Shown: positions 1 through 64,000, numbered from the stretch's first letter. The stretch is 64,000 nt of DNA from Thermoplasmata archaeon (GCA_021792255.1 JAJYUZ010000003.1:9405-73404); one strand, 5' to 3'. Notes: generated by a model from the letters alone, not told the origin. A program made the numbers and translations.

Positions 1-503
1 GCTTCTCCTGTGTAACCCTGACTCTGTCCGCACCAAGTACAGACTTTAGTCCCCAGAGGCATCTCTGACTGACCGCACCTGAGGCAAGTGACGAATTTTG
101 GGGGATTCTCCTTTCTCAATCTCTCGAGCAACTCTGAATATTTTGCCACTTGTTGACCAAATATCTGCACTCTCTCCTGACTGAATTGCAGATATTGCCG
201 ACTCCATTCAGCCTCTCTCACAGCGTTCTGATCAACTACCTGTCTCTGCATAGGAAAAATCAGGAAGTCGTAAGAGAATGTGCCGGTGCCTCCAAACGTA
301 CTGACGGGATTGTAAGTGTTTCCAAAGATCGGCGCCGGAGTGATTACGCTTTTGGTGGTCTGAATACTCCCGAGTTCGCGCTGGGAAACGGCAACCCCGT
401 CATTCCCTGCTTGCAGGTATGCCTTTGCAAATGTAACTATCCCTCTAATGAGTTGGGTAGGCCACTTATCTATTGTGACTTTCCTCTCTATGAGGGCGTT
501 CAC
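1..503 (-). CDS. hypothetical protein, partial (3' end beyond left edge), with CxxC...CxxC zinc-ribbon motif near the edge
   Basis: My own minus-strand translation stays open from 809 to base 1. It is absent from the ORF track because it has no stop in the window. It is protein-like from GTG 503..501: VNALIERKVTIDKWPTQLIRGIVTFAKAYLQAGNDGV...KFVTCLRCGQSEMPLGTKVCTWCGQ. The start is uncertain (GTG 503 or ATG 791). Confidence 0.45.
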   Translation of the reverse strand, partial: MNALIERKVTIDKWPTQLIRGIVTFAKAYLQAGNDGVAVSQRELGSIQTTKSVITPAPIFGNTYNPVSTFGGTGTFSYDFLIFPMQRQVVDQNAVREAEWSRQYLQFSQERVQIFGQQVAKYSELLERLRKENPPKFVTCLRCGQSEMPLGTKVCTWCGQSQGYTGE

Positions 504-685
504 GAGATCATAATGTCTCTTGCACAGGGAGAGACCGCCGGGCGTATTGTATTGTATTTGGTCTGGAAATTTGGCGGCGGGAAAACTGGGGTTTCCTTTC
601 TCAGGAAAGAGTTGAAGTCTGCAGACGTGACATATCGTTCTAATGTAAAGATCTGCACCCCATTCTCTTCCGCCAGTACCTCCAA
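500..685 (-). CDS. small ORF (61 aa), or the out-of-frame N-terminal part of the downstream gene
   Basis: TTG-initiated ORF. Its composition (LEVLAEENGVQIFTLERYVTSADFNSFLRKETPVF...) looks more protein-like than the other frames across 503-736. Its TGA (502..500) overlaps GTG 503..501 of the next frame, giving a GTGA junction. Confidence 0.25.
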   Translation of the reverse strand: MEVLAEENGVQIFTLERYVTSADFNSFLRKETPVFPPPNFQTKYNTIRPAVSPCARDIMIS

Positions 686-809
686 ACTCTGGGCTGAGCT
701 CTCTCCGAAGTCCGGATGGATCTCGATGGTAGATATCTAAAGTTCTTGAAGGATTTGTTTGAACGACTGGGGAATTAGATTTTTTCCACATCGGCACTTT
801 TGTCCCTCC

Positions 810-1325
810 TTACTGAGTTGCAGGCTTCTTGATTCCTCCCTTCGCTAGATGAGGCGAGGCTGCAAAAGTGAAGGCCGCTATGATTATCACCACCACGATA
901 CTAATTAGGCTGCCTAAGTAAGCATCCCACACAAATGCGATTACGATGGCAATGATGCCTGTATACAAACCCTCTCTATCTGCATCGTACATGTTGTAGG
1001 CAGTGAAGAAACTCAGAAGAGTCAGTATCAACCCGACTCCGATCCCCGGATTATAATGAATTTCAAACTCGAACGCAGTTGAATACAAGTTTGATAGAAC
1101 CGCTAATACCCAAATTATGAAGGCCACTGTAACGGTCCAGTGCCTCTTTGCTGGAAACGTCGGTGCCGTGTATGTTTGGGTTTGACTGGCCGAAACATTC
1201 TGCTGTTGCTGATACTGTCCGCCCTGACTGTCGGTTTGTGAATTTGATGAAGATAATGGTGCGCCGCAACTCGCACAGAACTTTGCTCCTGGACGATTTT
1301 CTGATCCGCAGTTTGAGCAAAACAC
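810..1325 (-). CDS. zinc-ribbon domain membrane protein
   Basis: N-terminal CSNCG...CASCG zinc ribbon, a Q/S-rich linker, then about 4 hydrophobic helices (VAFIIWVLAVL, GVGLILTLLSFF, IIAIVIAFVW, IVVVIIIAAFTF). Confidence 0.7.
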   Translation of the reverse strand: MFCSNCGSENRPGAKFCASCGAPLSSSNSQTDSQGGQYQQQQNVSASQTQTYTAPTFPAKRHWTVTVAFIIWVLAVLSNLYSTAFEFEIHYNPGIGVGLILTLLSFFTAYNMYDADREGLYTGIIAIVIAFVWDAYLGSLISIVVVIIIAAFTFAASPHLAKGGIKKPATQ

Positions 1326-1572
1326 TACTAAAGTACAACAGGCGCTTATTTAAATTTTTATATCGAGATTAATTACTTTTACTGCGACAAACAACTGCCT
1401 AAATTGTCGTCGCTTTTAATCAACAGAAAAAAATTTATGAATTTGCGATAGAATGAGATGATTGATATAGATAAGTATTAGATTTTGTTGTTTGAGATTG
1501 GCGCTTTATATTCAGAAAATTCTCTCTTTTCCAGGCGCTGTATTTTACGGCGATCATCCATTCGTTGCAAAG

Positions 1573-1580
1573 ATTTTAAT
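1573..1580 (+). promoter_or_regulatory. candidate archaeal TATA box for the aglB gene
   Basis: ATTTTAAT preceded by AAAG (BRE-like), about 30 nt upstream of the GTG 1609 / ATG 1618 start. Consistent with a short or leaderless 5' end. Confidence 0.3.
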
Positions 1581-1608
1581 GGTGGTTTCTGATTAGCCCG
1601 AATAATCG

Positions 1609-4600
1609 GTGGACTTGATGGATTCAACAAGCAGAATTAAGGCTCTGACAAATTCAGTGAGAAACATGAGCTCGGAATCAAAGACCGGAATCGTTCTTGC
1701 GATAACGTTCTTCTTTTCCCTGTTCCTCAGCCTGTTCTTCGTGATAGGTCCTGCGGTCAAGGCGGATTACGCAGTTTCAGGAGGATCAGATGCATACTAC
1801 AACATGAGAATTGTTCAGTACATACTGTCCACCCATCATCAGTTATTGTTTGATCCGGGATTGAATTACCCGGTAGGTCTGGAAAACCCTAGACCACCCT
1901 TCTTTCACTGGCTGATAGTTCTTCTAGGATACGCTTTCTCGCCATTCCTAGGAGGGGTCTACAAGTCGACCATGTCGATGTTCCTGGCAAGTACAGCCAT
2001 AGGAGGAGCTTTCATAGTCTTTCCTACCTACTTGCTCGGAAGGGAACTCTTTGGAAGCAAGGTCGGTGTAATTGCAGCAATCCTGGTGGCAATGTCCCCG
2101 CTGACTCTAATGAAGAGCATAGGCACCATCGGCCTATTCGATATATATACAGCCCTCTTTGGTCTCATGTTCATATACTTCTTCCTGAAGGCAGTAAACA
2201 CATTCAGGTTCGATGCGCAGGATTCTCCTATCATAAAGAGCATACTTCAGTCAATCAAGAGCAACCCCATTTCCATTACTTATTCACTCCTGGCCGGAGT
2301 CTCTTTGGCAGGCTCAATGCTCACCTGGGTTGGTTCCATCTCCCTTATGGTCATACTGGCAGGTGCGGCAGTAATCCAGCTGGCCATCTTTGCCATTAAG
2401 AAGAAGAGCGCCCTTTCAATCTTCGTTTCAAACCTGTTCTTCGGATCTGCATTCGTGATAGCTTTCCCCTGGTACTATATAACCAACTTCGTTGCCGTCA
2501 GATTCGAGTATCCCCTGATAATGTGGGCAGCACTTTTTATTGCTTCGGTTTACTTCCTGTTGCTACAGAAACGTCCCTGGCTTCTGTCGATAGGATTTTT
2601 CATCCTAGCGGCTGCGGCCGCTATATTGCTAATGTACAAGTTTGACAGAGCCATCATTTCCTCCATACTTTCCGGCCAGCACTATTTCATCAAGAACAAG
2701 ATATACGACACAATTGCAGAAGCCCAGCCGCTCTCACTAGGAGAGGATCTGTTGGAGTTCGGAGCGTTCACGTTCTTCGCATCCTTCATAGGCATAGCCT
2801 ACCTTGTATACAAGTGGGTCAGAACCGCTACATTCAACATGACTATAGCTGTGCTCTATTTCGGTGGGATCATCGTCATAAGTATGATAGCTTCCAAGTT
2901 CCTTTACTTTGGAGCTACCGCAGCTTCCATTCTAACGGGATACATTCTCGTGAGGGCATTCGAACTTCTATCGTTCAAAGAGGCAATCGAAAAATCGAGA
3001 GGAAGATCCATCAGGACTGCACTCAGGAAAGAAATCAAATTTGCTCATTATGCGACGATCCTGATAGTCGTATTCCTCCTTATAGTCCCAACAACGTTCT
3101 ACGCTGTGGATTCTGCTATACCCTACAACAACAAGACTGCTTATGATAAGCAGCTGTACAACGACACCCCCTCATTCCTGAGACCCGCCAATTACACCGC
3201 ACCGTATTATCTCGGAGCATTTGGAGCGAGCCTCGCTACACCCAATCAACCATGGGGAAGAGCACTGACTTGGTTCCAGAATCAAGACGCCCAGCTTCCG
3301 CCTAGCGAACGCCCAGCATTCACATCGTGGTGGGATTACGGATTCCAAACGATAGAGCAGGGTGGTCACCCAGTGATGGCAGACAACTTCCAGGACGGAG
3401 TCTATCCCGCTGCTCAGATTTTACTGGCGCAGAACGAGAGCGAAATATTGTCCGTCTGGATCACAAGGATGCTCTACAACTATTCCGTAGCCGGAGACCT
3501 AAATAATTCATCGCTGATCTCGGTCCTCCAGCAATATTTAGGACAGACTGGAGAGACCCAGGTTATGAGTTATGAGACGAACCCTCAGAGCTACCTCGCT
3601 CAGGTATACGCGGACCCTTCTTACTATGGAGAACACTCTTCATCTATCCAGGGTGGGGATCTCATTTACATCCTCCTGGAGCACTACCTGACTAACACGT
3701 ATTCCCTGAATACTCTCATAAACTTGTATTCTGCAATTGAACAGTTGATGAACAAGGACATGAGCTACATCGCAGTGGACTACAGTCTTTTCCCGTTCAA
3801 TGGAACGAATACCGGAATATTCTACGCTCCCTCATATCTCGGGGACTTCCCGTATGCCAATGCCTCAGGGGAAATAATCCCGACAGAGTTCTACACAATC
3901 AACGTGACGGACACATCTGGAAACACCTATTCTCTTCAGACGTTTCCCTCGGGAGATACTGCTGCTAGCTACAGCATAAGTTACACGTCTGCATTCTACA
4001 ACAGTACGATTTACAGGGCATTCATCGGTTACCCGCCAAGTGCGATCGGATCATCTGGCGGCATACCGGGATTCACGTCCAACCTCACTTCCTACCCTGC
4101 GATGCAGGGCTGGGGACTATCCAATTTCGAGCTCGTCTACAAGACGATCCTCTGGAATCCTTACACGGACTACCAGAACCACACTTCCGCATGGAAGACC
4201 GTCTCGCTAGAACAGGGATATACGTACATGAAGAACCACGATGGAACGGTCGACCTGTTTCCTCCTGCTTCCGTTCTTTCTAACGACGTCGTCTTCCTCC
4301 AGTACTATCCTGGTGCAATAGTTAACGGAAGAGTGACCAATACGAATGGCCAACCCATAGAGGGAGTCAGGGTCACGCTCACTGATCAGTACGGAATTCC
4401 GCACCAGACAGTTCTCACTAACGCAACGGGATATTATTCCATATATGCGGTCGCAGGAAACGACACCGTCACATACTCGACAGGAGCTCTAAACTCTCTT
4501 TACATGCTTGGCAACAAATCCCTTGGTTATTACAATGTGACTATTTCAGAGGCTCAAGCAAACAGAGATAGCTACAGTAACTACGGCCTCCCGACTTGGA

Positions 4601-7600
4601 ATATCACGCACAATTTGGTCGTCAACTCGACTCAAGTGAATGGCGTAGTATTCTTGAACCTTGCACGGAGCGGTGTGTACACAAGCACCGACCAAACGGT
4701 ACAGGGAACAGTCAGGTACCACAACTCCACTTACAACATCACGTACGTGACCAACACAATGCAGAATGGAAGTTACCAAATCTCCAATGTCGCACCCTAC
4801 AATTACAAGATTTCGGTTAATGCGTATGGTCACTGGTACAACAATACAACATCAGTCACCCCTTCCTCGACTACGGTTTCAAAGGACATTCCACTTACCT
4901 ATGGCATCATGAATGCCAGCCTGCAGTCAGGAGTATCTCTTGCATCGGGAGCCCGGATATCCTTCAGCAGAGGGAATTATTCGGTGACTTACAACCTGAC
5001 CCAAGTTGATCAGGCGTACTATCTGCCTACTGGCATCTATAACATCAGTGCGTTCAATGCAGGCGAATGGGACAATTTCACCGCCCAGCTAACGAACAAC
5101 AGTACCGCAGACCTGAATCTGGCATTCTCTACGCAGTACAGAATAACTTTCGTGACTGATGTGAATGGCCAGCCTGTCAGCGCTCTGGTGGAGATAAACA
5201 ACGGGACGTCGCTTACCCAGTCGATACAGACCGACTCGAACGGAATTGGTTATTTCAGCACTCCAGCTTCGACAAATCTCGTCTATTCGGATGTGTTCTA
5301 TAACGGTCATTATTATTCGGCTACACAAATCCTGAACGTCACGGGAGCAGCGACTGTTGTGCTAAGTCTTCAGTATTCTTACCTAGTTTCTGGTCAGTAC
5401 AAGGTGAACAATGTTGGACAGAACAATACGGACATAGCCATAGCTGGAAACAATTCCTTCACCTTACTTTTCGGTAACAAGACCGGCTACTTCTCGGCAT
5501 ATCTCCCTGCTGGTGAGTACAGCATTGTGACATATTCCCACTACAACTTTTCGCTCTATGTCGCTTCTCAGGAATTCACTGTAAGCGACCAGAACGTGTA
5601 CCTCAGACTAAACGGATATCACGGGTACCAACTGAACGGTACTGTTTCGTACGACAAGAAATCCGTAAAGGGCCTAGTGACCTCTCAGCTCAACGGCAGA
5701 TCCTACTTCGATTACTTTGATACGGGTGGTGCCTATTCCATATATCTGCAGAATGGAGTTACCTTAGGCAGCCTGAATTTCATAACACCTGGCTATTCTG
5801 TGGAATCGTACACCTCGACCAATATCCAGCTGAAAGTTCTCCCGGTAGACGTTTCTGTATATGCGTCCTATTCTGGAAGCGTCTCACTCACTCTCTACCT
5901 GAACGGTTCCACGGACTACACGGCGACAGGAACACACTACTTCAATCTCTCGATAAATCCCGGGAATTATACTGTGGCATTCTCTCACCCGGGGACCACG
6001 ACATCATCCACCCTGATGGGCATAGACGTAGTCGCGGGAGAGGCGATTCAGCCCTTCTATACTGACCTATACATTAAGGCAAAGCTGTCAGTGGATCCGG
6101 TCCAGAAGGTCTACATATTCAAGAATGGTGAACTTGTTTCTTCCACACTGAACAACACTCTGCTGATCGGCACCTACACCATTTACTCGTATAGTGGTGA
6201 CACCGCTGCACTCGAGACCATTAATCTCACAAAGGATACGGTAGTTACTCTAAACTTCCAGACCGCTTACAACGTCACGCTCGTCACCACCCCCAACGGC
6301 AATGTCGGCATTGCCTCTCAGTACGGAAACATTACCTGGCAGGGCTCCGTTCTTCTTCCAGGTGGTACCTACGACTTCACTCTGGATAAGGCTTACAATT
6401 CCACCTACGCCTACTATGCATCTTATTCACTGTACCTTTCTTCTTCACAGACCGTGACGCTTTCTGGGACCTTGAAAGAAGTGCTTTATGCCGCTTCGAT
6501 ACAGTATCACTACAGCGGATCATCCGTCACGACAGGCACTTATTATATTCAGGGCACGAAGAACGTCACAGGAAGCTTCAATTCTGGACCTGTTTCCCTG
6601 CCCAACGGGAACTATTCGATATACGCCACTTCCGGGAACTATGCGTACTTCGGTGGATTCAGCGTATCATCCTCGAACCTGAGTCTGAACTTCACCCTTC
6701 AGAGGGCATATCCTCTCAACTACGGAACTTACCTCAATAACTCGTCCTACAAGGGAATGGTATCGATCCAGGACGGTGTGAACTATTACCTTCCACCTAG
6801 CGGAATAATCAACCTGCCGAACGGCACTTACGTCTTTAACGGTTCGACCAGATACACCTACTATGGATATTTGGACAACTACTCCATCGATCAGACGATC
6901 AGGGTTTCTGGCATAAGTTCTGCCACCCTTTCGTTCAAGATTGATTCCATAGTGAAGGTGACATTCTATGCAGAATCAGGTAGCCCAGTCCTAGCAAACA
7001 ACCAGTCGATCACTTTTCCACTTCTCATCACCAGCCACTCCAACATTCCCCTAAATTTCACGATCGGTAATTCTTCGTCCTTCTACGTCAGCGGCAACAG
7101 CACGACCCTTGCACCCTATTCTTCCGGAGAAACTAACGTCACCATTAAGGTCCCGAGATATCAGTTCGCGGGTAACAACTCCGTCTACGTTAGGATATAC
7201 TACGGAGACACCTACTACAACGTAAACGTCAACATCACCGTATCCCCCGTCCTGAGCATCACCGCCACTGCAAAGAACAATTCAGGCAAGATCGTCGGAG
7301 ACCTGCTGGAAATTCCTTGGAAACTGTTCAACAATGGAAACACGAAGACGTACGTCAATGCGACGATCATGAACTCCGCGCAACTCAAGGCAAATGGCAT
7401 CAACGTGACGTTCAATAACTCTGTGACCTATTCCACTAAGATCAACTCAAATTCGAACGAATCCACGTACTTGATAATTAATTCCACGTCTGGGAAGACA
7501 ATCTCCGGAACCATCGTTTCCATCCTTCTATCGTACGGAAACACCACGAAGATTGTGACAGTTAAACTGACCGCTCCAGAACTTTCGGTCAGTAAGGCTT

Positions 7601-7731
7601 CGGGAACTGGACACGATCTCTCCGCTTATTCTCCAATGACCCAGGATTACTACATATACGCCTTCTCTGCTTTCATCGTGCTTGCGATGGTTGCAGTCAT
7701 GCTGATTTTCAGAAGGAGGTTCAGAACGTGA
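1609..7731 (+). CDS. aglB: archaeal oligosaccharyltransferase AglB (STT3 family) with a giant C-terminal extension (2,040 aa)
   Basis: Multi-TM N-terminal region with the EL1 acidic motif GSDAYYNMR. Canonical WWDYG catalytic motif at 3328..3342 (SWWDYGFQ). After about residue 900 there are repeated CarboxypepD_reg-like segments (GRVTNTNGQPIEGVRVTLTDQYG...TNATGYYSI) and a CARDB-like segment. C-terminal TM helix YIYAFSAFIVLAMVAVMLIF followed by RRRFRT. The ORF is uninterrupted. Confidence 0.85.
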   Translation: MDLMDSTSRIKALTNSVRNMSSESKTGIVLAITFFFSLFLSLFFVIGPAVKADYAVSGGSDAYYNMRIVQYILSTHHQLLFDPGLNYPVGLENPRPPFFHWLIVLLGYAFSPFLGGVYKSTMSMFLASTAIGGAFIVFPTYLLGRELFGSKVGVIAAILVAMSPLTLMKSIGTIGLFDIYTALFGLMFIYFFLKAVNTFRFDAQDSPIIKSILQSIKSNPISITYSLLAGVSLAGSMLTWVGSISLMVILAGAAVIQLAIFAIKKKSALSIFVSNLFFGSAFVIAFPWYYITNFVAVRFEYPLIMWAALFIASVYFLLLQKRPWLLSIGFFILAAAAAILLMYKFDRAIISSILSGQHYFIKNKIYDTIAEAQPLSLGEDLLEFGAFTFFASFIGIAYLVYKWVRTATFNMTIAVLYFGGIIVISMIASKFLYFGATAASILTGYILVRAFELLSFKEAIEKSRGRSIRTALRKEIKFAHYATILIVVFLLIVPTTFYAVDSAIPYNNKTAYDKQLYNDTPSFLRPANYTAPYYLGAFGASLATPNQPWGRALTWFQNQDAQLPPSERPAFTSWWDYGFQTIEQGGHPVMADNFQDGVYPAAQILLAQNESEILSVWITRMLYNYSVAGDLNNSSLISVLQQYLGQTGETQVMSYETNPQSYLAQVYADPSYYGEHSSSIQGGDLIYILLEHYLTNTYSLNTLINLYSAIEQLMNKDMSYIAVDYSLFPFNGTNTGIFYAPSYLGDFPYANASGEIIPTEFYTINVTDTSGNTYSLQTFPSGDTAASYSISYTSAFYNSTIYRAFIGYPPSAIGSSGGIPGFTSNLTSYPAMQGWGLSNFELVYKTILWNPYTDYQNHTSAWKTVSLEQGYTYMKNHDGTVDLFPPASVLSNDVVFLQYYPGAIVNGRVTNTNGQPIEGVRVTLTDQYGIPHQTVLTNATGYYSIYAVAGNDTVTYSTGALNSLYMLGNKSLGYYNVTISEAQANRDSYSNYGLPTWNITHNLVVNSTQVNGVVFLNLARSGVYTSTDQTVQGTVRYHNSTYNITYVTNTMQNGSYQISNVAPYNYKISVNAYGHWYNNTTSVTPSSTTVSKDIPLTYGIMNASLQSGVSLASGARISFSRGNYSVTYNLTQVDQAYYLPTGIYNISAFNAGEWDNFTAQLTNNSTADLNLAFSTQYRITFVTDVNGQPVSALVEINNGTSLTQSIQTDSNGIGYFSTPASTNLVYSDVFYNGHYYSATQILNVTGAATVVLSLQYSYLVSGQYKVNNVGQNNTDIAIAGNNSFTLLFGNKTGYFSAYLPAGEYSIVTYSHYNFSLYVASQEFTVSDQNVYLRLNGYHGYQLNGTVSYDKKSVKGLVTSQLNGRSYFDYFDTGGAYSIYLQNGVTLGSLNFITPGYSVESYTSTNIQLKVLPVDVSVYASYSGSVSLTLYLNGSTDYTATGTHYFNLSINPGNYTVAFSHPGTTTSSTLMGIDVVAGEAIQPFYTDLYIKAKLSVDPVQKVYIFKNGELVSSTLNNTLLIGTYTIYSYSGDTAALETINLTKDTVVTLNFQTAYNVTLVTTPNGNVGIASQYGNITWQGSVLLPGGTYDFTLDKAYNSTYAYYASYSLYLSSSQTVTLSGTLKEVLYAASIQYHYSGSSVTTGTYYIQGTKNVTGSFNSGPVSLPNGNYSIYATSGNYAYFGGFSVSSSNLSLNFTLQRAYPLNYGTYLNNSSYKGMVSIQDGVNYYLPPSGIINLPNGTYVFNGSTRYTYYGYLDNYSIDQTIRVSGISSATLSFKIDSIVKVTFYAESGSPVLANNQSITFPLLITSHSNIPLNFTIGNSSSFYVSGNSTTLAPYSSGETNVTIKVPRYQFAGNNSVYVRIYYGDTYYNVNVNITVSPVLSITATAKNNSGKIVGDLLEIPWKLFNNGNTKTYVNATIMNSAQLKANGINVTFNNSVTYSTKINSNSNESTYLIINSTSGKTISGTIVSILLSYGNTTKIVTVKLTAPELSVSKASGTGHDLSAYSPMTQDYYIYAFSAFIVLAMVAVMLIFRRRFRT
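7715..7720 (+). promoter_or_regulatory. Shine-Dalgarno-like site for the gene downstream of aglB
   Basis: GGAGGT lies 7 nt upstream of GTG 7728. The GTG overlaps the aglB TGA stop (GTGA), implying translational coupling. Confidence 0.35.
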
Positions 7732-8489
7732 GGACTCTACTAGCACTCATCTTAGTAGCGATGATCGTTGGTTCTGCTTTCGCCATCAACGCGGATGCGA
7801 GCGTAAGCACATCCGGGCCAGTCAGCGTGACAGGTCCCTCCGCAGTGGCTATAAACTCAACCTTCAATTACTCTGTGAGCGTCCAGCAAATCTTCAAGAA
7901 CTATTCTGCGACGATGATCGTTTCAGGTAACAACTTGACGGGTGCATCACCCATCTCTCCTGTTTACAAGAATAACATCACGAGCGGCCCGACGTACTTC
8001 TCAATTACAGCGCCCTCTGTCCAGACCACGATGTTCCTGATGTTCCAGGTCACTGGATACATGACGAACGGTGCGAAATTCTACTACAACCTGACCTCAA
8101 TGGTGACGGTCAAACAGTTCACCGTCCTCAGCGCCTCCATCAAGAATCCTTCACAGTTCGCGCTGAATTCGATAAACGTCACTTTTGAAGTCAACGGCAA
8201 ATACGTCGGTAGCAAGATCGTGAATATATCAAAGAATTCTACCCAAAATGTGACGTACCAGTGGGTATCCGGGCTTTTGCCGGCCGGAGTCTACACTGTC
8301 ACAGTACACGTCAACAATACCATAGTAGCACTGAAAAACGGGAATTCCTACACCTTCCAGATTCAGTCGGGTAATCCCTACATTGTTTACATCTACATAG
8401 GAGTCATAGCGTTTCTTGCGATAATAGTCGCAGTGACTTTCATCGCGAGCTATTACGCAAGGAAAAGGAGACCCAAGTGGAAAAAGTAA
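7728..8489 (+). CDS. secreted, C-terminally membrane-anchored, sequon-rich protein with a CARDB-like domain
   Basis: Signal-peptide-like N-terminus MRTLLALILVAMIVGSAFA. About 11 N-X-S/T sequons by eye. CARDB-like stretch NVTFEVNGKYVGSKIVNISKNSTQNVTYQW...GVYTVTVHVNN. C-terminal TM helix plus ARKRRPKWKK. Confidence 0.7.
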   Translation: MRTLLALILVAMIVGSAFAINADASVSTSGPVSVTGPSAVAINSTFNYSVSVQQIFKNYSATMIVSGNNLTGASPISPVYKNNITSGPTYFSITAPSVQTTMFLMFQVTGYMTNGAKFYYNLTSMVTVKQFTVLSASIKNPSQFALNSINVTFEVNGKYVGSKIVNISKNSTQNVTYQWVSGLLPAGVYTVTVHVNNTIVALKNGNSYTFQIQSGNPYIVYIYIGVIAFLAIIVAVTFIASYYARKRRPKWKK

Positions 8490-9029
8490 TCAGAGGATAT
8501 CGTTGCTGAGGGCAATGTTTATCGCAGAACCAGAGTCTTCTCCCCTCTTTATGGTCCTTGAGCTCCCCTTCTCGTCTACTATCTGGAGTCTGAAGTCCCT
8601 CAGGCTCCGGATGATCTGATTTCTGTAGCTTCTGTCGCCGTTTCCGACCTTTATGATGAAGCTCTTGTACTTGCACTCGTTGCTGACCCTAGAAACGTAT
8701 TCCCTTATTTCCCCCACGTCATAGATGCTCCTTCTGTCTATGACTACATTATTAGCGAGGGTGGCTATGCCTGGAGCCGGTCCGGGATCGATACCCACCA
8801 CGATCTTCTCAGAATTTCTAGACCTTATCAGTTGCTTCAACCTGAACTCTTCAATCCCCCTCGTCCTGAAGACGTTGTTTCCGCTTAGCTCCATATCTGT
8901 GAAGACCACATCAAATCCAGTGAAATTGTCCTCGGGGCCGAGAGAAGCAAAGGGTTCATTCATATCCTTGAGAAGAGTTAGTAGTCTATTGTAGACCCTG
9001 AAATCCTTTGTCATGACTCCTAACTTCAA
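8490..9029 (-). CDS. conserved hypothetical protein, possible RNase H-fold (RuvC/YqgF-like) nuclease
   Basis: The VVGIDPGPAPGIA motif resembles the first acidic-residue strand of RNase H-fold nucleases. The assignment is tentative. Confidence 0.4.
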   Translation of the reverse strand: MKLGVMTKDFRVYNRLLTLLKDMNEPFASLGPEDNFTGFDVVFTDMELSGNNVFRTRGIEEFRLKQLIRSRNSEKIVVGIDPGPAPGIATLANNVVIDRRSIYDVGEIREYVSRVSNECKYKSFIIKVGNGDRSYRNQIIRSLRDFRLQIVDEKGSSRTIKRGEDSGSAINIALSNDIL

Positions 9030-9096
9030 CGAATATGCATGTCTAATTTACTAAAAATATTTTACCTTCTCTTATTTCTGACCCTCTTGTTGGAAT

Positions 9097-9351
9097 CTAG
9101 AACACGTAGTCTGTTTTCTTTTCCTTTTCGATCTTCTCAAGCGTATCGGCGGTCTCTATGTATATTATATCCAGCATGTTGATCAAATAATTCTTGTCCT
9201 TGTCTGCAAGGTAAAGAAGTGGTTGGAAGGTATCTGACAGTCCATTAAATACTCCTTCCAGAACTTTTGGTTCGTTCCCAGACCTCAAATAAATCCTCAC
9301 TTTAGATCCTTCCTTCAGACTGAAATTTTGGAATTCTTTCATTTTTTCCAA
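9097..9351 (-). CDS. small hypothetical protein (84 aa)
   Basis: Clean ORF in a gap between genes with protein-like composition. No motif recognised. Confidence 0.4.
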   Translation of the reverse strand: MEKMKEFQNFSLKEGSKVRIYLRSGNEPKVLEGVFNGLSDTFQPLLYLADKDKNYLINMLDIIYIETADTLEKIEKEKKTDYVF

Positions 9352-9371
9352 ATGAGTTACTTAATAAATAC

Positions 9372-9842
9372 TTATTTTACGACCAGCACGGCGCATTTTG
9401 AATTTGCAGCCACTCTCTGACTGACAGACCCGAGGAAAACTCCCCTGAGGAACCCTCTCCGCCTGTTCCCAATCACGATCAGGTCGGGTTTGATCGTTTC
9501 TGCAAGATCCAGTATCTCCCTTGCCGGGTCCCCTTGTTTGAGTACCGTTTTGAGTTTCATGACTCCATTCGATACAGAGTAGTCTTTTGCGTGATTCAGT
9601 ATTGTCTCGCCTCGCTCTTTTAACGTCGCTAGTCGCTCTACTATCGTTAGATCGCCCGTCGGATTTTCTCCGGTAACATACTGCACGGGGTAAGGTACGA
9701 CCATGACTATGTCCATCTCCAGATTCTTTTCGACTTTTACGAGACTTATTCCCATGTCAAGGGCCCTCATAGAGGGTTTGGTTCCATCTATCGCTACCAG
9801 AATCTTGGTCAAAGGCAGAATACCTCTCGCCGTTTGATCCAT
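9372..9842 (-). CDS. universal stress protein (UspA family)
   Basis: ILVAIDGT...DLIVIGNRRRGFLRGVFLGSVSQRVAANSKCAVLVVK is the typical Usp ATP-binding C-terminus. The internal ATG at 9842 is preferred over the listed 9881 start. Confidence 0.8.
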   Translation of the reverse strand: MDQTARGILPLTKILVAIDGTKPSMRALDMGISLVKVEKNLEMDIVMVVPYPVQYVTGENPTGDLTIVERLATLKERGETILNHAKDYSVSNGVMKLKTVLKQGDPAREILDLAETIKPDLIVIGNRRRGFLRGVFLGSVSQRVAANSKCAVLVVK

Positions 9843-9924
9843 ACAAAATGATAGGCTCTGATGATATAAAATATTGTGCAATCTCCAGCAACATTATATT
9901 ACCTTAGAGCAATTGAGCACAAAG

Positions 9925-10551
9925 ATGGATGCTGACCTCATCTTGGGCAAAATAGAAAAGATGGTTGATCCTCATATCGCAATATGGGATGACGCGTTTA
10001 GGATTCTGATAACTGGGATAATGTCTACAAGAACCAAGGATGAGGTCACTGACAGAGCGAGCCTGAGACTTTTCTGTAAATTTCCCTCTGTCAAGGCCCT
10101 CGCTGGGGCTTCACCTTCTGTCGTCAGAGATCTCATAAAGCCTGTGGGTTTCTATAGAACTAAAGCGGTCGACTTAGTCGAAACGTCAAACATCATACTG
10201 AAGAAGCACCGCGGAAGAGTTCCGGATCGAATGGAGGACCTACTCGAACTACCTGGAGTAGGGAGAAAAGTTGCAAATATCGTCCTTTCGGAGGGAGTGG
10301 GTAAAGATGGACTTGCCGTTGATACCCACGTTCAGAGGATTTCTTTCAGGATAGGGCTGTCTTCGTCTGAGAAACCAGAGGTGACCGAGGAACAGCTAAA
10401 GAAGAAGATACCGAGAGAGAGATGGAATGAAGTCAATTCGTACTTCGTCGAGTTTGGAAAACAGATATGCAAGCCAATAACTCCGAGGTGCAACGAATGT
10501 GGGTTGAAGAAGTACTGTAGATACTGGAGAGATCATGAAAATAGTGGTTGA
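9925..10551 (+). CDS. nth: endonuclease III (DNA glycosylase/AP lyase)
   Basis: HhH-GPD motif LLELPGVGRKVANIVL, then DTHVQR. [4Fe-4S] ligands C-x6-C-x2-C-x5-C (CKPITPRCNECGLKKYC). ATG 9925 is preferred as the start. Confidence 0.85.
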   Translation: MDADLILGKIEKMVDPHIAIWDDAFRILITGIMSTRTKDEVTDRASLRLFCKFPSVKALAGASPSVVRDLIKPVGFYRTKAVDLVETSNIILKKHRGRVPDRMEDLLELPGVGRKVANIVLSEGVGKDGLAVDTHVQRISFRIGLSSSEKPEVTEEQLKKKIPRERWNEVNSYFVEFGKQICKPITPRCNECGLKKYCRYWRDHENSG

Positions 10552-11026
10552 TACCTCCTCGCTGTTCTACGGATTCCAGATCGATGGTAGTAATGAATAC
10601 ATCACCACTGACTCTGTCATCCAAGAAATCAGAGGAAAGAAAATGAAGAAGAGCATCGAGATCAGGATGGAACTTCTGATAATTTTCGAACCAAGCAAGG
10701 ATACCGTGAAAGAGGTGAGAGAGATTGCAGAAGAGTCAGGAGATCTGCAACAGTTGAGCGGAACTGACACAGGACTTATTGCGCTAGCAAGGGACCACGA
10801 TGCCACTCTGCTTACAAATGATCTCGCGATGCAAAACGTATGTAAAAGAATGGGCATAAAGTACCAATCTTTCCAGGGAAAATCAATCGATACAGAAATA
10901 GAGTGGGGATACAGGTGCATTGGATGCAAGAGAAAATTCGATCGACTCTTTAAGGAATGTCCCTACTGTGGAAATGAATTGAAAAAATATCCAAAGAAAA
11001 GAAAGACTATAGTCGAATCCACTTAA
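10535..11026 (+). CDS. nob1: Nob1-like endonuclease (PIN domain plus zinc ribbon)
   Basis: PIN-like N-terminus MKIVVDTSSL...TDTGLIALA...LLTNDLAMQN. C-terminal CIGC...CPYC ribbon. The size (163 aa) matches archaeal Nob1. Confidence 0.7.
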   Translation: MKIVVDTSSLFYGFQIDGSNEYITTDSVIQEIRGKKMKKSIEIRMELLIIFEPSKDTVKEVREIAEESGDLQQLSGTDTGLIALARDHDATLLTNDLAMQNVCKRMGIKYQSFQGKSIDTEIEWGYRCIGCKRKFDRLFKECPYCGNELKKYPKKRKTIVEST

Positions 11027-11750
11027 TCTCAAAGAATTTGAATTGGCCCTTCGCAGCATCGTAAAAGGAATGCACGTAGGTCTTTCTCACCGACTGCGCT
11101 ATCCTCGCTATTGCAACGATGTCCCTCCCCAGCGATTGTCTTCCGACGTTCATCAGATATCTTGCGTGCGATGAACTGCCCTCGTAAATCCTGAACATTG
11201 AGCCAAACTTGAAACCACTGGCGACTCTCATTCCCTTTTGTTTGAGAACATCAACGAGTTCCGTCGGTTCCTGCGCATCGCTCACCAGTCCGCTTGTACC
11301 ACGGAGTCTTCCGTATATTGGAAGTTTGTTCAGTGAGTACAACAGACAGTTTCCCTCCGAGTCCAGTATTGACAGGAAATTAACGTTCCTAGCTAAAACC
11401 GTAAAATCAATTTCTTGGTCATCTCTGAAAATCAGTATTCTGGTGCCATCTGCGTACAGTTTTCCTCTCTTTATTTGGGGCCTCATTCCCTTTGCCTTGA
11501 GAAAGTGATATGATGTAGCAATATCCTTCTCTGTGTCTGATAACATTCCTTTTATCTGTTCAGTGGTGATGGGATTTTCTCCTTTCGTTATTTCGATTCT
11601 CTTTCGAGTGAGAAGATCGAGTGAAGTCATCAGGTCCAGGGATAGTTTTTCTCCCAAGTTTCTCCCTGTTGAACCCTTGTTTCTTAAGGTGGAAGCGTCC
11701 GCTTCGTTTTCTATTAGGACTCTCCTGTTTCTCAGCTTCCCTTGAATCAT
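11007..11750 (-). CDS. endA: tRNA-splicing (intron) endonuclease
   Basis: C-terminal catalytic region GFKFGSMFRIYEGSSSHARYLMNV...AQSVRK has the Tyr/His/Lys triad pattern of EndA. The length is consistent with a two-unit subunit. Confidence 0.7.
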   Translation of the reverse strand: MIQGKLRNRRVLIENEADASTLRNKGSTGRNLGEKLSLDLMTSLDLLTRKRIEITKGENPITTEQIKGMLSDTEKDIATSYHFLKAKGMRPQIKRGKLYADGTRILIFRDDQEIDFTVLARNVNFLSILDSEGNCLLYSLNKLPIYGRLRGTSGLVSDAQEPTELVDVLKQKGMRVASGFKFGSMFRIYEGSSSHARYLMNVGRQSLGRDIVAIARIAQSVRKTYVHSFYDAAKGQFKFFEIKWIRL

Positions 11751-11751
11751 T

Positions 11752-12222
11752 CTAGGTAAGCACCATTTCAGAAAGATCGAGCATGAACTGTTTAACGTTC
11801 TCGCCAGTCTTGGAAGAAACCGGGACGACCTTTATGTTTCTCTTGCCAATGATTTTCTTGACATCCTCTACCCAAAAAGCGGCTGAATAATGTAGATCTG
11901 ACATGCACAGAGCAATGATCACCTTTTTGTCGGAGGTCATGGACAGAAGATTTGGTAGATCGTCGAAATCTGCCTTGTTGTTAGAATTGAGGGTCAGGAT
12001 GTAAGCCGACTTCTTTTCCGGGGTCGGAAGATTGTTAACCTCTTTGAAGAGAAATGAAACATTGTCTCCATTCCCAGTAGAAAAACTAAACTTCAGGAAC
12101 TGCCCAGGAATCTGATCACATTCTTCCATTGAGTTGAATATGATTCTGCAGAGTAGACTCGACTTTCCCGAGCCCTTTGGACCAACGACGAGGACCTTCG
12201 ATATGCTGGGACTTGCCTGCAT
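11752..12222 (-). CDS. P-loop small GTPase-like protein with degenerate G3/G4 motifs
   Basis: G1 GPKGSGKS is present. No DxxG is seen (FKEVNN in its place). NKxD is replaced by CMSD. The G5-like motif is SSK. Confidence 0.5.
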   Translation of the reverse strand: MQASPSISKVLVVGPKGSGKSSLLCRIIFNSMEECDQIPGQFLKFSFSTGNGDNVSFLFKEVNNLPTPEKKSAYILTLNSNNKADFDDLPNLLSMTSDKKVIIALCMSDLHYSAAFWVEDVKKIIGKRNIKVVPVSSKTGENVKQFMLDLSEMVLT

Positions 12223-12403
12223 TATGGTTCTAATTGCAACCTATATAAAAATACTTGCCCCACGTGTTGGAAATCGTTTAAAGATGTCTTGTTCGTATTC
12301 ACTGGACCTTCTCATTTTCGGATCCACAACAGCCTTGTGGCCAGAAGTTAGAATTCATCAGGTCTCAAAGAAAAGAGAAAGAGGGATGACATGATTTTTG
12401 ACC

Positions 12404-13330
12404 TTACTTGACAACTGGTATCGAGTCATCATTGGTTTTCGATATCTCCCTGTATCCCCTCATGAGGCTTCCAAAGCCTATCACGCCGACCACTATTATT
12501 ACTAAGACCGTCGCAATTCCGATCGAGTTGAGATTGGGCACACTGTTCCCCGTGTTCAGTGCAATTTTTTCTAGCAATGGAAATGCGATCACCGCTCCGC
12601 CTATCACTGCAAATGCTAAACCACCGAGATACAACGTCCTGGCAGCAGTAGACCTGCCGACGTACTTTATCTGTTCCGTCGTGAGCTTCTTGACTCGCAT
12701 TAGATTCGCAAAGATTGCTCCAATGATTATCTGCATCAGCATCGTTCCCAGGCCGAAGAAAGCACCCACCAGTGCAGCGAAGTATATGTTTGGCATCTGT
12801 GGAGCAAGAATGAAGGTAATTATCGTGGAGAATCCTCCAAATCCCCATCCAGCTATAAAGCCGTGAACGAGTGCCATTCCAGACGGAATCTCTTTCGTCG
12901 CACTCTCCACTTCCTGGATCGGAGTCCTTTCAGCTTTTGTTGAGTGGTGAGTCGATCCTCCGAACAATTTGTCTAGGGGAACGTGGAGGTCCGTTCCCTT
13001 TACCAGATAATAACCCACTATGAACATGACGAAACCAACAAGAACATAGACATAGCCATCCAGATTGTACTTCACATATATTGTAGCTAAACCTACAAAA
13101 CCAAGAACGGTCAATATGGATCTTTGGATCGTAAATCCCAACGAAAAGATGAACCCTGCTCTCATTCCACCACGAGTACTGTAACTCCCTATGGAATAGC
13201 TGAAGGTTATTGGCCACGTATGCTCATCCGGCGTTGCGCCGTGCATAAGTCCGAGTATGGCTGCAATCGACAAAATTATGAATACTGACAGTCCCTTTGG
13301 AGGATTTAATATAAAGCCGAGATCGATCAT
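12404..13330 (-). CDS. putative metal-ion transporter (NicO/RcnA-like membrane protein)
   Basis: Polytopic membrane protein. The GLMHGATPDEHTWP motif resembles the H-x3-P-x-H signature of Ni/Co transporters. The ATG at 13330 overlaps the stop of the upstream DtxR-family gene (ATGA). Confidence 0.5.
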   Translation of the reverse strand: MIDLGFILNPPKGLSVFIILSIAAILGLMHGATPDEHTWPITFSYSIGSYSTRGGMRAGFIFSLGFTIQRSILTVLGFVGLATIYVKYNLDGYVYVLVGFVMFIVGYYLVKGTDLHVPLDKLFGGSTHHSTKAERTPIQEVESATKEIPSGMALVHGFIAGWGFGGFSTIITFILAPQMPNIYFAALVGAFFGLGTMLMQIIIGAIFANLMRVKKLTTEQIKYVGRSTAARTLYLGGLAFAVIGGAVIAFPLLEKIALNTGNSVPNLNSIGIATVLVIIVVGVIGFGSLMRGYREISKTNDDSIPVVK

Positions 13331-13749
13331 TTGTCCTCTCCATCTCTTATGGGTTTGCCGTGGGGACATAACCTAGGATTGCCAATCTTCTTGAGTATTA
13401 GTCTGGCTTCTTCTTCCGGAATTATAAAATCAACGTTAGCAGCATCAGAACAAGCAGACTTTTCTGATACACCACTCTGACAGAGCAGGGATTCATACGT
13501 TCTATGGACTAAGAGAATTCTCTTTGCCGTACGATCACCCAATTCTGTCAGCAATGTCATCCCGTCTTTGGACTGTGCGAGCCCCTTCTGCTCAAGTCTT
13601 CTCACTACATTCAACGCGGTTGGAGGTTTGACACGAAGGAACGACGCTATCTGATAAAGGCGTAATGGAAAACCTTTCGTCGATCCCTCTACAAGAGAGA
13701 CCAAGCAATCTCTTTCTCTCTTGCTAACAACATTAGTACTATATTCCAT
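13327..13749 (-). CDS. DtxR/MntR-family metal-dependent transcriptional repressor
   Basis: wHTH (LYQIASFLRVKPPTALNVVRRLEQKGL) plus a metal-binding/dimerisation region (HRTYESLL...CPHGKPI). Confidence 0.8.
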   Translation of the reverse strand: MEYSTNVVSKRERDCLVSLVEGSTKGFPLRLYQIASFLRVKPPTALNVVRRLEQKGLAQSKDGMTLLTELGDRTAKRILLVHRTYESLLCQSGVSEKSACSDAANVDFIIPEEEARLILKKIGNPRLCPHGKPIRDGEDK

Positions 13750-13752
13750 GCA

Positions 13753-13767
13753 TTAGTATCACACTAA
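13753..13767. promoter_or_regulatory. candidate DtxR-family operator (inverted repeat)
   Basis: TTAGT-ATCAC-ACTAA, with perfect 5-bp arms. It sits 4-18 nt upstream of the repressor ATG (13749) and downstream of the TATA-like GTTTAATA (reverse complement of 13771..13778). Confidence 0.3.
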
Positions 13768-13896
13768 CGATATTAAACCTTTCTCTAAAAATGATGAATG
13801 AATCGACGCCTCATTCGGCGGTTCCTTCTTCTCTCCGGCGGTCACGGCGGGCAAGTATTGGAAAAGGATTAAAGCGAGTTGTAATTAACCACTGAA

Positions 13897-14439
13897 ATGC
13901 CATCAATGATACCTCGGAAGATTTTCTTCGTCAAAGGGGTGGGATCCCACAGGAGCCAACTCGGATCATTTGAAAATGCGCTCAGAGACGCGGATATCGC
14001 AAAATACAATCTGGTCGAGGTTAGTTCCATTTTCCCTCCTTACGCAGAGCTTATCGACAGGGAAGAAGGCCTTAAAGAACTTAAGCCTGGGCAGATTTTG
14101 TATCTGGTACTTGCCCGGAATAGTTCGAATGAGCTGAATCGATTAATTACTGCTTCTGTAGGCTTTGCAATTCCTAGAAACAGAACGATGTACGGGTATC
14201 TAAGCGAACATCACAGCTTCGGTGAGACTCCTGAGGCATCGGGCAAATTCGCCGAAGAACTGGCTGCAGAAATGCTAGCAAGCACAATGGGCCTGGATTC
14301 GTACGAACGTGATGAAAATGGAAAATTTAGATTGAACGATGCAATCCTCTTGACGAGCAACATCACAGCTTCATCGGCCGTAAAAAATGTAGATGAATGG
14401 ACAACGGTCGTAGCCGCTGCAGTGATGATTTTGGGGTGA
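13897..14439 (+). CDS. pdaD: pyruvoyl-dependent arginine decarboxylase
   Basis: KIFFVKGVG...[12 protein letters not shown] contains the Ser-Ser self-cleavage region typical of PdaD. The size is about 180 aa. Confidence 0.85.
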
Positions 14440-14447
14440 GTCGCATA

Positions 14448-17159
14448 ATGTCATATAATTTCAATTCAATAGAGGAGAAATGGCTAGAAAAATGGAAAGA
14501 CGAAAAAGTATTTGAGCCTAGACCGGAAGGTAAGAAATTTCTGCTCACCGTTCCTTGGCCATACTGTAATGGCGCTCTGCACATAGGGCACGGGAGAACT
14601 TACACCATTGGAGACATAGTTGCAAGGTACAAGAGAATGAAGGGCCTCAACGTGATGTATCCGATGGGATTCCACATCTCCGGAACACCAATTCTTGCAT
14701 TCAGCAAGAAGATAGAGAATGGAGATGAAGCAACAATTAACCTGTACAGGAGCTACCTTGAATTGTACGGCGACGATCCTTCGAAGGTTTCAGAATTCTC
14801 TGTTCCATCGAATATCGCTGAATACTTTTCGGACAAGATAATAAACGATTTTACCAACATGGGCTTCTCCATCGACTGGACTAGAAAATTTACATCAGGG
14901 GAGCCAATCTACAACAAGTTTGTCGAATGGCAGTTCAGGTTCCTCCGAGACAAGAAACTGATCAAGAGAGGAGACTATCCACTTCTGTATTCGGCGGAAG
15001 AAGGGAATCCCGTCGGAGAGGATGACATCCTTGAGGGGGATACGGATAAAGTCTCTATTACTCAATTTACAGGAGTATTTTTCTACGTTGGCGATGACGT
15101 CCTTCTCGCATCAACGGTAAGGCCGGAGACGCTTGATGGAGTGACCAATTTATTTCTCAATCCCAAGGCGCAGTATTGCAGGATAAGAATGAATGGTAAG
15201 ACTTTCATCGTCAGCAGCAGAGCTTTCGAGAAGCTGAAGTATCAAAGAGATGCCGAATTTGTTTCTAACGTGAAAGTCGAAGACTACATCGGCAAGAAGG
15301 CCAAGGAACCTCTTAATTCAAGGGAGATACCAATCTTTCCTGCGAAATTCGTAGACCCTGATATAGGAACTGGAGTCGACTATTCTGTTCCTGCTCATTC
15401 GGTTTGGGACCACGTGGGATTGCTGGAGATTTCCGAAGCTCCAGATTATATTTATGTCATTGAGACAAAGGATCAGACACTTAGCATGGAAGATGTAAGA
15501 AAAAAGTTTGGAATTTCCGGCCTTGACGACAAGGACAAATTGGTGGAAGCCACAAAGTACGTTTACGAAAAGGAGTACTATCACGGCAAGATAGTCACAG
15601 GAAAGTTCAAAGGAAACATAGTCAAGGATGTCAAAGACAGGATATCGGAAGACCTCGTGCAGAGTGGAATTGCTATCCCGATCTATGAGACATCCAGGAA
15701 GGCGGAGACTAGAGAGGGGAATCCAGTCATGGTCGCCGTCATCAAGAACCAGTGGTTCATTGACTACTCGATCGAAGAGTGGAAGGAAAAGGTCAGGGAA
15801 TTAATCGAGAAGATGGACCTGAGACCAGACAGCCTAAGGAATCAGTTTCTCCAAACAGTCGACTGGATAAAGGAAAGACCATGCGCAAGAAAGAGGGGGC
15901 TTGGAACCAAGCTTCCAATGGACAACGCGTGGATCATAGAGAGCCTCAGTGATTCCACAATCTACACCGTCGTTTACACGATTATACCTTTTCTCAGACA
16001 GATGAAATTTGAAGAAATCGATGACGAACTGTTCGATTTCATTTTCTTCGGAAAAGGACAGCTCTCTCAAAAGGGGGAAGCAACCAGAAAAATTGCAGAA
16101 GAGGCCAGAAATGAATACCTCTACTGGTATCCGGTCGATCTCAGACACACCAGCTATCCCCACATATCAAATCACCTGACTTTTTACCTCTTCAACCACG
16201 TAGCAATCTTCCCGCCTGAGAAATGGCCCATCGGAATATCGACAGGTGGAATGGTCATATCGGAAGGACAAAAGATGAGCAAGAGCAAGGGGAACGTGTA
16301 TCCCCTCCTGACTATCAAGAGAAAGTACGGAGCGGATCTCTTCAGAATGTATCTTGCATCTAATGCGGACGTATGGTACGATGTAGACTGGAGGACAAGC
16401 GAGGTCGAAAACTATTCAAAGAAACTCGACAGATTCTTTTCACTGTTAGAAGATGCAAGGAATTCAAAGGGGGAACCCGATGAGAAAGACCTTTGGATCG
16501 TTTCAAGGATGATTGACAGGATCACAAGGAGTTCAAAGAACTACGACTCGATGAAGATCAGAGAAGCGACCGTCGAATTGTTCTTCAATGCGCTGAATGA
16601 TATCAGAGACCTTGAGAATTTTTCTGGCAAGGAAAGAGCCCTAAGGGCAGTGAAGAAGTTCGGTAAGGAATGGGTGCTCAGTCTTTCACCGGTCATTCCA
16701 TTCGTCGCAGAAGAGATTTACTCGATGTATGGAGAGAATGGATTCGCATCCTTGCAGACTTACCCATCGATGGAAAACGTATACAGGGAGCAAGAATCGG
16801 AATGGAACTTTATAGAATCCATTGTAGAGGATTTCAGGAGTATTACCAAGGTCTCCCCAATTCGACCGAAAAAAATGATCATAGGTACTGCCGAAGAGTG
16901 GAAATGGAAACTGCTTGAAGAGTCCAAGTCCAGGGACATCAAACAGATGATCAAGGAAGCTACCCCAGAAAGGAGGGAGTTCCTCCTTACGCTGATGAAG
17001 AAGAAAGATCTGACCCAGAACATCAGGAATGAAAGAGAGGTCCTAGAGAGATACAGAGAAGACCTTGCTAGATATCTCAACGTGGAGATATCAATAAGCG
17101 AGGATGCTTCCTACACTAAGAAGGCCCTCCCTGGACGTCCGGCAATCAGACTTGAATGA
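14448..17159 (+). CDS. leuS: leucyl-tRNA synthetase (archaeal type)
   Basis: Class I motifs HIGH (HIGHGRTY) and KMSKS. Archaeal LeuRS length. ATG 14448 is preferred because it clears the pdaD stop. Confidence 0.9.
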   Translation: MSYNFNSIEEKWLEKWKDEKVFEPRPEGKKFLLTVPWPYCNGALHIGHGRTYTIGDIVARYKRMKGLNVMYPMGFHISGTPILAFSKKIENGDEATINLYRSYLELYGDDPSKVSEFSVPSNIAEYFSDKIINDFTNMGFSIDWTRKFTSGEPIYNKFVEWQFRFLRDKKLIKRGDYPLLYSAEEGNPVGEDDILEGDTDKVSITQFTGVFFYVGDDVLLASTVRPETLDGVTNLFLNPKAQYCRIRMNGKTFIVSSRAFEKLKYQRDAEFVSNVKVEDYIGKKAKEPLNSREIPIFPAKFVDPDIGTGVDYSVPAHSVWDHVGLLEISEAPDYIYVIETKDQTLSMEDVRKKFGISGLDDKDKLVEATKYVYEKEYYHGKIVTGKFKGNIVKDVKDRISEDLVQSGIAIPIYETSRKAETREGNPVMVAVIKNQWFIDYSIEEWKEKVRELIEKMDLRPDSLRNQFLQTVDWIKERPCARKRGLGTKLPMDNAWIIESLSDSTIYTVVYTIIPFLRQMKFEEIDDELFDFIFFGKGQLSQKGEATRKIAEEARNEYLYWYPVDLRHTSYPHISNHLTFYLFNHVAIFPPEKWPIGISTGGMVISEGQKMSKSKGNVYPLLTIKRKYGADLFRMYLASNADVWYDVDWRTSEVENYSKKLDRFFSLLEDARNSKGEPDEKDLWIVSRMIDRITRSSKNYDSMKIREATVELFFNALNDIRDLENFSGKERALRAVKKFGKEWVLSLSPVIPFVAEEIYSMYGENGFASLQTYPSMENVYREQESEWNFIESIVEDFRSITKVSPIRPKKMIIGTAEEWKWKLLEESKSRDIKQMIKEATPERREFLLTLMKKKDLTQNIRNEREVLERYREDLARYLNVEISISEDASYTKKALPGRPAIRLE

Positions 17160-17161
17160 TT

Positions 17162-17881
17162 CTACTTCTTCAGGAATTTTTCCAGGGTGGCTCTCGCAGT
17201 AGGGGTTTCGAGAATCTCTCCGAAAAGCTTCTCTTCCGTTTCGGTGGAGTACTCTTCTTTCCCTAGCAGGGTCTTGATGCTCTTTATGCTATCCGACGAC
17301 CTTTGAGACAGCTGTACAGCTAGCTCTTCGGCCGATTTGACTGGATCGTCCGCTAACGCACTTACCAGTCCAAGTCGATAGGCTTCGTTACCGTCGATTA
17401 TCTTTCCAGTCAGCGTTAGATATTTTGCGGTTCCAACTCCTGCAATTCTGGCCATTCTCTTCACGCCGCCCCATCCAGGAAATAGGCCTAGAATGATCTC
17501 CGTCAGTCCCATTTTTGTCTGAGGGGAGGCTATCCTGAGATCGCAGCTGAGGGCTAATTCCAGTCCACCACCATATGCTCCGCCCTCCATTGCTGCTATG
17601 GTTATCGCCCCATAATTCTGCAGAAAATCCATGAACTCGTTCCCTTTCCTCGAGAACCTTTCACCCTCTTCTCCAGATATTGAGAACATAACGGATATGT
17701 CGCCACCAGCTGAAAAAAATCCTCCCTCTCCTTTTATGACGACCACGGTCACATTTTCGAGGGACTTGAGCGCACTCTCCAATTCGACCAAGACATCGGG
17801 TGAGAGAGCGTTCTTCTTCTCTGGTCTGTTCAAACCGATATAGGCTACCCTATCCTTCTTCTCGACTTTTACCAAACTCAT
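17162..17881 (-). CDS. enoyl-CoA hydratase/isomerase (crotonase family)
   Basis: VVVIKGEGGFFSAGGDI...AAMEGGAYGGGLELALSCDLRIA matches the crotonase oxyanion-hole motifs. Confidence 0.8.
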   Translation of the reverse strand: MSLVKVEKKDRVAYIGLNRPEKKNALSPDVLVELESALKSLENVTVVVIKGEGGFFSAGGDISVMFSISGEEGERFSRKGNEFMDFLQNYGAITIAAMEGGAYGGGLELALSCDLRIASPQTKMGLTEIILGLFPGWGGVKRMARIAGVGTAKYLTLTGKIIDGNEAYRLGLVSALADDPVKSAEELAVQLSQRSSDSIKSIKTLLGKEEYSTETEEKLFGEILETPTARATLEKFLKK

Positions 17882-17890
17882 ACGAAGACC

Positions 17891-18445
17891 TTAACCGACT
17901 ACGAATTTGTACGAGAGTTCACCGTTTGCGATTTTCTTTTCCGAGATCTTGAGCTCCCTGCCAGACTGATCGAGTACTGCAGTTATGTATCCGTCGGCGA
18001 CGTCAAGAAAATTCTCTCCGTTTTTCCTGTGAGTTATCCTGAGGATCGTTATGTGTTTTGACACTTCGTTGACGGATGATTTCACGTATGGGACATCTGT
18101 AATTATGACATCCTCAATGAGCCTGATCAACTGCTTTGAGGTGGAGAATTTTGCGATGAACTTGGTCATCTTCGCCCTGTCTCCGAGTGCGTATCCAAGC
18201 TGGTTCAGTCTTGTCTTCAAGTCCCCACCTAGGATCTTGGCGGCAGACTCGAGGACCTTCTTGTAAACATCTTCGGAGAAAACTTTGGACCTGCCAATGT
18301 CCGTCAGTCCTGTGAATAGAATTGAAGGTTTGTTAAGCTCGTTGAGCAGCCCCCTTACTCCACTCATACCCCTCCGCTGTTTCACATATTCTATTATAAA
18401 TTTCAAGTCAGAACCAGTAGCCTCTTGCATTAATATCCCAATCAA
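17891..18445 (-). CDS. hypothetical protein
   Basis: 184-aa ORF with protein-like composition, co-directional with its neighbours. No motif recognised. Confidence 0.5.
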   Translation of the reverse strand: MIGILMQEATGSDLKFIIEYVKQRRGMSGVRGLLNELNKPSILFTGLTDIGRSKVFSEDVYKKVLESAAKILGGDLKTRLNQLGYALGDRAKMTKFIAKFSTSKQLIRLIEDVIITDVPYVKSSVNEVSKHITILRITHRKNGENFLDVADGYITAVLDQSGRELKISEKKIANGELSYKFVVG

Positions 18446-18558
18446 TATAAATTACTAATTATTATCCCTTTCCTTTCCAGCATTCAGATAATTACGCTAT
18501 TTTTACGACCTGTTACCTGGATGGAGCGTTCTTGAAAATAGATGTCCAAAAACAATTA

Positions 18559-19455
18559 TCAGACGTAATCGGTAATGGACTTGATCTCTCCAGTAAAACC
18601 ATCCATGACCAGAGCTGATGAAGAATAGATTGGATAGAGGCAGGTATTTATGAACGTCACCTTGATCGTGTCTTCCAGTGGTTTCACCCTGCTTCTGGAA
18701 TATATTATGAATCCATCCGTTTCGCTCTTCTCTACGACCTCGGTCTCCAAGCTGTCACTGACCCACCTCTTGGCGCGTTCGATAGAGGAGAGCGGTTCCC
18801 ATTTGAGCTCCAGTTCCCTGTGTGTCGTGGGCCACGAGTCTAGAAGTTCGTACCCATTTATTGATCTAGATACCTTTCCGGTGACCGCATTGACCATTGC
18901 GGTACCCTCTTTCTTAGAGAGGGATTCATCCTCCATGACCTTCATCGTGAAAGAAAAGAAATGGAACGGAATGAATATGAGATCTGACCGGAGCCCAATC
19001 GAGTTGGTGACCACTTCACCGCTCACGACGGGTCTAATGTATTTTGGATTGTTTCCCTCCTCCAGATAGACGAGGATAAAATCCTCGTTCTCATTGGATT
19101 GTTGAACCACGGGTTTCCTCCGAACTTTCTTTGAAAGTTGCATATCTATGAGAGCTTTCCCTAGAAGCTTTGCAGTTTCGTCTCTTGTGACTGGAATGAT
19201 TTTGTGTCCCTTGCAGTAAGAAAGTACGTCTTTGTTGGCTCCATCAGAAAGCAGGAACAGAAACCTTTCTCCCGGAAACGAGACGGTGGAAGAGTGGAAC
19301 TCCCTGACCTTCTCCAGATCTTCATTCTCTAGGAGCATTATCACCTCTCCAGACCCATCTCCATGGTCGACCCATATATATTCCTCCGGATACCCGGGGT
19401 AAGTTCTGTACCCCATATCCTTTACCATTTCGTCTATGAGTATCCGAATGTCCAT
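18559..19455 (-). CDS. hypothetical protein with an Mrr_cat/restriction-endonuclease-like N-domain and two PepSY-like C-terminal repeats
   Basis: N-terminus MVKDMGYRTY...WVDHGDGSGEVIMLLEN...ERFLFLLSDGANKDVLSYCKGHKIIPV follows the order of an Mrr_cat-like fold. The C-terminal segments AMVNAVTGKV and LVMDGFTGEI are PepSY-like. All assigned by eye. Confidence 0.45.
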   Translation of the reverse strand: MDIRILIDEMVKDMGYRTYPGYPEEYIWVDHGDGSGEVIMLLENEDLEKVREFHSSTVSFPGERFLFLLSDGANKDVLSYCKGHKIIPVTRDETAKLLGKALIDMQLSKKVRRKPVVQQSNENEDFILVYLEEGNNPKYIRPVVSGEVVTNSIGLRSDLIFIPFHFFSFTMKVMEDESLSKKEGTAMVNAVTGKVSRSINGYELLDSWPTTHRELELKWEPLSSIERAKRWVSDSLETEVVEKSETDGFIIYSRSRVKPLEDTIKVTFINTCLYPIYSSSALVMDGFTGEIKSITDYV

Positions 19456-19610
19456 CTATCATTGGTATAATCTGGGAGATAAAATGATTATCGCTCTGGG
19501 TCTTCACCGGAACAAGAAATTTCAGTACCTGTGGTTGACGGAAAATTCGTCAGGACACTGAATTATTCAGGATTTTCAGCATCTTTTCTTTCCGGAAAAT
19601 TCAGCATCCT

Positions 19611-19618
19611 TTTATATC
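19611..19618 (+). promoter_or_regulatory. candidate TATA box of the 2-oxoacid oxidoreductase operon
   Basis: TTTATATC lies about 30 nt upstream of ATG 19647. Confidence 0.35.
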
Positions 19619-19646
19619 ATCCCGCATTATTGGAATAGTGTGATAC

Positions 19647-20192
19647 ATGTATGAAATAAGGTTCCACGGTAGGGGTGGACAAGGTGCGGTCACTGCATCA
19701 AAAATACTTGCGACGGCAGCCTTTATGGAAAGCAAGTGGGTGACATCCTTTCCCTTCTTTGGCTCGGAGAGGAGAGGTGCGCCAGTAACTGCCTTCACCA
19801 GAGTCGACGATAGGAGGATCGAGCTCAGGAGCCAGATATACGAACCAGACGCAGTGATCGTCCTAGACAAGTCACTTATGAGCATTGTAAATGTAACGGA
19901 CGGACTGAAGAACGATGGCGTAATAGTAGTCAATGGAATTGATGGGAACATGAAGGAGGCGGGAAGATACAAAGTTGGTTATGTAGATGCTACTAGCATC
20001 GCACTCAGGAATGGACTTGGTGATCCATCCCATCCTGTCGTGAACACCGCTATCCTTGGGGCCTTTGCGAAAATAAGCAATCTAGTCTCTCTTCAGTCAA
20101 TCAAGAATGCCACTACCGAATTGGTACCCTCAAGGAAAAAGGAAAACGTCAATGCGATACAGGAAGCATACGAAGAGACGGAGATGAACTAG
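19647..20192 (+). CDS. 2-oxoacid:ferredoxin oxidoreductase, gamma subunit (POR/VOR type)
   Basis: The MYEIRFHGRGGQGAVTASKILA signature. First gene in the gamma-delta-alpha-beta order. Confidence 0.85.
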   Translation: MYEIRFHGRGGQGAVTASKILATAAFMESKWVTSFPFFGSERRGAPVTAFTRVDDRRIELRSQIYEPDAVIVLDKSLMSIVNVTDGLKNDGVIVVNGIDGNMKEAGRYKVGYVDATSIALRNGLGDPSHPVVNTAILGAFAKISNLVSLQSIKNATTELVPSRKKENVNAIQEAYEETEMN

Positions 20193-20194
20193 AA

Positions 20195-20485
20195 ATGGCC
20201 CTGCTCCCACTCATGTATGTTTCTTCGGAAACCAAGGTGATGTCATCCTGGAGAACGACTAAGCCAGTTATAGATTATTCTAAGTGCACCCGTTGTGAGA
20301 TATGCTGGAAATTTTGCCCTGACATGGCGATAAATCTTGTCACGGATCCAAAACTGAAAACACCGAACGACAGGTTCAATGCTCTGGAGGCGCCTTCCAT
20401 AGATTACGACCACTGCAAGGGATGTGGAATCTGCCAGGCCGAGTGCCCTTTCGGAGCAATAGAAATGGTGAGGGAGGAAATCTGA
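20195..20485 (+). CDS. 2-oxoacid:ferredoxin oxidoreductase, delta subunit (2x[4Fe-4S] ferredoxin)
   Basis: Two cluster motifs: CTRCEICWKFCP and CKGCGICQAECP. Confidence 0.85.
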   Translation: MALLPLMYVSSETKVMSSWRTTKPVIDYSKCTRCEICWKFCPDMAINLVTDPKLKTPNDRFNALEAPSIDYDHCKGCGICQAECPFGAIEMVREEI

Positions 20486-20486
20486 G

Positions 20487-21662
20487 ATGAAGAGTGTCCA
20501 ATCGTCCCGAAGAATCATGACAGGAAACGAAGCAGTAGCGACGGGAGTCAAACTGTCCAGAGTGAAGGTCATAGCTGCTTATCCCATCACTCCCCAAACC
20601 ACCATCGCCGAGAAGATAGCAGAAATGGTCGCGAACGGAGAACTCGATTCGAAATTCATCGAAGTGGAGAGCGAACACAGTGCGATGTCGATGATAACCG
20701 CGAGCGAGATCACTGGAGTGCGATCCTACACAGCTTCGTCGTCCCACGGAATTCTGTACATGCACGAAGCGCTTCACTGGGCCGCTGGGATGCGGTTGCC
20801 TCTGGTAATGTCCGTTGTGAACAGAGCGCTTGGACCTCCTTGGAACATCTGGGGAGAACAGACAGATACGTTCAACCAAAGGGACACGGGATGGCTCCAG
20901 ATGTATTGCGAATCCAACCAAGAAGCACTGGACAGCATAATGCTTGGCTACAAGATAGGAGAAAACAAGAAGGTACTGCTGCCCGTAATGAACATGCTTG
21001 ACGCATTTACCCTCTCCCATACGTCGGAACCGGTAGAGGTCAGAGATCTAAAGACTGCAGCCGATTATCTCGGAGATCTTGACCTTGACTTCAAGATCGA
21101 TTTCAAGAACCCGATAGGATATGGTTCACTAATCTCCCCTGATGGACCCTACATGGAAATGAAGAAGGATATGAGGGACAGCATGTACAATGCTGTGGGC
21201 ATAATCAAAAACGAAATATCAAACTTTAACGACCAATTTGACGCGGAGCTCCCAGGTCTCACTGAGAACTTCATGATGGAAGATGCAGACTATGCCCTAA
21301 TTACCGCTGGAGCTATTTCCTCAACCGCGAAATATACAGTGAGAAAATTGAGAAAGAGGGGACAGAAAGTGGGTCTCATTCGTCTCTATTTCTATAGACC
21401 CTTCCCTGGAGAAGAGATACTCAAAGCGGTCAAGGGATTGAAGGGACTGGGGGTCGTAGAAAGAAATCTTTCCTACGGACAGAGAGGACCTACGTTCGAA
21501 GACGTCGTTTCGTCCCTCTATGGCCGTGTTGACGTCCCGGTCAGGAACTACGTGGTCGGACTCGGAGGAAGGGACATAAGAGTCACTGACTACGAGCTAA
21601 TGTTTGAAAATTTGATCGAAGGAAACAATGATATGGAATGGGTTAACGTCGGGGTGAAATAG
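20487..21662 (+). CDS. 2-oxoacid:ferredoxin oxidoreductase, alpha subunit
   Basis: MTGNEAVATG...IAAYPITPQT is the N-terminal signature of the alpha subunit. 391 aa. Confidence 0.85.
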   Translation: MKSVQSSRRIMTGNEAVATGVKLSRVKVIAAYPITPQTTIAEKIAEMVANGELDSKFIEVESEHSAMSMITASEITGVRSYTASSSHGILYMHEALHWAAGMRLPLVMSVVNRALGPPWNIWGEQTDTFNQRDTGWLQMYCESNQEALDSIMLGYKIGENKKVLLPVMNMLDAFTLSHTSEPVEVRDLKTAADYLGDLDLDFKIDFKNPIGYGSLISPDGPYMEMKKDMRDSMYNAVGIIKNEISNFNDQFDAELPGLTENFMMEDADYALITAGAISSTAKYTVRKLRKRGQKVGLIRLYFYRPFPGEEILKAVKGLKGLGVVERNLSYGQRGPTFEDVVSSLYGRVDVPVRNYVVGLGGRDIRVTDYELMFENLIEGNNDMEWVNVGVK

Positions 21663-22544
21663 TTGCCTCTCACTATCCCGAAGGAGGAGTACGTCAATCA
21701 GGGACACACCGCCTGCGCGGGATGCGGGGCTGCCCTAGCTATGAGGTACGTTCTGAAGGGAATGGGACCTAAAACGGCGGTCGCGATACCCGCATCCTGC
21801 TGGGCTATAATTCCGGGAGAATATCCCTACACTGCGCTGAAAGTCCCGCTTCTCTATACAACCTTTGCTTCTACGGGGGCCGCCATATCTGGGCTGAGAG
21901 AAGGACTCAATGCGCAGGGCAAGGAGGATTACAACGTACTCGCTTTTGCTGGAGATGGCGGCACTGCGGATATCGGTCTTCAGGCTCTTAGCGCGGCTAT
22001 GGAGCGTGGACACGACGTACTGTTTGTCATGTACGATAACGAAGCATACATGAATACCGGAATACAGAGAAGCAGCAGCACGCCATATGGAGCATGGACC
22101 ACTACCACACCCGTAGGACTGAAGAGGAATTTCAAGAAGGAGAAGAAGAAGTACGTTTCCGATCTGATGATCGCCCAGAACGTTCCTTATGTAGCAACCG
22201 CATCGATAGGTTATCCGGAGGATCTGGAGAGAAAGGTGGCCATCGCTAAGTCGATCAAGGGCCCTAAATTCATACAGATTCTATCCCCTTGTCCACCCGG
22301 ATGGTATTACAATACCGCGGACACTATCAAGGTCTCCAGACTTGCAGTCGAGTCCAAGGTCTTCCCACTATACGAATTCAAGAGTGGCAAATTCACTCTC
22401 TTTAAACCGAGCAAAACGACATCCATCGCCGATTACCTTAGTTTGCAGGGAAGATTCAAACACCTCAATGATGAAGAAATAAAGTCGATTGAGGAAGCAG
22501 TGGAAGAGAGGTGGAAACTTCTGCTGAAAAAGGAGCAAAATTGA
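21663..22544 (+). CDS. 2-oxoacid:ferredoxin oxidoreductase, beta subunit (TPP-binding)
   Basis: CAGCG..., the TPP motif GDGGTADIG and YDNEAYMNTG. TTG start directly after the alpha-subunit stop. Confidence 0.85.
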   Translation: MPLTIPKEEYVNQGHTACAGCGAALAMRYVLKGMGPKTAVAIPASCWAIIPGEYPYTALKVPLLYTTFASTGAAISGLREGLNAQGKEDYNVLAFAGDGGTADIGLQALSAAMERGHDVLFVMYDNEAYMNTGIQRSSSTPYGAWTTTTPVGLKRNFKKEKKKYVSDLMIAQNVPYVATASIGYPEDLERKVAIAKSIKGPKFIQILSPCPPGWYYNTADTIKVSRLAVESKVFPLYEFKSGKFTLFKPSKTTSIADYLSLQGRFKHLNDEEIKSIEEAVEERWKLLLKKEQN

Positions 22545-22545
22545 A

Positions 22546-24372
22546 TTGCAGTACGACACTCTTCTTGGTCCTGAAGGGCAGACCGAATTTCTTCTCGGGA
22601 ATGAAGCGGTCGCCAGAGGGATCTACGAAGCAGGTGTGTCGGTAGCTGCCACCTATCCTGGTACCCCCAGTTCAGAGATCGGTGACGTTCTTTATAGAAT
22701 TTCGGACAGAATGGGGATCAAGTTTGAATTTGCCACGAACGAGAAGGTCGCACTCGAAATAGCAGCTGCTGCCTCTGCAGGCGGACTCAGGTCTTTCGTC
22801 TTCATGAAGCACGTGGGATTGAATGTCGCGATGGACTCTTTCGTTTCGCTTTCTGGAGCTGGAGTCAAGGGAGGAATGGTAGTTCTATCGGCCGACGATC
22901 CTTCAATGCACTCATCCCAGAATGAACAGGACAACAGATTTCTCGGGAAATTTGCTAAGACCATCGTCATAGAACCTTCCAGCCCCCAGGAGCTCAAGGA
23001 TTTCATCGTAATGGCATTCGATCTTTCGGAAGAAGTTGGGCATCCTGTTCTCCTCAGGAGCGCTACCAGGATTTCGCACGTCAGGGCACCAGTAAGATTC
23101 GGTGCCGCGAAGGACAAGAAGGGATGGAAGTACCAGAAAGACCCGTCCTTTCTCCTTCTTCCTGAGAACGCATACAAGGCTCAGATTTCTATTAATGAGA
23201 GATTGAAGAGAGTAACAAATTCGCGGTACTCGGAAAATTTCAATCGAGTCTACGGCGATTCTTCGACACTGATAATCACATCGGGAGCTGCGTATAACTA
23301 CGTAGATGAAGCCCTCCAGATGCTGAACGTAAAGGCAAGGGTAATGAAGATCGGTTTGAGCTTTCCGCTGGACCTGGATGTAGTTTCGAAAGAGATTGGG
23401 AAAGCCGAGAGGGTCGTATTCATCGAAGAGGGTGGTCCGTTCCTTGAGGAGCAGGTCCTCTCTTTCAGCGCACTTCACTCGATCAACAGGGAGTTTCATG
23501 GGAAGTTGAGTGGAAGCGTACCAGCATCGTACGAGATGAACGTAGACAGGCTGGTCGGTTTTCTTTCAAAAATATTTGGAATCGATTTTCCGGTAAAGGA
23601 CAAGACTCTGGGACTTCCGGAACGAGCAATCACACTGTGCCCTGGCTGTCCTCATCGAGCGACTTACTACGTTGTAAAGATGGCAATGAAGCAGAAGGGA
23701 ATAAAGAACGCCATCGTTCCCACAGACATTGGGTGCTATACTCTGGGGTACTACGAGCCCTATCAACTGGGTGACTTCGTATTCTCGATGGGTTCTTCTA
23801 TAGGATCTTCAAACGGGTTCACCGCGAACGCTGGAGAACGAGTCATCAGTTTCATAGGAGACAGTACATTCTTCCATTCAGGTATTCCTGCGCTCATCAA
23901 TGCATACCACAACAATCACAATTTTGTAGTCGTCATTCTTGACAACTTCATAACTGCGATGACCGGGGGTCAGCCAACTCCGGAAACGAGCCCTCCATTC
24001 AGGAGAGTGGACATTGAGAGTGTCGTCAGGGGAATTGGCATAAAGAATGTTTTCACCATTGACCCGTACGATCTGAATAATTCTCTCAGCATTTTTAAGA
24101 AAGCGCTCGATTCTAAAGAGCTCGCGGTCGTGATAAGCAAGAGGGAGTGCGCGCTTGAGGTCGATAGGAAGAGATCTCCATCGGAGATCAAAGTATTCCA
24201 GGTCAACCAAGATAAATGCAGTCTCTGCTATAACTGCGTCAGCAATTTTTCTTGTGCAGCGTTCTATATTGATAACGGCAAGGTGGAAATCGATCCAGAA
24301 CTGTGTGACGGCTGCTCTGTGTGTTCAGAGCCTTTAGTGTGTCCATTCAATGCAATAGAGGTGAAACCATAA
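22546..24372 (+). CDS. iorA: indolepyruvate:ferredoxin oxidoreductase, alpha subunit
   Basis: LLGNEAVARG...ATYPGTPSS, the TPP region GDSTFFHSG, and a C-terminal double Cys-cluster (CSLCYNCVSNFSC, CDGCSVCSEPLVC). 608 aa. Confidence 0.85.
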   Translation: MQYDTLLGPEGQTEFLLGNEAVARGIYEAGVSVAATYPGTPSSEIGDVLYRISDRMGIKFEFATNEKVALEIAAAASAGGLRSFVFMKHVGLNVAMDSFVSLSGAGVKGGMVVLSADDPSMHSSQNEQDNRFLGKFAKTIVIEPSSPQELKDFIVMAFDLSEEVGHPVLLRSATRISHVRAPVRFGAAKDKKGWKYQKDPSFLLLPENAYKAQISINERLKRVTNSRYSENFNRVYGDSSTLIITSGAAYNYVDEALQMLNVKARVMKIGLSFPLDLDVVSKEIGKAERVVFIEEGGPFLEEQVLSFSALHSINREFHGKLSGSVPASYEMNVDRLVGFLSKIFGIDFPVKDKTLGLPERAITLCPGCPHRATYYVVKMAMKQKGIKNAIVPTDIGCYTLGYYEPYQLGDFVFSMGSSIGSSNGFTANAGERVISFIGDSTFFHSGIPALINAYHNNHNFVVVILDNFITAMTGGQPTPETSPPFRRVDIESVVRGIGIKNVFTIDPYDLNNSLSIFKKALDSKELAVVISKRECALEVDRKRSPSEIKVFQVNQDKCSLCYNCVSNFSCAAFYIDNGKVEIDPELCDGCSVCSEPLVCPFNAIEVKP

Positions 24373-24965
24373 TGGTCTCAATCGTTTTTGCAGGTGTGGG
24401 CGGACAGGGTCTGATCACTGCGGCAAACATGGTCGGAAAGGCTGCAGTTACCGAGGGAAAAAATGTACTGATGACAGAACTCCACGGTATGGCGCAGAGA
24501 GGAGGGAGCATTCTGGTCGAGGTAAGAATAGGTGATTACAAGAGTGCAATAATTCCCCTCGGGATGGCTGACGTAATTGTTGGTTTTGAAAAACTCGAGA
24601 CTGCGAGGAATCTTCCAAAGCTCAAGAAGGGAGGGACGATTCTGCTCAACGAACGCAGGATACATCCTATTTCCTTAACGATCAAGAAAGAAAGTTATCC
24701 GGACCTTGCAATTGAAGAGAGACTGAAAGATCATAACCCCATCAAGGTCGAAGCTGACCAAATAGCTCTGGATCTTGATAACAAGAGAGTCGTAAACACG
24801 GTGATGACCGGAGCGCTCTTTTCCACAGGTCTCCTTGAAATCAGCGAAGAGAGCCTGCATGCTGCCATCAAAGGATCTTTTCCTGAGAAGCTCTGGGAAG
24901 CGAACTTCAAGGCATTTGAAGCAGGGAAGAGACTGTCTCAGGTACAAGCAACAAGGGTCTTATGA
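24372..24965 (+). CDS. iorB: indolepyruvate:ferredoxin oxidoreductase, beta subunit
   Basis: MVSIVFAGVGGQGLITAAN is a gamma-domain-like signature. The ATG overlaps the iorA stop (TAATG). Confidence 0.8.
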   Translation: MVSIVFAGVGGQGLITAANMVGKAAVTEGKNVLMTELHGMAQRGGSILVEVRIGDYKSAIIPLGMADVIVGFEKLETARNLPKLKKGGTILLNERRIHPISLTIKKESYPDLAIEERLKDHNPIKVEADQIALDLDNKRVVNTVMTGALFSTGLLEISEESLHAAIKGSFPEKLWEANFKAFEAGKRLSQVQATRVL

Positions 24966-25822
24966 AGATCAACGTAATCGGCGCGGGATCGATGGGAATT
25001 GCTCTTTCTTGTTTCCTCCTGAGGAAGAATGAAGTCGTTCTGACGGTGAAGAAAGGAGAGAAGGGATTCTACGATAGAGGGGTGGTGCTCAGAGAAGGGG
25101 ATAAAGAAGAGAGATTTTTTGTCAAAGTCTCTGAGGGAACGGAAGACGCGGACATCACGATAATTGCAGTCAAGTCCTATGATCTGGCGAAGGTATATGA
25201 GGACTACGATCTGAAGGGAAACGTCGTGCTTATACAGAATGGCCTGACCCACATTGGGATCGAGAAGAAGGGAGTAAACAAGATCTACGCGGTCACAACC
25301 TGGGGCTCGAAGAAGGTAGCGAAGGGAGTCGCGGAACTCACCGGTAGGGGATATTTCAGAGTGGGGAGTAAATCCGTAAGAATTGATCTCTCTTTTCTAA
25401 AGGCGGTTGGAATAAATGCGGAATGGGTAGAGAACATTGAAGAGGAGATATACAGGAAGGCTGCGATCAACGCAGTCATCAATCCCATAACAGCGCTGTT
25501 CGGAGTGAAGAATGGTCTGGTAAGTAGCGAGCCAGAATTATGGAGTATTGCGTCTCAGGCAATTGGAGAATTAGAAGTCTTGTTTTCGAAAATGGGGTAC
25601 CATCTGGAAATTGAGAAGAATGTCATCGAAACCTGCAAGGTCACCGCAGAGAATACTAGCAGCATGCTGCAGGACATTCAGCAGGGTAGAAGGTCAGAAA
25701 TTGATTCCATAACTGGAGAAATAATATCATTGGGAAAGAAGCAGGGAGTGGAAATGGGGGTCAACAAGTTCCTTTACGAATCGGTAAAATTCCTGCAGTC
25801 CCACTATAAGTCCGCGATTTAA
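24962..25822 (+). CDS. panE: 2-dehydropantoate 2-reductase family (PanE/ApbA) oxidoreductase
   Basis: The N-terminal motif VIGAGSMG and SSMLQDIQQGRRSEIDSITGEI, the PanE substrate motif. ATGA overlap with iorB. Confidence 0.75.
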   Translation: MKINVIGAGSMGIALSCFLLRKNEVVLTVKKGEKGFYDRGVVLREGDKEERFFVKVSEGTEDADITIIAVKSYDLAKVYEDYDLKGNVVLIQNGLTHIGIEKKGVNKIYAVTTWGSKKVAKGVAELTGRGYFRVGSKSVRIDLSFLKAVGINAEWVENIEEEIYRKAAINAVINPITALFGVKNGLVSSEPELWSIASQAIGELEVLFSKMGYHLEIEKNVIETCKVTAENTSSMLQDIQQGRRSEIDSITGEIISLGKKQGVEMGVNKFLYESVKFLQSHYKSAI

Positions 25823-25848
25823 AAGTCGATGGAAGAAGATTTTGCAAT

Positions 25849-27264
25849 CTACCTATTTCCTATGCGTACTGGGTATCTGCCATTCAGGCACCCCAGGCAG
25901 AGACTTTCTTTTCCCAGGCCCGTTGCCCTTATGAGTCCCTCTAACGAAATATACCTGAGGCTATCTGCTCCTACCTTCTCGTTTATTTCCTTGAGACTTC
26001 TGTTGGCAGCGATGAATTGATCCTTTGTCTTCATGTCTATGCCGAGGTAGCATGGAAAACGTACTGGGGGACAAGCTATCCGTAGATGTACCTCCTTCGC
26101 GCCGTACCTCTTCAGCATCTTGACTATCTTTCTCGTCGTGTTCCCCCTGATGATACTGTCGTCTACGAGAACCACTTTCTTCCCTTCAATTAGCTGCTTT
26201 ATCGGGTTCAGTTTAATGTCCAGTTCGCTTTCCCTTCCCGCCTGCTCAGGCATTATGAATGTTCTGTCTACGTACCTGTTCTTGATGAGACCTTCTGAGA
26301 GGGGAATCCCTGATTCTTCAGCATATCCCTGAGCGTGAGTTCTCGCGGAGTCGGGAACTGCGACCACGCAGTCCGCTCCTTTCACCGGACTTTCTCTTGC
26401 GAGTATTCTTCCCAGGTTCATTCTAGTTTCAAAAACGCTTCTTCCATCCACAACGCTGTCTGGTCTTGCAAAGTACACGTACTCGAACATGCAGTGCGCG
26501 GTCCTTGCATCCTCGTTGTACATGAATGAATCCAACTCGTTCTTCTTGATTTCGACGATTTCTCCTGGCCTTACGTCCCTTATGACCTTACCGTTAAGCT
26601 GATCGAACACTACACTTTCTGATGCCCCGCAGTACCCAAATTCAGTGGTGCCGACCACGAGTGGCCTGATCCCATTTGGATCTCGGGCTACAAAAACTCT
26701 CTGATTTATCATAATGTTGAGAGAGTACGCACCTATCAGCTTCTTGAATGTGTTCTTCATGGATAGAATCGGATCCGCATTTTTTGACAACTCTATGGAC
26801 AGGAGTTTCATTATCACCTCAGTATCTGAGTTTGTGGCAAACGAGTAGCCTCTGCTCTCCAGTGACCTCTTTAATTGAAGCGCGTTTACTATCTCGCCGT
26901 TGTGTCCAATTGCAATTTCGTACTTTCCTATGTTGGCATAGAGCGGTTGAGCATTCTCTAGAGTGGACGAGCCCGCTGTACTGTATCGAATGTGTCCAAT
27001 CCCTATTCCAGTATCTTTCTCTAACTTGACTCCAGAAAAAACTTCGTTGACAAGTCCCATCCCTTTATGGTTCTTTAGAACCTTTCCCGTGTTGATAGAA
27101 ATTCCAGAAGATTCCTGCCCGCGATGCTGAATTATTCTGAGCGATTGAATTAACCTATAACCAACGGGAACGCTTTCTGCGAGAGCTACAATCCCGCAGG
27201 ATTCACCTAGACTTCGCCCAGTTGTAACTTCTGATCCTAGTATCCGGATATCCACAGTGGGCAC
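25849..27264 (-). CDS. purF: amidophosphoribosyltransferase
   Basis: Ntn nucleophile CGIVAL after a propeptide of about 22 aa. PRTase loop VVLVDDSIIRGNT. C-terminal Cys ligands. Confidence 0.9.
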   Translation of the reverse strand: MPTVDIRILGSEVTTGRSLGESCGIVALAESVPVGYRLIQSLRIIQHRGQESSGISINTGKVLKNHKGMGLVNEVFSGVKLEKDTGIGIGHIRYSTAGSSTLENAQPLYANIGKYEIAIGHNGEIVNALQLKRSLESRGYSFATNSDTEVIMKLLSIELSKNADPILSMKNTFKKLIGAYSLNIMINQRVFVARDPNGIRPLVVGTTEFGYCGASESVVFDQLNGKVIRDVRPGEIVEIKKNELDSFMYNEDARTAHCMFEYVYFARPDSVVDGRSVFETRMNLGRILARESPVKGADCVVAVPDSARTHAQGYAEESGIPLSEGLIKNRYVDRTFIMPEQAGRESELDIKLNPIKQLIEGKKVVLVDDSIIRGNTTRKIVKMLKRYGAKEVHLRIACPPVRFPCYLGIDMKTKDQFIAANRSLKEINEKVGADSLRYISLEGLIRATGLGKESLCLGCLNGRYPVRIGNR

Positions 27265-27365
27265 ACCTTTTGTGAGTGACGTTATAAGAGTGATGACCGC
27301 ATCTCCTGCACTTTATATGGACTTTTATTCTGTTTCTCCTCCCCATTGAAGGAGTTCCTCTCATT

Positions 27366-27602
27366 CTATATCGCCTCCGAAGGTGAAATGTACACTACTA
27401 CATCTCCTCTCACTACCATTATCGGGAAAGTCCCTTTACTCTTATTCTCAATAACCTCTTCAGCGTTCTTTATGACGAGATTGAGATGTTGATCGTAACC
27501 ATCCAGCAATCCTCTGTATTCCCTGTTCCATTTCACCTTAACCAGTACGTACTGGTTAAGACTGTTCCCTAGAACATTCAGAGGACGCAGCTTGCCTTCC
27601 AT
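27366..27602 (-). CDS. Sm-like (LSm) archaeal protein
   Basis: PLNVLGNSLNQYVLVKVKWNREYRGLLDGYDQHLNLVI...VVRGDVVVYIS matches the Sm1/Sm2 motifs. Confidence 0.85.
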   Translation of the reverse strand: MEGKLRPLNVLGNSLNQYVLVKVKWNREYRGLLDGYDQHLNLVIKNAEEVIENKSKGTFPIMVVRGDVVVYISPSEAI

Positions 27603-27777
27603 GACACCAGATTGTTACCTCATATTTAACGATGTCCAGATGGATTCTCTCAAAGAGAATGATTGTAAACCTGAAAAATGAGCATACTTTGAGCACTGGT
27701 CGTTTCTTTTTCGACTATACCCCTATCGAAATAGATTCGATACAAAAATTAAAATCCCGGACGGTTCTCATCAAGGC

Positions 27778-28284
27778 ATGGCAAACGAATCCACTGGTCA
27801 AATATCTGGAATTATTCTCTATACTGCAATCTCACCGGAGTACACCATCAGATCCATAGTTTTCACCGACAAAGAAGTCATTCAAATACCCCTCTCAAAG
27901 ATGAGTGAGCTAGCTGGGAGACTGAGCGGCCTCCCCGTCGTCGCTTCGTGGTTACTGGAAGCGTCCAATCCTGCAATCTTTTCTGGGGTGGGCGGACTCG
28001 TTGGACTCAAAATGTGGTCAAATCTTAAGAAGAAAGTTTCAGACCTTCCTCCTGTAAAGATCGAAAAGGGGCCACTTCCTCCCGAGTTCCTAGAAGAGGC
28101 AAAGTCTCGATTGTCATATGAGGAAATCAAAGAGGTGAAGATTTCTAAGATAGCGATGTCTGGCGATTATTTGCTGCACCTTAGAGCAGGATACTGGCAT
28201 TCACAAAAGATCGTATTCGAAGAGCGAGCCTTGCAGGAAGTAACTGCACTGGTAGGCGGAACTCCCTTGGCTGCGAAAATGTGA
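27778..28284 (+). CDS. hypothetical protein
   Basis: 168-aa ORF with protein-like composition. No motif recognised. Confidence 0.45.
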   Translation: MANESTGQISGIILYTAISPEYTIRSIVFTDKEVIQIPLSKMSELAGRLSGLPVVASWLLEASNPAIFSGVGGLVGLKMWSNLKKKVSDLPPVKIEKGPLPPEFLEEAKSRLSYEEIKEVKISKIAMSGDYLLHLRAGYWHSQKIVFEERALQEVTALVGGTPLAAKM

Positions 28285-28331
28285 TCTGGCGACTCAGGAA
28301 ATTTATTTAGCCAACACAACATGCACCCTCA

Positions 28332-29102
28332 ATGACAATCTGTCTAATTGGGGGCTCAGTTACGGGGAAATTGCTCGAAGATGCTGAGATAGTTAAAATT
28401 TCGACCCCCTATGGAGAAATGTCGTCTCCCTTGGAACTTGGTAAGATCGCAGGGAAGGACGTGGTAGTGCTGTACAGACACGGAAAGGAACACAAGATAC
28501 CGCCGCACAAGATAAACTTCAGGGCGAACATTTTTGGATTGAAGGAAATGGGCGTAGATAGAGTGATAGGCGTTTCAGCAGTTGGGTCCCTTCAAAAGGA
28601 CATTGAACCCGGCGCAATAGCGCTCCCGGACCAGTTCTTCGATTATACCAAGGGTAGAACCTACACCTTTTATGATGGCCCACAAGTGGTTCACATGTCA
28701 ATGGCCGATCCATTCTGCACGGAACTCCTGGAAGTTTTCCACAGGAGCCTCATCGATCTCAGGATCAAATCAAAGAGAGGGGGGACTTATGTGTGTATAG
28801 AGGGACCGAGGTTCTCCACAAGGGCCGAGAGCAAGTTTTTCAGAGGGGTAGGAGACATAATAGGAATGACCCTGGTTCCAGAAATAAATTTGGCCAGGGA
28901 AAAAGATATGTGCTACCTGACGCTTGCTACGGTAACCGATTATGACGTATGGGCAGATGTACCAGTAAATTCAAAGGAAGTGATAAGAGTAATGAAAGAA
29001 AATGAAGAGAATATAAAGAATGTTTTAACCAATGCTATTCCCAGGATACCAGACAGACACGCATGCAGTTGCGGTCTTCAACTTAAGGAGGCCGGACTTT
29101 GA
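28332..29102 (+). CDS. mtnP: S-methyl-5'-thioadenosine phosphorylase (PNP family)
   Basis: VVVLYRHGKEHKIPPHKINFRANIFGLKEMGV...VGSL...GMTLVPEINLAREKDMCY are typical MTAP motifs. Confidence 0.8.
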   Translation: MTICLIGGSVTGKLLEDAEIVKISTPYGEMSSPLELGKIAGKDVVVLYRHGKEHKIPPHKINFRANIFGLKEMGVDRVIGVSAVGSLQKDIEPGAIALPDQFFDYTKGRTYTFYDGPQVVHMSMADPFCTELLEVFHRSLIDLRIKSKRGGTYVCIEGPRFSTRAESKFFRGVGDIIGMTLVPEINLAREKDMCYLTLATVTDYDVWADVPVNSKEVIRVMKENEENIKNVLTNAIPRIPDRHACSCGLQLKEAGL

Positions 29103-30319
29103 AAGCAAAGTTTCTTGGAGGAGGAGATGAGGTCGGAAGACTAGGGATGGTTCTTTCGACGGAGAGGTACAAGTTCCTTTTCGATTATGGTATGAATCCG
29201 ACTAAACCTCCCACTTTTCCAATGTTTGCACCGAAGGTCGATGGAGTATTTGTAACACATTCGCACCTCGACCACGTTGGTATGCTTCCGTGGCTAAACA
29301 AAAATGGAGGAGCAAACGTTTACGCAACTCCCCCAACTCTTTCGGTGATACCGATTCTGCTATACGATACTGTGAAGATCGCGCGTCTGGAGGGAGGGAG
29401 CCTGCCATACGAAGAATTTGACGTTGATAGTATCATAGAGGCCTTTACTCCACTGAACTACGGCGAGACAATGGAATTCAAGGACCAGGACATAACTCCT
29501 CATTCCACAGGCCACCTGATCGGCAGCAGCATGTACCTGGTGCAGAACGACAGCAAGATCGTTTTCACAGGTGACATACAGAGCATTGATACCCACCTAA
29601 TGTTCGGTGTCAAGCCTATCGATACTGACATTCTAGTCGTAGAGAGCACTTACGCAGGCAAGGAGCACCCGCCACGACCAAACGTTGAGGAGAATTTTCT
29701 GTCTTCGATTCAGAAGGTGGTGGAGAACGACGGAGTGGCAATAGTACCTGCATTCGCCACAGGAAGAGCTCAGGAATTACTCATGGTGCTGGAAAATACT
29801 GACTATGAAATATGGATGGACGGTATGGCAAGAACAGTCTGTAACGTTCTATTGAGCTTCCCGAAATACATAAAGAATTACCAGAGGTACAAGAAGATGC
29901 TGAGGAGAGTGAGGATGGTGAGAAGCAAGTCCGATCGTGAGAAGGCACTGGGAGGGGATGTGATCATTACCACCAGCGGAATGTTAGATGGAGGACCCGT
30001 GCTCAATTACATTTCACAACTTAACGATCCGAAGAATGGACTATTCCTTACCGGGTACCAGGTGGAGGACACGAATGGAAGAATGCTTCTGGAAACTGGT
30101 AGCATAGACCTAGCAGGAGTGGCTACCAAGGTCAATATGGATGTAAAGTTCTTCGATTTCTCGGCTCATTCTGGACACAAGGAACTTCTAGAATTCATTG
30201 AAGGTTGCAGACCAGACAAAGTTGTTCTTATGCACGGAGAGAAGAGGGAGGAGCTGTCTAAGAACCTGACTTCTTCCAAAGTCATCCTGCCGAAGAACGG
30301 AGAAGAGTTTGAACTCTGA
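29099..30319 (+). CDS. metallo-beta-lactamase / beta-CASP family ribonuclease (aCPSF2-like)
   Basis: The HxHxDH motif (VTHSHLDHVG), later His/Asp motifs, and C-terminal FSAHSGHKEL...VLMHGE. 4-nt overlap with mtnP. Confidence 0.7.
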   Translation: MKAKFLGGGDEVGRLGMVLSTERYKFLFDYGMNPTKPPTFPMFAPKVDGVFVTHSHLDHVGMLPWLNKNGGANVYATPPTLSVIPILLYDTVKIARLEGGSLPYEEFDVDSIIEAFTPLNYGETMEFKDQDITPHSTGHLIGSSMYLVQNDSKIVFTGDIQSIDTHLMFGVKPIDTDILVVESTYAGKEHPPRPNVEENFLSSIQKVVENDGVAIVPAFATGRAQELLMVLENTDYEIWMDGMARTVCNVLLSFPKYIKNYQRYKKMLRRVRMVRSKSDREKALGGDVIITTSGMLDGGPVLNYISQLNDPKNGLFLTGYQVEDTNGRMLLETGSIDLAGVATKVNMDVKFFDFSAHSGHKELLEFIEGCRPDKVVLMHGEKREELSKNLTSSKVILPKNGEEFEL

Positions 30320-30324
30320 AAAAC

Positions 30325-31257
30325 ATGCTAAGGGAGAAAGTACTAGACGTACTGTTCAGTGAAGAAATTACACAGAAAGAACTGACGTCCAGACTCAAGT
30401 CTTCCCGGTCAAGGATTTCTGAGGTTTTGAAACAACTCGAAAGAGAGAAACTCATCACAAGAAAGAGGGTAAGCGAGAGAACCGTTCTTGTTTCCCTGAA
30501 CCATTCCAGGACACTGAGAGTGGGAGTCGTGAGGAGTTCGGAATACGCTCACGTAGTTTCTGCCCTGTACGGGCTGAAAGAAAAAGTGCCGTTCAGAATC
30601 AAGGTGTACGAAAACAGTCTCGAGGCGCTCAGAGACCTTGTGACTGGCTACCAGGACATCGTCGCGAGTCCAATGATATCAGGGTACTTCTTCCATCTGA
30701 TAGACAACAACATAAAACCAATCGCAGGGGTTGCAATGGGTGGGGCTGGTCTGATAAAGAGAAGTGAGGGAGGAAAAATTGGTACAACTCCACTTTCTAG
30801 AATGGACAAAGATTCGAGAGAATATAAGAATTACGAACGGACCTACTACAGGAGCATTGACGACATACTTCAAGCGTACAGGAAGAGAGAGATAGATGCC
30901 GCAGAAATATGGGAACCTTTTCTATCGATCAACAAGGGAATAGGGAAGAGTCCCAGTGGAATGTGCTGCTGTCTATTCACTCAGGTGAACGACAGAAAAT
31001 CAATTGAACTGTTCTTAGAGAATTACCTGGAGAGTGTTGAAACAGGACTTCCTCGAGCCAAGAGGAAGCGGATTGCAGAAATATTGAGTGGCCTAATTGG
31101 CGTAAAGGAGAAAGTCATAGACGCGAGCTTTGACTCGTACATTTTCACTGCTTCGATCAGCAGGATCGACGTAGAAAATCAAATTGCGAGTTTCGGTTTA
31201 CCACAGGTGAAAGGGGTGGAAAACTTTCTTGAAAGATGTTCCAAAGTTTCCTTATGA
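30325..31257 (+). CDS. wHTH transcriptional regulator with a periplasmic-binding-protein-like ligand domain
   Basis: N-terminal wHTH ITQKELTSRLKSSRSRISEVLKQLEREKLITRKRV. The remainder resembles a type-2 PBP/NMT1-like fold, judged by eye. Confidence 0.55.
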   Translation: MLREKVLDVLFSEEITQKELTSRLKSSRSRISEVLKQLEREKLITRKRVSERTVLVSLNHSRTLRVGVVRSSEYAHVVSALYGLKEKVPFRIKVYENSLEALRDLVTGYQDIVASPMISGYFFHLIDNNIKPIAGVAMGGAGLIKRSEGGKIGTTPLSRMDKDSREYKNYERTYYRSIDDILQAYRKREIDAAEIWEPFLSINKGIGKSPSGMCCCLFTQVNDRKSIELFLENYLESVETGLPRAKRKRIAEILSGLIGVKEKVIDASFDSYIFTASISRIDVENQIASFGLPQVKGVENFLERCSKVSL

Positions 31258-33031
31258 ATTATACCCGTGGCAGGAGATGATCTTTCAGAGGCTAGAACAG
31301 AGTGAAAGGAATTCTGTTATTCTCGAAAGTCCGACGGGATCTGGAAAGACTATCGCTATTCTCTATCACGTGATATCCAAATATCCGGATAGAAGGGTCG
31401 TCTTCCTTACCAGAACCAACTCTCAGGGAGAGAACTTGCTGAGAGAGGCTAGAAAACTCGGAATCAACAGGGTGATGACTTTTTTTGGGCGGGGAGAGAT
31501 GTGTCTCTACAAGAAGCAGGCATCCGAGATGTCACAGGGAACCCCGGAAGAACAGAGTAACTACTGCAGGTCGCTAGTCGAGAAGAACAAGAACGGAAAG
31601 GGGGGCTGCCCTTATGGAACCAATTATTATTCGGGATGGAAAAAGGGAATCATGTCGCAGGAGGACTTCCTCGAGCTAGGAAATGAAGACTACTGCCCCT
31701 ATTTCGCGCAAAAGAGACTAGCGACAGAATCCAACATCTTGGCTACTTCTTATTCATTCTTTCTTAACCCATTCATAAGAGAAAGATTCCTTGGGTGGAT
31801 GGAGGCAGAACTGAAAGACATAATTCTGATAGCAGATGAGGCACACAACATACCCGACCTTACGAGAAATCTCTTGTCGATGAGACTGACACACAACAGC
31901 CTTGCAAGCTGTTCAAAGGAAATAGATCAGTATGGCGATATTTTACTCAACAAAGTCAATGCTTCCTTCATAATCGATTCGGTGAGCGAATCCCTGACTG
32001 CGCTCCTGAAGGAAGGGGACAGAATTATAACTACCCAGGATGTGACGGAAGCGTTCATGGAATCCTTCCAGATGAATTCTCTGGACATCAAGAACCTCCT
32101 TTCTCAGCTTGCGAATTTTGGCCTCTCAATCAGAGAATCAAAAAGCATCGAAGGAAGACTGCCGAGGAGTTACATTTACAATGTATCAGTGCTGGCTTCC
32201 AGACTCATGGAAGATGATGAAAGCTACAGGGTGATTATTTCCCACAATGATGAACCCACTGGGATAAGTCTGATGAACCTCGAAACGTACGAAATTCTTC
32301 GCTTTTTCGGAAATACATATCGATCGTTCTTCATGTCCGGAACCGTATCTCCGTTCAATAAGTTCATCGATGAAACGGGGATCCAGAATCCTGAGAAAAT
32401 AATCGTCAAGGCAGATTACTTGGTGAAAAACCTGAAGGTCTTGTTCGTCGAAGATGTGACCTCGAAATTTACTCTCAAGGACGAATCGAGGGAAAGGATG
32501 AACTCTTACATTAGAGAAATAGTTGAAAAGGTCAAGAGGAACAAGATCATTTTTTGTACCTCGTACGAACAGCTTTCATCCTTTTTGGAGCTTGAAATGA
32601 ATGGAAGAATCTACTTCGAAAGGAAGGGGATGAGTAACGAAGAATTTCTCTCGCTACTGGCAAACTACAAGGAAAAAGGAGGAAATCTTTTCGCAGTGAT
32701 CAACGGGCGCATTTCCGAAGGAATAGATTTGCCAGGCAAGCTGGTCGAGGTAGCCGTCCTAGCAGGCATACCCTATCCTCCACCCTCACCGGAAACTTCT
32801 GCAATGGAACTCTTCTATGAAATGAAGTTCAGGAGGGGCTGGGAGTACGCCTACGATGCTGTAGCATCGACGAGGATGAGGCAGGCTATTGGAAGACTAA
32901 TAAGGAGCCCTGAAGAAAGAGGTGTAGCAGTAATCCTCGACTCCAGAGCCAGAAAATTCAGGGCAGATCTACCCAATCTCTACCTGAGTAAGGATGTCAT
33001 AGCAGATACGAACGAGTTTCTGGCTCAGTAG
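31229..33031 (+). CDS. xpd: XPD/Rad3-family Fe-S DNA helicase
   Basis: Walker A SPTGSGKT and DEAHN box. Four-Cys Fe-S domain (EMCLY...NYCRS...GGCPYG...DYCPYF). C-terminal helicase motifs QAIGRLIRS. The TTG start overlaps the upstream gene. Confidence 0.8.
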   Translation: MKDVPKFPYELYPWQEMIFQRLEQSERNSVILESPTGSGKTIAILYHVISKYPDRRVVFLTRTNSQGENLLREARKLGINRVMTFFGRGEMCLYKKQASEMSQGTPEEQSNYCRSLVEKNKNGKGGCPYGTNYYSGWKKGIMSQEDFLELGNEDYCPYFAQKRLATESNILATSYSFFLNPFIRERFLGWMEAELKDIILIADEAHNIPDLTRNLLSMRLTHNSLASCSKEIDQYGDILLNKVNASFIIDSVSESLTALLKEGDRIITTQDVTEAFMESFQMNSLDIKNLLSQLANFGLSIRESKSIEGRLPRSYIYNVSVLASRLMEDDESYRVIISHNDEPTGISLMNLETYEILRFFGNTYRSFFMSGTVSPFNKFIDETGIQNPEKIIVKADYLVKNLKVLFVEDVTSKFTLKDESRERMNSYIREIVEKVKRNKIIFCTSYEQLSSFLELEMNGRIYFERKGMSNEEFLSLLANYKEKGGNLFAVINGRISEGIDLPGKLVEVAVLAGIPYPPPSPETSAMELFYEMKFRRGWEYAYDAVASTRMRQAIGRLIRSPEERGVAVILDSRARKFRADLPNLYLSKDVIADTNEFLAQ

Positions 33032-33570
33032 GGGACGCTCTTCACCTTGAGCTTGTAACCAAGAATGTTGACCGCTCTATGAATTAGCGGAGTCACGATC
33101 AGTATTGCTAGAATCCCTTCCCACGGGAAGAGCACCATAGCACTCGGCCAAAATAAAAGGTAAAAAAACGCAAGCGCAAAAAGTGCAAACGGATACTGGT
33201 CAAGGAATAGGGACTCGGTGCCGGGAGCCCTTCCGATCCTTCTCTTTATGAAGGATCCTATCAAATCGCCCAGCATAGAGAAGAGGGAAAGCGCTGTTAC
33301 CATGTAAAGTATCGTGGCGAACTGATTTGAAAAAGTGAGTTCTCTGATGCCCAGGAATAAGAAGAGATAGTTCAGTAACAGTCCAATCAGGGATCCTGCC
33401 AGAATGCCACCCAGAAAACCCGACCAGGTCTTGTGATCTCCGAATATTCTCTTTCCGTTCCAGCTCCTTCCATTGTCTATAACGTAGTGCCCACCCGTTA
33501 TCACGGCGCTGGGGTTAGCTATGAACGCAGGTACAAAGAGGATGAGTGAAGAGATGAACGAAGGAATCAC
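33025..33570 (-). CDS. carS: CDP-archaeol synthase
   Basis: 181-aa polytopic protein of the DUF46/CarS type: FVPAFIANP...GDHKTWSGFLGG...GDLIGSFIKRR. Confidence 0.75.
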   Translation of the reverse strand: MIPSFISSLILFVPAFIANPSAVITGGHYVIDNGRSWNGKRIFGDHKTWSGFLGGILAGSLIGLLLNYLFLFLGIRELTFSNQFATILYMVTALSLFSMLGDLIGSFIKRRIGRAPGTESLFLDQYPFALFALAFFYLLFWPSAMVLFPWEGILAILIVTPLIHRAVNILGYKLKVKSVPY

Positions 33571-33653
33571 GTTCGGCCAGAGTTTGCCAAAATATAACTA
33601 TTTCTTAAAAAAAACCGAAGGTTTTTCTATACATGCCTACTTAGCCTGCAAGG

Positions 33654-35195
33654 ATGGAAACCTCTAGGCCCGCGTGGATATTGCTGCAGAACGCATATGG
33701 ACTGGTAGTGGGGTATGTGACGTACCTTCTAATCCTTAGAGACGCGGGGGTTTCGGCCTTCGGAATATTCTCTTTCGCCCTTTCTTTTGGAATGATTTTT
33801 TCCTTTCTTTCGGACCTTGGTATCAACACTGCGCATACCAGAATGATAGCAGCAGGTAAGGACAGAAACGAGTACAACAACGCTCTGGTCTTCATGAAAT
33901 TCCTTCTTACTCTTTTGTACGTAGGAACGATCTTCGTTTCCATTATCGTGTGGACTCTCGTCCTTCACAAAGGGTTCGACTCTCCGTACGAATATCTCAG
34001 CATACTGCTGCTTCTTCCATACTTCATTTCTTTACCCTACATCCAGGCAAACAAGGCATTCTTCACGGGCACACTGGAAGCTGTCAAGGTTGCCGTTCCT
34101 CCGATGGTCGAGTCGACCGTAAGGCTCCTGGCGGTTGTAGTGTTGATTCACTACGACATATTCCACTTTGCATCTTCTGGGACGGGACTGATAAGGATGT
34201 CGTTGCTCATTGCTGCATCTTATTCGATATCCTATGTCGCTTATGCAATCCTAGGTTTCTGGATTGGCAGACCATGGAAACTCAGATTGCCACGTTATGA
34301 GACAATCAAGGATTACATGAAATATTCCTACCCTCTTACGGGGGCCGCTGTTGCGAGCGCAGTGTCCGCAAACGTCGCACAAATCTTGATTCAGTTATTC
34401 TACGAGTCTCACGCACTCGGGGGCTATGCCAGCGATCTGAGATTTATCCTGATGATCACCGGTTTTACTACGTCCGTAACTATACTGATCCTACCACTGC
34501 TCACAACAAAATTGGGTGATCACGTAGAGTATGGAAGGACCGTGGGACTGTCCGTCAAATACCTGACCGTGTTCATAACTCCCATCACCGTGTTTGCGAT
34601 CATATTTGCGTCCCCACTACTCAATCTCTGGACATCGCAGTTGCTTCCTTTTGCCATTGCACTCCAGCTGATGCTCATAGGATCTTGGTTTACCACAATG
34701 GCGATTCCATTCTGGACTCATTTCAATGCCACTGGTAAAACTGGTATTTCAGGCGCTTTGAACGTTTTTGGTTATCTCCTCATTATCATTTTCGATTTCA
34801 TTCTCATACCCAAGTACCTTCTTGGAGTCAGACTGGTGGGTTGGGGAGTGAACGGAGCCGCAGCGGCTATGTTGATCTCTGGCGTTTCAATTCTTTTGAC
34901 TTCAATGATCGCTCTCTTGAGGAAAATTAAGATCGACCTCACATTCCAGTCGATAAAGAGCATTCTGGTTTCAATCTTGCTCGGCGCCCTATTTTATTAC
35001 TTTCTGCATAGCTATCCTAGACTACCTACACTATGGATACTGACTCTATTCGTTGCATATACCCTCGCATACCTTGGGCTGATTTTGGTGACAAAGACTC
35101 TCTCGAGGCAAGAACTAATAGACATACTAGACATGATGAACCTGAAGAAACTCTTCAAGTATGGCATTCAAGAGTTGAAACACAGATCTCAATAG
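33654..35195 (+). CDS. MOP-superfamily (Wzx-like) oligo/polysaccharide flippase
   Basis: 513 aa with about 12-14 TM helices. N-terminal pattern LLQNAYGLVVGYVTYLLILRDAGVSAFGIFSFALS is typical of polysaccharide biosynthesis/flippase proteins. Confidence 0.7.
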   Translation: METSRPAWILLQNAYGLVVGYVTYLLILRDAGVSAFGIFSFALSFGMIFSFLSDLGINTAHTRMIAAGKDRNEYNNALVFMKFLLTLLYVGTIFVSIIVWTLVLHKGFDSPYEYLSILLLLPYFISLPYIQANKAFFTGTLEAVKVAVPPMVESTVRLLAVVVLIHYDIFHFASSGTGLIRMSLLIAASYSISYVAYAILGFWIGRPWKLRLPRYETIKDYMKYSYPLTGAAVASAVSANVAQILIQLFYESHALGGYASDLRFILMITGFTTSVTILILPLLTTKLGDHVEYGRTVGLSVKYLTVFITPITVFAIIFASPLLNLWTSQLLPFAIALQLMLIGSWFTTMAIPFWTHFNATGKTGISGALNVFGYLLIIIFDFILIPKYLLGVRLVGWGVNGAAAAMLISGVSILLTSMIALLRKIKIDLTFQSIKSILVSILLGALFYYFLHSYPRLPTLWILTLFVAYTLAYLGLILVTKTLSRQELIDILDMMNLKKLFKYGIQELKHRSQ

Positions 35196-35225
35196 TGTTT
35201 TATCTTTCAATTTCATCATAAAACT

Positions 35226-35624
35226 GTGCCTGTTGAAACCATCGAACACACGGCTGATGTCCGGCTCAGAGCGTGGGGAAAATCATTTCAGGGAACACTC
35301 CTCGAACTGTCAAATCACATGCTGAAGCTGATTTACGGCAAGGAAATACTACCTGACGCTCTATTGAGTTCCGAAATCGAATACGACTCTGATGAGAGCT
35401 GTGTTGCTAAATTGCTTAACGACCTCATTTACAGATCTGAATCTTCAAGGTTGGCCATTAAGGTCAGGAAAATCACCCTCTGCAAAGGAATGGTGAGATG
35501 GGATGGAGTGGGAGAAGGGATTGACCTGAGGGAGAGGGGGTCTATGCTGGTAAAGGCAGCCACCTATGATAGAATTATTGTGTCTAAAGACCCCGCCCTT
35601 ATCGAAGTGACGCTTGATATTTAG
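35226..35624 (+). CDS. archease
   Basis: N-terminal IEHTADVRLRAWG and C-terminal KAATYDRIIV motifs. 132 aa. GTG start. Confidence 0.8.
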   Translation: MPVETIEHTADVRLRAWGKSFQGTLLELSNHMLKLIYGKEILPDALLSSEIEYDSDESCVAKLLNDLIYRSESSRLAIKVRKITLCKGMVRWDGVGEGIDLRERGSMLVKAATYDRIIVSKDPALIEVTLDI

Positions 35625-35674
35625 GTTAAAACCCGACCCAGAATAACTAAAATAAGAAGAATGTATGACTTGAC

Positions 35675-36016
35675 ATGGCCAAAGATGATAATTTCATCTT
35701 CGAAGATTCTAAGAAACTGTTGATATCGGATGACATAATTGTCCAAGCTATTCAGGAACTGTACAAAGATGAAATAAAGGAAAGGATAAGAGAGAAACTT
35801 AAGGCCAATCCAAGAATGGAAGAAGAACTGAAAGAAGCCATCAAGGATTACTCGAGAGGAAAACTGCTCGAGGCAGGAGCCCAAGGTAAGCTGCTCAAAG
35901 TGGTCGCTGAACTTGGGCTGATCTCGATGCCGGAATCGTTCAGGGATGAGTTAGTGAAGACAATATTGAAGGCAATCGGACCGGAGATCGACACACTTCT
36001 CAAAAACACTCTTTAG
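35675..36016 (+). CDS. hypothetical protein (helical, charged)
   Basis: 113-aa ORF whose stop abuts the next start (TAGATG at 36014..36019). No motif recognised. Confidence 0.45.
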   Translation: MAKDDNFIFEDSKKLLISDDIIVQAIQELYKDEIKERIREKLKANPRMEEELKEAIKDYSRGKLLEAGAQGKLLKVVAELGLISMPESFRDELVKTILKAIGPEIDTLLKNTL

Positions 36017-37081
36017 ATGAAGCTTACCATAAACAAAGTTCTCATTCTCGTCTTAGGTTCGGCCTATCTGATTATAGTACTTTTAAGGAGAAGCATCTAC
36101 TCCGCAGGTTTGGTTGACTGGAATACTATTGCCATACTATCCTCGCTGATCGTGGTAAACACCGGACTAATGTATTCCGGCGGTCTGAACTACGTAGCTT
36201 ACAAGATTATGAGGGTGACCAATGGGAGAAGAAAGCTGATAGTCGTATCGGTTCTCCTGACGGCATTTATGGCAATGTTCCTTACAAACGACGTTTCTCT
36301 GCTCGTCCTCATTCCTCTGACTATCGCCATCGGAAAATTTGCGAGAAAGAATCTCGATGACGTGATTATATTTCAGGCGATAGCCGCCAACGTGGGTTCG
36401 ATGCTCACTCCATTTGGAAACCCCCAGAACATCATAATATTTCGATTGTACTCCCTCAACTTTCTGGAGTTCGTCAAGACTATGCTTCCGATATTCCTCG
36501 TCTCCCTGGCAATATTGATCGTCTTTTCTCTGATATTCAAAAACGAAGAATTTCTGACCCAGAAAACCGAAGAAAAACCTCATGTTTACTTCTTTTGGCT
36601 CTTTACCGGACTGCTGATAATCACCATAGTTGGTATGCTTCTAAATGCAACCATATACCTCTTCGCAGGTGTGATAACTTTTTCGCTGCTTGCTCTTTTC
36701 TTTTTCGAGCCTCAGACTGTTGTAAAAGTCGATTACGTGCTGATAGCAGTCTTCATCCTAATTTTCCTCGTGATGAACTCGATCAGATCCCTCATTCCAT
36801 TACCCATTCTTGGAGGTGGGGTTCAAACTTTCTTCTCTTCCATTATCTTGTCCCAGTTCATATCCAACGTTCCAACGACCGTTCTCTTCGGGAAGGCCTC
36901 TTCTTGGGCAGTTCTCTCCTACGGTGTCAACATAGGAGGGAATGGAACGGTGGTCGCTTCTCTTGCCAACATAATCGCTCTGAGAAATTTGTCTGGCAAG
37001 AACTTCCTCAAGTTCAATAAATATTCTTTTCTGTTCCTTGTAGTGACTGCAGTTCTGGGCTATCTCATACTGTTCAGATAA
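36017..37081 (+). CDS. ArsB/NhaD-superfamily (CitMHS-like) permease
   Basis: 354 aa and polytopic. LTNDVSLLVLIPL and GSMLTPFGNPQNIII motifs are typical of this ion-transporter superfamily. Confidence 0.6.
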   Translation: MKLTINKVLILVLGSAYLIIVLLRRSIYSAGLVDWNTIAILSSLIVVNTGLMYSGGLNYVAYKIMRVTNGRRKLIVVSVLLTAFMAMFLTNDVSLLVLIPLTIAIGKFARKNLDDVIIFQAIAANVGSMLTPFGNPQNIIIFRLYSLNFLEFVKTMLPIFLVSLAILIVFSLIFKNEEFLTQKTEEKPHVYFFWLFTGLLIITIVGMLLNATIYLFAGVITFSLLALFFFEPQTVVKVDYVLIAVFILIFLVMNSIRSLIPLPILGGGVQTFFSSIILSQFISNVPTTVLFGKASSWAVLSYGVNIGGNGTVVASLANIIALRNLSGKNFLKFNKYSFLFLVVTAVLGYLILFR

Positions 37082-37109
37082 GATTAATACAAAAAGGCGA
37101 TAGCAACTC

Positions 37110-38393
37110 ATGCAAATCCTGCTTAAGGATGGAATCCTGCTAACAGAGGATCACTCTCCAAAGAAAATGGACCTGTTTATAGACGGAAATTTGATATCAC
37201 AGATTTCGGATAAAATTAGAGTCGAGGCGGAGTACGTCATTAACTGCAATAACAAAATTGTCTCTCCTGGATTTGTCAACATGCACACTCACGTTGCCAT
37301 GAGCAACATGAGGACACTATTTGATGACATGCAGTTCTCTAGATTCTTGGAAACGGGGTTCAAACTGGATTCCGTAAGAACTGACGAAGAAGTGTACTAC
37401 GGTAGCAAGCTTGGTATTGCTGAGATGCTGAGGAAGGGAACCACCACTTTTCTTGACATGTATTATAGTGAGAATATGGTGGCAAAGGCCGTCCAGGAAC
37501 TTGGTATACGTGCCTATCTCGGATGGAGCATAGTAAACAAAAATCAAACAACTCAAAAGGGAGAACCGCTAAAGAATGCAGAACAATTCATCTCAGAATT
37601 CAGGGGGAAAGACCTCATTACTCCCCTTCCTGCTCCACACGGAATTTACTCATGCGACAGGGACGATCTCATAGCTGCTAAGGAGCTAGCCGACAGGTAT
37701 GACCTTCCTTATACCATTCATTTGAGTGAAAATAGGAGAGAGGTGTATGACATCGTCAAGAAAGAGAAAAAACGACCGGTCGAATACCTGGACGGACTGG
37801 GTTTCTTGAGCAACAGACTTATTGCTTCGCACACCATATACGTAACACTAAATGAAATCAAGATCTTAGGAAAAAAAGGTGTGACTGTCGTCAACAATCC
37901 GGTAAGCAATATGAAACTCGCGAACGGCAACTTTGTGCCTGCTCTTGAGATGATACAGCACGGAGCCAATTTCACGCTAGGGACCGACTCTGCTGCGACC
38001 AGTAATTCGTTAGATATGCTAGAGAATGCAAAACTCTCATCCCTGCTCCAGAAAAATTACAGAGAAGAGGGGCAAATCTTGCCACCATCTCAGGTAATAG
38101 ATTTTATGACCAAGAATCCGTGGAAGGTTCTTGGAAAGAATTCTGGGATTCTGAAAGAGGGTGCGCTTGCGGACATTACTGTTATTGGTGAGAGCATTTC
38201 ACAGATTCCATTAAGGAAGGAAAATGCAGAAAATATCTTGATCTATTCTTCAAACGGAAACGATGTCGAACAAACCATAGTGAACGGAAAATTGCTGTAC
38301 TCACAGGGAAACTACTATGGGCTGAACATAGAAGAGCTCAGAGAGAAAAATAAGGAGATTTTCAACCACTACAGTTCACTTATGAATTCGTGA
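37110..38393 (+). CDS. mtaD: amidohydrolase, 5-methylthioadenosine/S-adenosylhomocysteine deaminase-like
   Basis: Metal ligands GFVNMHTHVAMS, IHLSEN and LGTDSAATSN. The length and layout match the MtaD/SsnA group. Confidence 0.7.
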   Translation: MQILLKDGILLTEDHSPKKMDLFIDGNLISQISDKIRVEAEYVINCNNKIVSPGFVNMHTHVAMSNMRTLFDDMQFSRFLETGFKLDSVRTDEEVYYGSKLGIAEMLRKGTTTFLDMYYSENMVAKAVQELGIRAYLGWSIVNKNQTTQKGEPLKNAEQFISEFRGKDLITPLPAPHGIYSCDRDDLIAAKELADRYDLPYTIHLSENRREVYDIVKKEKKRPVEYLDGLGFLSNRLIASHTIYVTLNEIKILGKKGVTVVNNPVSNMKLANGNFVPALEMIQHGANFTLGTDSAATSNSLDMLENAKLSSLLQKNYREEGQILPPSQVIDFMTKNPWKVLGKNSGILKEGALADITVIGESISQIPLRKENAENILIYSSNGNDVEQTIVNGKLLYSQGNYYGLNIEELREKNKEIFNHYSSLMNS

Positions 38394-39115
38394 ACCGTTT
38401 TGTGATCTCTCTTTGCAATTTTCTCTGACGCTTTTTTGAACCCGGATGAATACTGAGAGGCCCTCTTTTGTCTCCACGCCATCTCCCGCTCCAGTCCCAG
38501 TTTGCTTGCGATCGAACGCAATGAATACTTTCTTGTACCATCCGTGATGTTCTGGTGCCTCAGAATCTTCGATGATGCTTCTACAACCTTTTCGTGCAGG
38601 TAAGGGTAAACAAGCTCTTTGCCATAGGAACCAGCAATCTTTCTTTCTAAAGGTACGATGTGGCTCATAACCCTCTGGAAATCTTCTCTTGAGGTGTCTT
38701 TGGTCTCATACTTTTTATAACCCAGAAATAATTCATCAGCCCCCTGACCAGTAACAAGTACAGAATCGGTAGACTCTTTAGCGATGAAATACAGTGGCAG
38801 TTCGATTAGGAGCAGCAAAGAAGACGTCTCTCCGGTCAGTCGCTTGATGTTTCTGATCCCCTCTATTATCTCCTCTTCCTTTATTGAAAGAAACTCGAGC
38901 GGAAGTCCAAGGATTTCTGCTGCTTTGGGCGTCCATTCATGGTCGTGTGAACCGATTGTACCCGAACAGTAAAGGCGGACGCCCTTACCTTCTCTCTTCA
39001 ATAGGTAAGCAAGGAATGAGCTGTCGAGTCCTCCAGAAAATAGTACTCCGACCCGATCTGGAACATCTCGAATTGATTTCTCCAGTGCCTCTTCTAGCTC
39101 GTTTTCCCATTCCAT
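38369..39115 (-). CDS. asparagine-synthase-related PP-loop ATP pyrophosphatase (C-terminal domain only)
   Basis: PP-loop VGVLFSGGLDSS and the QGADELFLGY motif. No glutaminase domain. Confidence 0.6.
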   Translation of the reverse strand: MEWENELEEALEKSIRDVPDRVGVLFSGGLDSSFLAYLLKREGKGVRLYCSGTIGSHDHEWTPKAAEILGLPLEFLSIKEEEIIEGIRNIKRLTGETSSLLLLIELPLYFIAKESTDSVLVTGQGADELFLGYKKYETKDTSREDFQRVMSHIVPLERKIAGSYGKELVYPYLHEKVVEASSKILRHQNITDGTRKYSLRSIASKLGLEREMAWRQKRASQYSSGFKKASEKIAKRDHKTVHEFISEL

Positions 39116-40737
39116 GTGTTTTTTCCTAGATAGTCTGGAATTTCTTCAACCTTGATTCGGATCTGTTCCCTTGTGTCTCTGTGTCTTATCGTGACGTCTC
39201 CATTCTTGAGCGAATCGTAGTCTATAGTGATGCAGTAGAGAATACCAACCTCATCGTACCTCGAGTATCGTTTCCCAATCGATCCCGAGTCGTCGTACAA
39301 CACCGAGAACTTTCTCCTGAGAAGGCCCTCGAAAATGGAACTTGCCTTTGAGCCAAGTTCATCCTTATTCATTAGGGGCAAGATGACGGCATCGTAGGGA
39401 GAGACGGAATAAGGTATCTTCAACCAGACGTACCCAGAATCCTCCCTTGACAATAGGTTGTGGTCCAGAATTGTGTACATAATACGGTCAAAGCCGAATG
39501 CTGGTTCAATTACGGTTGGGATGAAATCTTCTCTATCCACTACCACCTTCTCTTCTTCTTCTACGGTGAATCTGGTCAGATCTATCTTATCCTTTCCAAT
39601 AATTAGATCCGACTTTCCTTCTTTAATGGCTTCGATTATCTTGGCGGAATTTTCGAGAGATTCTGATTTTATTTTCTGATAATCAATGACCCTCTTTTTT
39701 TGAATCTCTTCTTTCTTGGGAATCACCCGTTGAGCATACAGGTCCTTTCCAGAGGAATTTATGTGAGAGGACAGATCATAGGTCCCCCTGTGTGCGATCC
39801 CGGTTATTTCTACCCAACCAAGATCTGTTAACGCTTCTGCATCCCACGTGTCGGATGAGTAGTGACTTAGCTCTTCCTTCCTGTGCTGCCTGAACCTTAT
39901 TCTTGTCAAGTCTATTCCGACATCAGAGTAGAACTTGAGTGCCAGTCCCATGAAGTACGCCATAGGATGGCTCTTCACTATTCTCTTTTCATAGACTTCC
40001 TCCGGAGTTGCTTTTATCTCCTTTCCATCGTTCGCCAGGAATGTCACGCTGTGTGTGTTTTCTGGTTCGTGAATCCATTTCTCATTACGAGGGTCAAAAA
40101 AAGATTCACACTCCATCATGTTGAATTCCCTTAGCCTGTAAAGGGCCCTCCTTGGTGATATTTCGTTTCTGTAACCCCTTCCCACGGTTATGATTGCAAA
40201 CGGAAGCTTCTCCCTGAAGAATCTATAGTATTCTTTGAAGTTGATGAACATCCCCTGCGCTGTCTCAGGCCTCAGATATAGCGGTTCCAAGTCTTGGCCC
40301 TGTTCGACCGGAAACATCAATTTCTGTATTTTGACATCACCGAATTCTCCCTGACACTTTTCGCATCTAATTTTGAGCTCTTCCAGTTTGTTCTGAATCC
40401 ACTGTTTGTCCAGTATTGCAGTTACACCTTTCTTCTCGATAAGGTCGTCTGCCCTGTATTTTGAGTGGCACTTGGTGCACTCCACCAAAAAATCAAAGAA
40501 TCTGTCATAGTGACCCGATGCTTTGAGGACCTGGGGGTGTGTTATGGAAGTCCCATCGAATTCTGCGATGTTCCCCTCTCCTAGCATCGCCTCTTTCCAG
40601 ATTCTAACGACTTTGTCCTTTATTCTGGAACCGTATGGACCGTAATCGTATAGACCGGATATACCGCCGTATATCCCGAATCCTTGAAAATAAATTCCTC
40701 TTCTTCTAGCGACTTCTTCCTGATCCACACTCTTCAT
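39094..40737 (-). CDS. glyS: glycyl-tRNA synthetase (archaeal/eukaryotic class II type)
   Basis: RRGIYFQGFGIYGGISGLYDYGPYG, motif 2 LRPETAQGMF, and a C-terminal anticodon-binding domain. Confidence 0.9.
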   Translation of the reverse strand: MKSVDQEEVARRRGIYFQGFGIYGGISGLYDYGPYGSRIKDKVVRIWKEAMLGEGNIAEFDGTSITHPQVLKASGHYDRFFDFLVECTKCHSKYRADDLIEKKGVTAILDKQWIQNKLEELKIRCEKCQGEFGDVKIQKLMFPVEQGQDLEPLYLRPETAQGMFINFKEYYRFFREKLPFAIITVGRGYRNEISPRRALYRLREFNMMECESFFDPRNEKWIHEPENTHSVTFLANDGKEIKATPEEVYEKRIVKSHPMAYFMGLALKFYSDVGIDLTRIRFRQHRKEELSHYSSDTWDAEALTDLGWVEITGIAHRGTYDLSSHINSSGKDLYAQRVIPKKEEIQKKRVIDYQKIKSESLENSAKIIEAIKEGKSDLIIGKDKIDLTRFTVEEEEKVVVDREDFIPTVIEPAFGFDRIMYTILDHNLLSREDSGYVWLKIPYSVSPYDAVILPLMNKDELGSKASSIFEGLLRRKFSVLYDDSGSIGKRYSRYDEVGILYCITIDYDSLKNGDVTIRHRDTREQIRIKVEEIPDYLGKNTWNGKTS

Positions 40738-41579
40738 TTTATCAATGATGAGATCACGTCAAAGTCATAAACCATTCCGCTTAGTTCGTCATCAACGTCT
40801 CTAACGGGCAGTTGTGTAAATTTGTTCTTCTTCATGATCCTGGCTGCGTCGTATGCAGAAGCACCTTCGTATATTGAAATGGGACTCTTTACCATTATCT
40901 TCTCTACTTCCACATTAGGAATCTCAAGATCCCTTATCGTGTAATAGAATGTGTAGATGTCTCTGAGACTCTCCCAGCTCCATGCATCGTCGTCCTCGCC
41001 TATTCCCAGTTGGGTGGAAACAGTCTTTGAGTCGAGATTTGCCCCATTTAGAAGGTCTCTTTCCGTCACTAGACCGGTAAGATTCCCATTGTTGTCAAGT
41101 ACGGGGAATGCTGTGACGTGTGTGAGCCTGATTACCCTTTCTACCATCTTCGCGGTAGATTTTATGTGAAGGGGGATTGCGGTTCTGGTCAGCAGTTTGG
41201 TTATTGGAACTTCGACTTTTCTTGCTATGACCGCATCCAGAATATCGTATGGAGTAAGGACTCCGGTGACTTTCTTGTTGTCGACTACTGTCAAGTGTCT
41301 TCTTAGAATCTTGGTGAATATCGTGACAGCCTTCTCCAGAGAATCTTTAGAAGTAAGGGTCGGAACGTCCGTCCTCATGAGCAGTGAAAGCTCATCCTCC
41401 TTAGGATGTTCGAGGATATCTCTTCTCGAAACAATTCCAGCATAATTGGACTTGGGGTCCAACACGGGTACTGCCGCGACGTCTTTGCTGGCCATTATTT
41501 GCATCGCTTCGGAAACTGAAGCCGGTAGTTTCAGTGTGTACGGCTTCTTGGTCATGTATGTTTCAACGTTGAAATTCAT
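40734..41579 (-). CDS. CBS-domain protein (four CBS repeats)
   Basis: Repeated CBS pattern (MTKKPYTL...AVPVLD..., VTAFPVLDNNGNLTGLVTERDLL, FTQLPVRDVDDELSGMV). Confidence 0.8.
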   Translation of the reverse strand: MNFNVETYMTKKPYTLKLPASVSEAMQIMASKDVAAVPVLDPKSNYAGIVSRRDILEHPKEDELSLLMRTDVPTLTSKDSLEKAVTIFTKILRRHLTVVDNKKVTGVLTPYDILDAVIARKVEVPITKLLTRTAIPLHIKSTAKMVERVIRLTHVTAFPVLDNNGNLTGLVTERDLLNGANLDSKTVSTQLGIGEDDDAWSWESLRDIYTFYYTIRDLEIPNVEVEKIMVKSPISIYEGASAYDAARIMKKNKFTQLPVRDVDDELSGMVYDFDVISSLIK

Positions 41580-41811
41580 TCACGTTCCCTCTAGAGTTTC
41601 GTGTTGTAAGGGGTTTTGGTTACTTTAATTTTATTGTCTGATGACTATTCAATCATCTTCATCTCATTTAAGGGGCGACCAAGGGCAAACCTTCACTTTC
41701 AGCGAAATAAGGCCCCTCGTTTCGAACTCGCCAGGTAATTGATAGATCTTTAGAGAAAAACGAGACAATTTTGAGCTAAACCTGAATATGTGTCTCAACT
41801 TGGCGTTAAGG

Positions 41812-41819
41812 ATTTATAA
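41812..41819 (+). promoter_or_regulatory. candidate TATA box for tRNA-Glu
   Basis: ATTTATAA is centred about 28 nt upstream of tRNA position 1 (41844). Confidence 0.4.
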
Positions 41820-41843
41820 GAAGCTAGGTTATCGTTCGTTCAA

Positions 41844-41918
41844 GCTCCGGTGGTGTAGTCCGGCCAAGCATATCGGCCTTTCGAGCCGACGACTCGGGTC
41901 CAAATCCCGGCCGGAGCA
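41844..41918 (+). tRNA. tRNA-Glu (anticodon UUC)
   Basis: Cloverleaf folded by hand. Acceptor GCTCCGG/CCGGAGC, anticodon arm TCGGC-CTTTCGA-GCCGA, T arm TCGGG-TCCAAAT-CCCGG, discriminator A. No encoded CCA. The T-loop reads TCC rather than TTC. Confidence 0.85.
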
Positions 41919-42046
41919 TTCTTCATTGACTTTCGATCTGTTTCGTGGTATGAGAGTTGATTCATTCGCTACAAATGAAGTAGCCATCGCAATAAGTAGG
42001 TGTATTGTTACAAAATTCATTAATACTTCTTTTGCAATTGAAAGAC

Positions 42047-42325
42047 ATGAGTTTCCCGGGTGACTTCAGAGAAGCACTGGAGAGGGCACTTGAGAATGAA
42101 GAACAAAATTCCATAGGATACTGTTTCATTTCTTTAGACTCTGGAGATTGTTACTACAATATGCTGTGGGCATTCAATAATACTGCCTTTTCTACATTCA
42201 AAAAGCACTTTAACCGAGTGTATACGCCCGAGGAATTTAATGAGCTTAGCTATATAGTAAATGAAAGAATTGAGAAGTTCCTCGAGAAATTCCCTAGGTT
42301 TAGAGTGGGAGACCCTAGATTATAG
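42047..42325 (+). CDS. hypothetical protein (92 aa from ATG 42047)
   Basis: The ORF downstream of tRNA-Glu. The listed 42005 start is less likely than the ATG at 42047. No motif recognised. Confidence 0.4.
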   Translation: MSFPGDFREALERALENEEQNSIGYCFISLDSGDCYYNMLWAFNNTAFSTFKKHFNRVYTPEEFNELSYIVNERIEKFLEKFPRFRVGDPRL

Positions 42326-42434
42326 TAAGTTGCCGCCACTGGCTATGCCTTTCAGATTGATTCAAAAATACAAGTGAAGATGCGTTGTCCAATCTTGGGA
42401 GGAAGTATTTAATAGGACTTGCAAATCGAACGCT

Positions 42435-43004
42435 GTGATTTTGAGTTATTTCTACCTATCTCTCATCGGTTACGTTCTGGGACTTTCACTTGCCGTTCCA
42501 CCGGGTCCAGTCAACGCAATAATCATGAACGAATCCTCAAAATCGATGTTCCACGGAACCAGCGTAGGAGCAGGAGCAATGACGGCCGATCTTGCTTTCT
42601 TGATAGCACTCTATTTTGGAAGGGTCATCATTCCTGTCTGGGCTTTCAAGTATCTCTACATTTTTGGAGCGGCGGTCATGGTTTACCTATCCATATCGGT
42701 TATTAGATCAAAGATGCCATCGAAGACTCCTAAGGGAAATTACTTCGTTGGGCTGTCCATGGGGCTCACTAACCCATTTCAGATTATCTGGTGGGTGACT
42801 GTTGGTCTGTTTCTTATCGAAAGAATGACCATTCTTTCAGTTGTAGGATTCTTTTTTGGAATATTGACTTGGATACTTGCTTTCCCATACGCCATGAACA
42901 AGATAGGCAGTAGATATTCACCACTGTTGAAAGTCTTCTCGTTCCTGATTCTCATCATATTTGCTGCGGTGATGTTGACCTACGGGATTGGTTCATTTTT
43001 TTGA
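42435..43004 (+). CDS. LysE/RhtB-family amino-acid exporter
   Basis: 189 aa with about 6 TM helices. The N-terminal motif LSLAVPPGPVNAIIM is typical of LysE-type translocators. Confidence 0.7.
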   Translation: MILSYFYLSLIGYVLGLSLAVPPGPVNAIIMNESSKSMFHGTSVGAGAMTADLAFLIALYFGRVIIPVWAFKYLYIFGAAVMVYLSISVIRSKMPSKTPKGNYFVGLSMGLTNPFQIIWWVTVGLFLIERMTILSVVGFFFGILTWILAFPYAMNKIGSRYSPLLKVFSFLILIIFAAVMLTYGIGSFF

Positions 43005-43167
43005 AAGTGTTATGCATGAAAGGCAGTCTCTAACGACTTAAATGGCGTTGCGATTATAATATCAATTTCTTTAATCTCTACGTCTTGAGTTCTCCTTGTC
43101 GTTTCCGTTCCAGTCTAATTTTAGCTTAAAGGTTTAATATTTCATAGTTAATACTCTTCTGATATAA

Positions 43168-43773
43168 ATGCCAGGAACCGAACAACAGAAAGACTGGTTT
43201 TCTAAGCTTGACGAGCAACTCACCAAGAAAGAAAAGGAAGTATTGAAAGACAGTTCACTCACAACGGGTAAAAAATCAGAATTCAACAAGAAAATCCTTA
43301 CCGATTTATGGAAAACTTGGGTCAGATTCAACAAGCAAAATATCCATTTCACCATCGATCCTCCTCCGAATAAATGGCTCGAATTTACGAGTTATCCGGA
43401 GAAATTCCAGCTGAGCAACGACTTCTTTTTCGAGAACGTCAGTAACATCACCTTCAAGGATACAGCAGCCGAGGTGGAGAGGGTAGGAGACTCTCTGAAG
43501 ATACTATACAAGAGGGAAGAAAACGAAACAGTTTCAGCGCTGTTTGAGTTCTCGGAAGGGGAAAAGTACGATAGATACACGGGATGGCATCGATATTTCA
43601 CTCAGTATGTCCTTTACGAGTCCCCCATGAAGGGGGCCAAGATCGAAGAGCTTGAGGAAGTACTTCTTAGCATAATGACCAAATGGTACGAGAGCCAGCT
43701 CAGGAGAAACAGGGAACTGATAATAGAAGAGATAAAAGGTAACTACAAGAAGGGTGAAACATTTATTGAGTGA
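43168..43773 (+). CDS. hypothetical protein
   Basis: 201-aa charged, soluble ORF. Its 3' end overlaps the alaX start by 20 nt. Confidence 0.5.
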   Translation: MPGTEQQKDWFSKLDEQLTKKEKEVLKDSSLTTGKKSEFNKKILTDLWKTWVRFNKQNIHFTIDPPPNKWLEFTSYPEKFQLSNDFFFENVSNITFKDTAAEVERVGDSLKILYKREENETVSALFEFSEGEKYDRYTGWHRYFTQYVLYESPMKGAKIEELEEVLLSIMTKWYESQLRRNRELIIEEIKGNYKKGETFIE

Positions 43774-44443
43774 TGGAGGGCAGTTAATCTACCTCCAGGG
43801 CATAGAAAGTTCCTACATCAAAGAGATAGACGTCAAGGTTCTTGGATATGAAAGCGGAGGCTACATTCTGGACAAGACCATTATGCATTACCAGGGAGGA
43901 GGTCAACCGGGGGATAGGGGGATGCTCGTGTCTGGTGATTTGAACATTCCAATCTACAACGTCAAAAAGAAAGGGAAGAACGTGCTGCACCTCTCCACAC
44001 TAGAAACACAAATTGACAAGGGCAAACTTGTCCTAGACTGGGAGAGGAGATACAAGATTATGAAAATGCACACGCTGCAGCACGCAATTTCTGCAGTCAT
44101 TTTCAGGGACGGATACGGCTCGCTGATAACGGAAGTTTTTCCAGGGTACGGATTCATCGAAAGCAATTCTTCAGATATCAAGATAAGAAAAGATGGCTAC
44201 AAAATCAATGAAATGAATAAGAGCTTGAAACGATACTCGGTGAGTCGAGAAAATCTTGATCCGAAACTGATGGCACGATGCAACCTTGACAAACTCCCGA
44301 AATCGGTCAACGAGGTGTCAGTTGTGGAAATAGAGGGTCTGGATTCGTGCGCTTGCGCAGGAACACACTTAAAGAACACTTCAGAGATAGGAAACTACTG
44401 GGTGCGGACCCCGGGGAAGAGGGTCGAGTTTGGACTATTCTGA
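43754..44443 (+). CDS. alaX: AlaX-type alanyl-tRNA editing protein (ThrRS/AlaRS second additional domain)
   Basis: Zinc motifs HxxxH (MHTLQHAISAV) and CxxxH (CACAGTHLKNTSEIG). Confidence 0.8.
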   Translation: MKHLLSDGGQLIYLQGIESSYIKEIDVKVLGYESGGYILDKTIMHYQGGGQPGDRGMLVSGDLNIPIYNVKKKGKNVLHLSTLETQIDKGKLVLDWERRYKIMKMHTLQHAISAVIFRDGYGSLITEVFPGYGFIESNSSDIKIRKDGYKINEMNKSLKRYSVSRENLDPKLMARCNLDKLPKSVNEVSVVEIEGLDSCACAGTHLKNTSEIGNYWVRTPGKRVEFGLF

Positions 44444-44450
44444 GCTGCCC

Positions 44451-45146
44451 TCACTGAAACAGTTCTGATTTTGCTAGTATCTCAATTCCGTTAGATCCTA
44501 TGCTATATGGTCGGGCCTTTCTGTCGTGATTCGTCAGGCGCATCTTCAGAACTCTGATAATGCTTGTTGTTGACCCGAGGTTATCGTCGTACTTGTTTTG
44601 CAGTGAAATCACGCCGTCAGAAACGAATTCAGCGAGTCCTTCTCTGCTTGAATAAGGGAACGAGACGCTCGATTCTGCCAGGAGCATTGAGGTCACTTTG
44701 AGGTCTCTTAGAGCGTTTGAGAGATTGATAATCACATTTCGCTTGAGCACGTCGTTTTCAGCCACCATCAGAATCAGGGAGATGCTGTCTATCACTATTC
44801 TCTTTGGCCCGAGAGATTCGAGACTCGACTTAAAATTCTCTTCCGTCTTAAGCATCTCAACAAACTCGACCGTGTCCGGATTGAGGAGGAATAGGTTCTT
44901 GTCGAGATAAGGGGTAAAATCTCTGTTGTAGGACTTTGATGCCAGAATTACACTCTCCTTTCTCTCTTCTAGCGTAAAATAGACCACTTTCTCGCCTTTG
45001 ACCGCACCTTTGTGAGCAAAATGTATACCCATAGTCGTCTTTCCAGCCCCGTAGCTCCCGAGCACCAGAGTGGAACTCCCCTCGGGAATCCCTCCTCCAA
45101 GCATCGTGTTCAGTCCATCCACACCTGTGTCCACGTTTTCCATCAT
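44451..45146 (-). CDS. KaiC/RecA-superfamily ATPase (single domain)
   Basis: GGIPEGSSTLVLGSYGAGKTTMGIHF (Walker A intact) and Walker B RIVIDSIS. 231 aa. Confidence 0.8.
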   Translation of the reverse strand: MMENVDTGVDGLNTMLGGGIPEGSSTLVLGSYGAGKTTMGIHFAHKGAVKGEKVVYFTLEERKESVILASKSYNRDFTPYLDKNLFLLNPDTVEFVEMLKTEENFKSSLESLGPKRIVIDSISLILMVAENDVLKRNVIINLSNALRDLKVTSMLLAESSVSFPYSSREGLAEFVSDGVISLQNKYDDNLGSTTSIIRVLKMRLTNHDRKARPYSIGSNGIEILAKSELFQ

Positions 45147-45943
45147 TTCACCTTGGTTGTGTTTAGTACAATCATTCCTGTCTTGTAATCAAATTCGGTA
45201 TCGAATCTCTCAATCTTTTCTCTTTCTATAAGAGGCAGGACACCTGTGAATCTTGGAATAGTAACGTACCTCTTTCTCTTGCTGGACTTGTCGGTCGTAT
45301 TCCATTCGAAAATTAGTGTACCGTCGAAAATCTCCATCATAATGTTCTCAGCCCTTCTTTCAATTATGTTAGAGGTCATCAGCACGTATACTATGGAATT
45401 CCACATCTTGCTCGCTCTAGAGATTCCTCTCGATATGTCGAACATCGTCTTTTCATCGAGATATTTGCTGGTGACAAGGTCCGTAAAAGAGTCTATAATG
45501 ATCAGCTTGTTCTTCCCGGCCTTTTCAATTTCCTTTATGAACGACGAAACCAAATTTTCCCTATCCCTTATAGTACCCCCGCCGATCCAGGAAGTTGGAA
45601 TTTGAGTCTGTGAATAGTAGAGCCGTGAGAAATCGAGGATAGCAATTCTCTTCCTCAGACTCGAAGCTAGTCCCTCCTCCAATGATAGGGTCAGTATCCT
45701 CATTATTTCATTTGCTGGTTTCGAAAAAGAAACGTAGAGAATTCCATCCGGAAACTCTATTTTGAAGTTCTCCAGTTCCCTTGGGATCTTTCCGTCAAGT
45801 GCTCTCGCTAAATTTACGGCAGATGTCAGGGAAAATTCGAAGTTTCCCGCCCCCGGCTCTCCAAGCAGCAAGACAGAACTCCCTTCGGGTATACCACCCT
45901 TCATGATGTTGTCAAGAGACGGAACAAATGTTGGAACTTTCAT
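45143..45943 (-). CDS. KaiC/RecA-like protein with degenerate Walker A (predicted pseudo-ATPase)
   Basis: GGIPEGSSVLLLGEPGAGNFEFS, where the Walker A Lys-Thr is replaced by Asn-Phe (AAC codon at 45844..45842). The Walker-B-like LIIIDSFT is retained. ATGA overlaps on both sides. Confidence 0.75.
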   Translation of the reverse strand: MKVPTFVPSLDNIMKGGIPEGSSVLLLGEPGAGNFEFSLTSAVNLARALDGKIPRELENFKIEFPDGILYVSFSKPANEIMRILTLSLEEGLASSLRKRIAILDFSRLYYSQTQIPTSWIGGGTIRDRENLVSSFIKEIEKAGKNKLIIIDSFTDLVTSKYLDEKTMFDISRGISRASKMWNSIVYVLMTSNIIERRAENIMMEIFDGTLIFEWNTTDKSSKRKRYVTIPRFTGVLPLIEREKIERFDTEFDYKTGMIVLNTTKVK

Positions 45944-46878
45944 TGAGATGCGCCCGCATCTGCGATCGCTTTTTTGACTGCTTCAGTGCTGTCAAGTTCG
46001 TATCTCCAGCCATTTCTGAAAGCTTTTGTGATATCGAGTCCCATGAACTTTATGTCTCCGTTCCATCCAGCTCCCCCAGGTCCACCAAGAAAGTTTATCT
46101 TGGCTCCGGGAGAATAACTGGATACTGTAAGTTCGGCGATCTGGGTCACCGATGTCCTTCCTCTGGTACCGAGGTTGAAAAGTCCATCTTCTTTCCCGTG
46201 TAGCTCGACTATACCTTTGACGCAGTCGTCAACGTAGATGTAAGACTTAGTCTGGGTCCCATCGCCCAGTACGTCTAGCACCGATCTATTCTTGGCCAAC
46301 TTCTGGATGAAATCGTGGATTGCACCGTGCGTTCCCTTTCTGCCAACGACATTTGCGAACCTGAATATCGAAGATTTAAACCCATAGTTGCTAGAAAAGC
46401 TGAAGATGAATGCTTCTGCAGCGAGTTTTGACGCGCCATAGTGGGAGATCGGTTTCAGGGGTCCATAGATCTCTGGAGTGGGTATCACTTCCGCATTCCC
46501 GTACACTGCACTTGTTGAGGAAAATACTAACTCTTTGACGTCCTTCGACCGCATCGCCTCAAGGACCGAGTGAGTGGCCTGAACGTTCTCTCTGAAGTCT
46601 ATCTTGGAATCGTCAAATCCCTTTCTCACATCAGCATTTGCACTCAAGTGGAACACGACATCTACCCCCTCCATTTCTCTTTTAAGCAATTCCGTTTCCT
46701 TCACGTCGATCTTACTGAATGAGAAGCTCGAAGAAGATTGAAAATCTTTGATGTTTTTCATAATACCATTTGAGAGGTTGTCCACCCCAACCACGTGATT
46801 ATCTTTCAATAGGTATTCGACGAGATTTGATCCGATAAATCCTGCGGCCCCCGTCACGAGTATCTTTTTGTTCTTCAC
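45940..46878 (-). CDS. NAD-dependent nucleotide-sugar epimerase/dehydratase (SDR family)
   Basis: The Rossmann motif TGAAGFIGSNL and catalytic YGASK. 312 aa. GTG start. Confidence 0.8.
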   Translation of the reverse strand: MKNKKILVTGAAGFIGSNLVEYLLKDNHVVGVDNLSNGIMKNIKDFQSSSSFSFSKIDVKETELLKREMEGVDVVFHLSANADVRKGFDDSKIDFRENVQATHSVLEAMRSKDVKELVFSSTSAVYGNAEVIPTPEIYGPLKPISHYGASKLAAEAFIFSFSSNYGFKSSIFRFANVVGRKGTHGAIHDFIQKLAKNRSVLDVLGDGTQTKSYIYVDDCVKGIVELHGKEDGLFNLGTRGRTSVTQIAELTVSSYSPGAKINFLGGPGGAGWNGDIKFMGLDITKAFRNGWRYELDSTEAVKKAIADAGASQ

Positions 46879-47066
46879 CGTTGCACAATCATTGCAGAGT
46901 CTAAATATTTTCGATAGTCTATCAGGGTCAGATTTACGCTGATCTTGTTCTGTTCTTTAGCGGAAAAGGAAACACTCATTGCCGATATGCAACGGTTGTC
47001 GGTCACGAAGATGATGAAAGCAGGTTCAGAGAAGTAGTCAGAAAAGAACATCTCGTCTTGAGACAC
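46875..47066 (-). CDS. small ORF (63 aa), possible operon leader gene
   Basis: GTG-initiated. Its TGA overlaps the epimerase GTG (GTGA). No motif recognised, so it is weak. Confidence 0.25.
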   Translation of the reverse strand: MSQDEMFFSDYFSEPAFIIFVTDNRCISAMSVSFSAKEQNKISVNLTLIDYRKYLDSAMIVQR

Positions 47067-47169
47067 TCAGTTGGACGATACTGAGATTATTCTCATCCAT
47101 CGACCAAGTGAGTGAATCGATGATACGCTCCAGTGACGGTGAAATCATCGTGGGAAGTCTTTTTTTCAA

Positions 47170-49122
47170 CTAAGAATGCGCTAGGTCGACTGTTTTCAAT
47201 TCCTTCCTGAATTTTTCGATGGATTCCTTTATCTCTTCCAAGGACGCTCCAGATTCCAGAGTCGAAATATCACCAGGCACTTGGTTCTGGTAGACCGCTT
47301 TCATGATTCTTCGCATGATCTTCCCGCTCCTAGTCTTTGGGAGTGAACCAACTATGTGAATTTCGTCTGGAATCAGCAGGGGTCCGAAATTATCTCTGAC
47401 CTTATTCTTAATCGCTTCGACCGATGAGTCTAAATTGACCCCGCTCTTGAGAACCACGAAAGAAACTATGCTTTCTCCCTTTATCTGGTGAGGCTTACCG
47501 AACACCCCGGCCTCTGCAATCACACCCGTCGACAAAAGAGCATCTTCGACTTCTATTGTTCCTATTCTGTGTCCTGAGATCTTGAGTACTTCGTCTGCCC
47601 TTCCCAGGAGCCAGTAGAATCCATCCTTGTCCTTGATCGCGTAGTCTCCAGTAAAGTAGTATTTTTTGGCGTTTCCAAAATACATCGTCCGATACTTCTC
47701 GTCTGCGTTGTTCAGTTCCAACATCAAGCCCGGCCAGGGTCTCTTCAAATAGAGCAAGCCCTTCTCACCAGCTTTGGCTTCTTTGCCATCACTGTTCATT
47801 ATCACTGGATCAATCCCGGGGAGAGGGAGAGTAGCTGATCCGGGTTTCAGAGGACCATAGCCTATTCCCAGAGCAGGGCTGACCACGAATCCCCCAGTCT
47901 CTGTCTGCCAGTATGTATCAACGATCGGGCACTGACTGCTGCCTATCCGTTCGTAGTACCACTGCCATGCCGCAGGATTGATTGGTTCTCCGACGGTCCC
48001 AAGTACCCTGAGTGAAGACAGATCGTGACTTCTTGGGTACTCGTCTCCGTACTTCATCAGCGCACGTATCGCAGTAGGTGAAGTGTAAAGTATGTCAACC
48101 TCGTAGTAGGATATAATCTTCCACATCTGATCCGGACTGGGGTAGTCAAAGCTACCTTCGTAAAGAATAGAGGTAAGACCGAGGATAAGCGGTGCAAAAA
48201 CGATATAGCTGTGTCCTGTGATCCAGCCGATGTCAGCTGCGCACCACCATCTGTCGTTTTCTTTGGGATCGAATGCCCACTTGAGTGTGTTCGTGACCCA
48301 AACTCCGTATCCTCCTGTACCATGCACCACTCCTTTGGGTTTGCCAGTAGTTCCAGAGGTGTATAAAATGAATAGGGGATCGTTTGAATCCATGCGTTCC
48401 GGTTCGACGTAGTTCTTTACCTCCAAAAGGTCGTGGTACCAGTAATCCCTCCCTTCGACCATGTTCGTCTCGTGATTGGTATGCTTCACAACTATTACGG
48501 TTTCCACCGTTGTCGTCAACTCTATTGCCCTGTCCACGGTCTCTTTTAGAGGAATGAATTTACCTCTTCGGTATCCTCCGTCTGCGGTGATTATCATTTT
48601 TGCCCCACAGTCGTTTACCCTCTCCGCTATAGCCTCAGCACCAAATCCTGAGAATATTACGGTGAATACTGCACCGATCCTTGCAGCTGCAAGCATCGCA
48701 ACTGGTTCTTCTATTATCATTGGCAAATAGATTGCAATCCTGTCCCCTTTCCGTATTCCCATATCCAGGAGTGCTCTTGAGAATGAATTGACCCTGTTGT
48801 AGAGGCCGTTGTACGTGACTATCTTCTCGTCCCCCTTCTCATTGACCCAGATGAAGGCGGCTTTGTTCCTCCTTGATCCACTCGAATGCCTGTCTAAGGC
48901 ATTGTAGCTCAGATTTAGCTTGCCATTAACATACCAGCGATAGTACGGCTCTTTGGACTTATCGAGTACCTTGTCCCACTTTGAGTACCAGTCCAGCAAA
49001 AATCCCGCTTCTTCAAAGAACTTATCGGGAGTTTCTAAAGATTCTTTGTACGTCTTTGCATATCTTCCCACGCCGGGATTCATAAAAGAGTCGAACGGAA
49101 GTGGATTTGATTCCTTCTTCAT
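47170..49122 (-). CDS. acs: acetyl-CoA synthetase (AMP-forming)
   Basis: AMP-binding motif YTSGTTGKPKG, TYWQTETGG, and C-terminal PKTRSGKIMRR. 650 aa. Confidence 0.9.
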   Translation of the reverse strand: MKKESNPLPFDSFMNPGVGRYAKTYKESLETPDKFFEEAGFLLDWYSKWDKVLDKSKEPYYRWYVNGKLNLSYNALDRHSSGSRRNKAAFIWVNEKGDEKIVTYNGLYNRVNSFSRALLDMGIRKGDRIAIYLPMIIEEPVAMLAAARIGAVFTVIFSGFGAEAIAERVNDCGAKMIITADGGYRRGKFIPLKETVDRAIELTTTVETVIVVKHTNHETNMVEGRDYWYHDLLEVKNYVEPERMDSNDPLFILYTSGTTGKPKGVVHGTGGYGVWVTNTLKWAFDPKENDRWWCAADIGWITGHSYIVFAPLILGLTSILYEGSFDYPSPDQMWKIISYYEVDILYTSPTAIRALMKYGDEYPRSHDLSSLRVLGTVGEPINPAAWQWYYERIGSSQCPIVDTYWQTETGGFVVSPALGIGYGPLKPGSATLPLPGIDPVIMNSDGKEAKAGEKGLLYLKRPWPGLMLELNNADEKYRTMYFGNAKKYYFTGDYAIKDKDGFYWLLGRADEVLKISGHRIGTIEVEDALLSTGVIAEAGVFGKPHQIKGESIVSFVVLKSGVNLDSSVEAIKNKVRDNFGPLLIPDEIHIVGSLPKTRSGKIMRRIMKAVYQNQVPGDISTLESGASLEEIKESIEKFRKELKTVDLAHS

Positions 49123-49152
49123 GAGACCTATTTTAAAATCACGTATTTAAAA

Positions 49153-49677
49153 TTATTTCGTTCTATGCTTAGATAATTCAAGAAACTTCGATATGACTCT
49201 GGCGGTCAACCCCCATATTATGCCCTGCTTGAACTTGTACGAAATGCCCATAAATTCCTCAGATCTTTCTAGCTCAGACAGTTCCAGCCACGTGAGATAT
49301 TCGGATTCGGAGGAGGGTACGAATGAGACGAGTTTTGGGATTTCAAAAACGTATGCGTAGACCTGCATGTTCTGCCTATTTCCTGGTACAAATGGTCCGA
49401 AGTGCCCCAGATATTTTGCATTTCTCTTTAGATCGATACCGGTCTCTTCGAAAGTTTCCCTAATAGCAGTCGATTTTAGGATTTCGTCCCCCTCAGTGTA
49501 GTGACCACCTGGAAGAGAGAACTGACCCGACCAAGGATCGTCTTTGCTTGTGGTTCTCTTTTCAACTACCAACTTGTCATCGCAGAAGACTATCGCGACT
49601 GCTGCGTATTCCTTGTCAGAACTCATATGAACTATTTCGCTCGTGTTCTCCCACCCTACTGCTTCTGGAAGATGCAT
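49153..49677 (-). CDS. NUDIX hydrolase
   Basis: The Nudix box GGHYTEGDEILKSTAIRETFEETGI. Confidence 0.8.
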   Translation of the reverse strand: MHLPEAVGWENTSEIVHMSSDKEYAAVAIVFCDDKLVVEKRTTSKDDPWSGQFSLPGGHYTEGDEILKSTAIRETFEETGIDLKRNAKYLGHFGPFVPGNRQNMQVYAYVFEIPKLVSFVPSSESEYLTWLELSELERSEEFMGISYKFKQGIIWGLTARVISKFLELSKHRTK

Positions 49678-49944
49678 TCGATGCTTATACGAATAGTACT
49701 ACAAAATGATAGTGGCATTACTTCATACCTGGAAAACCGGCTAATATTCTTCAGGAATTCTTCTTGTTTGTTGGAGACATCCTGTAATATTTTTATCGCA
49801 ATTAATAATTATTCTCCGTATAACGTTCTGAATTTCTAATTTCATTGAATAAAGGATCGGAGATGTGTGACTTCCAAAAGAGAGAAGTATTAAAAGCGAT
49901 AGTAACAAGGAGAAGTGGTGTGTACATCTTAATCTAATAGACGA

Positions 49945-50018
49945 GGCCGGGACCGGGATTTGAACCCGGGTCCGGGGATCCACAGTCCCCAAGGATGCAC
50001 CGCTACCCCATCCCGGCC
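49945..50018 (-). tRNA. tRNA-His (anticodon GUG) with encoded G-1
   Basis: Hand fold. The anticodon loop CTGTGGA is flanked by GGGGA/TCCCC, and the T arm is CCGGG-TTCAAAT-CCCGG. The extra 5' G pairs with C73, which is the His identity element. No encoded CCA. Confidence 0.85.
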
Positions 50019-50075
50019 ATGTTCCCTCAAATACTTCTCGGCTAAAATATTTACCAAGGGCAGGGATAGAGGCAC

Positions 50076-50744
50076 GTGACCTCAGATAAAGCAATCTTCC
50101 TTGACTTCTCTAACACGATTACGACTGTGTCTTCAGAGAATAATTCTATCAAGAAATGGCTCGATTTAATAAAAGAGAAGTATCAGATAAATGGAGATAT
50201 GCATGCAACTTTTGCAAAGAAGAGACTTGCAAAACTCGTAGACAGGGAAAAGAAGTTCAGGACATTCATGCAGATTAATCATGATGTTCTCTTAGAACTT
50301 TATGGAATATCGGAGATTTACGAAGAGGAATACTACAGGTTTCACGAAGAAAATCTAAGACTCAGACCGGATTTCGTTGATTTCATAACTGGGGTCCAGA
50401 GGAGTTTTCAAATAATAATGGTCACAGATGCCGACAATATTTACACCGACAGGACACTCTCAGCACTTGGGATCACAAGATACTTCGACTCTATCATTAC
50501 CGCGGAGAAAGTTGGAGCTCCGAAGCCAGACTCAAGGATTTTCAAGTCTGCATTGATGGCAGCACACAACCCTTCTAGAGTAGTTTTCATCGGAGATTCT
50601 GAGAGAAGGGATATCGAAGGAGCAAAGAATATGAAATTCTTCACGTTGAAAATGGATGATGATTCTGGTCCCACTATTGCAGACAGGACTGTTCATAACT
50701 TCTTGGAAGTCTCCCGTATAATTGAAACAGACAATCTGTTCTAA
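50076..50744 (+). CDS. HAD-superfamily hydrolase
   Basis: Motif I-like FLDFSNT and motif IV VFIGDSERRDIEGAKN. GTG start. Confidence 0.65.
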   Translation: MTSDKAIFLDFSNTITTVSSENNSIKKWLDLIKEKYQINGDMHATFAKKRLAKLVDREKKFRTFMQINHDVLLELYGISEIYEEEYYRFHEENLRLRPDFVDFITGVQRSFQIIMVTDADNIYTDRTLSALGITRYFDSIITAEKVGAPKPDSRIFKSALMAAHNPSRVVFIGDSERRDIEGAKNMKFFTLKMDDDSGPTIADRTVHNFLEVSRIIETDNLF

Positions 50745-50798
50745 TTCCGCTCACTAGATATTGGCTGCTAAAAATTTTTGACTACCTGTATCGATCAT

Positions 50799-51536
50799 CT
50801 AAAAGGAACGTATCTTCTTCACGATCGTTGCAATTATTTCCTCTATATCACCGGGCGCAACCTCGTTGGTCGCTTCTATGACTGTCTCCTTTTGATCCTT
50901 GCAGGGAGACTCAGTAATAGAATCCTTAGAGAATAGCTGTACGTACTGAGCAAATGACGTAATTGAGACTTCAACGGTTCTTACAGTGATCGGATTAGGG
51001 GAGTAACCCTTCAACAGGGTGGAAGTTTGCTTATCGTAATCGGTGACCTGTTGCGGGTCATACCTGATGCAAAACGAAGCTGCCTTTTCGAGAGTCACGC
51101 CGAAAAGGGCACTATTGGAAGGAGGGGATTTGACGCTGAAGCCACCTTCCACCATGCTCCACGATTCTCCAGGATCAAGCGTGAAGAGAAAGGCGATTAT
51201 CCGTTGACCCTGACCGAAATCCACGATCCCCAGAGGCACAATGTTTCTATCAGTTCCCCTGTTCATCGACGGGGCAAGTTTCGTAGCCCAGGTAGTTACT
51301 CCGTTTTCAAGGTATATGGGGAAGTAGGCGTTTCCAAAATAATACCCCGATCTATATAGGGCTGCAGTCTCCGGATAGGCTGAGTTGTTCTTGAAATTCC
51401 AGACCACATTTCCAAGCAATTTATTGTACCAAGACCAGTTGCCCGTGATGCTGGTGGAAATGCTTTCTACTTCACTACCCAGGCTAAGCTCATTATGTCT
51501 CGATATTGGAGGGAGCGAACCACTTATTATTGACAT
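50799..51536 (-). CDS. hypothetical protein (orphan by eye)
   Basis: 245-aa ORF rich in aromatic residues, Gly, Asn and Ser. No TM helix, signal peptide or known motif recognised. Confidence 0.5.
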   Translation of the reverse strand: MSIISGSLPPISRHNELSLGSEVESISTSITGNWSWYNKLLGNVVWNFKNNSAYPETAALYRSGYYFGNAYFPIYLENGVTTWATKLAPSMNRGTDRNIVPLGIVDFGQGQRIIAFLFTLDPGESWSMVEGGFSVKSPPSNSALFGVTLEKAASFCIRYDPQQVTDYDKQTSTLLKGYSPNPITVRTVEVSITSFAQYVQLFSKDSITESPCKDQKETVIEATNEVAPGDIEEIIATIVKKIRSF

Positions 51537-51621
51537 CTATTTGGACAGCTTAACTGTGATAATCTCTTAAGGCTTTTGTGAACGTCGTCATGTTTTTAGG
51601 AAGAAGTGAAAGCTTGGGAGG

Positions 51622-52137
51622 CTATTTGACCTTGTAGTACATATGAACTGAATCGAAGTACACGTTTCCTCTCTTGATCGCGCCAGGCAGCATGCCGTAC
51701 TCGACGAATCCCAATCTTCTGTAGAGGTTCATTGCAACGGAATTGACGGAGAACACTTCCAGTTTTAGCATCTCAAATTTTCCTCTTGAGAGCTCAATTA
51801 CCTTCTGTATCATTCTGAACCCTAGCCCTCTACCCCTGTATTCCTTTTTTATTGTGATACCAAGCACAGCAGCGTGAGATATTTCGCTCCCGGGCCTGAG
51901 TCTGTGGGCATCGCAGAGTCCGACAATCTTTCCATCCTCTTCTGCAACTACTGCTAGAGCGTTTCCCTCTTTTACTCTCCTGTAAAGGGCTGAGAACCAC
52001 TCGACTTCTGACTCGTAATCTGGTTTTTTCTGATAGAATATTATTCCAAAGTCAGGAGCTTCTTTGAGTTCATCATAGAACGAGTAATAATTCTCCACAA
52101 GGTCATCCATATCGGTCCACTGCAACTCTCTAATCAT
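51622..52137 (-). CDS. GNAT-family N-acetyltransferase
   Basis: Acetyl-CoA binding motif KKEYRGRGLGFRMIQKVIE. Confidence 0.8.
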   Translation of the reverse strand: MIRELQWTDMDDLVENYYSFYDELKEAPDFGIIFYQKKPDYESEVEWFSALYRRVKEGNALAVVAEEDGKIVGLCDAHRLRPGSEISHAAVLGITIKKEYRGRGLGFRMIQKVIELSRGKFEMLKLEVFSVNSVAMNLYRRLGFVEYGMLPGAIKRGNVYFDSVHMYYKVK

Positions 52138-52212
52138 GCTCTGAATGATAGTCGATTCGTATTAAATTTTTTCATGAGCATAGTCTCGCTCCTATCTTGC
52201 GTTCGTATCAGC

Positions 52213-52767
52213 TCAGAGACTGACTAGAAATTCGCTCGTAGTTATAATCGGCATCATTTTTGAAAGATTTTTCAGGCTTCTTTCATGAGCTTCGCGGTCC
52301 CTAGATGATACTGCATCCTGAATTATCACCGGGATAAATCCAAGGTTCTGAGCGTGCCTCGCAGAGGTCTCCACTCCCATCTCAGTCGCAATTCCAGTGA
52401 AATAGAGGGTGTTGATTCCAGAGTTTCTAATCATCAGTTCAAAATTAGTGCCGATGAAGATGCTCGCTGTGTTCTTGTTTAAGACTATGTCCGATTTTTG
52501 AGGATATACTTCCTTCACGATATCTCCGGGCTCAAAACTACTGAATCCAGCAGCTTTTCTTAAAGGAGATTCGTACTTTTCCGGAAGTGGCGTTATCTTG
52601 GAAAAGAAAATTGGAACGTTTGACTCCCTTGACTTCGCAATGATTTTTACTAAATTAGACAGGAACTCGTCCTTGTTGAAAATCGAGGAAACCAGAACTT
52701 CTTGTACGTCCCAAACGATCAGTGCACTCTTCTCTCTTTTAATCTGACTATGCAAATTTTGAAACAC
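52213..52767 (-). CDS. isochorismatase/cysteine-hydrolase-family protein lacking the nucleophile Cys
   Basis: Family pattern ALIVWDVQ...VLNKNTASIFIGT...FTGIATEMGVETSAR. The position normally occupied by Cys is Gly (GGA at 52377..52375). Confidence 0.65.
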   Translation of the reverse strand: MFQNLHSQIKREKSALIVWDVQEVLVSSIFNKDEFLSNLVKIIAKSRESNVPIFFSKITPLPEKYESPLRKAAGFSSFEPGDIVKEVYPQKSDIVLNKNTASIFIGTNFELMIRNSGINTLYFTGIATEMGVETSARHAQNLGFIPVIIQDAVSSRDREAHERSLKNLSKMMPIITTSEFLVSL

Positions 52768-52904
52768 TTTTTACGGATTGGAATCTCGACCATATAATTT
52801 TTGATGCACTGTAAATGAGATCAAATCACGAGTGATTGATGTGCATAATTCATCAGTTCAAGAAATCGACAAAATATCTTTTATATGGACCGAATTCACA
52901 ACCA

Positions 52905-53789
52905 ATGAAAACGCATCAGATTGATGTGAAGAAAGGAGGAAGGGTTCGCCCTGACTCTACAAAGATCTCAAGATCGAATCTAGTGGAGAGTATATGCGAC
53001 TTCATCCGCTCTAATCCATCCGGAGACTTGTCACTTCACAGTCTCGAGTCAAAATTCAAAGTGAATAGATTCACAATTCAGAAGACCTTCAAAGAAATTA
53101 TGGGAATTTCTCCAAGAAAGTACGCAGAAGAATGCAGGATCTTGTTATTGAAAAGGAATCTCAAAGCCGAACAGCCTATCCCAAAGGCGATATATCAAGC
53201 GGGATACAATTCACACAGTTGGCTGTATGAAAAGTCCACATCCAAACTGGGCATGGCTCCATCGAGTTACAGAAGAGGAGGGGAAGGGGCGACTATAAAG
53301 TACTTGACTTCAAAGTGCAGACTGGGTTACCTCTTAGTAGCTGAGACGAGACACGGTATTTGCTCGTTGAGCTTGGCAGATAAGAAAGAGGCACTTGTTT
53401 TGGCCCTCAGCGAAGAGTACCCGAATGCGACAATCGAGCGCTCTGAAAGCGTCAGTAAGAGTCTCAAAGCAGTTCTAGATTATTTTGACGGACAGTTGCT
53501 GAATCTCCCAGTCGACATAGTAGGAACAGATTTTCAAAAGAGAGTCTGGTCATCCCTGTTAAAGATTCCGTACGGTGAAACTAGGTCTTATCATCAGGTC
53601 GCTGAGATGATCGGCGAGCCCAGCGCGGTTCGAGCAGTAGCAAATGCGTGCGCGTCTAATCCTGTTCCATTGATAATCCCTTGTCACAGGGTAGTGCGGA
53701 AGGACGGTTCACTGGGTGGTTATGGCCTCGGAATCCAGAGAAAAGAATATCTTATCTATATGGAAAAGTCGAATTCAGAGGTAAGATAG
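52905..53789 (+). CDS. AraC-type HTH fused to methylated-DNA-protein-cysteine methyltransferase (Ada-like, no N-Ada zinc domain)
   Basis: AraC HTH (FTIQKTFKEIMGISPRKYAEECRILLLKRNL...AIYQAGYNSHSWLYE) followed by the MGMT domain with IPCHRVV active site. The start is uncertain (52836 or 52905). Confidence 0.75.
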   Translation: MKTHQIDVKKGGRVRPDSTKISRSNLVESICDFIRSNPSGDLSLHSLESKFKVNRFTIQKTFKEIMGISPRKYAEECRILLLKRNLKAEQPIPKAIYQAGYNSHSWLYEKSTSKLGMAPSSYRRGGEGATIKYLTSKCRLGYLLVAETRHGICSLSLADKKEALVLALSEEYPNATIERSESVSKSLKAVLDYFDGQLLNLPVDIVGTDFQKRVWSSLLKIPYGETRSYHQVAEMIGEPSAVRAVANACASNPVPLIIPCHRVVRKDGSLGGYGLGIQRKEYLIYMEKSNSEVR

Positions 53790-53838
53790 AGTGGGCGGAG
53801 TAAATTCTGATCGAGCTCAAAAACAGGACAGAGAGGGA

Positions 53839-54765
53839 ATGGTAAAAAGATCAAGGGTTGTCAAGATAATTGAAGTCTATGGCGTTCTAGTGACCCTCAG
53901 CTTGATTTGGGGACTGGCATTTGTAGCAATCAAGATACTTGAACCGATGATCAGTCCAGTCAACCTGACACTGCTCAGATGGTTTGTCGCCGGGGCAGCT
54001 TTCTTGATCCTGCTTCCGATCTTTGGAAGATCCAAAGTTCCTGTCGAGAAAGGGGATCTTCCGCGACTGTTGATAGTGTCGTTCGCCAATGTCGTTGCAT
54101 ATCATTTGACACTCAACTATTCAGAGGGGAGCATTGACGTTGGTCTAGCAACTCTGCTCGTCGCAATGGGACCAATTTTTATTGTTGCTATATCCGCTTT
54201 ACTGCTTAGAGAAAGGCATGGCAGAATGATTTATCTTGCCATCTTGCTCGCATTTGCAGGTGCCCTGATTCTCTTCTTTGGAACTGTCAAAACGGCAGGA
54301 TCGAGTACAATCCCGGGAATATTGGAGGGCATAGGAACCGCACTTTCATACGCAGTTTTTGCAGTATTTTCCAAGCCATTGGTGCAGAAGTTTGGAGCAA
54401 GGGCATTTACGATCTGGGTCGGTTTGATTGGTACTGCAATGCTCCTTCCCTTATTATCGGGAAGCTTCGTTTCTCAGGTACTTAGGCTTCCTATGTCGGG
54501 ATGGATCGCAATATTGTACCTGTCTCTTCTGAGTACCGTTTTGGGTTATATGCTGTTCTATACCATGATAGAAAAAGGAGGAGTCGCTAAGGTATCAATT
54601 CAACTTTATTTGATTCCAGTAGTGGGGGTCGCAGGTGGGGCCTTATTTTTGGGTGAATCTGTGACTGCATACACTATTTTGGGTGGCGCAGTTATGCTAA
54701 TTGCTGTTGGATTGACTACCGTCAAATCAAAATTTCCTATGATCAAGAGGAAAGCTGCGGAATAG
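53839..54765 (+). CDS. EamA/DMT-superfamily transporter
   Basis: About 10 TM helices in two EamA-like halves. The start is uncertain (GTG 53791 or ATG 53839). Confidence 0.7.
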   Translation: MVKRSRVVKIIEVYGVLVTLSLIWGLAFVAIKILEPMISPVNLTLLRWFVAGAAFLILLPIFGRSKVPVEKGDLPRLLIVSFANVVAYHLTLNYSEGSIDVGLATLLVAMGPIFIVAISALLLRERHGRMIYLAILLAFAGALILFFGTVKTAGSSTIPGILEGIGTALSYAVFAVFSKPLVQKFGARAFTIWVGLIGTAMLLPLLSGSFVSQVLRLPMSGWIAILYLSLLSTVLGYMLFYTMIEKGGVAKVSIQLYLIPVVGVAGGALFLGESVTAYTILGGAVMLIAVGLTTVKSKFPMIKRKAAE

Positions 54766-54792
54766 GTTATTGAAAAGATTGAATGGTTTTCG

Positions 54793-55995
54793 TCACCTTA
54801 TCTTCATTATCATTACAAAAACTGCGGAAACCAAGAGGGAAGATAGCATAAGAATTCCAGGAGCAATGAGGCCACCTGACATCGTATAAATTGTTCCGAC
54901 CAAAAATGGCCCTATGATGCCTGCGGAGTAGAAGAAAATCACTGCAATACCAAACTCTGATCCGATGAATCTGGAAGAGACGATCTGAGGAGGGATCGCG
55001 TTGAGCATCGTGGCCATCATGTAACTCCCGAAACCAATCAGAATACTTAGGACAATAAGCACACTTACGCCTTTCACGAACACGAACAGCATTAACGATA
55101 CACCGGTGATCAGAGCTGGATAGACAAAAACTGGTTTGCTCTTCCGGAGTTTGTATGCGAGAAAGCCCGCAGCTAAAGATCCAAATATACCCGCTATTCC
55201 TATGAGTGAAGCAAGAGCGCTCGATAAAACTTCTGAGCTTATTGCCTTGCTGTTCATTAACCAAGCTACCCAATAAGTTGTGACAGACATAAAAGGAATG
55301 AATCCAAAAAACAGTGCAAAATCAAATTTCCAAGCGTCCTTGTTTTTTAATACTGTGTTGACAAAGCTGCTTTCTTGAGGAGACTGTGGAGACTCCGATA
55401 GCCTTATCTCGTCTCTTACCGGACCAGATTTTACGAGGAGACTAACAACACTGAGACAGACCAACGTTATTATGATTCCAGCAAAGACCGCTGCTCGCCA
55501 TCCAGCTACGGAGACGATTTCTCCAGCAAGGACTTCTCCCCACGCGACTCCCATCGGCAAACAAGCGCTCCACAATCCCATAGGAATCATTCTCTCATTT
55601 GGAACAAACCACTGAACCACCGAGGTAGCACCGACTATCCCCACGACAGTGCCTCCGAGTCCAATGACTAATCTATCGACCAAAACCATGGTAAAGTCCC
55701 TAGAGATGAACATCAGTATCCAGCCGAACAGAAGTAGGATTTGCCCCAATATCGCCGCCTTTTTTAGCCCCCATCTATCGGTAATCGCACCAGCAGGAAA
55801 GGCGAAGACCGCTGCCCCAATGAACATCGCAGTAGAAATCAAAGAAGCTCTCGTAACAGATACGCCGAACTGATTCGAAATCGGAACCAAAATGGGAGAA
55901 ATTATCGCAAATGCGTATCCAAAACTTCCCATGTACCCAATGATCGCTGCTACCAGGACCACGTACTTGAATCTCGTTGAAGAACTGTCTATCAA
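54793..55995 (-). CDS. MFS transporter
   Basis: 400 aa with about 12 TM helices. The GAITDRWGLKKA loop matches the MFS D-R-x-G-R-K-like motif. TTG start. Confidence 0.75.
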   Translation of the reverse strand: MIDSSSTRFKYVVLVAAIIGYMGSFGYAFAIISPILVPISNQFGVSVTRASLISTAMFIGAAVFAFPAGAITDRWGLKKAAILGQILLLFGWILMFISRDFTMVLVDRLVIGLGGTVVGIVGATSVVQWFVPNERMIPMGLWSACLPMGVAWGEVLAGEIVSVAGWRAAVFAGIIITLVCLSVVSLLVKSGPVRDEIRLSESPQSPQESSFVNTVLKNKDAWKFDFALFFGFIPFMSVTTYWVAWLMNSKAISSEVLSSALASLIGIAGIFGSLAAGFLAYKLRKSKPVFVYPALITGVSLMLFVFVKGVSVLIVLSILIGFGSYMMATMLNAIPPQIVSSRFIGSEFGIAVIFFYSAGIIGPFLVGTIYTMSGGLIAPGILMLSSLLVSAVFVMIMKIR

Positions 55996-56502
55996 CTAGC
56001 TCAAACCGCCTTCTAAGTATAAATCGAGATTGACAACACAGAATCCGTAAAGTCGTTGTTTCCAAATTTACTGTTTGCCCTAGTTTCACTCGTTAAAATC
56101 CAGTCGTATTCCAAACTGAGACCTCCTTGTCGGAATTTCTTGCCTGTTTTCAGTGCCTGTGCAATATTTGGACATATAAGCTATCAAGACATACTGAATG
56201 AGTATTTACAAAATTTGTTCAGAAATTAGGATTCATTTTGAAGAGAGAGTGAATGACTACTGTTATTTTGAACAATTAGTCTGTGATTTTGGAAGCTTAA
56301 AGACAGACAGATAAACTTTGTTGCTCATGTATCCTGAGATAGAGACTAGAGCTGGTCATTCCGAGTGGACGGTCAATGGGCAGGACTGTTCTATTCATTA
56401 AGAACTAAAACTTCAGATTATCTTAAGAGATCGAAATTGACTCCAGCTCTTATTGCGTACCAGATAGGACCAAAGTAAAAAATGGAATCTCTCACTCGCG
56501 GG

Positions 56503-57576
56503 TCAAAGGATCACTTGATTGAAGAGAGGGCCCGTAACTGATCCTTCTTCATCATCGTAGGTAACTATACCATTGGACGTTATCTTGAATAACAATGGAA
56601 CTGGATTGTAGCTCCCGCCGTTCATTTTAATGATAGACAGCTTCCTAGTTTCAGAGTCTGATCCGTTGATTTCCAGTTTGAAGATACCTGATACGAGTGA
56701 TTCCTCAATTCCGTACGCGCTTAAGTCACTCTTTCCAATACCGCTAGTTATGAGCGTGTAAGTCTGGGGAATTCCGAGGGCCTTAAAGAATTGAGCCAGA
56801 AAATCGTTGTCTCCGACAATCATCGGAGTAATAGGGTCTATCACAAGTCTAGTCGTTTCGTACTCTGCAACTAGCATTTTTATTTGACCAGTCAACGTGC
56901 GTATGTAGTTGTTTACTGAGTTGTAGTCAGAAGATAGATTGTCCTTCATTTTCAGAATCCTGTCAGAGAGTTCGAGTACTTGAATAGTTCCCTCTTTGTA
57001 ATAAGACCTAAACACGTTGGAGAAAGTTTCGACCTGAGAGATGAAATCCCTACCTGACTGATCTCCCAAGATTATGATTCCTTTTTCTCCACGTTTTGCA
57101 CCTTCTATTAAAAATTGTGCACCGGTCACGGTCTTTCCAGATCCCGGTGGACCTGATATCATGTAAATGCTGCCTTTCCTTACCAGTCTACCTATGTTAT
57201 CATCCAGTTTCTTTATGCCAAAAATACCCGACTCTTCTATTCCGCTGTCTGTTTTTACAACCGAAATATTGCAGACATTCGCGAGCTTTAGCTCTGTGCT
57301 GTTCAGCTGGTTGTCAACCAATATGGCCTTCATCTGTATGCCACAGTCTCGCGCGATGGCGTTGAACTCCATTATGTCACTAATCAGGTCTTCTGATAGG
57401 TTTTGCAGTACTGCTACCTTGTTATGCTCATCCTCCCTAGATGTCAAAACGAGATCAAACTTATGCTGCAAGCCGGATTTTCCGGTTAGTTTCACGTTAG
57501 TCCCAAATGTAAAGTCTTCTCCAAAAGCCAATTCATGGGCTATCCTGAAGACATCTACCTGAGATCCAGATAACAT
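56503..57576 (-). CDS. KaiC/RecA-like ATPase with an N-terminal restriction-endonuclease-like (Mrr_cat-like) domain
   Basis: The C-terminal 240 aa has SIYMISGPPGSGKTVTGAQFLIEGAKRGEKGIIIL (Walker A) and RLVIDPIT (Walker B). The N-terminal 115 aa reads VKLTGKSGLQHKFDLVLT...KVAVLQN...MKAILVDNQLNSTELKLANVCNISVV. Confidence 0.7.
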   Translation of the reverse strand: MLSGSQVDVFRIAHELAFGEDFTFGTNVKLTGKSGLQHKFDLVLTSREDEHNKVAVLQNLSEDLISDIMEFNAIARDCGIQMKAILVDNQLNSTELKLANVCNISVVKTDSGIEESGIFGIKKLDDNIGRLVRKGSIYMISGPPGSGKTVTGAQFLIEGAKRGEKGIIILGDQSGRDFISQVETFSNVFRSYYKEGTIQVLELSDRILKMKDNLSSDYNSVNNYIRTLTGQIKMLVAEYETTRLVIDPITPMIVGDNDFLAQFFKALGIPQTYTLITSGIGKSDLSAYGIEESLVSGIFKLEINGSDSETRKLSIIKMNGGSYNPVPLLFKITSNGIVTYDDEEGSVTGPLFNQVIL

Positions 57577-57873
57577 TTTTTCGTTATCCCTTTGGTGGGT
57601 TTAAATAATCTGTGTATTTAACTGTTCTTAGGTCGTATCCTGTTCTGAAAATGACCAGCTCAGACAAAATAAATCCTACTCTCAAGTTTCCCGAAGATTG
57701 ATGACGAAACTGTGATCCAGCCTTGACCCGCTATGGTGCAAATAGGTGCAGGAATGAAACCGCACTGGGAGAAATCTGTTGTTGACCTTAACGGTTTCTG
57801 ACTGCATATCTCCGGCATAAGGTCAATCTCAAACTATAAGTAATATGATTCATCTCAGTTGGCATAGTCAAGT

Positions 57874-58575
57874 ATGCCCGACATAAAGAAGCTGTTTGAA
57901 AAAATAACACGGTATTCCGCCCTAGCGCTCGTGATTCTTCCTTGGATTGTTTTTCTATTGTGTTACTTGCTAAATCCCCAATGGGTGCTGACTCGAGATG
58001 CCCTCAGCAGTTTCGGCGATCCTTCCTTCTCCAAGTTTCCTTTTGTTTACAACGATGGATTGGGTGTCATTGCGATTGTCATCTGGATCATGTCTCTCGG
58101 AATTGTGGTAACTTCAGAGAATAAAATGCAGACCTTCGGTGGGGCCTTTTGGTTCGTGGCTGGATTTTTTCTAGCAATGGTTGGCATTTATCACAGCGGT
58201 ACTTACCCACATGATTTCGTTTCCACATACTTCTTTGTTCAGGCGGCGCTTACCATTCTTGTAATGGGAATTGCTTCTTTCACTGCCCATGACTTTAGGG
58301 GTGCTCTCGTACCCATCTCTTTGGCCATCATCATGCCGCTTGGCGATATCTTAATCCCATTCCCATCCTCAGCCACTACAGAGATCTTTGAAATTGTGAT
58401 CATCGACGCTTTTGTAATTTTCTCATTGCTTAACACATCTGGCACAGCTAGGATGACCAGAACAGACCGGAAACGTGCGAAGCCGCCATATCCTCGAATA
58501 CAGTTAATAGTGGTAGGAGTGTTAGTGGCATTCTTCCTATTATTACTCGGTCTAATAGTCTACGCCGGTATATAG
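57874..58575 (+). CDS. hypothetical polytopic membrane protein
   Basis: 233 aa with about 6-7 hydrophobic helices and a basic C-proximal segment RMTRTDRKRAKPPYPR. Confidence 0.6.
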   Translation: MPDIKKLFEKITRYSALALVILPWIVFLLCYLLNPQWVLTRDALSSFGDPSFSKFPFVYNDGLGVIAIVIWIMSLGIVVTSENKMQTFGGAFWFVAGFFLAMVGIYHSGTYPHDFVSTYFFVQAALTILVMGIASFTAHDFRGALVPISLAIIMPLGDILIPFPSSATTEIFEIVIIDAFVIFSLLNTSGTARMTRTDRKRAKPPYPRIQLIVVGVLVAFFLLLLGLIVYAGI

Positions 58576-58620
58576 AATGTTGAGATCAAGACGACCAGAT
58601 TAACTCCTTTTTTCCGAACT

Positions 58621-58782
58621 ATGAAACTTCACCCGAGGGAAACTTTCAAAGAGGTAATAGAAAGACTCGACACAACGGCCAGCTATATTGTGCGAAACCA
58701 ACGGGAGGTCATAGAACACATCCGTGATAAGAATCCCAAATTCTTCAGGGAGGAAAAGATGTTCGAATCACCCCAACCCTGA
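58621..58782 (+). CDS. small unlisted ORF (53 aa)
   Basis: My own translation: MKLHPRETFKEVIERLDTTASYIVRNQREVIEHIRDKNPKFFREEKMFESPQP. It falls below the ORF-track length cutoff. The composition is protein-like, and there is no other support. Confidence 0.25.
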   Translation: MKLHPRETFKEVIERLDTTASYIVRNQREVIEHIRDKNPKFFREEKMFESPQP

Positions 58783-58793
58783 ACCTTTCCCGA

Positions 58794-58865
58794 TGGACTG
58801 GCGGGGATTTGAACCCCGGGCCTCCTCCATGCCAAGGAGGCGATCTTCCACTGATCTACCAGCCC
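58794..58865 (-). tRNA. tRNA-Ala (anticodon GGC)
   Basis: Hand fold. Acceptor GGGCTGG/CCAGTCC with the G3:U70 Ala identity pair, anticodon loop TTGGCAT, T arm CGGGG-TTCAAAT-CCCCG, discriminator A. No encoded CCA. Confidence 0.9.
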
Positions 58866-58947
58866 TTGTCGTTAACTTCACGCAAATATAAAATTATTCC
58901 TAACTATGAGACCATATTAATTTATAGAAACCGATATTGTAGGCATA

Positions 58948-59844
58948 GTGGGGAACTTCGTCAGCAATTTCATTGTAATGACAAAACCCAGAGTGTGGAT
59001 TTTTCTCTTGATAACAGGAATCGCCGGTGAAGTTTTTGCGCTCAGCATTCTTAGAAGCCTGAACGTGAATGGATTCATCTACGTCGCAGTGTACCTTACC
59101 CTCGGATTGATGGGGTCTGAGTCCTTATCCAACTATTTCGATTTATCCATAGACAGGAAGATGAAACGAACGATGAACAGAGCTCTTCCATCGGGCAAAA
59201 TGAACCCGTCCGTTGCCCTCTATGGTGGCCTGATTTTGATCGCGATAACTCTCGTTATGGCGATATTTAGATCATTTTTGTCCTTTGCTTTTATGGCAAC
59301 TGGCATCTTTGACTACACCATCATATATTCTCTCCTTTCCAAAAAGAGGACGCCCTTGAATATCATTCTGGGAGCTTACTCTGGAGGTGCTCCTTTGCTC
59401 GCGGGATTCTATGCATTCACTTCGACGTACAACGTTGTCGCGATCTTGATGTTCCTTACGATCTTCATATGGACTCCCCTCCACATATGGTCGCTCTCGA
59501 TAAAATACAAAGAAGACTATGCGGCTGCGTCAGTCCCCATGCTGCCAGTAAACAGGACCACTAGGGAATCTATGAGAATACTATTCCCTATTGCGTTATT
59601 GGCAGTCGTAACAACTATCCTGACTGGATTCGAGCTGAGATTTTATTTCGCATTCAATGTCGGAATTATCGTCTTTGGGTTCTACTTAATTCTTGGTCTC
59701 TTGCTCTTCGTATCTTATCTCAGAGCTTTCATTGATCCTGAGAGACGGATTATGAAACTATTCGTTTCAACCAACATCTTCATTGGAATCTTTTTTGTCT
59801 TTGTTGCACTATTCTCGCTGCTGATTCCATTTATCGGGGTATGA
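58948..59844 (+). CDS. ctaB: protoheme IX farnesyltransferase (heme O synthase, UbiA family)
   Basis: MTKPRVWIFLLITGIAG and the Asp-rich motif NYFDLSIDRKMKRTMNRALPSG. About 8-9 TM helices. Confidence 0.8.
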   Translation: MGNFVSNFIVMTKPRVWIFLLITGIAGEVFALSILRSLNVNGFIYVAVYLTLGLMGSESLSNYFDLSIDRKMKRTMNRALPSGKMNPSVALYGGLILIAITLVMAIFRSFLSFAFMATGIFDYTIIYSLLSKKRTPLNIILGAYSGGAPLLAGFYAFTSTYNVVAILMFLTIFIWTPLHIWSLSIKYKEDYAAASVPMLPVNRTTRESMRILFPIALLAVVTTILTGFELRFYFAFNVGIIVFGFYLILGLLLFVSYLRAFIDPERRIMKLFVSTNIFIGIFFVFVALFSLLIPFIGV

Positions 59845-60545
59845 AAATGAGAACCGTTCAGGTCTATCTAGAAGATTCTTATATCAAAGAACTCGACGCA
59901 GAGGTCATTGCAGTAGGTGAAGGAGTGTTCTTGGACAGAACAATTTTCTATGCAACTTCCGGAGGACAACCCTGCGATGTGGGATCGATGGTGGGAAAAG
60001 GAACCTACACGGTAAAAGAGGTAATGAAAGAGGAAGACATAGTTCACAAGACGGAACCTCTTCCCTCGGTAGGCGAAAGAGTCAGACTCCGAATTGACTG
60101 GGAGAGAAGATACAAACTTATGAGGCAACACACCGCAATTCATGTGGTTTCGTCAATTGCGATGAGGGAATTTGGAGCGATGATCACGGGGAACCAGATC
60201 TATGAAGAGTACTCAAGAATAGACTTTAACTTTAAGGATTGGAACAACGATATTTCACGTTCTCTTGAATCTAGAGTGAATACGGAACTCGGAAAGAACC
60301 AAGAGGTCACGGTGTCAACCATGAAAAGGGAGGAGATTCTGAAAATGGAAGGTGCACTGAAGGTGGATTTGAGACTGCTTCCCTCCACTGAAGTCCTCAG
60401 GGTAGTGAAGATCGGAGATGTCGATATCCAGCCGGATGGCGGTACTCACGTCAAGAACACATCAGAGATTGGAGAAATTGAGATATTCAAGATTGAAAAC
60501 AAGGGGAAGAACAACAAGAGAGTGTATTTCCGGGCTCATAAATGA
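59841..60545 (+). CDS. alaX: AlaX-type tRNA editing protein, second paralog
   Basis: HxxxH is present ([11 protein letters not shown]). The second zinc motif reads DGGTH ([14 protein letters not shown]) instead of CxxxH. ATGA overlap with ctaB. Confidence 0.75.
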
Positions 60546-61639
60546 AACTGGGAAAAGAAACCTTTCTCCTCTTTGAACTGTTCGAGTAGTTCCTTTTGCT
60601 TCTTACTTACCTTCTTTGGTAAAGATATCTTCGCCTTGAGGATTATGTCTGATTTTCCCCTTCCACTCTTCTTCGGAATACCCTCGCCTTTCAGCACTAT
60701 TCTTTCTTCGGGCTGTGTTCCGGGAGGAATGTCGATCTCCCTGTCGCCCGTCAACAGAGGGACTTTCAGTTTTCCACCGACTATGGCGTCGATGAAATTG
60801 ACCTGAACGTCTTTTTCAAGATCGTCGTTTTGCCTCCTAAATTCCATATAGTCGATATTGAATTGTATTCTCAGATCTCCTGAACCCCCTGGCCTAAAAT
60901 TTCCTTTGTCCCTCAGTATGTAGACCTCTTCTTCGTGTACCCCTGGAGGAGGAGAAATCTCTATCTTGTCTTTCTTTCTAGTGTACCCTGATCCGGAGCA
61001 GACGTGGCACACCTTCTCTGGTATTTTTCCTCTGCCGTTGCAGCTCCTGCAGACTTCAGTAGTTCTGAAAAGTATGAACCCCTGATTCGTAGCTCTTTCG
61101 ACGTACCCCCTGCCTCTACAGGTTTGGCAAGTCAGCAGTTTCTTAGTGGAAGAGCCAGTTCCGTTGCACTCTTCACATTTCATCTCCCTGAAATAGTAAA
61201 CCTCAATCTTTTCGTTCCTTGCAATTCTCCTTATATCTATCGGTATCTCAGCGAGTACATCCGCACCTCTCAGTTCTCTCTGCTGGGTTGAAAATCCACC
61301 GAATGGATTACCAAAACCTCCGCCGCCGAACCCAAACTGCGAAAAGATGTCTCCAAAAATGTCCTGAATGTCCTGGTAGTGATGGAACTGATTCCAGTCA
61401 AAGCCTCCCTGGAACCTGACCCCTTCCTCACCATACTGATCAAATCGTGCTCTCTTCTGGTCGTCCATCAGCACTTCATACGCTTCACTGATGCTCTTGA
61501 ATTTTTCCTCTGCTTCCTTCTTGTTCTCGGGGTTGAGGTCCGGATGGTACTTCTTTGCAAGATCCCTGTACGCTTTCTTGATATCGTCTTTCGATGCCTT
61601 TTTGTCTACTCCCAGAACGGCATAATAGTCCTTTCCCAT
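60536..61639 (-). CDS. dnaJ: chaperone DnaJ (type I Hsp40)
   Basis: J-domain HPD (KKYHPDLNP), a G/F-rich region, and four CxxCxGxG repeats ([32 protein letters not shown]). Confidence 0.9.
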
Positions 61640-61652
61640 TTAAATCGGAAGT

Positions 61653-63512
61653 TCATTGTTCCTTATTTTCTTTATCTTCGTGAATCTCCGTCTCGTTTGG
61701 ACCCTTTTCTGAGGAGGTTTCGTTCGGTTCCTGAGTTTGCTGCTGCTCTTCGGGCTTGACGTTCTTGTACATGTATTCCCCTATCTTCTGAATCTCTTTT
61801 GTCAGGACATCCATCTTTTCTTTTATTCCATCGACGTTCTTGTTTTGTATTTCGTCTTTGAGTTCTTTCAGCTTTCCGTTTATGTTGTCTTTGATGTCCT
61901 GCGGTATCTTCTCTCCATAATCAGCGAGGGTCTTTTCCGTTGAATAGGCTAGCGATTCTCCACCATTTATGGTTTCAATCTCTTCCTTCTTCTTCTTGTC
62001 TTCTTCTTCGTACTTTTTGGCCTCTTCCTTCATGCGGTTTATTTCTTCCTTGCTCAGCTTCGTACTGGAAGTAATCGTAATACCCCGCTGCTTGTTTGTG
62101 GCGAGATCCTTTGCATTGACGTTAAGAATTCCGTTTGAGTCTATATCGAAGGAAACTTCGATCTGTGGCATTCCTCTGGGTGCAGGAGGGATCCCGTCCA
62201 GCATGAACCTTCCGAGTGAAGTATTATCCTTGGCCATCGGTCTCTCGCCTTGGACAATTATTATTTCCACAGCGGTCTGATTGTCCGCTGCAGTGGAGAA
62301 GACCTGAGACTTCTTAGTGGGGATGGTCGTATTCGCAGAAATAAGGGGAGTAGCTACACCCCCGAGCGTTTCTATGCTGAGCGTAAGAGGGGTCACGTCC
62401 AGGAGCACTATACCCTTCACTTCTCCGGCCAATACTGCAGCCTGGATCGATGCCCCAATCGCCACGCATTCCATCGGATCTACGCCGCTCTCCACTTTCT
62501 TGCCCATTATGTCCTCAACGAATTTCTTTACAATGGGCATTCTCGTTGGACCACCAACAAGAATTACTTTGCTGATGTCCGAAGAAGAAAGTTTTGCTCC
62601 CTTGAGTGCTTCGTCCACAGGTCTCTTTGCCCGGTCAATCGTTGGCCTGACAAGATTCTCCAAGTCCGCCCTCGTCATGGAGATCAGGAGATGCTTCGGG
62701 CCATCCGCACCACTCGTGATGTATGGTAAATTGACTTCGGTTGAGAGAGAAGTCGATAATTCTATCTTTGCCTTTTCCGCTGCATCCTTTAACCTGATGT
62801 ATGCATTCTTGTCTTTCCTGAGATCGATACCATTCTCCTGCTGGAATTTTGATGCGAGATGGTTTATCACTGCCTCGTCCATATCGGTTCCACCAAGTTT
62901 CGTATCTCCTGAGGTTGATAGCACTTCATACACTCCAGAGCTGAATTCCATGATCGTGACATCCAGAGTCCCTCCACCAAGATCGAACACCATTATCCTG
63001 TGTTCTCCTTCCGTCTTATCGAGCCCATAGGCAAGTGCAGCTGCGGTTGGTTCGTTAATAATTCTTACCACATCCAGTCCAGCTATTGCACCAGCATCTT
63101 TGGTCGCCTGTCTCTGGTTGTCGTTAAAATAGGCTGGTACCGTAATCACTGCCTTTGTAACCTTCTCTCCTAAGTATTTCTCGGAATCATCCTTGATTTT
63201 CTGCAGCAGAAAAGCAGACACCTGCTGAGGGGTGTACTCCTTTCCTCTAATCTTGTACTTGTAACTTTCTCCCATCTTCCTCTTGAAAGCATATATTGTC
63301 CCTTCTGGATTAGTAAGGGCTTGCCTTCTTGCCGGTTCTCCTACCAGCAGCTCTCCGTTCTTTGTAAATGCAACATAACTCGGAAATGCTTTACCTCCAA
63401 TTGTTGTTCCTTCAGAGCTTGGCAGCACGACTGGCTTGCCAGCTATCATGACCGCAGCTTGTGAATTGCTTGTCCCTAGATCTATACCTAATATTTTTTC
63501 CATTTTACTCAC
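61653..63512 (-). CDS. dnaK: chaperone DnaK (Hsp70)
   Basis: [32 protein letters not shown] and [11 protein letters not shown] signatures. 619 aa. Confidence 0.95.
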
Positions 63513-63987
63513 CTTTATTGAGAATTACCAATTCTGGTCTTATTACTCTGCCTCCAAGTACGTATCCCTTCCTCACCACTTTTTTGATTGTGTTAGGCTC
63601 TCCGCCATCTTCTATTCCAATTGCTTCATGCCTGTTGGGATCGAACTTCGTGTTATCTTCTATTGCGCTGAGCCCTTCCTTCTGCAGAATTACATCTATC
63701 TGTTTTTTAATGGCCAAGGTTCCTTCGTCTCTAGCGTTGTCCAGACCGTCAAGTACAGGAAGAAGTTCTTTGATTATCCTCTCCGAAGCATAGCCTACAA
63801 GTTTTAAAGATTCCTCGCCTATTCTCTTTTGAAAATTCTCGAGGTCTGCAGAGAATCTGAGGTTTTGCTCACGTAGCTCCTGAATTGTTTTCTCTTTCTG
63901 ACCAACGCTTTCCTGTAGTAACTTTAGCTTCTCCGAACACTCGGCAATAGATTGCTTAAGAGACCGATAATAGGAGACAGATGGCAC
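63505..63987 (-). CDS. grpE: nucleotide exchange factor GrpE (5' end possibly beyond right edge)
   Basis: Coiled-coil N-terminal part plus C-terminal ...[10 protein letters not shown]...[16 protein letters not shown]. It overlaps the dnaK start by 8 nt. The frame is still open upstream of GTG 63987 to base 64000. Confidence 0.8.
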
Positions 63988-64000
63988 TTTCCCTAATTTT

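Follow-up and report, generated by a model that had tools for sequence, protein, structure and literature searches.

In the 64,000-nt stretch of DNA analysed here (the window; Thermoplasmata archaeon, GCA_021792255.1, JAJYUZ010000003.1:9405-73404), the plus strand carries at positions 1609..7731 a reading frame that begins as an AglB oligosaccharyltransferase (OST) and runs on far past the end of the enzyme. This locus raises the question of whether such a protein is a genuine fusion, whether it is peculiar to its host, and what the additional part may serve for.

Results

The frame is single and unbroken, with 2,040 codons counted from the GTG at 1609 to the TGA stop codon at 7729-7731, which confirms the uninterrupted 6,123-nt ORF of the original prediction, and no composition break was observed along it. 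The true aglB start is likely the ATG at 1618, giving 2,037 aa, because a metagenome protein of 96% identity (P0001) begins MDSTSRIK.

By homology, the identification of aa 1-900 as an AglB/STT3 catalytic module (AglB/STT3/PglB family, GT66), that is, an N-glycosylating enzyme, is well supported. This identity follows from the match to NCBIfam TIGR04154 (E 4.6e-54, 184 bits, aa 28-616, under the 450-bit equivalog-style cut-off of the model), from the PDB match to A. fulgidus AglB-L (3WAJ, E 3.6e-11, aa 57-598), from the presence of Pfam STT3 in 15/17 relatives, and from the invariance of D61, TIAE and WWDYG. The Pfam STT3 model (PF02516), which had been proposed as a check, did not report the window protein itself even at E<=1, and the AglB assignment stood through the other lines of evidence; in addition, AglB_core-like Pfam matches were found in 9/17 relatives.

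The polytopic membrane (GT-C) domain spans aa 24-505 (1678..3123), as delimited by hydropathy, the alignment to the TM region of 3WAJ and the TIGR04154 match; hydrophobic segments lie within it, and the next one appears only at aa 2013-2038. Both motifs noticed at the outset, GSDAYYNMR and WWDYG, were located. GSDAYYNMR (aa 59-67, 1783..1809) is the first external-loop acidic motif and aligns with GGNDPWYYYR of 3WAJ, so that the catalytic Asp, D61 (in GGSDAYY), corresponds to D47; G59, D61 and Y64 are invariant among 17 relatives. At the position of the second acidic motif, L176-F177-D178 (2134..2142) aligns with D161-H162-H163 of 3WAJ and a single Asp is left. This motif varies by clade, being D-H-D (ADHDAF) in most of the family, GRMHTPE in Thermoplasmatales and GLFDI[YF] in the I-plasma clade. 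The latter thus has Leu where A. fulgidus AglB has the metal ligand D161, a 2-residue alignment shift being possible, and because of this Leu the full catalytic competence of the I-plasma-clade enzymes is an assumption. In external loop 5 the TIXE motif reads TIAE (2710..2721), aligned with TIAE of 3WAJ and with T368, I369 and E371 invariant. The extracellular catalytic core, aa 506-900 (3124..4308), was recognised by WWDYG (aa 574-578, nt 3328-3342), invariant among motif-intact relatives, by GHPVMADNF and NTGIFYAP, and by the AglB_core-like matches in relatives. The near-invariant NTGIFYAP (aa 734-741, nt 3808-3831) occupies the place of the DK/MI motif and fits cleanly neither DxxKxxx(M/I) nor MxxIxxx(I/V/W).

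After the core comes a first tail domain of the CarboxypepD_reg type (aa 902-985, 4312..4563) with a conserved GIPH motif. It scores 44.3 bits against a Pfam cut-off of 32.3 bits, over aa 905-957, and is the sole tail domain above the gathering score. CarboxypepD_reg was matched in 17/17 relatives (best E 3.7e-60), and the block aa 901-960, with a conservation of 0.59, shows that this domain is conserved to the level of the enzyme core. Two other tail domains stayed below threshold for the same family (18.7 and 13.6 bits), so the CarboxypepD_reg-type repeats originally proposed hold at Pfam level for domain 1 and fall short in those two. Twelve more beta-sandwich domains were delimited at aa 986-1995 (4564..7593) from the AlphaFold2 model, motif positions, sub-threshold CarboxypepD_reg/SdrD_B matches and gap fraction; an (L)PxGxY signature occurs in about 10 of them, and for the final pair an E-set/CARDB likeness is confined to the fold. 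AlphaFold2 predicted an all-beta tail of ~13 sandwich domains with a mean pLDDT of 85.5 and a pTM of 0.43, at which the placement of the domains relative to each other is not fixed by the model. A PDB fold search with this model gave generic Ig-string matches only (TM-score ~0.1). CARDB (PF07705) was absent from the whole protein at E<=1 and from the subsequences 6952-7290 and 7276-7600 at E<=10, and the CARDB-like module expected near 7250-7450 is therefore reduced to a likeness at fold level.

The tail, low in charge and rich in S/T/N/Y, ends in a transmembrane helix (aa 2015-2034, 7651..7710) present in all complete orthologues and followed by a cytoplasmic RRRFRT (7711..7728), read directly from the sequence. 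Hydropathy (aa 2013-2038) and an AlphaFold2 helix in the same place agree with the terminal helix and basic end that had been predicted; they likewise support the general proposal that a beta-sandwich array is fused to AglB and that both ends of the protein are held in the membrane. With regard to a PGF-CTERM/archaeosortase signal, no CTERM model appeared among the NCBIfam matches at E<=1, and inspection of the sequence revealed no PGF-like motif ahead of the C-terminal helix.

The architecture is not peculiar to this host. Relatives are encoded in >586 GTDB species genomes, and all the complete ones that were examined (63 loci, ~190 proteins) follow a common plan, measuring 2,026-2,216 aa and closing with a C-terminal anchor. 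The long tail is present in all 73 homologues and in the 63 complete loci. A terminal hydrophobic segment followed by Arg/Lys was found in 63/63 complete loci and 69/73 proteins, the four exceptions being two contig-truncated fragments and two variants of 1,397 and ~1,287 aa. Among 64 orthologues the tail measures 1,451-1,617 aa (sd 46) with a gap fraction <=3% throughout, while beyond domain 1 its sequence is weakly conserved. As judged from these alignments, the number of tail domains is constant phylum-wide, apparently a new observation.

Cultured carriers of the giant form include Thermoplasma volcanium (GSS1 TVG1271204, 2,076 aa), Oxyplasma meridianum (2,113 aa), Cuniculiplasma sp. SKW3 (2,111 aa) and Caldiplasma sukawensis (2,093 aa), and a 2,108-aa protein annotated AglB lies on a 1.96-Mb Thermoplasmatales-archaeon contig. 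The form is also kept in DHVE2/Aciduliprofundum and Methanomassiliicoccales. The orthologues named above from cultured species and from the 1.96-Mb contig, together with I-plasma, resemble the window protein in length class, in the position of WWDYG, in the tail and its terminal TM with a basic end, and in their high numbers of sequons; they differ from it only in sequence (~37-75% identity) and in the clade-specific second acidic motif. The closest named relative, I-plasma (L001), is 71% identical. Their automatic names vary (STT3 domain protein, AglB, GT39, CarboxypepD_reg protein); we found no characterisation of any of them, and the searched literature held no reports of expression, abundance, glycopeptides or interactions for any family member. 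Each AMD-plasma genome, I-plasma included, has one AglB locus, and the I-plasma AglB was already annotated (Yelton 2013). By sequence comparison, then, the phylum Thermoplasmatota has the ~2,100-aa form, already in databases, as its standard AglB, and the window protein is the orthologous AglB of an uncultured I-plasma-clade archaeon; on the basis of the one-locus-per-genome list of Yelton 2013, it is apparently the only AglB of its host. The idea of a rare architecture is consequently not supported, the same form being the phylum rule and annotated, for instance, in TVG1271204 and I-plasma.

Another aspect to mention concerns a group of syntenic orthologues of the Ca. Methanoplasma type (P0071-73/L081), which lack the D61, TIXE, WWDYG and NTGIFYAP motifs and have lost the sequon excess described below, and which retain the membrane domain, tail and anchor. 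This loss of catalytic motifs with retention of tail and anchor looks new.

Directly after aglB lies a gene for a 253-aa protein (7728..8489, plus strand), whose GTG start and the aglB stop share a 4-nt overlap (GTGA). The codons of the RRR, AGAAGGAGG (7711-7719), double as a Shine-Dalgarno-like site 8 nt 5' of this GTG. The product is predicted to be a bitopic membrane protein that contains two Ig-like domains; it comprises a signal-like helix (aa 2-19), beta-sandwiches at aa 32-129 and 132-212, a TM segment (aa 219-246) and a cytoplasmic RKRRPKWKK. Downstream of aglB, 60 of the 61 testable loci have an ORF of 246-274 aa whose product carries a signal-like segment and, at the C-terminus, a TM; the start of this ORF usually overlaps the aglB stop by 4 nt. 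It accompanies the orthologues whose loci were examined, among them I-plasma L001. In the motif-dead group the overlapping gene is retained beside P0071 (locus L081, the only one read). The proteins form a small, end-to-end family, with 190 representatives in 1.84e9 proteins, and the same search found no AglB-partner fusion protein. Its CARDB match is sub-threshold (20.8 vs 22.7 bits), the top 50 PDB matches of its fold include no OST subunit, and hhalign of the partner profile against the tail end gave 97% probability over 58 columns, a relatedness at fold level only. The putative tie to AglB consists only in gene order and the start/stop overlap. A tightly coupled small partner gene looks like a new observation.

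As regards N-X-S/T sequons, the whole protein has 71, and the 66 downstream of WWDYG agree with the ~65 first counted by eye. The tail holds 56, compared with 25 expected from composition and 20 of the reversed motif S/T-X-N. Homologues at ~49% identity keep 59-66% of the sequons in place, versus 25-35% for the reversed motif. This forward/reverse asymmetry together with the positional retention makes heavy N-glycosylation of the tail very probable, and in acidophile clades the pattern indicates that sequons are under selection. The density, 4.5 per 100 aa, is nevertheless matched by the neighbouring exported protein (4.35), cytosolic ORFs having ~0.4. Therefore, it is a feature of the exoproteins of the organism and not of the AglB protein specifically. 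In other lineages the orthologues have 0.5-2 sequons per 100 aa.

Discussion

The explanation that we hold to be probable, if by a modest degree, is that a conserved surface scaffold with a catalysis-independent role has been fused onto the sole OST of the phylum. The N-terminal ~900 aa would transfer a lipid-linked glycan, on the outer face of the membrane, to the Asn of N-X-S/T in exported proteins. The enzyme then runs on into the conserved CarboxypepD_reg domain and twelve less conserved sandwiches of fixed number. Since the tail closes with a TM helix whose cytoplasmic end is basic, the ectodomain of ~1,450 residues exits and rejoins the membrane, forming a closed loop, and the bitopic two-Ig-domain protein would be made by translational coupling from the gene that follows (60/61 testable loci). 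Tail, anchor and partner may together form an extracellular scaffold, a cell-surface component with a structural role separate from OST catalysis; a spacer or ruler, a coat element and a docking platform are candidates. In acidophilic lineages it would be densely N-glycosylated, as other exoproteins are. The catalysis-independent role is suggested because the Ca. Methanoplasma-type proteins, without catalytic motifs, keep tail and anchor.

The fusion itself could be questioned, given that a lost stop, a frameshift or an assembly join might have merged aglB with a separate surface-protein gene. AglB was described as 'split' in E-plasma and Fer2 (Yelton 2013), which shows that assemblies can contain broken copies of the gene. 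However, the frame in the window is open and continuous in composition, the junction (aa 841-960) ranks among the best-conserved regions of the protein, and the same continuous ORF is found in >60 independent assemblies, including genomes finished for cultured species: the 1.58-Mb chromosome of T. volcanium, a 1.68-Mb Oxyplasma contig and the 1.96-Mb contig mentioned above. The conservation across these assemblies refutes an artefact, to which we give practically no credence.

The purpose of the tail is more debatable. In yeast and human OST, the non-catalytic subunits are likewise bitopic and have beta-rich luminal domains as well as C-terminal TM helices; ribophorin I/Ost1, OST48/Wbp1 and ribophorin II/Swp1 are of this build and stoichiometric with STT3. 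By analogy, tail, C-terminal helix and partner could be built-in accessory subunits serving catalysis through substrate capture or orientation, coupling to the Sec translocon or stabilisation of the enzyme, as functional analogues of ribophorin, OST48 and Swp1. The translational coupling of the pair, which suggests a 1:1 stoichiometry, the core-level conservation of domain 1 and the fixed number of tail domains would fit such a role. Yet orthologues stripped of all catalytic motifs keep tail and anchor, and P0071/L081 also the partner; past domain 1 the tail is weakly conserved, thirteen sandwiches would far exceed what is needed near an active site that must reach a lipid-linked donor, and neither a sequence nor a fold match to the eukaryotic subunits was found, the top 50 PDB fold matches of the partner included. 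Furthermore, the extra mass is here fused onto the catalytic chain. We regard this possibility as unlikely. Rather improbable, too, is the original proposal of a tail that serves chiefly as a self-glycosylated glycocalyx or pseudo-S-layer element, an adaptation replacing the cell wall in wall-less Thermoplasmata. The sequon enrichment and positional conservation in acidophile clades, the low-charge composition and the double anchoring speak in its favour, as do the N-glycosylated membrane proteins known in T. acidophilum (review PMC11407970). But the architecture is the same at 0.5-2 sequons per 100 aa and in motif-dead orthologues devoid of sequon excess, the adjacent exported protein is equally sequon-dense, and coat proteins are usually variable in length whereas the tail is constant. 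The first three of these observations argue against a tail that exists as its own substrate. Nor is a particular suitability of the form for wall-less archaea supported, as it is also kept in DHVE2/Aciduliprofundum, Methanomassiliicoccales and lineages with reported or predicted S-layers (I-plasma was scored 'Y' for S-layer and A. boonei has predicted S-layer genes).

Comparison with known systems helps to place the fused scaffold that we favour. A. fulgidus AglB-L (PDB 3WAJ, 5GMY, 7E9S) is alike in the GT-C membrane domain, alignable over aa 57-598, in the first-loop Asp, TIXE and WWDYG, and in the extracellular core, and presumably shares the mechanism. The solved enzyme has 875 aa and a soluble end domain, in contrast to the 2,040 aa of the window protein, which adds 13 beta-sandwiches and a second membrane anchor, is followed by a coupled partner gene, has the second acidic motif cut to one Asp, and shows NTGIFYAP in place of a recognisable DK/MI motif. 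Eukaryotic NOMO (nodal modulator), a string of transthyretin/CarboxypepD_reg-like domains in the ER lumen, is built in the same way from ~12 sandwiches of the CarboxypepD_reg clan, which a C-terminal TM and a short basic stretch follow; it differs in having no enzyme domain and a single anchored end. Pfam NOMO_5th matches 3/17 relatives, the window protein matches no Pfam NOMO model, and as the likeness goes no further than the clan, homology is not established. Archaeal S-layer and surface glycoproteins are likewise large, sequon-rich, beta-rich and extracellular with a C-terminal hydrophobic anchor. Unlike them, the window protein has a 13-TM enzyme ahead of the tail instead of an N-terminal signal peptide, matches no sorting-signal model and is of fixed length across the phylum.

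A further-reaching possibility, which we put forward tentatively, is that Thermoplasmatota AglB is primarily a surface scaffold of two proteins, double-anchored, in which the OST is incidental. This would be a phylum-wide structural envelope element, for example a spacer, ruler or coat unit, in a group known for cell walls that are reduced or missing, and its structural function would be important enough to outlive the complete loss of glycosyltransferase activity in Ca. Methanoplasma-type lineages. If true, no earlier archaeal OST would have combined an obligatory partner subunit with a moonlighting role in structure.

Results

The aglB gene of the window (forward strand) reads open from a GTG at 1609 to a TGA at 7729-7731, over 2,040 codons with an even GC content (0.45-0.51). 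The true start is likelier to be the ATG at 1618, three codons in from that GTG, because a 96%-identical metagenome protein begins there. By hydropathy, the polytopic block occupies aa 24-505 and is followed by 1,500 residues without a hydrophobic segment, and then by a single one at aa 2013-2038, ahead of RRRFRT. The original prediction had placed WWDYG exactly (aa 574-578, nt 3328-3342), its count by eye of about 65 sequons downstream of this motif compares with a computed 66 (71 N-X-S/T in total), and the terminal hydrophobic helix that it described with RRRFRT was recovered also by AlphaFold2, at aa 2014-2039. Upstream of aglB lies a divergent gene, at 810-1325 on the reverse strand, whose 171-aa product combines a zinc ribbon at the N-terminus with a Gln-rich linker and 2-3 TM segments; of the 80 loci compared, L009, from another genome, is the only one in which it is conserved.

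The Pfam STT3 model, expected to cover the N-terminal ~900 residues, did not match the window protein even at E<=1. Taken literally this result would count against the AglB assignment, but it is outweighed by NCBIfam TIGR04154 (archaeal STT3; aa 28-616, E 4.6e-54, 184 bits, below the strict 450-bit cut-off), by the solved Archaeoglobus fulgidus AglB-L (3WAJ, 5GMY), alignable with aa 57-598 at E 3.6e-11, and by the relatives, since 15 of 17 diverse ones matched Pfam STT3 and 9 an AglB_core-like model. By homology, these matches show the first 900 residues to be an AglB module. Among motif-intact relatives there is no variation in the Asp of the first loop (D61), in TIAE (E371) or in WWDYG. The second metal-binding motif is clade-specific: L176-F177-D178 throughout the I-plasma clade, including the window (nt 2134-2142), GRMHTPE in Thermoplasmatales, D-H-D in most relatives and D161-x-H163 in 3WAJ, so that in the alignment the A. 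fulgidus metal ligand D161 is replaced by Leu. The place of the DK/MI motif is taken by a near-invariant NTGIFYAP. The enzyme of the window is likely to be catalytically competent, as far as its motifs tell.

A search of 5.8 billion proteins retrieved 73 relatives with identities down to 22%, nearly all of 2,020-2,530 aa. The C-terminus is a hydrophobic segment with Arg/Lys behind it in all but four, the exceptions being two contig-truncated fragments and two short variants of ~1,290-1,400 aa. The length distribution of AglB homologues bore out the long form: with each GTDB species represented by one genome, a scan gave at least 586 loci, and in the best 80 of these all 63 complete genes encoded 2,026-2,216 aa with a C-terminal anchor. 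The loci range over the I-plasma clade, Thermoplasmataceae, Ferroplasma, Cuniculiplasma, DHVE2/Aciduliprofundum, Methanomassiliicoccales and many other Thermoplasmata. Among the loci examined, the closest named relative of the window AglB was that of I-plasma (71% identity), and one MAG reached 75%. When the search was seeded with a Thermoplasmataceae locus, giant AglBs were found in Thermoplasma sp. Kam2015, Oxyplasma meridianum, Cuniculiplasma sp. SKW3, Caldiplasma sukawensis and T. volcanium GSS1 (TVG1271204, 2,076 aa, on the 1.58-Mb chromosome), as well as in a 2,108-aa protein already annotated as AglB on a 1.96-Mb contig of a "Thermoplasmatales archaeon"; all have WWDYG near aa 580, then 54-73 sequons and the anchor. 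Rarity or an assembly artefact could be rejected, because the same continuous long form is present in 63 complete loci and in cultured species. The novelty claimed for the architecture does not survive, since such fusions are common and already annotated; the window ORF is an ordinary orthologue of automatically annotated sequences, publicly available from the T. volcanium genome onwards.

Acid-mine-drainage "plasma" genomes, I-plasma included, carry one AglB locus each (Yelton et al. 2013), and therefore the giant form appears to be their only AglB. In the same work (supplementary file 12), the AglB of E-plasma and Fer2 is given as "split"; a Cuniculiplasma MAG (locus L017, 9989-14755) encodes a 1,589-aa version ending without the anchor. 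In MAGs, the giant gene evidently tends to suffer frameshifts or to be mis-assembled. The bin SRP271791_co2_51 has two giant aglB copies, L005 and L009, 70% and 77% identical to that of the window, which more likely represent two related populations binned together than paralogues. Outside the main clades, length variants were found among the homologous proteins P0065-P0069 (1,287-1,397 aa), P0055/56/60 (~2,370-2,390 aa), P0063/64 (2,535 aa) and P0070 (3,149 aa); the short forms have no C-terminal anchor, and others have an extension of ~200-380 aa N-terminal to the AglB domain, or longer tails.

The tail (aa 890-2040) was modelled with AlphaFold2 from an alignment of 44 sequences, giving an all-beta chain of ~13 sandwich domains, a disordered linker and the terminal helix (mean pLDDT 85.5, pTM 0.43). 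The CarboxypepD_reg-like segments originally proposed were upheld in part, given that domain 1 (aa 905-957) passed the Pfam threshold and two further domains remained below it; Pfam searches of the whole protein and of seven sub-windows detected neither the CARDB module that had been suggested near the C-terminus nor STT3, and showed the tail to have no match to an enzyme domain. An (L)PxGxY signature recurs in ~10 tail domains, and self-BLAST of the tail detected no internal sequence-level repeats, which indicates old, diverged domains and not recent tandem copies. When the tail model was compared with the PDB by Foldseek, all that came up were generic arrays of Ig-like domains such as hydin, alpha-2-macroglobulin and complement C5, at TM-scores of ~0.1, suggesting a tail without a known global architecture and without a hidden enzyme. 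No C-terminal sorting-signal model of NCBIfam matched the protein. Across 64 complete orthologues, good conservation extends through aa 1-960 and takes in tail domain 1 with its GIPH motif; aa 961-2040 are weakly conserved yet essentially gap-free (gap fraction <=3%), and the distance from WWDYG to the end is 1,451-1,617 aa (sd 46, n=64). Repeat number normally varies in adhesin-like stalks and coat proteins, whereas in the giant AglB the number of domains is constant. By analogy with the established AglB topology, the C-terminal domain would lie outside the cell; the tail would then be extracellular and the last helix would bring the chain back to the cytoplasm, which is consistent with its basic end.

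Directly after aglB comes a 253-aa ORF (7728-8489, forward strand), whose GTG start and the stop codon of aglB overlap within GTGA. A Shine-Dalgarno-like site, AGAAGGAGG (7711-7719, forward strand), lies 8 nt upstream of this GTG and consists of the codons of the conserved RRR after the aglB TM. A signal-like helix opens the predicted protein; two beta-sandwich (Ig-like) domains and a TM helix follow, and RKRRPKWKK forms its cytoplasmic end (model pLDDT 82). Throughout the phylum, an ORF of this type directly follows aglB in 60 of the 61 loci with sufficient downstream sequence, the commonest overlap in these 61 testable loci being 4 nt. The partner family has 190 members in 1.84 billion representatives, nearly all of 245-285 aa and aligned end to end; every named member is a "hypothetical protein" and none has a Pfam domain. 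In the same representatives its profile detected no protein fusing partner and giant AglB, and against PDB sequences it gave nothing significant. Foldseek with the model retrieved generic double sandwiches (C-terminal barrels of factor XIII and transglutaminase, RbmA, WxLIP), with no oligosaccharyltransferase (OST) subunit in the top 50. The partner is a candidate subunit of the OST or of a scaffold.

The P-K-W-K-K end of the partner (aa 245-253, window 8460-8486) does not vary within the I-plasma clade and is seen again in orthologues from Thermoplasmatales and DHVE2; cytoplasmic stubs this short are not usually so conserved. The convergently oriented neighbour of the partner gene, an ORF at 8490-9029 on the reverse strand, encodes a cytosolic protein of 179 aa that contains a GIDPG motif and weakly matches DUF460; in 33 of 80 loci, DHVE2 and Thermoplasmatales included, a homologue is found at this place. 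Rfam and promoter/terminator scans with bacterial-type models gave nothing useful. No agl gene cluster flanks aglB in the window. The sole other glycan-pathway candidate seen there is a Polysacc_synt gene (Wzx/AglR-like flippase, 513 aa, 13 TM) at 33654-35195 on the forward strand, 26 kb from aglB, adjoining a CDP-archaeol synthase gene at 33025-33570 on the reverse strand.

The last 1,140 residues of AglB contain 56 sequons, against 25 expected from composition and 20 of the compositionally equivalent S/T-X-N. In homologues of ~49% identity, 59-66% of the sequons are at the same position, compared with 25-35% of the reversed motifs. By these counts, the sequon richness of the tail is real and selected. 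An adjacent exported protein has a matching density (4.35 vs 4.5 sequons per 100 aa; ~0.4 in cytosolic ORFs of the window), and orthologues of Methanomassiliicoccales and other lineages have 0.5-2; the richness is thus neither specific to this protein nor demanded by the architecture. The tail may then be called heavily glycosylatable, as was proposed, but not as a property peculiar to it. The suggestion that the fusion suits a wall-less archaeon fails, since the form is kept in DHVE2 and in I-plasma, scored S-layer-positive by Yelton et al.; A. boonei has predicted S-layer genes.

Three orthologues from Candidatus Methanoplasma-type Methanomassiliicoccales (P0071-73) lack D61, TIXE, WWDYG, NTGIFYAP and the GIPH motif of domain 1, and keep the 13-TM membrane domain, the beta tail and the C-terminal anchor. 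The one such locus read (L081, 6001-12470, encoding P0071) also keeps the partner gene with the -4 overlap, in the order rpoA2-L7Ae-NusA-rSAM-pyrF-[gene]-partner-translin-like-purD-cobW, which is the synteny of motif-intact aglB in other Methanomassiliicoccales. Their forward and reverse sequons number 27:22, 12:11 and 10:10, that is, no excess, against 65:24 in the window and a ratio of ~2 to 3 in most motif-intact members tested.

Discussion

Archaeal and bacterial OSTs are regarded as single-subunit enzymes ending in a soluble domain, and we know of membrane-anchored, beta-rich partner subunits around STT3 only in eukaryotes. Compared with 3WAJ, the closest characterised relative, which is a single-subunit AglB, the chemistry is common, but the A. 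fulgidus enzyme is less than half as long; the Thermoplasmatota form is 2.3 times longer, re-enters the membrane, and has a fixed 13-domain ectodomain and a bitopic partner predicted to be co-translated. In architecture the tail most resembles eukaryotic NOMO, which likewise strings together domains of the CarboxypepD_reg clan and has a TM at its C-terminal end; only a few relatives touch a NOMO model, and the likeness is one of build. For the partner, the closest functional analogy is with the non-catalytic subunits of eukaryotic OST, to which we found no link in sequence or fold.

The comparisons of predicted proteins show that tail, anchor and partner are conserved across the phylum. From the fixed architecture, the coupled partner and the motif-dead orthologues we infer that these elements make up a defined scaffold outside the cell, which would function without need of catalysis. 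The ectodomain would leave the catalytic module outside the cell and re-enter the membrane through the last helix, and together with anchor and partner it would act as a surface scaffold alongside AglB catalysis. We favour a structural cell-surface role for it, with moderate confidence, over two other readings. Tail and partner could be purely accessory to catalysis, but the motif-dead orthologues retain tail and anchor and the array is very long, so that we consider this unlikely. The sequons, enriched and kept in position, might instead point to a primary role in a glycocalyx; the same form in low-sequon and in S-layer-bearing lineages makes that quite improbable.

The fixed architecture, the conserved coupled partner and the motif-dead orthologues are, at the level of sequence, what goes beyond the original prediction. 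In the searchable literature, several non-open surveys aside, we found nothing on how long the AglB of Thermoplasmatota is, on its tail or on its partner; with the same reservation for several relevant surveys, the double-anchored, fixed-length, partner-coupled AglB has not been described there as a system. An entire archaeal phylum has the long form of AglB, and some of its lineages retain the architecture after decay of the catalytic motifs. The idea is open to direct test in cultured Thermoplasma, Cuniculiplasma and Oxyplasma. If the association of the partner and the structural role are true, they would change the view of OST evolution and of the poorly understood cell surface of the Thermoplasmatota.
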